A DNA stretch of 64,000 nt from Macrostomum hystrix (GCA_950097015.1 CATNEN010000039.1:18786001-18850000); one strand, 5' to 3'; shown: positions 1-64,000, counted from the stretch's first letter. Notes: generated by a model not told the origin, from the sequence alone. Made by a program: numbers and translations.

Positions 1-169
1 TCCTCACAGATCTCAATCCTCAATCCTTTTATTAATTTTTTGTCGTTATCCTTCCTATCACAATCAACATTTTGATGATTCTCAATATTGAGTGCTCAAA
101 TGATACATATTAATGGAAACTGATTCCTTTACAAAAAGAAATGAAAAAACTGTAACGAAATCAGCATAC

Positions 170-1538
170 TTCTTTTCTAAGGCCTGCTGCTGCTGCTTCT
201 GCTCGGCCACCACTGCCGGCAGTCCTTCTCCAGTGGAAAAGTCGATATCCATATAGTTGAGTCTTGGATCCAATAGCTCCGGATCCTGAGCTGGCATGCC
301 GATTGGCAGATTGGCATACTCGTGGCAGGTCTTCGCTGTCAAGCCATGATTGATTGGCAGGTTGACATAGTTTCTGACGCCAAAGACCTGCGGCGTCTTT
401 GTTAACATAGCCGATGGCTCAGTGGGGTTCTCCGTTGTGTCTGGAAAAAATAGGAATGTAGCGAGCGGGGGCAGAGGGACTTCGACGACTTGGCATCGCC
501 AAAAAGAGAGCTAGACAAAAATATTTGCAAGCGGAGAAAAATGTCTGGCCACTGTACTTTTGTTGCCGAATACGCTAGATCCCAAAAACAGGACCTGGGA
601 TTTGGGGAACTATTTCTAGGAATGGAAAACACACTTGAAGGGATTGCAACTTAATGCCGTGCTAGAACAGTTTCAAACTTTATCGATACAAATCTAGGTT
701 GTAACAACCAAAGGTACGCTAAGCTCTCTACGCTCGTAGTACTGGATCTACCCCATCTACCCCGATTCTACCCCATCTACCCCGATTCTAGCCCATCTAC
801 CCCGATTCTACCCCATCTACCCCGATTCTAGCCCATCTACCCCGATTCTACCCCATCTACCCCGATTCTAGCCCATCTACCCCGATTCTACCCCATCTAC
901 CCCGATTCTACCCCATCTACCCCGATTCTAGCCCATCTACCCCGATTCTACCCCATCTACCCCGATTCTACCCCATCTACCCCGATTCTAGCCCATCTAC
1001 CCCGATTCTACCCCATCTACCCCGATTCTACCCCATCTACCCCGATTCTACCCCATCTACCCCGATTATACCCCATCTACCCTGATTCTCTACCCCGATT
1101 CTACCCCATCTACCCTGATTCTCTACCCCGATTCTACCCCATCTACCCTGATTCTCTACCCCGATTCTACCCCATCTACCCTGATACTACCCCACTTACC
1201 ATGATTCTACCCCATCTACCCTGATTTTACCCCATCTACCCTAATTCTACCCTCTCTACCACCGATTCTAACTGTCTACCTCTATTCTATCCTGTCCACC
1301 CCCGATTCTACCCTGTGTAACTCCGATTCTACCCCGTGTAACTCCGATTCTACCCTGTCTACCCTATTTTCTACCCTGTCTACCAGCTATATTCTACCCT
1401 GTCTACCCCACGATTCTACTTTGTCTACCTCACGGCCTCACCGATTTCTTCAAAGCGTGGCGCTGACTCCTCGTTAGCAGCTCCATCTTGAGCATCACTG
1501 TCATCGTTGCTAGAGGCCAGGCAAGCGCAGAGTCCCAT
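170..1538 (-). CDS. Putative N-acylated tyrosine-motif docking/adaptor protein (FRS2-like motifs, no PTB domain seen); 3' part lies outside the window
   Basis: Exon 1 1538-1442 (MGLCACLASS...FEEI, donor G|GTGAGG, phase 1) joins exon 2 440-170 (acceptor TTTTTTCCAG, phase 1; donor AA|GTATGC) in frame. Exon 2 encodes NYVNL, EYANL and LNYMDIDF. Confidence 0.6.
745..1420. repeat. 20-bp minisatellite (ATTCTACCCCATCTACCCCG)n, degenerating to the right, inside the adaptor intron
   Basis: Directly visible tandem units. Confidence 0.95.
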
Positions 1539-2006
1539 TGTTAAGCGCCGACTCCTTCTAGCCAATCTATTCGACTGTCCAGTCCCAATCGATTGGCTAC
1601 AGCTTTTCTTATTTGGCTGCATCAGACCTGGCAGATTGTTTGCAGTCCTCCTCAAATACAGATAACCGCTTCTTTATCTTAGGCTATGCAAAGACAACCC
1701 CGTTCTTATCAGAAGATTTGAAAACTATCTTTTTTTCCAGATTGTCTTTCTCTACCCCGTCTGTCTTCTTTGCTGTATCTCTGACCAACCGACCCCATTC
1801 GACACTGTCATTGGCTATCAGACTTGCAACTAGTCAGGGCTTGAAAAATGTAATTCTTCGACCCCAACACAATAACTCCAGTGCTGGTTAGTTAGAATTG
1901 ACAGCACTATTATCTAAGACAATAGAAGTTTGTAGATGAGTAAATTGGCGACTTCAAGCTGCAGAAACACTAAGAAAAAATTAAATTAAACTTAAAATAT
2001 AATTAC

Positions 2007-2080
2007 GTCGGTGACGATCAGCTATTTACGAGTTGCACTCACGACTTGAAGGTCAGGGGTTCGATTCCCAACTACGCAAT
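2007..2080 (+). mobile_element. tRNA-derived SINE head or tRNA pseudogene fragment
   Basis: B-box GGTTCGATTCC. GACTTGAAGGTCAGGGGTTCGATTCCCA resembles the head of the SINE at 7630-7830; no complete cloverleaf. Confidence 0.55.
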
Positions 2081-2089
2081 GCTAAAAAA

Positions 2090-2365
2090 CTCTCAATCTT
2101 CAATCCCCACAATCTTCAATCCTCACAATCCTCAATCCTCACAATCCTCAATCCTCACAATCCTCAATCCTCAATCCTCACAATCCTCAATCCTCACAAT
2201 CCTCAATCCTCACAATCCTCAATCCTCAATCCTCACAATCCTCAATCCTCACAATCCCTAATCCTCACAATCCCTAATCCTCACAATCCCTAATCCTCAC
2301 AATCCCTAATCCTCACAATCCCTAATCCTCACAATCCCTAATCCTCACAATCCCTAATCCTCACA
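2090..2365. repeat. 7/9/16-bp AATCCTC(AC) / AATCCCT tandem array (contains TTAGGG on the minus strand)
   Basis: Directly visible tandem units. Confidence 0.95.
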
Positions 2366-2809
2366 GTACTCAATTCTCAAAGCGACCTCTCGTTCAGACA
2401 TCCAAAAACTGCATTCTAAGAAATCCAAATGAAAAAAGCGATGCTTGATGCCAGGCCGGAGAGAAATATAGTCCAGCTGACTAGTCCTACGCTCGTATAA
2501 TGTCACTGTACGACAATATCCAGCCGGAAGTCCCAGACAAGCGCCCATTTAGAGGAGGGGTCAGAGTTGCCAAATCCTTGGATATAGTGCCCGGACTTTT
2601 ATCCCTCTCCCTAATCTATTGCTGTAATTTAGTTGTTGATCAGTCTAGCATTGGCCAGTGAAATGAAATTTGTTAATTAGAAAGAGATTATCTGCTCGGA
2701 ATGCGACAGTGCTGAGCAGCCTCAACTCAGCACAGACGCAGAAACAGTGCTCAAAATCCACTGGGAAAATGTTTTCGACAACTGATATAAAAAGTGAAAT
2801 AGGATGCTT

Positions 2810-3075
2810 TTATATTCTATCCTAGTGCATTATATTCTATTCTATTCTATTCTATTCTATTCTATTCTATTCTATTCTATTCTATTCTATTCTATTCTAT
2901 TCTATTCTATTCTATTCTATTCTGTTCTATTCCGTTCTATTCTATTCTATTCTATTCTATTCTATTCTGTTCTGTTCTATTCTATTCTATTCTATTCTAT
3001 TCCGTTCTATTCTATTCTATTCTATTCTATTCGATTTTATTATATTGTATTTTATTCTATTCTCTTCTTTTATAT
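2810..3075. repeat. (ATTCT)n microsatellite
   Basis: Directly visible. Confidence 0.97.
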
Positions 3076-3477
3076 TCTAGCTCGTATTCTTAAATTTCAC
3101 CTGAAAGTGCGGAAGCCCGAATAATAGGTCCCACACTCAACAAGTGACACTCAGCACTTCAACCAGATAATAATGTGCTCACAGGCAGAAGAATATAAGG
3201 CTGCTCAATAAGCTTCTAAGAGACCTTCTCAGACTGAATTCTGGGAGTTTTTTGGGTGGATTTAAAGCAGTCTCGAGTCCACAGTGTGACTCATTCTCAC
3301 GGTTCAGAGATGGGCTCAAAGTCTACTCTAGATGCTCAGGCGCGCATGGCAGATAATATTTCCAAGAAAGGGATTATTTCTAAAAGGCGAAACTGAAATG
3401 TCCAAATTTGGAATCTTAGGGAAAGCTAATTAGCCAAGGGAAGTTAGCAAACACAAAAAAAATTGAGCAAAAATCCC

Positions 3478-4060
3478 AGCAAGAGTTGTAGCTAGAATCG
3501 CAGCAAGACTTGTAGCTAGAATCGCAGCAACAGCTGTAGCTAGAATCGCAGCAACAGCTGTAGCTAGAATCGCAGCAAGACTTTTTTATTTAGAATTGCA
3601 GCAAGACTTGTAGCTAGAATCGCAGCAAGAGCTGTAGCTAGAATCGCAGCAACAGCTGTAGCTAGAATCGCAGCAAGACTTGTAGCTAGAATCGCAGCAA
3701 CAGCTGTAGCTAGAATCGCAGCAACAGCTGTAGCTAGAATCGCAGCAACAGCTGTAGCTAGAATCGCAGCAACAGCTGTAGCTAGAATCGCAGCAAGAGC
3801 TGTAGCTAGAATCGCAGCAACAGCTGTAGCTAGAATCGCAGCAAGAGCTGTAGCTAGAATCGCAGCAACAGCTGTAGCTAGAATCGCAGCAACAGCTGTA
3901 GCTAGAATCGCAGCAAGAGCTGTAGCTAGAATCTCAGCAACAGCTGTAGCTAGAATCGCAGCAAGAGCTGTAGCTAGAATCGCAGCAAGAGCTGTAGCTA
4001 GAATCTCAGCAACAGCTGTAGCTAGAATCGCAGCAACAGCTGTAGCTAGAATCGCAACAG
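3478..4060. repeat. 24-bp minisatellite (GCTGTAGCTAGAATCGCAGCAASA)n
   Basis: Directly visible. Confidence 0.97.
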
Positions 4061-4469
4061 AAGCCTGAAATTCAACGGGTTGTTATTGCAATATAATTTC
4101 GAAATCGCCTTAAGCTATTCCTCAGATCAAGCCAGCACTCAGACTAATGAGGCGAAAGTGCGGTCGGGGTCAAAGGATGTCAGACCTAGAATCTCTACTC
4201 AACATTTTTACGAAAGTTCCACGCCTTTGAGCTGTAAGGATGCGTTCTAACATGCAATCCAAGTAACTTTTCGACTCCCAGTAGATGAAAAGCTTCATTT
4301 CTTTGGGGACTTGAGGGCGAGGCAAGGTGAGACTTGTAGATGAAAGTATTTTTTCTGAAGCATGGATAAGTTATAACTTTATAAAGAAAAAATTATATCA
4401 GGTTCATTTGTACTTTTGTGAAGTTACATCTCTATCTATTACTCTATCACGTCTTCTTTCCTTTTCTTT

Positions 4470-4800
4470 ACATTTCTCCTGATTGGCTGACTCCGTTTGC
4501 TCTCATTTCTACCCCTCTCCCATGATTGGCAGATTTTCTAACCCCCACCCCACCCCACGCCTGATTGGTTGATTGAAATTGCTTTCGTCTCTACCCCCTC
4601 TTTCTCCTGATAGGCTGATTTTGTGTTTTCTGTCCTCAACCCCTCTCCTAACTGGTTGATTTAAACTGTTTTCGTCTCTACCCCCTCTTTTATTATTGGT
4701 TGGTTTCCGTTGTTCTCGTGTCTAACCTCCCGCTGTCATCATTGGTAGATTTCAGTCGCTTTCGTCTCTACTCCTCTCAGTTCTGATTGGCTGATATCCC
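4470..4800. repeat. Degenerate ~40-45-bp tandem repeat, most units carrying an (G)ATTGG / CCAAT-like motif
   Basis: About 8 recurrences of GATTGGCTGA-like and TCTACCCC-like motifs at ~40-45 bp spacing. Confidence 0.6.
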
Positions 4801-5244
4801 TAGAAAGTTGAATTACTCGTCGACATCTACGCTCGTATTAATTGCATCAAATTCCAATGCTTTCGTTTTAACGCATTCACTCAATCTACGAGTAATCAGA
4901 AATATTTGATTAGATTCAATAATCAGAAATCATTGAATAGAATATTTTATCTTCATTTCCTTCGTCTGGAGAAGAAATTCTCTTTATAGTTCACCTTGCT
5001 CTGCTGTTCCTATAAGATTTTATATCTGGATTAAAATGTCATTTCATTTCTTGTTATAAATTATTTAGCCAAAATCGCAGAATAAATTTCTTGTCTCCTT
5101 GGCGAGATTTAATCCCCGAGAATTATCAGGGATATTTCTTATTTAGACGGGGCGCACAGGTGCTTTGACAACAGAAGCCATTGCTATGTTATAATCACTT
5201 GAAGCCTGCCTTTGCTAGCCTGACTTGGAACCAGTGTACAGATG

Positions 5245-7120
5245 ATTCTGTGAATTATCAATTCTGTGAATAGACTGTTCTGTTTAATTCTGTGAAGGGT
5301 CATCTATGTGAATGGTTATCTATGTGAATGGTCAATTCTGTGAATGGTCAATTCTGTGAATGGTCAATTCTGTGAATGGTCAATTCTGTGAATGGTCAAT
5401 TCTGTGAATGGTCAATTCTGTGAATGGTCAATACTGTGAATGGTCAATTCTGTGAATGGTCAATTCTGTGAATGGTCAATACTGTGAATGTTCAATTCTG
5501 CGAATGGTCAATACTGTGAATGGTCAATTCTGTGAATGTTCAATTCTGCGAATGGTCAATACTGTGAATGGTCAATTTTGTGAATGTTCAATTTTGCGAA
5601 TGTTCAATTCTGTGAATGTTCAATTCCGTGAATGGTCAATTCTGTGAATGGTCAATTCTGTGAATGGTCAATACTGTGAATGGTCAATTCTGTAAATAGT
5701 CAATTCTGTGATTGGTCAATTCTGTGAACGGTCAATTCTGTGAATGGTCAATTCTGTGAATGGTCAATTCTGTGAATGGTCAATTCTGTGAATGGTCAAT
5801 TCTGTGAATGGTCAATTCTGTGAATGGTCAATTCTGTGAATGGTCAATTTTGTGAATGGTCAATTCTGTGAATGGTCAATTCTGTGAGTAGTCAATTCTG
5901 TGAATGTTCAATTCTGTGAATGGTCAATTCTGTGAATGGTCAATTATGTGAATGGTCAATTCTGTGAATGGTCAATTCTGTGAATGTTCAATTCTGTGAA
6001 TGGTCAATTCTGTGAATGGTCAATACTGTGAATGGTCAATACTGTGAATGGTCAATACTGCGAATGGTCAATACTGTGAATGGTCAATTCTGTGAATGGT
6101 CAATTCTGTGAATGGTCAATTCTGTGAATGGTCAATTCTGTGAGTAGTCAATTCTGTGAGTAGTCAATACTGTCAATTGCCAATTCTGTGAGTAGTAAAT
6201 TCTGTGAGTAGTCAATACTGTGAATGGTCAATTCTGCGAATGGTCAATACTGTGAATGGTCAATTCTGTGAATTGTCAATTCTGTGAATGGTCAATTCTG
6301 TGAATGGTCAATTTTGTGAATGGTCAATTCTGTGAATGGTCAATTCTGTGAGTAGTCAGTTTTGTGAATGGTCAATACTGCGAATGGTCAATACTGTGAA
6401 TGGTCAATACTTCGAATGGTCAATACTGTGAATGGTCAATTATGTGAATGGTCAATTCTGTGAATCGTCAATTCTGTGAATGGTCAATTCTGTGAATGGT
6501 CAATTCTGTGATTGGTCAATTCTGTGAATGGTCAATTCTGTGAATGGTCAATTCTGTGAATGGTCAATTCTGTGAATGTTCAATTCTGTGAATGGTCAAT
6601 TCTGTGAATGGTCAATTATGTGAATGGTCAATTCTGTGAATCGTCAATTCTGTGAATCGTCAATTCTGTGAATGGTCAATTCTGTGAATGGTCAATACTG
6701 TGAATGGTCAATACTGTGAATGGTCAATACTGCGAATGGTCAATACTGTGAATGGTCAATTCTGTGAATGGTCAATTCTGTGAATGGTCAATTCTGTGAA
6801 TGGTCAATTCTGTGAATAGTCAATTCTGTGAATGGTCAATTCTGTGAATGGTCAATACTGTGAATGGTCAATACTGTGAATGGTCAATACTGCGAATGGT
6901 CAATACTGTGAATGGTCAATACTGCGAATGGTCAATTCTGTGAATGGTCAATTCTGTGAATGGTCAATACTGTGAATGGTCAATTCTGTGAATGGTCAAT
7001 TCTGTGAGTAGTCAATTCTGTGAGTAGTCAATACTGTCAATTGCCAATTCTGTGAGTAGTAAATTCTGTGAGTAGTCAATACTGTGAATGGTCAATTCTG
7101 TGAATAGTCAATACTGTGAC
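5245..7120. repeat. 16-bp minisatellite (TCTGTGAATGGTCAAT)n, more than 100 copies
   Basis: Directly visible. Confidence 0.98.
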
Positions 7121-7629
7121 TTGAAAATCTTGCGAGTTAGACCACACGTGATTAAATAATTCCGTAAATTAAAGGTCTGGCTCAAGCAGACGATTGCTAC
7201 TTCTAAAAATAGCTTAGATTAATTTCTAGTGAGCATAGTTCAAATAATTTATGAGGCCTAGTGCTCAAGTGCTGTAGCCATTCAAATTTCTCTCGAGAAA
7301 TCCCTAAGAGACTGGAAAACCCAGTAAGGTTAATTAAGTTATTTCCTGTCAAGGCTACCCGTCTAACATATCATTGTTTACGATGCTGCCGAACAGAAAA
7401 TTGCTTTAGGATAATAACAGGGCCATGACAGGCAATTGTGATTTATATTTGTTTTTTGAAACCGGAATAGTACATAAATCAAGATTGGTATTTTTGACTG
7501 CAAAATTTTTACCTTAAAAAACTAATTTTAAAGACACAAAAAATTGTATAAACTGTAGATAAAAGGACGATGTGCATGCGACAGCACAGCCGCAGCTATT
7601 GCGTGGCGCATATGAAGGCTGCGTACGGC

Positions 7630-7830
7630 TGTTCAGTCCATGGACTGGGGAGACCCCAAACCTACCATCAATTACCCCTAGCTAATGCTGAAACTCATTT
7701 AACAGCTGGGTGAACTGAATCAGTGCAGAGTGAAGTGAAAGTGTCTTGCCAGGACACAAATTGTTGCAGTGGAGTGGGAATCGAACCCGCCACCATCAAG
7801 TCAAGAGTCCGACGTCCCAGCACAGTTTCT
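7630..7830 (-). mobile_element. tRNA-derived SINE (B-box head plus conserved central body)
   Basis: Minus strand reads GGGTTCGATTCCC...GTGTCCTGGCAAGACACTTT...CAGTTCACCCAGCTGTTAAATGAG...CCAGTCCATGGACTGAACAG; the same body recurs at 46180-46295 and 52862-52977. Confidence 0.75.
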
Positions 7831-8084
7831 AGGAAAATGGTTAAAATTTGCCTATTGTGCAAATCGCAAAAGAGTACAAAACAAAATAGCAAGCATAGTC
7901 CTACAATACGACTTTTAGTAGCCAAAAATAACAATAAACTTAAAATTGTTTATAATCAATTTTTAGTACATAACCTAATTATAAAATGTTATCGTGATTC
8001 CCCTGCTTTTCAGAGGGATTCCCCTATTTATCGATTCTTCTATTTCTCATATTTGATTATCCATCTCATCATAGGGATTACCCC

Positions 8085-8760
8085 AGCTTATCATAGGGAT
8101 TACTCCAGTTAATCATAGGGATTACACAAACTCACCACATGAATCCCCCAGCTTATCATAGGGATTTCCCCAACTTATCATAGGGATTACCCCAACTTAT
8201 CATAGGGATTTCCCCATCATAGGGATTTCCCCAACTTATCATAGGGATTTCCCCAACTTATCATAGGGATTTCCCCAACTTATCATAGGGATTTCCCCAA
8301 CTTATCATAGGGATTTCCCCAACTTATCATAGGGATTACCCCAACTTATCATAGAGATTTCCCCAACTTATCATAGGGATAACTCCAGTTAATCATAGGG
8401 ATTACACAAACTCATCACATGAATCCCCCAGCTTATCATAGGGATTTCCCCAACTTATCATAGGGATTTCCCCAACTTATCATAGGGATTACTCCAGTTA
8501 ATCATAGGGATTACACAAACTCATCACACGAATCCCCCAGCTTATCATAGGGATTTCCCCAACCTATCATAGGGATTCCCCAATTCACTTTAGTGATTCC
8601 CCTAACTCATCATTCCCCCGACACATTACAGGGATTCTCCAGCTCATTATAGGGATTCCCAGCTCATTATAGGGATTTCCCCAACTCATCATAGGGATTT
8701 TCTCCCCTGTTAACCATCAGTATTCCTCCAGCTCATAATCAGGATTTCCCAGTTTACCGC
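8085..8760. repeat. ~22-bp minisatellite (CCCCAACTTATCATAGGGATTT)n
   Basis: Directly visible; reverse-complement related to the 9780-10262 array. Confidence 0.9.
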
Positions 8761-9368
8761 TGTGATCATTATAGGGATTTCTCTGTTTATGTGATATCAG
8801 AGTTGTTCCCTCCAATTTTATTATCTGAAATTGTTTGAATTTAGCATCGAGATACTAAATCCTAAACTTCAATTTAGACTAAATTTCTCTGAGAAATAAA
8901 GGGCTTATCAAGTTGGTAACAGAAAGAACCAGCAGATGGCACGCTGCTAAGGGCCACAAAGTCACATTTTTTCGCAATTTTAAGCGTCATTAAAAAAGTA
9001 CTCACTGGATTAATCCGTTAATTTATCAAATAAATTAAAACAAAGCAGATATACAAAAAAACATTGTGATGTTTGCTATGAAATCGATGAAAGTAAAAAA
9101 ATACTCACTTTAGTTAATCAGTGATTTGTTTTTCTACAAAAGTTACTCGTAAAATTCGTTGGATATGAAACTCTGGATTTGAGAACCCGGACTCAAATCT
9201 ACGGCGAGGCCTAATTCTACTAATTAGGTGTTGAATCCTCGCCGGCTGCAGGTCGAAAGTCGTCCCAGATTCTAGATCTAGAGATCCATGCATTGGTAGG
9301 GAAAAAAACTCGATTTAGTAAAAGAACGCATTTAGAAAAATAGCTTCAGTTATTGATTAATAATTTGT

Positions 9369-11868
9369 TCAGAAGGCCACGTTGATTGCCGCTGGCACCA
9401 GCAGCTCAGACGCAGCAAGGACGACGCTCCACAGTTCTGGCTGGGCGGCTGCCGAACCGCGGCTGGCGTTCGGCACCAGGCAGCGCACAATGACCGGATC
9501 GTGACAGGTCAGGTAGTGGATTGCTAGACCAAGCGACCAGCCGGCTGAGTAGCCGTTGATTGCGTCTGTGATGTACAACACCTGATCGTCATTGAACCTG
9601 TGTGCGGAGTAGGTTGAACGTCTTTAGTACGATGTGGGCATCCATTTGATCAGATGGAGAATCCCGTATGAGAACGTGGAAAATCTCGGCCGTAAACTGG
9701 AAGAATTAAAAAAAAAATTATTGGGAATCCCTCGGATTAGCTCGAGAATCGAAAGTGTTTAACTATCGATCATCCAAAAGGGATTACTATGAGTAGGTAG
9801 AATCCCCATGATTGGTTGGGGAATCCCTATAATGAGCAGGCGGAAGCTCTATGATGAGCTGGGGTAAACCAAATGATGAGCTGGGGGAACTATTTGATGA
9901 GCTGGGGGAACTATTTGATGAGCTGGGGGAACTATTTGATGAGCTGGGGGAATCCAAATGATTAGCTTGGGAAATCTCTATGATGAGCTGGGGGAATCTC
10001 TATGATGAGAGCTGGGGGAATCCCAATAATGAGCTGGGGGGGGACTATTTGATGAGCTGGGGGAACTATTTGATGAGCTGGGGGAATCCAAATGATTAGC
10101 TTGGGAAATCTCTATGATGAGCTGGGGGAATCCCAATGATGAGCTGGGGGAATCCCAATGATGAGCTGGGGGATCTGTTTGATAAGCTGGGAGATCTCTT
10201 AGATGAGCTGGAAGAATCACAATTTTGAGTTGGGTATCCTATGTTGAGCTGGGGGGATCCCTTTGATTTTTCCCTAATATCTTTAAGACACCCATCGAAC
10301 CTGTAGCCCTCCTGCAGCAGGGTGACAATGTGCGCCAGATTGAGGCACAGGTAAGGCGCGTACTGGCCAGCCGATGGTGGGTTTGAGCACATCCTGCTAG
10401 CAGCCTCAGCCAGCTGGCGCATTGTGACATTGCCTGGCACGTTGGCCCGCCAGGCCGGATCGCTGCTAGCCAGCTGACGGGCTACGTAATAGAACGAGCT
10501 GACCGCGACAAACTTGGCGTGCTTCACTGACGGCGGCTGGTGGACCTGACCGGCGTCTAGGGCGCGGCGTGCGGCCCTGGTGCAGGCCGCCAGTCGGTCA
10601 GCCGCTGACACGGTCGGATCTCCGGCTACGTCCACACTGACGCTGCCAAAGCTAAACGTGGCGGAGAATGCCGGATTGAGACAGGGCGTGACGTAGCGAC
10701 TGCGATTGGTCGACGACTGCGCGTCGGGCGAATGGCCCAGCATTGTGAGGATGGCCTGGGACATGCCCAGGCCCAGGTAGCTGTGCTGATGCAGCGGATA
10801 GATTTTACCGCGAACTGTCTGGAACACAACTCGATAGCTGTCCTGGAGTCGGCGTTGACAAGCACTGATTTAGTTAATTATTGTGTGATAGCAACAACTA
10901 CTATAGTCTATGGCCAAAACTCACAACAGCCCAGCTTTTTTGGGGCTTGTCTTGCAATTTACGCCCTCAAGGTCCAACCTCCAAGTCACAGTGAAAGTGT
11001 ACATTGCCCGACAATGAGAAAGTTAGGGCAGATGTACACACCATGTGTGAGTGCGTGCGTGTGTGCTCAGGAGTCAGCGGAATAAGCAGAACTGCCTTCT
11101 CGCTGGCTGCTGGTCTAGTGTCACCAAATGATGTGCCATTACCCGCAGCCCTCCTGCAGTTATTACTATTATTATTATTTTTTTTTTTTATTTTTTTTTA
11201 TTTATTATTATTATTATTATATTTAATGGATGGATTGTGTGCAGTGTACGCACCGTCAGGTCGTCCACCATTGGCACGAAGGTGATCTGCGTGGAACCGC
11301 CACCCATGTCGAGCATGCCGAAAGTCTCACCGCCAGGCTGATCGAAGGTGTCCATCAGGAAGTTCACGGACACCCAGCCATACTCGGCCTCCTCGCGGCC
11401 GCTGATAACGCGAACTGCCCGATCGTCGGCCGCTGGAACCAGGAACGGTGATCGACGCAGGACTTCGACAACAACCCGCGACACGGCGGCTCGATCGCTC
11501 TGTGCGAGCATTCGCAGGCCGGCTGTCGCGCGCACGATTGCCGTCGTGTTGCCATGGAAACTGGCCGGCACGTAGGCAGCGGCGAATTGAATCAGCGGCG
11601 ACAGAGCTTCTCGAAGTCGGCCTGGAAAGTTCTTGTAAGCCGACAGACCCGGCGAGATCTTCTTGTCGCGCAGCTCGAGGATCTTCAAGCCGGTCGAGTG
11701 ACTGTCATCGAGCTGGAACTTGTACGCGTTGAGCCGCGTTCCGGTGCTGCCGGCGTCGATCACGATGATGTACTGGATGCCGCCTCCTCCTCCGTTGGCC
11801 GGCAAAGCCCCGGTTGTCAAGGCCAGTGACACTGTCGTCAATAATAGCATCAAGCCTATCAACTGCAT
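9369..11868 (-). CDS. GDA1/CD39-family nucleoside triphosphate diphosphohydrolase (apyrase; NTPDase5/6-like)
   Basis: Exons 11868-11254, ~10842-10301 (acceptor position least certain) and 9597-9369. N-terminal signal MQLIGLMLLLTTVSLA. All five apyrase conserved regions present: IDAGSTGTR, ATAGLR, ISGREEAEYGWVSVN, LDMGGGSTQI, GWSLG. Confidence 0.93.
9780..10262. repeat. ~21-22-bp minisatellite (GATGAGCTGGGGGAAWCYMWWT)n in the last NTPDase intron
   Basis: Directly visible. Confidence 0.9.
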
Positions 11869-12369
11869 TTTGCTGAACCAAGCCGTTTCGCAGGCTCCAA
11901 AACTAATTGGTTTCTTATTCGACGCTCGCTCAGAGACCACTCCAGTTTGTACTGGTGTAAAATGCTTGCAACCAGAGCATTGCCCTGGGCCATACAGTTT
12001 ATCTATGATAATGTGAGAACGATTCATTTTTGGGGTTGTTGTCCGAGTTGAGTGATAAGAATGCAGCTCTTGAATGAGTGAATCATTCCACATGTGCCTT
12101 TGTCTGGGGCTTGAGGCGCTAGCCAATGATTATCGAGTCTTATCTCTATTCCGTCCTTTCAGTTGGCGCTTCAAGAGAATTATTGAAAGATTCACTTTAA
12201 TCTCTGGGCTTCAATGAAGTATGAAGTACAACATGATTTTGTTTGAAAAGTTGCGATTTCCTTAACAGTCGAAAGATCACCAAGGGGCGATTTCAAATGC
12301 CCACATTTTTCATTTTCCTGTTTTCCCACAATTTTCCGCTCTTATCCGATAAAACAACTTCCAGAATAA

Positions 12370-13424
12370 AAAAACTTCCCAAACTAGAATGTTCCAAAAC
12401 TAGAATCTACCCAAACTATAATCTTCCCAAACTAGAATCTTCCCAAACGAGAATCTTCCCTAGAATTTTCCCAAACTATAATCTTCCCACACTAGAATCT
12501 TCCCAAACTAGAATCTTCCAAAACTAGAATCTTCCCAAACTAGAATCTTCCAAAACTAGAATCTTGCCAAACTAGAATCTTGTCAAACTAGAATCTTCCC
12601 AAACTAGAATCTTCCAAAACTAGAATCTTCCAAAAAAACTAGAATCTTCCAAAACTAGAATCTTGCCAAACTAGAATCTTGCCAAACTAGAATGTTCCCA
12701 AACCAGAATCTTCCCAAACTAGAATCATTCCCAAACTAGAATCTTGCCAAACTAGAATCTTGCCAAACTAGAATCTTCCAAAACTAGAATCTTGCCAAAC
12801 TAGAATCTTCCCAAACTAGAATCTTCCAAAACTAGAATCTTCCAAAACTAGAATCTTGCCAAACTAGAATCTTCCAAAACTAGAATCTTGCCAAACTAGA
12901 ATCTTCCCAAACTAGAATCGTGCCAAACTAGAATGTTCCCAAAACTAGAATCGTGCCAAACTAGAATCTTGCCAAATTAGAATCTTGCCAAACTAGAATC
13001 TTCCCAAACTAGAATCTTCCAAAACTAGAATCTTGCCAAACTAGAATCTTCCAAAACTAGAATCTTGCCAAACTAGAATCTTCCCAAACTAGAATCTTGC
13101 CAAACTAGAATCTTCCCAAACTAGAATCCTCCCAAACTAGAATCTTCCAAAACTAGAATCTTGCCAAACTAGAATCTTCCCAAACTAGAATCGTGCCAAA
13201 CTAGAATGTTCCCAAAACTAGAATCGTGCCAAACTAGAATCTTCCAAAACTAGAATCTTCCCAAACTAGAATCTTCCCTAGAATTTTCCCAAACTATAAT
13301 CTTCCCTAGAATTTTCCCAAACTATAATCTTCCCAAACTAGAATCTTGCCAAACTAGAATGTTCCCAAAACTAGAATCTTCCCAAACTAGAATCTTGCCA
13401 AACTAGAATCTTCCCAAACTAGAA
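12370..13424. repeat. 16-bp minisatellite (AAACTAGAATCTTSCC)n
   Basis: Directly visible. Confidence 0.97.
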
Positions 13425-13730
13425 TAGAATAGATATAGAATAGAATAAAATAGAATTGAAAAGAATAGAATAGAAAAGAGTGGAATAGAATAGAATAGAA
13501 TAGAATATATTAAAACAGAATGGAATAGAATAGAATAGAATTGAAAAGAATAGAATAGAATAGAATAGAATAGAATAGAATGGAATAGAATATAATAGAA
13601 TGGAATAGAATATAATAGAATAAAATAGAATGGAATGGAATAGAATGGAATAAAACGAAATAGAATAGAATTGATATATAATATAATGGAATGGAATAGA
13701 ACAGAATAGAATTGAACAGAATAAGATATA
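13425..13730. repeat. (AATAG)n microsatellite
   Basis: Directly visible; contiguous with the 16-bp array. Confidence 0.95.
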
Positions 13731-13966
13731 TATTTTTTTATAAATTGTTACTGCTTGTTATACGGCACTCCTTAATGCTGCAAAGCCTACTTACAGTAGA
13801 GTGGATTGAAGTTATGAAATAATTAACAATTGAAATATTTCATTAGTGCACTAGTAGAAAGCGGTGTCAGATCAACAACTCGCGCTTGCTAATTTTTAAC
13901 CAGCTGGTTAGAAGGTCAGGTTTTATTCAACCGAAGGTTTATCATCGAGACTGTCCGGAAGTCCGA

Positions 13967-14663
13967 TCACTTTGAGTCCGCCGGAGCTCGCTTGCCTCTC
14001 AGCGGCTTGAAGCCGGTGGAAGTGTCCGGCTTGAAGTGAAGCTCGTCGTTGCTCCATTGCAGAGGACTGCCGAACTGGTTCTCCAGCTCTGTGATTTGAT
14101 GGTGGAGTAAGGTTTGGCTGGCTGGCTGGTCTGTGATGAAGTTTACATCATGCTTAATAATGTTTACTAGCCGATAGCTCACAAACCAAATGACCCAGGA
14201 TAACTAACATTGATCTACGGTTTCCCATTCTTATCTCCAACCGGAGGGTTGAAATTAATTGTTAGTTAAATAAGCTTACTAAACCTAAAATCATGCACGA
14301 TTTTATTACTGACCCAATAAAAACCCGACCCAATCTGTGTAGCAGATGGATTTCCTCGCAGAATTAGTCCATTTTTCTAATCGAATCTACGAGCGATAGT
14401 TTTTAAAATGCCTCACCAGAAAAACGCTTTCTCACGGCCAAATCCCAGCTGTCGAATTCCTGGCCGTAGTCTTTGAGTAAATCTGAAATTTCGACTGGAC
14501 CAATAAGAGAAGTCCTATGTCTTTGTTTATCTGAAATTTGAAGTGATAGAAAAAACCTACCTTGCTGATTAAGTGCCATTGCTGAGCAGGTGCATTGCAG
14601 GTAAGTCAAGGCCAAGAGAATTAGTAAGGCCAATCTAAGTGTCGCTTTCGCCTGCGCCGTCAT
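13967..14663 (-). CDS. Neuropeptide precursor (signal peptide; KR-flanked peptide ending GFKPLR-G-KR; tachykinin/natalisin-like FxxxR-amide)
   Basis: ATG 14663, hydrophobic signal LRLALLILLALTYLQCTCSA. Probable 30-nt intron 14560-14531. Donor TCT G|GTGAGG at 14417 joins acceptor CATCACAG|AC at 14130 in phase 1. Dibasic KR sites and an amide-donor Gly are present. Confidence 0.75.
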
Positions 14664-14974
14664 GCTCAAATTGCCGCCTTTTTAATTTTTATGCTGCCAG
14701 ACGGGGAGTCGCTTCTGTTTTTCAGCAATTTCCCATAAGAATCTACAAAGAAGCGCGGGTTTAAGTAGCAGATGGTATTGGCCAATAAGCGATCAGTGAA
14801 ATAGTACCAAATGGGAAATTAGCGAACTGGCAAACTGGGGAAAGATTGTACAGGATTCGATGAATTTTAATTCCACCAAGAAGGATTGCAAGAATGGGAT
14901 TTAAGGAATTGACATACCAGTAGTTCCGTTTCTAAGAAATCGTATTAAAATAGTTATGATTTCAGAATCTGGGT

Positions 14975-16905
14975 TCGGATTCTATCAAGCGAGACTCCAG
15001 GAATTAGGATTTTAGGAAGCCAGATTTCAGGAATTAGGATTCAATGCAGCGAGATTCCAGGAATTTGGGTTCTAAGAAGCGAGATTACAGGAATTAGAAT
15101 TCAATGAAGCGAGATTACAGGAATTAGGATTTTAAGAAGCGAGATTCCAGGAATTTGGATTCAATGAAGCGAGATTACAGGAATTAGGATTCAATGAAGC
15201 GAGATTACAGGAATTAGGATTTTAAGAAGCGAGATTCCAGGAATTTGGATTCTAAGAAGCGAGATTACAGGAATTAGGATTCTAGGAAGCGAGATTCCAG
15301 GAATTTGGATTTTAAGAAGCGAGATTACAGGAATTAGGATTCTAGGAAGCGAGATTCCAGGAATTTGGATTTTAAGAAGCGAGATTACAGGAATTAGGAT
15401 TCTAGGAAGCGAGATTCCAGGAATTTGGATTTTAAGAAGCGAGATTCCAGGAATTTGGATTCAATGAAGCGAGACTACAGGAATTTGGATTTTAAGAAGC
15501 GAGAGTCCAGGAATTATGATTCTAAGAATAGGGATTCCAGGATATGTGATTCTAAGAATAGGGATTCCAGGATATGTGATTCTAAGAATAGGGATTTCAG
15601 AATGTGATTCTAAGAATAGGGATTCCAGGATATGTGATTCTAAGAATAGGGATTCCAGGATATGTGATTCTAAGAGTAGGATTCCAGGATATGTGATTCT
15701 AAGAATAGGGATTCCAGGATATGTTATTCTAATAGTAGGATTCCAGGATATGTGATTCTAAGAATAGGGATTCCAGGATATGTGATTCTAAGAATAGGGA
15801 TTCCAGGATATGTGATTTTAAGAGTAGGATTCCAGGATATGTGATTCTAAGAATAGGGATTCCAGGATGTGATTCTAAGAATAGGGATTCCAGGATATGT
15901 GATTCTAAGAGTAGGATTCCAGGATATGTGATTCTAAGAATAGGGATTCCAGGATATGTGATTCTAAGAATAGGGATTCCAGGATGTGATTCTAAGAATA
16001 GGGATTCCAGGATATGTGATTCTAAGAGTAGGATTCCAGGATATGTGATTCTAAGAATAGGGATTCCAGGATATGTGATTCTAAGAATAGGGATTCCAGG
16101 ATATGTGATTCTAAGAATAGGGATTCCAGGATATGTGATTCTAAGAATAGGGATTCCAGGATATGTTATTCTAATAGTAGGATTCCAGGATATGTGATTC
16201 TAAGAATAGGGATTCCAGGATATGTGATTCTAAGAATAGGGATTCCAGGATGTGATTCTAAGAATAGGGATTCCAGGATATGTGATTCTAAGAATAGGGA
16301 TTCCAGGATGTGATTCTAAGAATAGGGATTCCAGGATATGTGATTCTAAGAATAGGGATTCCAGGATGTGATTCTAAGAATAGGGATTCCAGGATATGTG
16401 ATTCTAAGAATAGGGATTCCAGGATATGTGATTCTAAGAATAGGGATTCCAGGACATGTGATTCTAAGAATAGGGATTCCAGGATATGTGATTCTAAGAA
16501 TAGGGATTCCAGGATGGGATTCTAAGAATAGGGATTCCAGGATATGTGATTCTAAGAATAGGGATTCCAGGATATGTGATTCTAAGAATAGGGATTTCAG
16601 GATGGGATTCTAAGAATAGGGATTCCAGGATATGTGATTCTAAGAGTAGGGATTCCAGGATATGTGATTCTAAGAGTAGGATTCCAGGATATGTGATTCT
16701 AAGAATAGGGATTCCAGGATATGTGATTCTAAGAATAGGGATTCCAGGATATGTGATTCTAAGAATAGGGATTCCAGGATATGTGATTCTAAGAATAGGG
16801 ATTCCAGGATATGTGATTCTAAGAATAGGGATTCCAGGATATGTGATTCTAAGAATAGGGATTCCAGGATTTAGAACTCCAAGAATTCGGATTCTAAGAA
16901 TTTCG
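14975..16905. repeat. 30-bp minisatellite with two subfamilies (GAGATTCCAGGAATTTGGATTTTAAGAAGC, then GGGATTCCAGGATATGTGATTCTAAGAATA from ~15516)
   Basis: Directly visible; each unit is a diverged 15-bp dimer. Confidence 0.97.
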
Positions 16906-17459
16906 ATTCTTAATCTCAATGAGGATGTTGTAGTTTCTAAAGAGAAAAGGATGGGAAAAGAAAAAATTTAAGGACGCCACCACTGTGAGTCCCATGTACG
17001 GTCGATAAATGAGGCCCTATCTGTGACAGCTAGAGTAATCCAATAGTCTCCGTAGAAATCTTTTTCGATGCAGCAAGTTAAGGCTCGCATGCGTGCATGA
17101 AAAGAGATGAAAAAGATGGCAATCGATCAGGGAAATTATGGATGAAATGTCGGCTCAGAGATTGCAGACCGTTTGTACATTCCATATTCGCTTTTAAAAC
17201 GAATATTTTCCGATGCACAACAGCTGTCGTCAGCCACGTGACGGTAGTTTTTCGGAGCTTGCTTCACAATGTGCGTGTCAACTATACTTAAAAAGAAGAT
17301 GTTTGCTTAAGTCGAAGTAACTCTCAAGTGTCTAACTATAAGCCTACACTTCTTTGCTAAAATAAATTATGCAAAAATAACATAGGCGTCCATTAGTGTT
17401 ATGAATAATTAATGAGAATGAAGACTTTGAAGACTTTTCTTAGAATCTAGACTGTCCAT

Positions 17460-18135
<676 letters not shown>

Positions 18136-18576
18136 CATTCCAATTAATATTTCGTTTTTTTTATGAAGGCAAAATAGTCACATAATTAGAAGGTCTATTC
18201 TTGTTGTGAGAAAATTCCTATAACCTGAAATAATTGCTTCTACTAATTATCTAACGAGCTACAGGACATCGCGCCTGTACATATGCTTGAGTAATTAGAT
18301 AAATTAATTTCCGTGACATCATCTCAGCAAAGTATCCTATTATGAAACCATCTTGAGCACGTTCTCTGTCTGTTGGCGGGGGGCTAGTCGAAGGATTGAC
18401 TTTCGAGACTCAGTCTATAGGTTGCTAATCAGTACAAGTGCATGCTAAGCACTCAAGTTGATCTGAGTTCTGCTCAGAGAGATTATTATTTTCATTTTTC
18501 TCTGGACATTCCGTCCATAACTTTTTCTTGCAAGCAGATAAGTAATACGTTTATTAATTAACGCATAAAAATGCGT

Positions 18577-19660
18577 CTATGGACACACAATACATCAATC
18601 TATGGACACACAATACATCACTCTATGGACACACAATACATCACTCTATGGACACACAATACATCACTCTATGGACACACAATACATCACTCTATGGACA
18701 CACAATACATCACTCTATGGACACACAATACATCACTCTATGGACACACAATACATCACTCTATGGACACACAATACATCACTCTATGGACACACAATAC
18801 ATCACTCTATGGACACACAATACATCACTCTATAGACACACAATACATCACTCTATATGGACACACAATACATCACTCTATGGACACACAATACATCACT
18901 CTATGGACACACAATACATCACTCTATGGACACACAATACATCACTCTATGGACACACAATACATCACTCTATGGACACACAATACATCACTCTATGGAC
19001 ACACAATACATCACTCTATGGACACACAATACATCACTCTATGGACACACAATACATCACTCTATGGACACACAATACATCACTCTATGGACACACAATA
19101 CATCACTCTATGGACACACAATACATCACTCTATGGACACACAATACATCACTCTATGGACACACAATACATCACTCTATGGACACACAATACATCACTC
19201 TATGGACACACAATACATCACTCTATAGACACACAATACATCACTCTATGGACACACAATACATCACTCTATGGACACACAATACATCACTCTATAGACA
19301 CACAATACATCACTCTATGGACACACAATACATCACTCTATGGACACACAATACATCACTCTATGGACACACAATACATCACTCTATGGACACACAATAC
19401 ATCACTCTATGGACACACAATACATCACTCTATAGACACACAATACATCACTCTATGGACACACAATACATCACTCTTTATGGACACAATAAATCACTCA
19501 CTCTATGGACACACTATACATCACTCTATAGACACACAATAAATTAGTCTATGGACACACAATAAATCAGTCTATGGGCACACAATAAATCTGTCTATGG
19601 ACACAATATAAATCAGTCTATGGACACACAATAAATCACTCTATGGACACCAAATACATC
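18577..19660. repeat. 23-bp minisatellite (CTCTATGGACACACAATACATCA)n
   Basis: Directly visible; explains the three repetitive ORFs here. Confidence 0.98.
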
Positions 19661-20353
19661 ACATAGATGCACAAGATCGCAAGAAAACTTCAACGACACT
19701 CAATTACTCGCAGTTTTCCATGCTTTCTAACAGAGATTCTTATCAGCAATGCCTCTCAATGCGCAATGCCGCAAACTCTTAGGAGCTTCAAGCAATAGGC
19801 TTGAAATCCATCTGCCTGGCATTGTACTTATTGACCTACTACTGTACTTCTACTGCAAGTTGAAGCATGCATGAAGGCAGACACTTCAACTCCAAGCATT
19901 GATTCCAATCCTCTTTGTTAACCAGAGAACTTCTATTATAGAATGGGGTATTGTCTTGAAAAATGGAGAATTCTCGAACTACTCTTTTCGAAAAAGAAGC
20001 AGAAGTTGTTTCAGCTTCGATTGGTTAAAATTTCTCTCTTTTTATTGCATGACAAATGAAGTAACAAAAAAACTATAAATGAGTACGGCAAGTAGTTGAT
20101 TTCAGACAAACGAAACCAACGTGTCTATATAAAAATATACCGGGGTAAAATAACGAGATTTTAGGCAAGAATTAGTTTTTAGCGGATTAGCGAAACATTT
20201 TTTCTAGTTTACTAGTTTTTTTCCTTAACAACAGTCATGACTGTAGCGCTCTACTATCCGAAACTGTCAGTAGTAATCAGCGAATATTTCCCTAACGACA
20301 GTCATGACTGCAACACGCTACTGTACGAAACTTTCAGTAGTAATCAGCAAAAA

Positions 20354-22746
<2,393 letters not shown>

Positions 22747-23679
22747 TGTTCTAATGACCTTTGTTTGAAGCAAAATAAAGTTTCTATGGCCGGGCTTGCG
22801 AGTCAGTAATGGTTATTAGGTGTGTTGAACAAGTGTGCAGCAGTTGATAATTTCGTCCTTTTTATAGCTTGTTTGTCTATTAAACAATCGTCATGCCTCC
22901 ATTAAGCATGATGGTTTCAAATGATTTGATAATAGCTGCGAGCTGGTTGCCAAGTGGTCTGACTGGGTCTTGAGTGCCAGACAGCTCACGAGGCTGCTGT
23001 GTGACAAGACTATAGGGTTGGAACACAACTGTTAGAAAATGAGCTCAAGTTTTTATTTAGTGCCAACGCAATTAATGTCAGAATCCATTTGAATACACCT
23101 GACGCACTCAGCTGGAAGTCTTCATAGGTACAAAATAGTGCAGCAAGAAGCAAGCAGTGTAGTCGAGAGCCCTGTTCTGCTGCTGAACTCGATACAGCGA
23201 CCATTTTTAACATACCTGCAGACAATAGAACGCAATTTATCACATTTTTATTATGCGTGTAGCGGGCTCATTTTCTACCCTGGCAACTGTAGCCCTCTCT
23301 ACCTGGTGATCTAGGGCTTAGGCTTGGATGGGGTTGGCAGCGCGTGCGAACTTTCTGTGAAACCCTGCAATTAGTAGCGGCGATGCCAAAAGTGCAAGAG
23401 ACTCTCATTGTGAGCTAGTCTAGCCCGCCTAGCCAACCCCATACAGCTGCTTGAGTGTGCCCCACCGTTACAAACTGCTTCACAGTTTTCAACTTGTAAA
23501 TGGCGTGAGACATTCTGAAACTTTGCTTCTGCTATAAAAAACTGTCAAGTCTTTTTTCGAACTAAAAAATCCGGCAGACTACCTTAAGAATTTCCGCTCA
23601 CTTTTATTACTTTAGTTTGCTCTCGTTGAACTTTTTGGGCATAGAAAGAATTTTCTGCTCTTCAGTGTGTCTGGTTTTC

Positions 23680-24400
23680 TCTGTCTGTCTGTCTGCCTGT
23701 ATGTCTGTCTGTCCTGGGTGTCTGTGTGTCTGTCTGTCCTGGGTGTCTGTGTGTCTGTCTGTCCTGGGTGTCTGTGTGTCTGTCTGTCCTGGGTGTCTGT
23801 GTGTCTGTCTGTCCTGGGTGTCTGTGTGTCTGTCTGTCCTGGGTGTCTGTGTGTCTGTCTGTCCTGGGTGTCTGTGTGTCTGTCTGTCCTGGGTGTCTGT
23901 GTGTCTGTCTGTCCTGGGTGTCTGTGTGTCTGTCTGTCCTGGGTGTCTGTGTGTCTGTCTGTCCTGGGTGTCTGTGTGTCTGTCTGTCCTGGGTGTCTGT
24001 GTGTCTGTCTGTCCTGGGTGTCTATATGTCTGTCTGTATGTCTGTCCGTCTGTCTGTCAGTCTGTCATTCTGTCAGTCTGTCTGTCTGTCAGTCTGTCTG
24101 TCTGTCAGTCTGTCTGTCTGTCTGTCTGTCTGTCAGTCTGTCTGTCTGTCAGTCTGTCTGTCTGTATGTCTGTCTGTCAGTCTGTCAGTCTGTCAGTCTG
24201 CCTGTCTGTCAGTCTGTCTGTCTGTATGTCTGTCTGTCAGTCTGTCAGTCTGTCAGTCTGTCAGTCTGTCTGTCTGTCTGTCAGTCTGTCTGTCTGTCTG
24301 TCTGTCAGTCTGTCTGTCTGTCTGTCCATCTGTCTGTCCGTCTGTCAGTCTGTCTGTCTGTCCGTCTGTCAGTCTGTCAGTCTGTCTGTCTGTCTGCTCT
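23680..24400. repeat. 25-bp unit (GTCTGTCTGTCCTGGGTGTCTGTGT)n grading into (TGTC)n microsatellite
   Basis: Directly visible; lies between the divergent HUNK and K2P genes. Confidence 0.97.
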
Positions 24401-24954
24401 GCCCATTTAATGTTGCAATTGTTTATTGTAATTTAAAACGATTAAAAAAGTTAAATCACAAACTTTTCACATTCTTCCATTTGCACTTTTTACTTTTAAC
24501 TTTGAAGTCCTAAGACGCCTATTGTAAACTTCCTTCATGTTTGCAGTCGACTAAACAATAGATGAAGGTAAAATTCACACAGAGGGTCGTTGTGCATGCT
24601 TGGGAGTTAGCTTGGTTCATATGCAACCTTAAGACATTGACGAACAAAATGGAAGCGCGTTCTGAGCGGGAGAGTGAGTACCATGCTCTCACTCTTCCCC
24701 ACTTCATCTTCGTCCTCATCAAACAATGCGTTATCAAGCGGCAGTGGCGGAGGCAGCAACAGATTTTGTGAATCAAAACGTCTGCTAGATTCTTAGGGGC
24801 ATGCCTGAATAGTTCGAGCCAAAGCAGCTCTTTCATTGGCTGATAGGGGGGAGACAGTCTAGGCATCATAACTCGGCCTTAAAGGATCTTTGAGAACCGA
24901 CGCGATGTTGCTAGAGGTTGCGCCGGACACTGCCGACACAAGCCGAAGGCCTCA

Positions 24955-27900
24955 ATGCCAGCGGAGCGCCAGCTGCAGCGTCAGGTGTCGTCATCGGTCG
25001 CCTCGTCTTCGCGACGTCAGCAGCGCCTCTCCCGTCAGGAGCGTCGTCGATTGAAGAAACGCGAACGACGTCGGAGGCGCATTCGTCAGGCTGGCAGCTT
25101 CTGCAAGAAGTTTCTTGCCTTTGCGTTCAGCCACATCGGCCTGTCCTGCCTCATCGTTGCCTACATCCTAGCCGGCGGTCTGGCCTTCCAAGCTATCGAG
25201 CTACCGTTTGAACTGCGGCTTCGCGACCAGATTCGTCGATTCAAGAACGACACCCTGGCAACATTTCTAGCTCGACAGAAGCGGTTGCTGTGCACCGATA
25301 AATCGTCGCCATCATCGTCCAACGACAGTAGTGGATGCGTCCTTAGCAACACCTTGCTGACTGAGCTGCAACACCTGGCAAATGAAACGTTGGCTCTAGT
25401 AGTAGGCAACATCACCAAGTATGTCAAAGAGGACGGCTGGAATGGCAGCCTACAGGAGCATGAGTACACTTGGAACCTGCCGGGTGCGCTACTGTTCGTT
25501 GTCACAATCATTACAACTATTGGTGAGTCAAGCTCATCGCTACCCTCATCATCCAAATAAACAGCACTCTTACCGAATGTGCCAAGCATTTGGCTTTCTT
25601 TCGCGCGGGACCTTTCACCTCTTTCCCCAAGGAGGTAAAACTGTATTTCCAAGCCATTGCCAGTTCATAATTAATGCAACATCAGGCAACTCAGGAAAGC
25701 TATTCACTTTTATTTGACTATATTAAGAAGGCAGCTGTGCTTCCTCAGCGGACTAGATCATCATCAGCCCCTAGAAAATCAGAGCTTTCCCTACACCGGC
25801 TATCTGGTATCTGGATGGTGACAAGCAAGTTGTCCGGCTGTTGTCAGTGCATGAGCATGACACAATATAATATTGTGCAGTTCTTATTTAGACTGTTAGC
25901 GTGGGACAAGAAACTACAACGATTGGTAAATGTAGACGTGTATTTATGCAGCGCGAAATGCACCCGGCTTGGTAGAATTTTTTGTGATAAATATGACTGT
26001 TTATTCCATTTACCTGCCCCCCCGGGGGTGACGATGATTTCCTTAGAAATTAGTCAGAAAGATGATCTGGATAAGAGCTGCAGTGGCCTGCACAGTATAG
26101 TGTTTTACCTTGCAGAACGTCATAGCAGAACGAATTTTGGGAATTCATAGTAGGTATATACCACCGCCTCAAGCGATGAAAGGTCATATGCGATCGGGCA
26201 CTCCTGCAGGTTACGGCCACGCTGTGCCAAAGACACTAGAGGGCATGCTCGGTACAATGGCCTGCGCTTTTCTGGGCATTCCTCTGATGTTCCTGTATCT
26301 CAATAACATTGGTGACTACCTAGCTGATGGCTTTCGCTACCTGTACAGCAATACCTGCCGTCCGCGACTTAAGCGGATGCGACTATGCGGTGGGCAAGCC
26401 GACGAGGACAACGTGGACTGCGGCGATAGCGAAGCTGCCAGGCGGCGTCGCGAGGCGTTCGACATTGTGCGCGTCAAAACAGAATTTTCTAGACCAATGA
26501 AGCGAGCAGCGTTGGAGTCGGCAGCTCACTCAGAAATGAGTCGCCCCGAGGCGTTTCGAGTAAAGCGCGACCTGCTGTTTGATGCCACACCTGCATGCGC
26601 TAATCCTGCAGACTGCTCAGCCTCGGCTGAAGAATGCCAGAGTCGAGTGCGCCGCGGCGTCGCCACAGCCAGAATTTTGCCGGCCACCGGAACACGTCCG
26701 CCGCTCCGTAGGACTCTAGTGCGCAGTCGCTCTGTACCGGAGCCGCCAACGGCAGCGCAGGTGGCATCGAAGCCAGACCGCGCCGCTCCAATAGTCGACT
26801 GGACGGTCATCGACTGGGACTTGACGAGACCAGACGGAAAGTCTGATGAGGTCGAGGCTGAACCTCCGTCGGAGCAACTACCAAGACGCATCAGCTACAT
26901 CAGTCTGCCCAGTCCTGAACGCGAGTCTTCCACTTACACATCTTCATCGTCCTCAGTCTCATCGCTTTCCTCTGAGCATTCAGACTTCGCCGTCTCGTTA
27001 GAAGTTGAAGCGCTTACAGGTGGCAACGAATGGGATGACGATCCCGCTAGCTCCGGTGTTGCGGCCACTGCAGTCGCAGCCGCAGCAGGAGTGGTAGCCG
27101 TGCCGGGAGATCTCAGCACAGCTGGGCCGAATCGACCACGCATGCAGCGACTGCAGGAGCTTCGGCGCCGGCTCGAACGACTTCAACGACTATCAGCTAG
27201 TCGGCGACTGCGCAAAGTGACGGTGCCTCTGAGTCTGTCTGTGACGCTCATGGTTGGCTATGTTGTGTTCGGCTCATTCCTGTTCACAATCTGGGAGAAC
27301 AGGGACTATGTGAAGTGGTCCTATTTCTGCTTCATCACGCTAAGCACAATTGGTTTCGGCGACATTGTGCCAGGTATAGCAATTTTCAGCTTGAGAACAC
27401 TCCATCTTGGCTTTCAGATCCTTTTAAAAAAGCAATTAATTCTTTCTTTTAACTCTTTAAGAATCGTTCACCAGGCCGCGTCCTGTTCGATCGTTTCCCT
27501 CTAGTAGAAGCCACTCGGCAAGCCGAATCAATGCTTGAAGTGTCAAAAAGAACTGGCAAAATTGACAGGTGGAACGAACTTGACTAAAGTGTGAAAGAAC
27601 TAGGCCGGGAAAAGTATTGTAAACAGTAGGCTTGGAGAAGAAGGCTCTAGAAGAGAGGGGAATAGGTGTGACAAGAGTCATAGAGACAGAGAAGACAGGA
27701 TTTAAGCAGCCAAGGTCAAGTTCTTTCCTATAGCTCTCTTATATGAATAACTCCTTCGGTCAGCCTGACACCTCTCTGAGCATGCTAATTGGATTCGATC
27801 ATATATTCCCTGTGGCTTGTAACAGGTTAGTTAGGTCACTGTCGCACCTTTATTAGTCGTTCCACTTAGTCGTGGCGCTCTTTAGAGTTGCAGGAATGAT

Positions 27901-29332
27901 TATAACACCCGACCGCTATAGCATATGATCTCTTGTCTTATCTGGCATGTCCACTTTTAAGTTCACATCACTAACGTGTAGCTAACTCTCAGTTGCTCTC
28001 CGTCGAAGTGTCAACTTTTCGAGGGGTTCAAATTAGTGATCCCTGTGAAATCAATGGGATCCCTGTCAAATCGATGGGGTGATCCCTGTCAAATCAATGG
28101 GATCCCTGTCAAATCGATGGGGTGATCCCTGTCAAATCAATGGGATCCCTGTCAAATCGATGGGGTGATCCCTGTCATATCGATGGTGATCACTGTCAAA
28201 TCGATGGGGTGATCCCTGTCATATCGATGGTGATCCCTGTCAAATCGATGGGGTGATCCCTGTCATATCGATGGTGATCCCTGTCAAATCGATGGGGTGA
28301 TCCCTGTCATATCGATGGGGTGATCCCTGTCAAATCGATGGTGATCCCTGTCATATCGATGGTGATCCCTGTCAAATCGATGGGGTGATCCCTGTCAAAT
28401 CGATGGTGATCCCTGTCAAATCGATGGGGTGATCCCTGTCAAATCGATGGTGATCCCTGTCAAATCGATGGTGATCCCTGTCAAATCGATGGTGATCACT
28501 GTCAAATCGGTGGTGATCACTGTCAAATCGATGGTGATCCCTGTCAAATCGGTGGTGATCACTGTCAAATCGATGGTGATCCCTGTCATATCGATGGTGA
28601 TCTCTGTGAAATCGATGGGGTGATCCCTGTCATATCGATGGGGTGATCCCTGTCATATCGATGGTGATCTCTGTGAAATCGATGGGGTGATCGCTGTCAT
28701 ATCGATGGGGTGATCCCTGTCATATCGATGGTGATCTCTGTGAAATCGATGGGGTGATCCCTGTCATATCGATGGGGTGATCCCTGTCATATCGATGGTG
28801 ATCTCTGTGAAATCGATGGGGTGATCCCTGTCAAATCGATGGTGATCCCTGTGAAATCGATGGTGATCCCTTTCAAATCGATGGTGATCTCTGTGAAATC
28901 GATATTCACCACAGTCAAATCATTGCCAGTGTCAGTTTGTTATTAGCCTGTCAGGTAGGAAACATGCACTTCAATATACATTTTCTAGGTACCGAGATTG
29001 ATCCAAAGAATCCCAAGGAGAAGCTCATAGCCACCTGTCTCTACGTGGCGGTGGGCCTGTCTGTGTTCGCCATGTGTTTCAAGCTGATGCAGGAAGAGGC
29101 CATTCAGAAGGTCCGTCGGCTGGGCAGACGACTGGGCATTGTGAAGGCATCTCCGGCGCACCTGGATACAATTAAACGCGGCAAACGACGTAAAAGAAAG
29201 AGACACTCGAAATTTCTACGCCGAGGTCGTGCAAGATCGTCAGCCGATCAAGACGGCACCACTCGTCAAAGCAAGCTTCGGCGAGGCGCAAGTCTGCGAA
29301 GCAGTGGAATTGGCGTTACATTTTATGAATAG
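24955..29332 (+). CDS. Two-pore-domain (K2P; TWK/KCNK18-like) potassium channel
   Basis: Exons 24955-25522, 26210-27373 and 28989-29332 (both introns phase 1). Four TM segments, filters TTIG|YG (split by intron 1) and STIGFG, extracellular cap region, very long M2-M3 loop. Confidence 0.93.
28036..28905. repeat. 21/23-bp minisatellite (GTGATCCCTGTCAAATCGATG[GG])n in K2P intron 2
   Basis: Directly visible. Confidence 0.97.
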
Positions 29333-30882
29333 TTTAAAATATAATACAAGTTTATAGTTTCAAGTGCGCTGTTTTTCTGATTTGTTTTATCTCCAGTACT
29401 TTTTTATAGTAATACGAGTATGTATAATGAAATGCCTCCCAAAGATCATCGATGACTTATTACGCCTTAAAATCCCCTTTGCTTCAACCAAATGATTGCG
29501 AAGAGAAGGAATTTTCTGGATAAACTAACATGCAACTACAACACCCAGAAGTAGTGCTACAATACAGCTATATAATTATTAAACAAAATGTATCGCTCCT
29601 AAATATTTTTCGATCACACACAAGTTCGTGGAAATCATCACCGCAAACTCGCCGACTTATTTAATTTTTTTCTTTCTGGTAAGCTTTATTTATCATTTAT
29701 TTACGCTTGAATACGTAAACTAGCTAATAGGGACAATAATGGAACTGCAGGGAAATCCACTGGACGTATTCAGAGGTATAGGTACAAGAATTGTTGTTGA
29801 GTTTTATAAACTCGTGTGCTTTCAGGGATTTTTGGTATCATGTTATTCTGTTCCATGTAGTTATTTTTCTACTAGTGTTCCATGCATTTCAATGTATTAT
29901 CTGAAGATGACGCAAATTAACTATCTTGTACTAGGATTGTCAGCGTGAAATTAATGAATGAATTATAATTCGTGGACAGATGATTAACTATAATTAAAGA
30001 TGGGTTTACTATTATTACTCCTGTAAACATACAGTATGTACGAGTGCGGCATGTAGCAAAATTATATATAAACATCATTTTAGACGAGAGTTACAAGGCC
30101 CATGTTAGCATTTTTTTTCTTTGCGTCCGAATAAATTGTCGAGTATAAACATTCCTCCTACCGAGAGAACAGATCAAAGACATACCTATTAGAACATTTA
30201 GAGCATCTAAGTACGTTATTTAAATACATTTTTTACCTGATAAAAACTATACAATTTAAATACTTGCTTAAAATAAAAAGCAAAACGGATGCTTGTTAAA
30301 TTAATAAGCAAGCTTATTGCTAACAAAAACTTGAAAATAACGAAATACTATTATAACAACATTTGCTTACTTTATTGAAAGTTTTGTCTAAATCCTCTGA
30401 TAATTTGAGAAAAATGACTTTACTTTTGTTTGTTCAACACATTGTGTGTGTTCTAGTAGGAAAGTAATATAACTAATTTCTTTTTTCTTTGTTTTTGTGA
30501 TTGACAGCTCGAACTCATTTGCTGATCCCGCTGCTGCGACGCTAATCAGCTTTTATTATTTATTCCACCTTGCACCATAACTATAGGCTATAACATCCGA
30601 CGTCCGAAAAAATTAAATTCCCGAATTTGTATTACTAATTGTCAAGCTATAAAGGTCAGGGCCAGGCTCGCATGAACAGATACTTTTCTAATGAGTTTAT
30701 TTGTCTTTGCTTAGCTTGTTGTTTGTTGTAGTCAAGCAGATTTGCGCTATAGTTAGCTAGCTAAAATTTGATAAAGCAATTATTTGCCCAAATTTGTTAT
30801 TGCACATTGAACCAAATTAAACTTATTCAGTTTGCTTTTGACTGTGCAACAAAGTTTGCCTTCCTGCTACAAGCCTACAACA

Positions 30883-42275
<11,393 letters not shown>

Positions 42276-43201
42276 GTTATATATTTTTCCTGCACTTCTA
42301 ACAATGATGCTTGGTGTAATTTTATTATTGCAGTTAAAGACAAACAGCAGAAATAATAATTATTTTATTTCTATGATTTAGGGAGAAAACTAAGACCCCC
42401 CGAAAATGCGGCACCGTTGGCGGACCAAAGGCTGATAATTAACAATCGTTATTACTTAATTTTAGTTTTTCCCTACAATATTAGCAAAAAATGCGTTTGA
42501 TACTACTTGCGCCGGTTTGGTTTTCGTCCCTATTTGATTGCCTGTCCGCTGTGCAACATATATTTACCTATCTCTGTCTATGTTTCGTGTCCATGTACTC
42601 CTAGTTCCGGATTGTAATTCGCATCGTTTTCTGTTTTATTAATGTGTTACTTTTTATTCAATTTAATTTCTTCTTAACTAAATTATCTATATTGCAATGA
42701 TGCGCGTGATTAAATTAAATACTTTTTTAATCATAGACACAGTTTTTTTTTAACAAAAAACATCAATTCTCTTTTGCTTTTGAATCGTCACCGTGTCTAT
42801 AAGCAATTTTTGCACCGCCAAGTCCCACCTTTGTTGTCAGTTTATTTGCTTCTTTTCTTGATCTATATATTTGCAAAAACCGTTTTTTTCGGTTTGAACT
42901 GAACATTTTCAACGTCTGTCCGTTGCCTCAGCTTGCTTCTTTGGCCCAGTTTCTGCTTTAGAGTGTAACTCCTTTAGCACTGAAAATAGATAGCATTTCA
43001 TTGGATTCATCCTGTTTTGTCTCATGAATAGGCACCCCTGTAGTGATATAGCGTATCTCTTGCATATGGAATATAGAATTTCTGGATAGCGCAAAGACTA
43101 CGTCGCATCGGTTTATTTTTTATCGGATTTCCCCTCAAATATTGCGGATTTTCATGTGTGTGATTTACCTTTGCATATCATGTAGGATTAGGACTCCCTT
43201 A

Positions 43202-43414
43202 AGGGTTTCCCTTAGAAACCTGGGGTTTCCCTTAGAAACCTGGGGTTTCCCTTAGAAACCTGGGGTTTCCCTTAGAAACCTGGGGTTTCCCTTAGAAACC
43301 TGGGGTTTCCCTTAGAAACCTGGGGTTTCCCTTAGAAACCTGGGGTTTCTCTTAGAAACCTGGGGTTTCCCTTAGAAACCTGGGGTTTCCCTTAAAAACC
43401 TGGGGTTTCCCTTA
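43202..43414. repeat. 20-bp minisatellite (GGGGTTTCCCTTAGAAACCT)n
   Basis: Directly visible, about 10 copies; internal inverted repeat GGTTTC...GAAACC. Confidence 0.95.
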
Positions 43415-44329
43415 TCGACATCGTATTTTTTTTACCTAGGTAACCCTTTCTAACCCTAGTATTTAGTTTCAGGGATTTCCTTTTTACTAAGACTTACCCT
43501 ATATGCGGGTGGGTGTGTGAAATTTAAAATGCCAAAAGACCCAGTGAACTAAATCAGCAAGGTGTGTCTCATTGTGTTGCCATGCCCGCTTGCTATTATT
43601 ACCATCGACTCATAATTTTACCAGTGTCGCGTGTGTCAATGATATTTTGTCTAAATTTTTTTTATCTTCAATTCTATTGATCATTCAATAGCTTTATTGT
43701 TTGGAGTTTCAATTTCTTGTACATAAACTAACATCTGATAAAGTTGATTAATTTAACACCTGTGCTTTTTCCTATTCTGTTCCTGTCCTCTGATATCCCA
43801 GTGTCTGTCGGTTCTGTGTAAATTCAATTAAAACAAACCTTTCAAAGGTTTGTGAGCAAATGTTTTATATCTGCATAACATAATTATTTCGCTTTAACTG
43901 TCACAGCCCCTGCCATTTACCAGCTTTGCAATTTGGCACAAAACTTTTTAGAAATTCAAATTAAATTACTTGAAAAATTGTGCTTTTCTTTTTTTAAGTC
44001 CGTTGCAAGTAATGTTTGAACCAACTGTTATACATACATATATATGCTTATATATATAAACATGCTTGTCTAATACACGCATATTATATTAAATTGACAA
44101 GTTACTGCAGTTTGAGTTCGGTCCGATCCCACCGCCCCTAGCGCGCTTCTTAACAGCAAAACACTTTCGCAAAATTAATATGACCATAAACAATTTTATT
44201 CGCTTTTTTGCTTTCTAAGCCTGATTCATTGGGTAAATAAATTGGGTAATCTGTGTGGAAATTCAACGGGAATTGGGTAATCTGAATGGAAACTAAACCG
44301 CCTTCAAAATGCACTTCAATCAACTACTC

Positions 44330-45217
44330 GAGCCCGAGCAATCTCAGCTCTTTGACGTATTGCATATATTTTCAGTCGTATTGTTATAGAACCTCTTCTG
44401 GTCGTCAATCGTAACATCCCCCAGATCAATTTTGCCATCTCGTCAGTCTCTGGTGCCTCAGCGTGATAATCACGAATCTTCTCGTAGACGGTGCAGCACC
44501 CATCGTCCACGCCACAAGATGGAGCTTGATTCCTCTGGCGATGTCCTCTGCCTTCCATCGCATTCCTTGACATTTTCTCTGTCGCAGCTTTCCTTCAGAA
44601 ATCTTCCGCTTTGCCCTTTATCAATGTCCGCTGAGTCTTTAGTCGTGAAATCTGAAGGCGCAGCTTCCTGATGGAAGCTTGCTGACGCCGATTTTTATTG
44701 CGCATAGACTTAGCCTTGGTTTTTATTGTCAGCTTTAGCGTGCGCTTGAACATTTGAGACTCGACGGGCTGCTCCTCAAACTTGTCCGACTCCAGCGATT
44801 CTGCCGAGACGTGTCCGCATAGGCTCTCTCTGATGAGCACTGGTGGGTACATGTTATCAGCCTCCTCTTCGGTACGAAGAATCACAGGCAGTAGCCCATC
44901 AGGTAGCAATCGCGGCAGCACTTTCTCTCCAGATTTGGTAGTGCATTCCGAGCTAGACGAGAACCCGGATTATTCCTCATGCCTGCAGGTGGACACGTAT
45001 ATCATTCATCGTCGAAATGCTTACTGCACAATTTTAGATCGCTTGCCCGGGTGTCTTCCAGACGGAGGTCCAGCATTTGTAACTCTAGAATCTCAATCGA
45101 TCAAGTCGCGACGGTATCGTCTTAAGGAAAGTGGTGAAGTCGAACCGTAGCTTGTTGTGCAGAGCCGAGTACACACAAGCTGCCGCAGCCAGCAGCAAAG
45201 CAAATCTTTGAGTTCAT
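44330..45217 (-). pseudogene. Degenerate P-element/THAP9-like transposase (5' part)
   Basis: From ATG 45217: MNSKICFAAGC...LHHFP*D...LCSKHFDDE*...RLARNALP is a THAP zinc finger with in-frame stops. It is followed by a basic coiled-coil-like stretch and a frameshifted RWKAEDIARGIKL motif resembling P transposases. Confidence 0.75.
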
Positions 45218-45607
45218 GAAACTTCTCGGCTTCTATGCAAGGTCAACTTTCTTTTGACCATCAATGTCGACTTCTTCGTCTGCCAAGCATTTTTCAGACT
45301 TTTCTGGCCTTACTGCAACTCACGACTCCGACCATAGACATTTGCAAAAGCGTTCCACATAGGCTAATGGAAGTGAACCATCTAGTGTATATGGGATCTG
45401 TGGCCTAATCTCAAAAGCCAGAGGAAAGATTTTCCATAGACAATAAGATCGATGGTGCCTTTGTAACAAAAATTCTGCCCCAAAGTACAAAAGAAACACG
45501 CTATGTAAGCTTGTCAGCGAATTGATGACACAACCCTCGTATAATCTCGAATAATCTGACAATCTCGTCTTTGAAGCGGCTAAAATCTGGCCTCTAATTA
45601 TCGTCAG

Positions 45608-47104
45608 GCCGGGTTGCGGTTGTCCCATCCGCGATGCCTATTGTTCTACTCGTCGATTGCGGCGCTGTGCCTCATGGTGCTCAATATTGCGCGATTTCTA
45701 AGCGGCGAATCGCTGTGGCAAGCCATCTTCCTGCCTGGTATCGACTGCCCAGACAGCAGCAAGGGTTCTCGATCGAAGGAGCGAGTCGGCCTGATCCATC
45801 ACATCGGCAAATGGACCTTCGAGGAGCCAGCCGGTCTGGCTGAATTATGTCGACGTCGCCCAGCGACTACTGGCGAGAAATTGAAGGAATCGACGCTGTC
45901 GGAACGACGAACGATTTTGGCCATTGTGCCACTAACGATTAACATGATACTGGAGCGCCGAGACATCAGGTGAGCACTGGATGACATTTTGTACATGATT
46001 GGAACAAATAATTTCCATTAACAGTAGATAGACCACGCTATTTTTCCCACTGGGAAAAGACTGGGAAAAGACTATGGCTGCAATAAAATAGTTTAATTGA
46101 CCCCATGCATCAGTGTCTGCCGTTGAGAGGCAGGATTCTATCTGCTATCTGGCTCGAAAGTAGGTCTTTACTACTGTTAACAAGACACTTATCTCTGCAT
46201 TGCTTCAGTTCACCCAGCTGTTAAATGAGTACCAGCATTAGCTGGGATAATGGAGGGTGGGTGTGGCGTCTCCCAGTCCATGGACTGAACAGAAACTTGC
46301 GAAATCTTCTCCACCAATCTTATCAGGCAGACGTGGGGCGCCGATTTGAATGGGAAATTTGGCCAGCTGTTGTTCCTAGTGCAGCTCAGCTCTGGGCAGA
46401 TTCCACCGAGCGCATTGGTCCGGGAAAATGAACTGCACCGCGACATCCTCATCGCGTACCACAGCGGGCTGAGTTCCGGTGACTCGTACAATTTCCTGGT
46501 GCGAAAAGTCCTAGCCGGCCTGAGCTGGTTTGCCAGATCCTGCAGCCAAGGCTTCGACTTTGTACTGAGAGCCGATCAGGACTCCTACTGGAATGTGCCC
46601 TCGATGGCCCGTCAACTGCGACGTCATCGGGCGTCGGACTGGTTGGCGTTTGGCGCCGTACAGCGCGGAGCCGCCGTGTCGCGCAGTTCGGCTTCGAAAT
46701 TCTTCATCTCCAAGGAGGAATATCCGGGCGATCGGTTTCCAGTCTACGTGTCTGGTGGCCCCGGCTACGCGTTGTCTAAGTCGGCCGTCGCGGCGATCGT
46801 CAGAGAAGCTTCCTCGCTGATTCCAATCTCGGGCGCATTGTGGCTGGAGGACGTGTACATCACGGGCATTCTGCCAGCGTCAGCATCCCGCTCTGGCCAC
46901 AATGGACAGAGCAGAAAGTTCCAGCATCTTCACTCTGACTATGTCTTCATCTGCCGCTACTCCAGCCTGTCGGACACAGCGGTTCTGAGTCAGCCGCCCC
47001 TGGCAATGCACAGGATGCGAGGCAGGCAGCTCAGAGCTCTGCACAGCTGGATGCAACAGACGGGCATTGCCGAGACAGCAATCAGACTGCACCGCTTCTG
47101 GTAG
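45608..47104 (+). CDS. GT31 beta-1,3-galactosyl/GlcNAc-transferase, copy 1 (no genomic ATG before the signal anchor)
   Basis: Exon 1 ends at 45969 (AG|GTGAGC); exon 2 46327-47104; the junction gives RRDIRQTWG. DxD motif in LRADQDSY, plus YVSGGPGY and WLEDVYITG; N-terminal type II TM segment. Start uncertain (see findings). Confidence 0.85.
46180..46295 (+). mobile_element. SINE body fragment in the GT31 copy 1 intron
   Basis: Matches the reverse complement of 7630-7750. Confidence 0.7.
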
Positions 47105-47275
47105 ATTCTGCGGAATCGCTTCCTGCTCAAATTAACTTAGCTTCTTGAAAATTCCTCTGTTTTATGAAACCGACAGGTGCCTTTCGAGTATTTTTCATCT
47201 TCAAATTTGTGCTTAACGGAATTGACTCGATTTCGCTTTGATTGCGAAAAAATACAAAATTTCTTCACTTTCTTA

Positions 47276-48260
47276 AGTTGGTCATTCACTCACTATGACA
47301 CTTATTAAGTTGGTCATACACTCACTATGACACCTTATGAGTCGGTCATTCACTCACTATGACCCTTTGAATATGAGTTGGTCATTCACTCACTATGACT
47401 CTTTGAATATGAGTTGGTCATTCATTCACTATGACTCTTTGAATCTGAGTTCGTCATTCACTCACTATGACTCTTTGAATATGAGTTGGTCATTCACTCA
47501 CTATGACTCTCTGAATATGAGTTGGTCATTCACTCACTATGACTCTTTGAATATGAGTTGGTCATTCACTCACTATGACTCTTTGAATATGAGTTGGTCA
47601 TGCACTCACTATGACTCTTTGAATATGAGTTGGTCATGCACTCACTATGACTCTTTGAATATGAGTTGGTCATTCACTCACTATGACTCTTTGAATATGA
47701 GTTGGTCATTCACTCACTATGACTCTTTGAATATGAGTTGGTCATTCACTCACTATGACTCTTTGAATATGAGTTGGTCATTCACTCACTATGACTCTTT
47801 GAATATGAGTTGGTCATTCACTCACTATGACTCTTTGAATATGAGTTGGTCATTCACTCACTATGACTCTTTGAATCTGAGTTGGTCATTCACTCACTAT
47901 GACTCTCTGAATCTGAGTTGGTCATTCACTCACTATGACTCTCTGAATCTGAGTTGGTCATTCACTCACTATGACCCTTTGAATATGAGTTGGTCATTCA
48001 CTCACTATGACTCTCTGAATATGAGTTGGTCATTGACTCACTATGACTCTCTGAATATGAGTTGGTCATCTACTCACTATGACTCTCTGAATCTGAGTTG
48101 GTCATTGACTTACTATGACTCTTTGAATATGAGTTGGTCATTCACTCACTATGACTCTCTGAATCTGAGTTGGTCATTCACTCACTATGACCCTTTGAAT
48201 CTGAGTTGGTCATTCACTCATTATGACTCTCTGAATCTGAGTTGGTCATTGACTTACTTA
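47276..48260. repeat. 36-bp minisatellite (GAGTTGGTCATTCACTCACTATGACTCTTTGAATAT)n
   Basis: Directly visible; no spacers; internal GTCAT...ATGAC inverted repeat. Confidence 0.97.
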
Positions 48261-48675
48261 CCATTGGAAAAATGAGTTAGTCATTGACCCTATAGAACAC
48301 ATTGAACTTGACAATTAGTCACTGTGCTCATTACAATGTGAGTTGGTTAATCACTAATTGATAAAAGATGACTCCGTTAGCGGTCACGTAGCAACTAGGA
48401 TTAAAAAAGGAGACATAAAAAGGATTTTTACAGCGGCAAGAGAAAAACACTAAAGCCTGTACGATCGATAAAATTTCTGAAAAGGCAGAAGAGAAAAAAA
48501 TAGAAAAAAGGATTGACTAGCTCAAAGATAAACTGAGATTATAGAAAATAGCAACATCAAAAATAGGCTAAAAAAACAAAATACAATAGAAAATGAAACA
48601 CGAGACACAAAACACAATACATAACAATTCTCTCATAGACAATTACAGACTAGACTATATACAACTATAGACTAT

Positions 48676-50205
48676 ATCCGGAAAGTAGTGTTACGAGCGT
48701 ACTATTACTCGGTGCGGACGTGTGGAAAGTTGCACTGGCATGAGTTTGGTGTCATTTGAAAGCGGCAAGTCTCTTCTTTAAAATGGCACCAATTGCAAGA
48801 GATTTGAATATGTGCTTCAAGAGATATGGACAATTAAGTAGAGAAAGGTCGGTCATGTATTAGATCATGGATGTTTAATGCGCACTCTATAGGGTTAGAA
48901 AGTCCGAGGCTGCATTTGATGGTCACGAGGCGAGCGAAGCAAGCCGAGGACCATTAAGTGTGGCCGAGGACTTTTTACCATAGAATGCACATTAAACTAC
49001 CGTGATCTTATATGAAATCCGAATTGCTTATTTTTGTTTTGTTTTGCTTATCTTCCTCTTGAGCCGCGCCGAATGCGGTGCAGCCAACGGGAGTGTCGGG
49101 GCAAAGCCCCCACATTGGAACCATAGACAAATTTTCCATAAATTTAAGACAGTATTAGCTAGACGAAATCCGAATTACTTTGTTTTGTAGCTTTCTCTTA
49201 AACCACGTGTCCGCGATGGAAGAAGAATTTGATAGCGACAATGCTGTCTATTACTGACCACGGAGTCAAGTCTATCATCATTGATCGAGCTAAAATCGAA
49301 ATTCAGTTTAAGTGAGTTTGTGAAACGTTTAATGCACTGCCTATTATTGAAAGAAACTCAATATGTTTCCTATATATTCCTTCCAATTGTCTATAGGTTT
49401 GCTAGAAAATTGTCTTTTTGTCTCTTCGTTAAACAGCATGTAATTCCTGTTATTCTTGTTGCATTTAAATAGACTGTTTAGTTCTGTTTAGTCTATGGTT
49501 CAAACTGCTTTCATTTCGTGACCATCAAATGAAATGAGAGGGGCTGCCTCAGAAAACTAAGACCGCAGTTGCTGTTCCTGCAAATCTCGATGGACACTCG
49601 ATTTTCAATCATCGATCATCCATCTGTACATTGCACATCCATCTGTAAAATGGATGTGCATTCCAAGACTGGGCAGCGACACTTTGCCATCTTTACACGT
49701 CGGAGCTCCGGGAGAAAATCGGCTGAGATCTACAGGCAACTTTGCACTGCTCATGGCGACCATGCTGTCAGCAAGATGACAGTAAGCAGGTGGGTGGGCG
49801 AGTTTCAAGCCGGAAGAAGGTCAGGAGGGTGATCCTGCTGCACCAGATTCCGAGAAATCTGTTCGCAGACGCCATCGACAAGATGCGAGACCGATGGGAG
49901 AAGTGCGTCATGTCTGGTGGTGACTTCGTTGAGAAGACAACTCTGGCTGTTAAACGATAAGTGATTTTAGCGTTATTTGCTTGAATAACAATATTTTGCT
50001 TGTTATCACCTGTTATCACCTGTTTCTTACTGTACTTTTGTTGTGTTGCTTGGATTTTCTTGGAGTGATTAACCAAAGTTTTCTGCAGACACAGCTTGTG
50101 AAAGTCTATGACCGACCTTTCTCTACTTAATTGTCCATTTTGCAAGTGCAACTTTCCATACGTCCACACCGAGTAATAGTAACACTACTTTCTAAACGCC
50201 CCTCG
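48676..50205 (+). mobile_element. Non-autonomous, internally deleted mariner with long TIRs and a nested palindromic insert
   Basis: Right end ...CTTTCTAAACGCCCCTCG-TA. About 100 bp of inverted homology between 48680-48856 and 50108-50193. 49630-49960 encodes a mariner HTH (SAEIYRQL...TVSRWVGEFQAGR) fused to the C-terminus (RWEKCVMSGGDFVEK) with the DDD domain missing. Absent at the paralogous site near 57154. Confidence 0.85.
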
Positions 50206-50297
50206 TACGAGCTAAAATATCTCAGTATTTCACAACTGCGTCTTGCTTTGATATTAGGGCACACACATAAATTTGGGAGATTCGATCAGAATAGCAG

Positions 50298-51220
50298 AGG
50301 GTGTCAGACACTTTCTTAAGATGCCAGATGATTCCTCAGGGTGTCAGACACTTTCTTAAGATACCAGATGATTCCTCAGGGTGTCAGACACTTTCTTAAG
50401 ATGCCAGATGATTCCTCAGGGTGTCAGACACTTTCTTAAGATGCCAGATGATTCCTCAGGGTGTCAGACACTTTCTTAAAATGCCAGATGATTCCTCAGG
50501 GTGTCAGAGACACTTTCTTAAGATGCCAGATGATTCCTCAGGGTGTCAGACACTTTCTTAAGATGCCAGATGATTCCTCAGGGTGTCAGACACTTTCTTA
50601 AGATGCCAGATGATTCCTCAGGGTGTCAGACAATTTCTTAAGATGCCAGATGATTCCTCAGGGTGTCAGACACTTTCTTAAAATGCCAGATGATTCCTCA
50701 GGGTGTCAGAGACACTTTCTTAAGATGCCAGATGATTCCTCAGGGTGTCAGACACTTTCTTAAGATGCCAGATGATTCCTCAGGGTGTCAGACACTTTCT
50801 TAAGATGCCAGATGATTCCTCAGGGTGTCAGACACTTTCTTAAAATGCCAGATGATTCCTCAGGGTGTCAGAGACACTTTCTTAAGATGCCAGATGATTC
50901 CTCAGGGTGTCAGACACTTTCTTAAGATGCCAGATGATTCCTCAGGGTGTCAGACACTTTCTTAAGATGCCAGATGATTCCTCAGGGTGTCAGACACTTT
51001 CTTAAGATGCCAGATGATTCCTCAGGGTGTCAGACACTTTCTTAAGATGCCAGATGATTCCTCAGGGTGTCAGAGACACTTTCTTAAGATGCCAGATGAT
51101 TCCTCAGGGTGTCAGACACTTTCTTAAGATGCCAGATGATTCCTCAGGGTGTCAGACACTTTCTTAAGATGCCAGATGATTCCTCAGGGTGTCAGACAGT
51201 TCTTGAGGGTGTCAGGGTGT
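50298..51220. repeat. 40-bp minisatellite (CAGGGTGTCAGACACTTTCTTAAGATGCCAGATGATTCCT)n, about 22 copies
   Basis: Directly visible. Confidence 0.97.
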
Positions 51221-51308
51221 CCATTTTTCATGAATGACTGAAATAGTTATATAGAGGAAGGCGATGGAACTCACCAGGTCCTGGAGCGCTGAGTCTGACA
51301 AGCCTTGA

Positions 51309-51494
51309 TTAGACGTCGCCATCACCTTGACCATGACGCTTCAGAAGATTGATGTCATGCTTAACCTTCAGGTGGTTGTGCAGGCCACTTGTTGATCCAC
51401 CAGCACAAGCAAAGGTCTTGTGGCACAAGTTGCACTTGGTATTAAATTCCGGGTTTTCCATTGACATCTTCGCGTTAATGCTTTCACACACCAT
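51309..51494 (-). pseudogene. BED zinc-finger fragment of a hAT transposase
   Basis: KCNLCHKTFACAGGSTSGLHNHLKVKH fits the zf-BED C-x2-C...TSxLxxHLxxxH pattern; no catalytic domain follows. Confidence 0.7.
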
Positions 51495-52301
51495 CAGCTT
51501 TGAAGCTAGAAAACTTCATATTCAGAATGCAATATCGTATGCTTTTAGATCGTATGGATTGAGCTACCGAGTATTGGGAACAGACTGCCAAACAAGCATA
51601 CAGACTAATTTTCTCAATCTTTTTCCCAGTTAAACCGCCCAAATACGAGTATAAATCATGAAGTTGCAACATGCCCATAAGCTCCCGTCCCTTGCGTAGA
51701 TGCAGTAAATACAGTACAGTAAATACAAAACAGTAATACAGTAACTCACTCACTATACATTGACAATGAGATGTTCCTTGTGGAAATCGGCTGTACGGAT
51801 TGGATTGGACTAGCTAGATCAAATCTTGAACAGTAGCCACCTCAACTGTCTGTCCATCATGTACATTGATTCACTGAATATTAGTATTGAGTACAATACA
51901 GGCACGGAAGGCAGGGAGGGGAGGGCTAAAATCTGGGAGGGGATGGAAAACTCTCTCCTAGAAGATGGTCGGTGTACGACACGGTTGAAATGAAAAGTAC
52001 ACTTCATTAGTGCTGCCAATACCGAAGCGTTTCGTCACTCGGTCAGTACTTTGTTCCTTCAGCCTGTCTGCTGCCTCCCCTACACCCAACCCTAGCCCAA
52101 CGTTAGCTTCCCTCCTATAAGCAAACAAAAGTCCTCTGCGCGATCCTCTTCTGAGACTGACTGCAGGCTTGTGAAAGTGAGTTATCATCAGGGCATCACG
52201 GCGGACCAGACTATATATATATAACTTAGCAATGATCTTGGAAATCTCGTCTATAAATCGGCTAAAATCTGGCCTCTAATTATCGTTGGGTCGGGTTGCG
52301 G

Positions 52302-53786
52302 ATGTGCCGTCCGCGATGCCTATTGTTCTACTCGTCGATTGCGGCGCTGTGCCTCATGGTGCTCAATATTGCTCAATTTCTAAGCGGCGAATCGCTGTGG
52401 CAAGCCATCTTCCTGCCTGGTATCGACTGCCCAGACAGCAGCAAGGTTTCTCGATCGAAGGAGCGAGTCGGCCTGATCCGTCACATCGGCAACTGGACCT
52501 TCGAGGAGCCAGCGGGTCTGGCTGAATTATGTCGACGTCGCCCAGCGACTACTGGCGAGAAATTGAAGGAATCGACGCTGTCGGAACGACGAACGATTTT
52601 GGCCATTGTGCCACTAACGATTAACATGATACTGGAGCGCCGAGACATCAGGTGAGCACTGGATGACATTTTGTACATGATTGGAACAAATAATTTCCAT
52701 TAACAGTAGATAGACCACGCTATTTTTCCCACTGGGAAAAGACTGGAAAAAGACTATGGCTGCAATAAAATAGTTTAATTGACCCCATGCATCAGTGTCT
52801 GCCGTTGAGAGGCAGGATTCTATCTGCTATCTGGCTCGAAAGTAGGTCTTTACTACTGTTAACAAGACACTTATCTCTGCATTGCTTCAGTTCACCCAGC
52901 TGTTAAATGAGTACCAGCATTAGCTGGGATAATGGAGGGTGGGTGTGGCGTCTCCCAGTCCATGGACTGAACAGAAACTTGCGAAATCTTCTCCACCAAT
53001 CTTATCAGGCAGACGTGGGGCGCCGATTTGAATGGGAAATTTGGCCAGCTGTTGTTCCTAGTGCAGCTCAGCTCTGGGCAGATTCCACCGAGCGCATTGG
53101 TCCGGGAAAATGAACTGCACCGCGACATCCTCATCGCGTACCACAGCGGGCTGAGTTCCGGTGACTCGTACAATTTCCTGGTGCGAAAAGTCCTAGCTGG
53201 CCTGAGCTGGTTTGCCAGATCCTGCAGCCAAGGCTTCGACTTTGTACTGAGAGCCGATCAGGACTCCTACTGGAATGTGCCCTCGATGGCCCGTCAACTG
53301 CGACGTCATCGGGCGTCGGACTGGTTGGCGTTTGGCGCCGTACAGCGCGGAGCCGCCGTGTCGCGCAGTTCGGCTTCGAAATTCTTCATCTCCAAGGAGG
53401 AATATCCGGGCGATCGGTTTCCAGTCTACGTGTCTGGTGGCCCCGGCTACGCGTTGTCTAAGTCGGCCGTCGCGGCGATCGTCAGAGAAGCTTCCTCGCT
53501 GATTCCAATCTCGGGCGCATTGTGGCTGGAGGACGTGTACATCACGGGCATTCTGCCAGCGTCAGCATCCCGCTCTGGCCACAATGGACAGAGCAGAAAG
53601 TTCCAGCATCTTCACTCTGACTATGTCTTCATCTGCCGCTACTCCAGCCTGTCGGACACAGCGGTTCTGAGTCAGCCGCCCCTGGCAATGCACAGGATGC
53701 GAGGCAGGCAGCTCAGAGCTCTGCACAGCTGGATGCAACAGACGGGCATTGCCGAGACAGCAATCAGACTGCACCGCTTCTGGTAG
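52302..53786 (+). CDS. GT31 beta-1,3-galactosyl/GlcNAc-transferase, copy 2
   Basis: ATG 52302 (MCRPRCLLFYSSIAALCLMVL); exon 1 to 52651, exon 2 53009-53786; exon 2 protein identical to copy 1. Confidence 0.9.
52862..52977 (+). mobile_element. SINE body fragment in the GT31 copy 2 intron
   Basis: Duplicate of 46180-46295. Confidence 0.7.
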
Positions 53787-53964
53787 ATTCTGCGGAATCG
53801 CTTCCTGCTCAAATTAACTTAGCTTCTTGAAAATTCCTCTGTTTTATGAAACTGACAGGTGCCTTTCGAGTATTTTTCATCTTCAAATTTGTGCTTAACG
53901 GAATTGACTCGATTTCGCTTTGATTGCGAAAAATACAAACTTAACCAACTTAATTCACTTTCTT

Positions 53965-55412
53965 AAGTTGGTCATTCACTCACTATGACACTTATTAAGT
54001 TGGTCATACACTCACTATGACTCTTTGAATATGAGTTGGTCATTCACTCACTATGACACTTAATGAGTTGGTCATTCACTCACTAAGACTCTTTGAATAT
54101 GAGTTGGTCATTCACTCACTATGACTCTTTGAATATGAGTTGGTTATTCAGTAAATTAAAGATAGTACGAGTATTATAATTTTAGTCTAGGTTTAATGCT
54201 TTTGGTCCCAAATAAATTGGGAACATTATGCCGAAAAAAGAAATTTATTTTATGAAATAAAAACTTTATGAAATAACGAGCACAGATTTAATAATTAGGG
54301 TCTCAAAGCTCTAGTGGAACAGACAGGTGGTGCTACACTCAAATTTTCAGATCAGTGTAAAAAGGCTAAACAAAATTCGTCGTCAAAAAGAGAAAGAGAA
54401 AAAATAACAATGAAACATTAGTTTTGTTATAACTATGATGATTTCAACAATAATCAGAAGAAGGCTTGTACTTATGAATTAACTATAAAATAGTACTCAT
54501 TGGTCATGGAATCACTGACTCTCTGAATCTGAGTTGGTCATTCACTCACTATGACCCTTTGAATATGAGTTGGTCATTCACTCACTATGACTCTTTGAAT
54601 ATGAGTTGGTCATTCACTCACTATGACCCTTTGAATATGAGTTGGTCATTCACTCACTATGACTCTTTGAATATGAGTTGGTCATTCACTCACTATGACC
54701 CTTTGAATATGAGTTGGTCATTCACTCACTATGACCCTTTGAATATGAGTTGGTCATTCACTCACTATGACTCTCTGAATCTGAGTTGGTCATTCACTCA
54801 CTATGACCCTTTGAATATGAGTTGGTCATTCACTCACTATGACTCTTTGAATATGAGTTGGTCATTCACTCACTATGACTCTTTGAATATGAGTTGGTCA
54901 TTCACTCACTATGACTCTCTGAATCTGAGTTGGTCATTCACTCACTATGACCCTTTGAATATGAGTTGGTCATTCACTCACTATGACTCTTTGAATATGA
55001 GTTGGTCATTCACTCACTATGACCCTTTGAATATGAGTTGGTCATTCACTCACTATGACTCTTTGAATCTGAGTTGGTCATTCACTCACTATGACCCTTT
55101 GAATATGAGTTGGTCATTCACTCACTATGACCCTTTGAATATGAGTTGGTCATTCACTCACTATGACCCTTTGAATATGAGTTGGTCATTCACTCACTAT
55201 GACTCTCTGAATCTGAGTTGGTCATTCACTCACTATGACCCTTTGAATATGAGTTGGTCATTCACTCACTATGACTCTTTGAATATGAGTTGGTCATTCA
55301 CTCACTATGACTCTTTGAATATGAGTTGGTCATTCACTCACTATGACTCTCTGAATCTGAGTTGGTCATTCACTCACTATGACTCTCTGAATCTGAGTTG
55401 GTCATTGACTTA
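53965..55412. repeat. 36-bp minisatellite (same unit as 47276-48260) interrupted by a ~370-bp AT-rich insert at ~54149-54518
   Basis: Directly visible. Confidence 0.95.
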
Positions 55413-55736
55413 CTTACCATTGGAAAAATGAGTTAGTCATTGACCCTATAGAACACATTGAACTTGACAATTAGTCACTGTGCTCATTACAATGTGAGTT
55501 GGTTAATCACTTGATAAAATATGACTCCGTGAGCGGTCACGTAGCAACTAGGATTAAAAAAGGAGACATTAAAAGAGGATTTTAACAGCGGCAAGAGAAA
55601 AACACTAAAGCCTGTACGATCGATAAAATTTCTGAAAAGGCAGAAGAGAAAAAAATAGAAAAAAGGATTGACTAGCTCAAAGCAAAACTGAGATTATAGA
55701 AAATAGCAACATCAAAAATAGGCTAAAAACAAAATA

Positions 55737-57075
55737 CGAGGGCTATCCCAGAAATAAGTTTCGCTGCATTATAAATTTTCTAAGTACATTTTTGGCTAAC
55801 GCGGTTAGTTATTCCTGAATCTATATGTCTATGGCAAAAGGCACCAAAAGTTTTAAAGCAAATGCAGTCTCACAAGCTGCAGGACATCAAGTTAAACACA
55901 GCTTCGTTTGCAAAGATGGCCACTTCGCTGTGGCCATGTCTTAGTTTAAACATCATCAAGTTTTCAGTTTTGGCTGCCAAATCAACATCAGAGATTCACG
56001 AAGAGCTTGGACAAGTTCTGAAAGAAGATGCTCCATCAATTCAAACGGTTCGGAAATGGGTCCGCGAAGTTCAAGGAGGCAGGCTGTCGATGGAAGACAA
56101 AGAGCGGTCTGGAAGGCCAAGAACAGCCACCACTGATGCAAATGCAGAGCGTGTCAGAGCTGCAGTCACTTTTGACAGCAGATTGACTTGCAATGAGATC
56201 GAGGACCTCCTGGACATTCCTCACAGCACAGTGCATCGCATTCTTACTGAGCAGCTGAAACATGCAGAAGATCTTCGCAAAGTGGGTGCCTCATCTCCTG
56301 ACTGAGGACCAAATGAAGGAGAGGGTGACCCTGGCGCAAGAGCACCTTCGACGATTTAATCGAGAGGGAAGCAACTTTCTCAGCAGAATTGTGACAGGAG
56401 ACGAGACATGGGTCTACGAGTGGGATCCTGAGCTCAAGCGCCAGTCAGCACAGTGGCTTCCAAGGGGATCAGCGAGTCCTGAGAAGGTTCAACGGAAGCA
56501 GAGCTCCTTGAAGGTGATGCACATAGTCTTCTTTGACATCCATGGGGTCCTGGTGGACTGGCCAGTGCCAATCAGCACCAAGGTGAATGCAGAATATTAC
56601 CGATGGGTACAGCAAGAAAAATTGAGGCCAGCCATCAGGAAAAAGCGGCCTGGTTCGCTGGAGAGAGGCGTGCTTTTTCACAACGACAACGCACCTGTGC
56701 ACCGCGCCAGAAGAGTGGAGGAGCTCCTGGAGTCCTGGAACTGGGAGGTCCTGGCACAGCCACGCTATTCACCTGATTTGGCTCCAGCGGACTTCTATAT
56801 ATTTCCCAGAATGAAGGAGAGCATTCGTGGACAACGTTTTGCCTCTGTGGAGCAGATTAACAACAATGCTTCATCAGCTTTGCGGCATCTGGCCACCGGC
56901 GGCTGCGATGCTGCCTTTCAAGCGTGGGTACGGCGCTGGCAAAAGTGCGTGGACCTTGGCGGCAAATTTGTGGAGTAACTATGACCTGTTTTGACTACTG
57001 TTAAAGTTTTAAGACTTTCCTTCAAACTGTTCGCTTTTTATTGTTGACCGAAACTTACTTTTGGGATAGCCCTCG
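55737..57075 (+). mobile_element. Full-length mariner (DD34D) transposon; transposase broken by one frameshift
   Basis: TIRs CGAGGGCTATCCCAGAAATAAGTTTCG / CGAAACTTACTTTTGGGATAGCCCTCG with TA TSD. Empty site CAAAATACAATAG at ~48582 in the paralogous copy. Motifs RSGRP, WVPH, TGDETW, HNDNA-x-YSPDLAPAD with 34 residues between the 2nd and 3rd Asp. Confidence 0.97.
55917..56978 (+). pseudogene. Mariner transposase, +1 frameshift at ~56261
   Basis: ORFs 55862-56305 (HTH) and 56262-56978 (catalytic) join if one base is removed from CTGAAACATG. Confidence 0.9.
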
Positions 57076-57227
57076 TACAATAGAAAATGAAACACGAGAC
57101 ACAAAACACAAGACATAACAAATCTCTCATAGACAATTACAGACTAGACTATATACGAGCTAAAATATCTCAGCGTGCTTTGATATTAGCGCACACACAT
57201 AAATTAGGGAGATTCTCAGAATAACAG

Positions 57228-57440
57228 AGGGTGTCAGACACTTTCTTAGGATGTCAGATGATTCCTCGGGGTGTCAGACAGTTCTTGAGGGTGTCAGACA
57301 GTACTTGAGGGTGTCAGACAGTTCTTGAGGGTGTCAGACAGTACTTGAGGGTGTCAGACAGTTCTTGATGGCGTCAGACAGTTCTTGATGGAGTCAGACA
57401 GTTCTTGAGGGTCTCAGACAGTTCTTGAGGGTGTCATATA
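57228..57440. repeat. One 40-bp unit followed by about 8 copies of a 20-bp unit (GTGTCAGACAGTTCTTGAGG)
   Basis: Directly visible; paralogous to 50298-51220. Confidence 0.9.
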
Positions 57441-57675
57441 GTTTAAAAGGATGTCACAACTTGATAGGGTGTTAAGACAGTATTTTTTAGAGTAAGCGCA
57501 TATCATAAAAATATGTCAAATATTTCTTTAAAAAGCTATTTCCAGATTTTAAAAATGGATCTACGGGCGTAGAAAAGAAATGGCTTGTTAAACGAGCAAA
57601 AATAAGCTACCCCCAGCATTAAGAAGCCAGACATTTTCCCGTTTGCACAACTATTATTACAAACTAGCGATGTCC

Positions 57676-60655
57676 TCAAAAGCTAGCGCCGTTGCGATCC
57701 TTCGAGAAACCCAACCAGCTCTGGTTGAAAACTGTCGACGAGATACCGTGATAGATGTTTAGCGGTACTGGCTCAGACACGACTGGCACCTGCGACAATC
57801 AAGGTGTAAACAGTTGGGATGTGGGATAATAGGTAATATGTACAGAAAGATAATGAGATCTACATCCGCAACACCAACCACTAAGATTTAGGAGAATTTA
57901 GGGATTAAGACTTGGGGATTGGGACACTGTACGTGGGATCTAGGGATTAACATTCAGGGATTGAGATGTTGAAAGTTGAATCTTGGGATTAAGATCTGCG
58001 GATTGCGATTTAGAAAGTTGGACCAAGGGATTAAGCTTGTGGTTGAGATTTAAAAGTGAAATTATGAATCTTTGAGGATTGGGATCTTGAAAAGAGAGGA
58101 TTTAGGGATTAAGACTTGGGGATTGGGATCTTAAAAAGAGGATTTAGGGATTAAGACTTGAGGATTGGGATCTTGAAAGGAGAGGAGTTAGGGATCAAGA
58201 CTTGGGGATTGGGATCTTAAAAAGAGGATTTAGGGATTAAGACTTGAGGATTGGGATCTTGAAAAGAGAGGATTTAGGGATTAAGACTTGAGGATTTGGA
58301 TCTTGAAAGGAGAGGAGTTAGGGATCAAGACTTGGGGATTGGGATCTTGAAAGGAGAGGAGTTAGGGATCAAGACTTGGGGATTGGGATCTTAAAAAGAG
58401 AGGATTTAGGGATTAAAACTTTGGAAGTGGGATATCTAAAGATTAACATTGAAGTATTGGGATCTTAAAAGCAGCATCCAGGGATATCGATTTGGAAACG
58501 GCAATCGTATAGGTAATATCTAGGGATGATATTAGGGTCTAATTCCACTTTCTAGGCTTGTGTCCTTGGGATAATGATCTAGGGATTAATGTGCGGATAT
58601 CAAAGGAAGCCATACAAGTTAGCTAAGCAGCTCACGTTAGGCGCCCTATCAACCAAGGTATTAATCAGAGTAGCAGCAAAGGAGTCAAGATCGTAGACCG
58701 GGTTGTCGCACTCAGGCTCGCAATAGTGCAACGGATGGTGAGCCAGGGTGGTGTAGGGAATGGCAACGGAGCTGAACGGATTCCAGGTCTTGCCTAGGCC
58801 GAGCCGATTCGGATCGCCCCAGAATAGGCGAAGGGCGCCGTGGCAGCGAGGCGGGGCAATCGACCTGGCGGGCAGGACCAAGTCGCCCAGAGCAACGCGG
58901 GTCAGGTCGCTAAATAGCAGGCGTCGAGAATGCCTGTGACGCCTAGTTACAAAGTCGAATTTGCACAGCACCAAGGAGCGTTCGGTTAAGAACACCACCT
59001 TCTCATAGTTATTGCCCCAGTGGTCCATTTCGGTTAGGATAAAACTCGACAGGACCTGAAATGCGAGTTGAAAATCAATGGCAAGTGATTAATGGGTGTT
59101 TATCAGAGCGGATTACTACTGATAGCAGGTGTTTATCCGAGCGGATTACTACTGATAGCAGGTGTTTATCCGAACGGATTACTACTGATAGCAGGTGTTT
59201 ATCCGAGCGGATTACTACTGATAGCAGGTGTTTATCCGAGTGGATTACTACTGATAGCAGGTGTTTATCCGAGCGGATTATCACTGATAGCAGGTGTTTA
59301 TCACTGATAGCATGTGTTTATCACTGATAACAGGTGCTTATCACTGATAGCATGTGTTTATCACTGATAACAGGTGTTTATCACTGATAGCATGTGTTTA
59401 TCACTGATAACAGGTGTTTATCACTGATCGATAGCATGTGTTTATCACTGATAACAGGTGTTTATCACTGATAGCATGTGTTTATCACTGATAACAGGTG
59501 TTTATCACTGATAGCATGTGTTTATCACTGATAGCATATGTTTATCACTGATAGCATATGTTTATCACTGATAGCATATGTTTATCACTGATAGCAGGTG
59601 TTTATCCGAGTGGATTACTACTGATAGCAGGTGTTTATCCGAGCGGATTATCACTGATAGCAGGTGTTTATCACTGATAGCATGTGTTTATCACTGATAA
59701 CAGGTGCTTATCACTGATAGCATGTGTTTATCACTGATAACAGGTGTTTATCACTGATAGCATGTGTTTATCACTGATAACAGGTGTTTATCACTGATCG
59801 ATAGCATGTGTTTATCACTGATAACAGGTGTTTATCACTGATAGCATGTGTTTATCACTGATAACAGGTGTTTATCACTGATAGCATGTGTTTATCACTG
59901 ATAGCATATGTTTATCACTGATAGCATATGTTTATCACTGATAGCATATGTTTATCACTGATAGCAAGTGTTTATCCGAGTGGATTACTACTGATAGCAG
60001 GTGTTTATCCGAGCGGATTATCACTGATAGCAGGTGTTTATCACTGATAGCATGTGTTTATCACTGATAACAGGTGCTTATCACTGATAGCATGTGTTTA
60101 TCACTGATAACAGGTGTTTATCACTGATAGCATGTGTTTATCACTGATAACAGGTGTTTATCACTGATCGATAGCATGTGTTTATCACTGATAACAGGTG
60201 TTTATCACTGATAGCATGTGTTTATCACTGATAACAGGTGTTTATCACTGATCGATAGCATGTGTTTATCACTGATAACAGGTGTTTATCACTGATAGCA
60301 TGTGTTTATCACTGATAACAGGTGTTTATCACTGATAGCATGTGTTTATCACTGATAGCATATGTTTATCACTGATAGCATATGTTTATCACTGATAGCA
60401 TATGTTTATCACTGATAGCATGTGTTTAACACAGCTAAGAGGTGCTAATCACAAGGGATGCACTAAAAGCGGCAGCATATTATTCACCTGGCCATCCGTG
60501 TCGGGACTGACAGCCTGACGATGGCAGATGTTGGTAGTTTCAGCAAACGGCACAACGGTGACAAAGAAGCGCTCTCGACGCGGCGGGAAACTCAACAGAT
60601 AGGCGTCCGGTGTTGACTTGGTGGCAGCTGACCCGTTTGGTGGTGAATAGGACAT
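57676..60655 (-). CDS. TPRG1L: TPRG1L/Mover-like hSac2-domain protein
   Basis: Exons 60655-60488, 59055-58636 and 57789-57676 (all phase 0). LTEMDHWGNNYEKVVFLT, WNPFS...IPYTTLAHHP and the C-terminal VFNQSWLGFSKDRNGASF* match the TPRG1 family. Confidence 0.85.
57885..58470. repeat. ~43-45-bp degenerate minisatellite (GGGATTAAGACTTGGGGATTGGGATCTTGAAAGGAGAGGATTTA)n
   Basis: Directly visible, TPRG1L intron. Confidence 0.9.
59095..60428. repeat. 33-bp and 20-bp minisatellite (GTGTTTATCACTGATARCAK)n with a 370-bp higher-order repeat
   Basis: Marker TTATCCGAGTGGATT recurs at 59232, 59602 and 59972. Confidence 0.97.
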
Positions 60656-60849
60656 TGCGGTATAGCTGGATGGCAAATGTAATGAAAAATTATAAATATT
60701 GTAACTGCTGTGGGCCGAAAATTAAATATACACAAACAAATGTGACGTGCTCACAACCGACGTAGTTTTAATCATTTGAGCAAGAGTTGCTTGAAATTCA
60801 AAGTGCAAGTTATTTGAATTACATCAAATGTGCATAACTATATACTATA

Positions 60850-61045
60850 CTCATCTACCACACTTTACAGTCACCTGATTCATGGACCACACTCTACAGT
60901 CACCTGATTCATGGACCACACTCTACAGTCACCTGATTCATGGACCACACACTTCACAGTCACCGATTTCATCTACCACACACTTCAGTCACCGATTTCA
61001 TCTACCACACACTTCAGTCACTGATTTCATCTACCACACACTCTC
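60850..61045. repeat. ~27-29-bp minisatellite (CACCTGATTCATGGACCACACTCTACAGT)n
   Basis: Directly visible. Confidence 0.85.
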
Positions 61046-61514
61046 AGTCACCTGATTCATTTACCTGGTACCTAATTATTAATCATTGTTAATTAAGTCA
61101 CTGTTACACTACCGTGATTTAATCAAACGGTTGCCAAAGGTTCTGTATTCTAAGATAGCTGCAGCTCTGAAATTTCAGCAAAGAAGTCTTTTATGGAACA
61201 AGACAACATAGAACAACTCGATGCTCACAAGTATATTTTCGAAGTAATTAAACTAGAAATATTTTTTAGAAGAACACGCTAACTGCTGAAAGCAGACTCA
61301 GAAATTAAGAGATAGTCCCGCCTTTTTGGGCCGTGCTACAAAAAACTAAACGGTGTACAAATGCAGAGTACAAACTTCCTTAATTAGAACAGAAACTTAT
61401 GGGAGCAGCATTCAAAACGGAAATAAGATCGAGAAGTATCTTGAGGCTACAATTCCTAACGAAGGGCATTATAAACACAAACCTTAATCATATTGGTTAC
61501 TAAGTACTCGTAGA

Positions 61515-61835
61515 ATCCCAATGGTAACTAGGGAAAATCCGATCAGTAACTATGGAGAATCCTTTTGATAAATAAGGAGAATCCTATTGGTAACTAAGGA
61601 GAATCCTATTGGTAACTAAGGAGAATCCTATTGGTAACTAAGGAGAATCCTATTGGTAACTCAAGAGAATTCTATCGGTAACTAAGGTGAATTTAAACGG
61701 TAATTGAGACAATCCTGTCAGTAACTAAGGAGAATCCTATCGGCAGCTAAGAAGAATCCAATCGGTAACAAAGGGAATTCATCGGTAACTAAGGAGAATC
61801 CAGTCCGTTACTATGGGAAATCCAATTGGTAAGTA
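61515..61835. repeat. 22-bp minisatellite (TAACTAAGGAGAATCCTATTGG)n
   Basis: Directly visible. Confidence 0.88.
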
Positions 61836-61898
61836 GCTAGAGTTCCATCTAAACGGCAACAAACTCGATTAGCTATGATAAGTCAGTGCAGGAGAAGT

Positions 61899-62487
61899 TT
61901 AGTGCGCACCGCCGCACGGTGGAGTTGCGGGCACAGCGTCGCTAGCGGCCCACTCTTCTGGAGTTTTCGCCACCACGCTCAGTGCGTGCACCCGCCCGGT
62001 GCTGAGCTCTTCAGCCAAGGTGTCATTCACCATCCGGTGCCGCTGCAGCCTATTCACCAACGCGAACCGGTCGGAGACCACCACGACCTGGTTGTGGAGA
62101 CAGATTGAATGAATATTTTAAACAGTTTGTTATCATACTTTCCTACAAGCCTACTATTAGTAGTATTTTTTATCAATAAAACACTTGTTAACCATACTAC
62201 TAGAGTAAAATCACACACACTAGCAAGAATAGTCCGAAGGTCTCTAAAAATAGTAGCAGAAAATTTAACGCACTAAAAACTTTAAGACCTTACACAACTT
62301 GATTTCTGAAATAGAAGAAACAGACATCCCTAACCTTGAAATGAGACTCCCCGGTGGGTCCCGCGCCGTGGCCAGCAGAATCGTTAATAATTAACAGGTG
62401 ACTTGGCGATAAGGCGGCGGTAAGCTTTGAGCGCAGATCAGCAGCCACAGGGCCCTGATAGCCTTCGTCTAGTGCACCGCCGGACAT
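61899..62487 (-). CDS. BOLA1: BolA-like protein 1
   Basis: Exons 62487-62335 and 62087-61899 (phase 0). Motifs INDSAGH, GESHFKVVVVSDRF, RLQRHRMVN, VHALS...KTPEEW and the BOLA1-type C-terminal PPCGG. Confidence 0.93.
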
Positions 62488-62612
62488 TGATTAGCTGGCT
62501 ATCTCTGAAGGACAAATAACTGCTGCTGGCTTTAGTACTGAGTAGTAGATTTTTTAATGAAAATGTTAACAATGGTGAACTTGTCCGACTTTTATACGTC
62601 TGGTTAGGGAGC

Positions 62613-63282
62613 CAGGTGACTGGGAGGGTGTGGCTGTGGAATCAGGTGACTGGGAGGGTGTGGCTGTGGAATCAGGTGACTGGGAGGGTGTGGCAGTGGA
62701 ATCAGGTGACTGGGAGGGTGTGGCTGTGGAATCAGGTGACTGGGAGGGTGTGGCTGTGGAATCAGGTGACTGGGAGGGTGTGGCTGTGGAATCAGGTGAC
62801 TGGGAGGGTGTGGTAGGGGAATCAGGTGACTGGGAGGGTGTGGCTGTGGAATCAGGTGACTGGGAGGGTGTGGCTGTGGAATCAGGTGACTGGGAGGGTG
62901 TGGTAGGGGAATCAGGTGACTGGGAGGGTGTGGCAGTGGAATCAGGTGACTGGGAGGATGTGGCAGTGGAATCAGGTGACTGGGAGGGTGTGGCTGTGGA
63001 ATCAGGTGACTGGGAGGGTGTGGCAGTGGAATCGGGTGACTGGGAGGGTGTGGCAGTGGAATCAGATGACTGGGAGGGTGTGGCAGTGGAATCAGGTGAC
63101 TGGGAGGGTGTGGCTGTGGAATCAGGTGACTGGGAGGGTGTGGCTGTGGAATCAGGTGACTGGGAGGGTGTGGCTGTGGAATCAGGTGACTGGGAGGGTG
63201 TGGCTGTGGAATCAGGTGACTGGGAGGGTGTGGCAGTGGAATCAGGTGACTGGGAGGGTGTGGCAGTGGAATCAGGTGAGGG
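62613..63282. repeat. 30-bp G-rich minisatellite (ATCAGGTGACTGGGAGGGTGTGGCWGTGGA)n
   Basis: Directly visible. Confidence 0.97.
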
Positions 63283-63814
63283 TGCTTGCTACTGAATAAA
63301 TAAATAATAATAAACTTGCACTGGAAAGTGAGAGCAAATTGAATATTTGCATATAAGAGTTGTTTAACTGAATTGTTTTATTTGTTTCTAAGTGTTTCTA
63401 CTAGCTCTAAAGCTATTTAAAGATAATAATGAATGTTAATTTTACTTATTGATATTCTACAGAGACTGCTGGCAGTTGAGCACAAGTTAGTAGAGTTGGT
63501 GCAGCCAGATTTTTTACTCATAGTTTATATTAAAAGAGCACTGACTTTTCTATTACTAACAAGAATACATATTTGAATACAAGGGGTGTGAATGGCTCTC
63601 TATAAACAGCACGAACAAAATAAACAAAAACCTTTCATAGTAGACTAACAAATTGCTATAATATTAATCGACTTTTAAGTCCGGCTATTAAGTTGATGCT
63701 TTCCAAAATACGTCTAGTTAATAACATTATCTAGGTACTCAGTTGATAAGCGAAAATAGTATTAATTATAGTCAGCACAATTCCTTGCATCGCAACTAAT
63801 TGAGTCGGCCAAAC

Positions 63815-64000
63815 TCAAACGAAGTAGTGATGAAAGTATCGCCTGTAAGAATAGTCCTTCTTAGCGTTGAGAGCATAGAAGCCGTAGGCAATGGGATCGA
63901 TCCACAGGCCGCGCGGATTATGAAAGATTGGCGTAGAGAACCAATGACCAACCTTCCATTCTGGCACGTCCTTCATTAGCTCGCTTTCAGCGTCGCGCAA
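63815..64000 (-). CDS. NDUFA13: NADH dehydrogenase 1 alpha subcomplex subunit 13 (GRIM-19), C-terminal part
   Basis: ESELMKDVPEWKVG...PIFH...WIDP matches the NDUFA13 C-terminus; the 5' part is outside the window. Confidence 0.85.
   Translation of the reverse strand: MRDAESELMKDVPEWKVGHWFSTPIFHNPRGLWIDPIAYGFYALNAKKDYSYRRYFHHYFV

What the first reader, a model, noticed from the sequence alone, without database searches (positions are those of the whole stretch)
45580..45680. GT31 copy 1 may take its initiator Met from a spliced leader; copy 2 has its own ATG
Seen: copy 1 reads CTCTAATTATCGTCAG|GCC GGG TTG CGG TTG TCC CAT. That gives a branch-like CTAAT and an AG acceptor at 45606-07 in phase 0 with the ORF, an in-frame TAA upstream at 45581, and no ATG until 45674, near the end of the signal anchor. 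Copy 2 reads CTCTAATTATCGTTGG GTC GGG TTG CGG ATG: no AG, but an ATG at 52302. The two differences are reciprocal. Established: flatworm spliced leaders end in AUG, which can act as the initiator. Inference: trans-splicing gives MAGLRLSHPRCLLF... for copy 1, so two sister paralogs would use different initiation mechanisms.
Basis: partly seen in the sequence, partly recalled or inferred. Interest (0 to 1): 0.85.

Follow-up and report, generated by a model that had tools for sequence, protein, structure and literature searches.

The report
Start-less GT31 gene copy, rescue unproven
One of three near-identical galactosyltransferase gene copies in the flatworm Macrostomum hystrix has lost its own start codon and gained an in-frame splice acceptor just upstream, so the worm's AUG-ending spliced leader could supply the start, but no RNA data could be laid on it and a decaying duplicate explains it at least as well.

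Summary
Copy 1 has TAA at 45581-83, CAG at 45605-07 in phase 0 with the ORF, TTG where its relatives have ATG, and its first in-frame ATG at 45674. Copy 2 has ATG at 52302 and no AG.

The genome is Macrostomum hystrix. Its spliced leader (SL) ends in ATG directly before a GTAAG donor, so the premise holds.

A third copy on contig C3 and a 59%-identical paralog on C1 both have their own ATG. Copy 1's state is therefore derived: CGG>CAG and ATG>TTG.

Copy 1 also lacks the >=1 kb upstream flank that copies 2 and 3 share. Two dispersed repeats abut it instead. It carries 6 nonsynonymous and 1 synonymous private changes in exon 1. From 45833 to 47104 it is nearly identical to copy 2, consistent with gene conversion, so its intact ORF says little about selection.

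My odds: decaying or non-productive duplicate about 0.40; SL-AUG initiation about 0.33; another start about 0.17.

The mechanism has been known since 2006. Other notes in this scan already report it in this genome at RFC4, PIPOX and DTWD1.

The parts
44518..45403 (.). Dispersed repeat A upstream of copy 1. Other genomic copies vary in length and all end at the same right-hand edge, a LINE-like 5'-truncation pattern if the element is + oriented.
   Evidence: matches to query positions 419-1304, 779-1303, 973-1308, 1085-1303 and 1165-1307 of window 44100-45560. No Pfam domain in its ORFs.
45404..45545 (.). Dispersed repeat B, about 140 nt, with 30 or more copies in the genome. It abuts copy 1's retained flank and ends in TATAAT (45540-45545).
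   Evidence: No Rfam family matches.
45505..45509 (+). Consensus donor-like GTAAG inside repeat B, 100 nt upstream of the candidate acceptor. It could compete with trans-splicing by defining a cis intron. The phase-0 frame before it holds no ATG.
45561..45607 (+). The only ancestral 5' flank that copy 1 retains. Homology with copies 2 and 3 starts here.
45575..45576 (+). Second copy-1-specific AG, from T>G at 45576. An SL joined here would read a 6-codon upstream ORF ending at TAA 45595-97, so the site is not productive.
45581..45583 (+). In-frame TAA closing the ORF upstream. It is present in all three copies.
45606..45607 (+). Candidate SL acceptor AG (context CGTCAG|GCC) in phase 0. It was created by a copy-1-specific CpG transition, CGG>CAG.
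45608..45969 (+). Copy 1 exon 1 under the SL model. It encodes the cytoplasmic tail, the signal anchor (CLLFYSSIAALCLMVLNIARFL) and the stem. The donor is cag|GTGAGC at 45970.
45620..45622 (+). TTG at the position of the family's ATG. The start codon has been lost.
45674..45676 (+). First in-frame genomic ATG. It lies inside the signal anchor, so starting here would cut the anchor.
45970..46326 (+). Intron, GTGAGC...TTATCAG.
46327..47104 (+). Copy 1 exon 2 with its stop codon. It encodes the GT31 catalytic domain (Galactosyl_T, with a DQD motif). The protein is identical to copy 2's.
45833..47104 (+). Tract nearly identical between copies 1 and 2 (2 differences in 1272 nt). The flanks diverge by 5.5% on the 5' side and 4.1% on the 3' side. 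I infer gene conversion.
   Evidence: Fisher p = 3e-10 and 9e-6
51344..52242 (+). Upstream flank of copy 2. It is shared with copy 3 on contig C3 at 96% identity and is absent upstream of copy 1.
52252..52258 (+). TATAAAT made by two copy-2-specific substitutions, 50 nt before copy 2's ATG.
52302..52651 (+). Copy 2 exon 1, starting at its own ATG.
53009..53786 (+). Copy 2 exon 2 with its stop codon.

Best explanation
Copy 1 is the derived, 5'-truncated member of a three-copy GT31 (beta-1,3-galactosyltransferase-like) gene family in Macrostomum hystrix. It keeps only 59 nt of the ancestral flank before the old start. Beyond that flank lie two dispersed repeats instead of the >=1 kb upstream region shared by copies 2 and 3. 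Its own ATG has mutated to TTG.

Most likely it is a young duplicate that no longer makes the full-length enzyme by normal initiation, so it is either decaying or expressed without a productive start. Its 379-codon ORF still looks perfect because the copy is young and because 45833-47104 appears to have been overwritten by gene conversion with copy 2. On this reading the in-frame CAG at 45605-07 is a chance CpG transition, one of three such G>A changes private to copy 1.

Shown: the anatomy, the direction of the changes, the loss of the flank, and the near-identical tract. Inferred: lack of productive translation, and gene conversion as the cause of the tract.
For: - Direction of change: copy 3 and the 59%-identical paralog on contig C1 (exon-1 ORF MMHCRVV...) both have their own ATG. 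Copy 3 has CGG where copy 1 has CAG.
- Flank loss: homology of copy 1 with copy 2 starts at 45561. Copies 2 and 3 share 51344-52242 plus a 40-nt minisatellite. Repeats A and B occupy 44518-45545.
- Substitutions private to copy 1 in the coding part: 6 nonsynonymous (M>L, C>S, R>H, Q>R, R>H, N>K) and 1 synonymous. Copies 2 and 3 together have 6 nonsynonymous and 10 synonymous downstream of their ATG. My own hypergeometric tail on these counts gives one-sided p about 0.045.
- Near-identical tract: 15 differences in 272 nt versus 2 in 1272 nt.
- Acceptor quality: CGTCAG does not fit [T/C]TNCAG (PMC8629364). The pyrimidine tract is interrupted by G at -5.
- Only 10-20% of M. hystrix genes are SL trans-spliced (PMC10468722).
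Against: - There is no frameshift or stop anywhere in copy 1.
- Both private flank substitutions create AGs, one of them in frame and stop-free, with p about 0.03 by chance.
- Four runs whose contig totals (43-48 million letters) look like transcriptomes hold 0.70-0.77 of the sampled words of 45560-47110. The expectation is 0.634 if only spliced copy-2 and copy-3 mRNA is present and 0.714-0.746 if copy-1 mRNA is present. Retained intron from copy 2 could also explain the excess.
- Other notes in this scan report SL-AUG donation elsewhere in this genome (I did not check them).
Confidence: 0.4

Rival explanations
1. Copy 1 is transcribed from upstream, by read-through or from a repeat-derived promoter. 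Its pre-mRNA is SL trans-spliced at the new CAG (45605-07). The SL's terminal AUG, now the 5'-most AUG and in phase 0, starts a protein MAGLRLSHPRCLLF... with an intact type II signal anchor. A plausible order of events is: flank loss, then gain of the acceptor, then neutral loss of the now redundant ATG four codons downstream.
For: - The SL is present in exact form at 23 or more places, and SL RNA genes read ...TTGCATG|GTAAG with an Sm-like site.
- PMC10468722 itself notes that the SL probably carries the start codon.
- The phase-0 AG is derived, and both private flank changes make AGs.
- The resulting N-terminus keeps arginines before the anchor.
- The word share fits copy-1 mRNA.
- Within 3.2 kb upstream, no ATG-bearing exon ends in phase 0 at a GT[AG]AG donor.
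Against: - There is no RNA evidence at all.
- The acceptor lies outside the common motif.
- A competing AG sits at 45575-76, and a GTAAG donor at 45505 could turn the site into a cis acceptor.
- The promoter flank is missing.
- The 6:1 nonsynonymous excess points to relaxed constraint.
- The same two mutations are about equally improbable whether or not the copy is functional.
Confidence: 0.33
2. Copy 1 makes protein from another start. Candidates are the near-cognate CUG at 45587 (A at -3, G at +4, in frame after the TAA), the UUG at 45614 or 45620, the AUG at 45674 (giving a protein with a cut anchor), or an upstream cis exon spliced to the AG at 45606-07.
For: - The CTG at 45587 has the best near-cognate context and is in frame.
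- Non-AUG initiation is widely documented (PMC9851317).
- The AG could equally serve as a cis acceptor.
Against: - Near-cognate starts are inefficient (general knowledge).
- Starting at 45674 removes half of the signal anchor.
- No phase-0 ATG...GT[AG]AG first exon exists in 42400-45605. Only weak GT[AG] donors qualify.
- The frame before GTAAG 45505 has no ATG.
Confidence: 0.17

Closest known systems
Flatworm SL 3'-terminal AUG used as initiator methionine (Cheng, Cohen, Ndegwa & Davis 2006, J Biol Chem 281:733; 'slORFs', PMC9851317)
   Same: The SL ends in AUG directly before the donor. The candidate acceptor is in phase 0 with an ORF that has no genomic ATG after the last in-frame stop.
   Different: No SL-joined transcript has been shown here. 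The gene's closest paralogs keep their own ATG. The acceptor is a single recent point mutation in a former 5' UTR.
SL-AUG cases reported elsewhere in this genome by this scan (RFC4, three PIPOX paralogs, DTWD1/TMEM42)
   Same: Same organism, same SL, same anatomy: a phase-0 acceptor and no ATG.
   Different: Those are conserved genes in which the start-less state is the only one. For RFC4 and PIPOX, assembled RNA was reported to show the junction, which I did not check. Here only one young duplicate of three is start-less, and there is no RNA.
GT31 beta-1,3-galactosyltransferases, e.g. human B3GALT5 (PDB 8zwp)
   Same: Pfam Galactosyl_T matches at 3e-20. phmmer to B3GALT5 gives 6e-15. The RxxIRxTW-like motif spans the exon junction, a DxD motif (DQD) is present, and the layout is type II with a signal anchor.
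   Different: This is a fast-evolving lineage-specific family. Two billion-scale protein collections gave no significant relative apart from one marginal exon-1 hit. The acceptor substrate is unknown.
Young unprocessed (duplicated) pseudogene kept similar to its functional neighbour by gene conversion (general concept, from my own knowledge)
   Same: Loss of the start codon and of the promoter flank, an excess of nonsynonymous changes outside the converted tract, and near-identity inside it.
   Different: There are no frameshifts or stops, and silence or lack of function has not been shown.

Membership tests
SL-AUG-initiated flatworm mRNA (slORF) | The organism's SL exon ends in AUG immediately before the GU donor. 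| tested here: met
   ...CAATTTATTGCATG|GTAAGACACCG, followed by an Sm-like ATATTTTTAG and a hairpin. The sequence is taken from PMC8629364.
SL-AUG-initiated flatworm mRNA (slORF) | No genomic in-frame ATG between the last upstream in-frame stop and the conserved N-terminus. | tested here: met
   TAA at 45581, first in-frame ATG at 45674.
SL-AUG-initiated flatworm mRNA (slORF) | An AG acceptor in phase 0 directly before the ORF, with acceptor-like context. | tested here: inconclusive
   The AG and its phase are met. The context CGTCAG misses the T at -5 of [T/C]TNCAG, a motif found at 44% of M. lignano SL sites. By my count on the sequence, 11 of 17 bases at -20..-4 are pyrimidines.
SL-AUG-initiated flatworm mRNA (slORF) | Transcripts carry the SL joined at that acceptor. 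| not testable with these tools
No transcript-derived proteins were found.
SL-AUG-initiated flatworm mRNA (slORF) | Translation starts at the SL AUG. | not testable with these tools
   This needs ribosome profiling or N-terminal proteomics.
GT31 glycosyltransferase | Galactosyl_T domain (PF01762) scoring above the curated cut-off. | tested here: met
   73.3 bits against a cut-off of 23. B3GALT5 at 6e-15.
GT31 glycosyltransferase | N-terminal signal anchor (type II) and a DxD motif. | tested here: met
   Read from the translations: CLLFYSSIAALCLMVLNIARFL and LRADQDSYW. No topology predictor was run.
Unprocessed pseudogene / decaying duplicate | Disabling lesions: loss of the start, stops, or frameshifts. 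| tested here: inconclusive
   The start codon is lost, but there is no stop or frameshift in 379 codons.
Unprocessed pseudogene / decaying duplicate | Relaxed constraint compared with its paralogs. | tested here: inconclusive
   6 nonsynonymous to 1 synonymous in copy 1, against 6 to 10 in copies 2 and 3 together, counted downstream of their ATG. One-sided p is about 0.045 by my own calculation. Within the same 225 nt the comparison is only 2 to 2.
Unprocessed pseudogene / decaying duplicate | No expression or no translation. | not testable with these tools

The most novel reading that the evidence does not exclude
A gene duplicate that lost its promoter flank was rescued by a single point mutation that made a new SL acceptor. 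After that, its own ATG decayed. Two paralogs 6.7 kb apart would then start translation by different mechanisms: a freshly caught hand-over of the start codon from the gene to the spliced leader.
Probability: 0.3. Interest if true: 0.5.

Novelty: new member of a known kind. Interest (0 to 1): 0.33.

Why it matters
If RNA data confirm the junction, this locus would show step by step how a gene comes to depend on the SL for its start codon. The ancestral state is still visible next door (copy 2) and on another contig (copy 3). It would also suggest how SL trans-splicing lets promoter-less duplicates survive.

It has a practical side as well. The published annotation pipeline trimmed the SL but kept its ATG on the reads (PMC10468722), so start-less genes like this one may be annotated with a truncated N-terminus.

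If the junction is absent, the locus is an ordinary young decaying duplicate. It would then be a warning that an in-frame AG upstream of a start-less ORF is not enough to infer SL-AUG use.

Tried and rejected
The own-genome search started at 44100, and where scripts scanned that region I used a copy of the window with those places masked by N. I take no view on what the places are.
- The search for homologous proteins with the exon-2 peptide gave no hit.
- The search of protein representatives with the exon-1 peptide gave one hit, at E = 6.5e-4. So there are no orthologs and no transcript-derived ORFs to compare.
- The supplements of PMC10468722 hold no per-locus SL calls and nothing on this gene.
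- The scan for an upstream cis exon (ATG...phase 0...GT[AG]AG) in 42400-45605 found none. Only weak donors qualify.
- Rfam finds nothing in 44100-46000, so repeat B could not be classed as a tRNA-type or 7SL-type SINE.
- I rejected the idea that the CTAAT motif is a feature evolved for splicing, because it is identical in all three copies.
- I rejected a simple tandem duplication with shared junctions. Copy 2's upstream flank recurs at copy 3, but it recurs neither before copy 1 nor after copy 2.
- The spliced model was searched exon by exon, by reference. The joined protein was never sent to any search tool. Exons were joined only inside a local script to count codon changes.

Full report
**1. 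What is there**

The quoted bases are all correct.
- In copy 1 the frame reads *NLASNYRQ|AGLRLSHPRCLLFYSSIAALCLMVLNIARFL....
- TAA lies at 45581-83 and CAG at 45605-07, so an exon starting at 45608 is in phase 0.
- TTG lies at 45620-22. The first in-frame ATG is at 45674, in the middle of the hydrophobic anchor.
- Copy 2 reads *NLASNYRWVGLRMCRPRCLLF..., with ATG at 52302 and no AG in the flank.

The gene has two exons. In copy 1 these are 45608-45969 and 46327-47104, with donor cag|GTGAGC and acceptor ttatcag|G. Exon 2 is a GT31 domain: Pfam Galactosyl_T at 3e-20, with human B3GALT5 as the nearest solved structure at 6e-15. Searches were made exon by exon, by reference. The joined protein was not sent to any search tool.

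**2. Organism and spliced leader**

The window's assembly has 220,453,370 bases in 42 contigs. These are exactly the figures for Macrostomum hystrix in Table 1 of PMC10468722.

The 35-nt Macrostomum SL given in PMC8629364 occurs without mismatch at 23 or more places in the genome. Two loci read in full show ...CAATTTATTGCATG|GTAAGACACCG, followed by an Sm-like site and a hairpin. So the SL ends in AUG directly at the donor.

[quoted passage not shown] It estimates that 10-20% of genes are trans-spliced. Use of the SL AUG as initiator is established for Schistosoma (Cheng et al. 2006, as summarised in PMC9851317 and PMC12582326).

**3. Direction of the changes**

A third copy lies on contig C3. 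It reads *NLASNYRRAGSRMCRPRC, with ATG present and CGG instead of CAG. A more distant paralog on contig C1, 59% identical in exon 2, also has its own ATG.

The ancestral state is therefore 'own ATG, no AG'. Copy 1 acquired CGG>CAG and ATG>TTG.

**4. Architecture**

- Homology between copies 1 and 2 runs from 45561/52243 through the gene and a 36-nt minisatellite to 48662/57156. A mariner-type insertion interrupts it after copy 2.
- Copies 2 and 3 share at least a further 0.9 kb of upstream flank plus a 40-nt minisatellite.
- That flank is absent before copy 1. There, a repeat whose genomic copies share one end occupies 44518-45403, and a roughly 140-nt dispersed repeat occupies 45404-45545.
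- Copy 1 thus keeps only 59 nt before its former ATG.

**5. Substitution pattern**

| Region | Private to copy 1 | Private to copy 2 | Private to copy 3 |
|---|---|---|---|
| 45561-45832 | 9 | 6 | 3 |
| 45833-47104 | 0 | 1 | about 19 |

- Copies 1 and 2 differ at 15 of 272 positions in the 5' part, at 2 of 1272 in the tract, and at 7 of 171 in the 3' flank (Fisher p = 3e-10 and 9e-6). This fits a gene-conversion tract covering most of the coding region. Copy 1's intact 379-codon ORF therefore carries little weight as evidence of selection.
- In the unconverted part, copy 1 has 6 nonsynonymous changes (M>L, C>S, R>H, Q>R, R>H, N>K) and 1 synonymous.
- Copies 2 and 3 together have 6 nonsynonymous and 10 synonymous changes downstream of their ATG. 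My own hypergeometric calculation gives one-sided p about 0.045. Within the same 225 nt the comparison is only 2 to 2, so this is weak.

**6. Is the AG more than chance?**

The reconstructed ancestral 55-nt flank had no AG. Copy 1 has two private flank substitutions, and both create an AG:
- 45576 T>G gives gaag|CGG. It is out of frame and leads to a 6-codon upstream ORF.
- 45606 G>A gives the in-frame CAG.

By enumeration, a random substitution creates an AG with p about 0.15-0.19 and an in-frame, stop-free AG with p about 0.06. Both substitutions doing so has p about 0.02-0.03. This hints at selection for an acceptor. However, the test was chosen after seeing the data, and 45606 is a CpG transition, as are two other private changes.

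The mutations must also arise by chance under either hypothesis. They are tolerated both in a dead gene and in an SL-rescued one, so they discriminate only mildly.

**7. Acceptor quality and competitors**

- At M. lignano SL acceptors the enriched motif is [T/C]TNCAG, found at 44% of sites. Copy 1 has CGTCAG.
- A consensus GTAAG lies at 45505, 100 nt upstream. It could make 45505-45607 a cis intron in transcripts that start further upstream. The phase-0 frame before it has no ATG.
- No ATG-bearing phase-0 first exon with a GT[AG]AG donor exists within 3.2 kb upstream.

**8. Expression**

The only RNA-related datum is indirect. Four runs of one study hold 0.70-0.77 of the 146 sampled words of 45560-47110. 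Their contig totals of 43-48 million letters look like transcriptomes, which is my inference.

| Scenario | Expected share of words |
|---|---|
| Only spliced copy-2 and copy-3 mRNA | 0.634 |
| Copy-1 mRNA also present | 0.714-0.746 |
| Copy-2 or copy-3 sequence with intron included | up to 0.87 |

The observed values fit copy-1 mRNA. Partial intron retention from copy 2 would fit as well.

Laying the reads failed. Afterwards I worked beside those places and sent none of their letters to any search.

**9. Verdict**

| Reading | Probability |
|---|---|
| Young decaying or non-productive duplicate | about 0.40 |
| SL-AUG initiation at 45608 | about 0.33 |
| Other start (CUG 45587, UUG, AUG 45674, cis exon) | about 0.17 |
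| Unassigned | remainder |

Earlier notes of this scan report SL-AUG donation at other loci of this genome: RFC4, PIPOX and DTWD1/TMEM42 (I did not check them). Even if true here, this would be one more member of a known kind. Its added interest would be that the ancestral ATG-bearing state survives in the neighbouring paralog.

Noticed in passing
G000:C39:12667884-12685526 (L061 186-290 and 531-649): A tandem array with a period of about 927 nt and at least 20 units. It alternates a 5S rRNA gene (Rfam RF00001, 118 bits) with a second SL-RNA-like gene. That gene's leader differs in its 3' part (...GAAGACTCTCTTTTTTGCATG|GTAAGACACCG) and is followed by an Sm-like GTATTTTTGA and a hairpin. It looks like a 5S-linked SL variant that also ends in ATG. 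The genome paper's text and SL table, as far as I read them, give one SL sequence per species.
   Followed up: partly
e.g. G000:C8:3485170-3485204 (L063 60-105), 15 or more places in G000: An SL-like head (GCCGTAAAGACGGTCTCTTACGGCGAAGGCTCAATTTATTGCATA) sits at the start of a dispersed repeat. It may be a retroelement or a family of retrocopies that captured the SL.
   Followed up: no
window 32880-32940: The Groucho/TLE gene's conserved N-terminus ([23 protein letters not shown]) begins directly after a strong acceptor, ttttcttag|GTG, at 32908. An in-frame TAG lies just before it and there is no genomic ATG until 32938. This is another candidate for an SL-donated or upstream-exon AUG.
   Followed up: partly
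window 52252-52258: Two copy-2-specific substitutions turn TTTGAAT into TATAAAT, 50 nt before copy 2's ATG. Each copy has remodelled its 5' end in its own way.
   Followed up: no
window 45833-47104 versus 52515-53786: A sharply bounded tract, nearly identical between copies 1 and 2, lies between flanks that diverge by 4-5.5%. I infer gene conversion.
   Followed up: yes
window 55737-57076 and 48662-50206: A mariner/Tc1-type transposon with HTH and DDE domains and nearly intact ORFs is inserted downstream of copy 2. An insertion containing a Mos1-type transposase HTH fragment lies at the matching place downstream of copy 1.
   Followed up: partly
window 47180-48380, 53966-55450, 50298-51204, 38000-42200: Long minisatellites with periods of 36, 40, 16, 20 and 30 nt flank the GT31 copies and the Groucho gene. 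The 36-nt one carries a 290-312-codon open frame that is probably meaningless.
   Followed up: no
I did not examine them further and sent them to no search.
   Followed up: no
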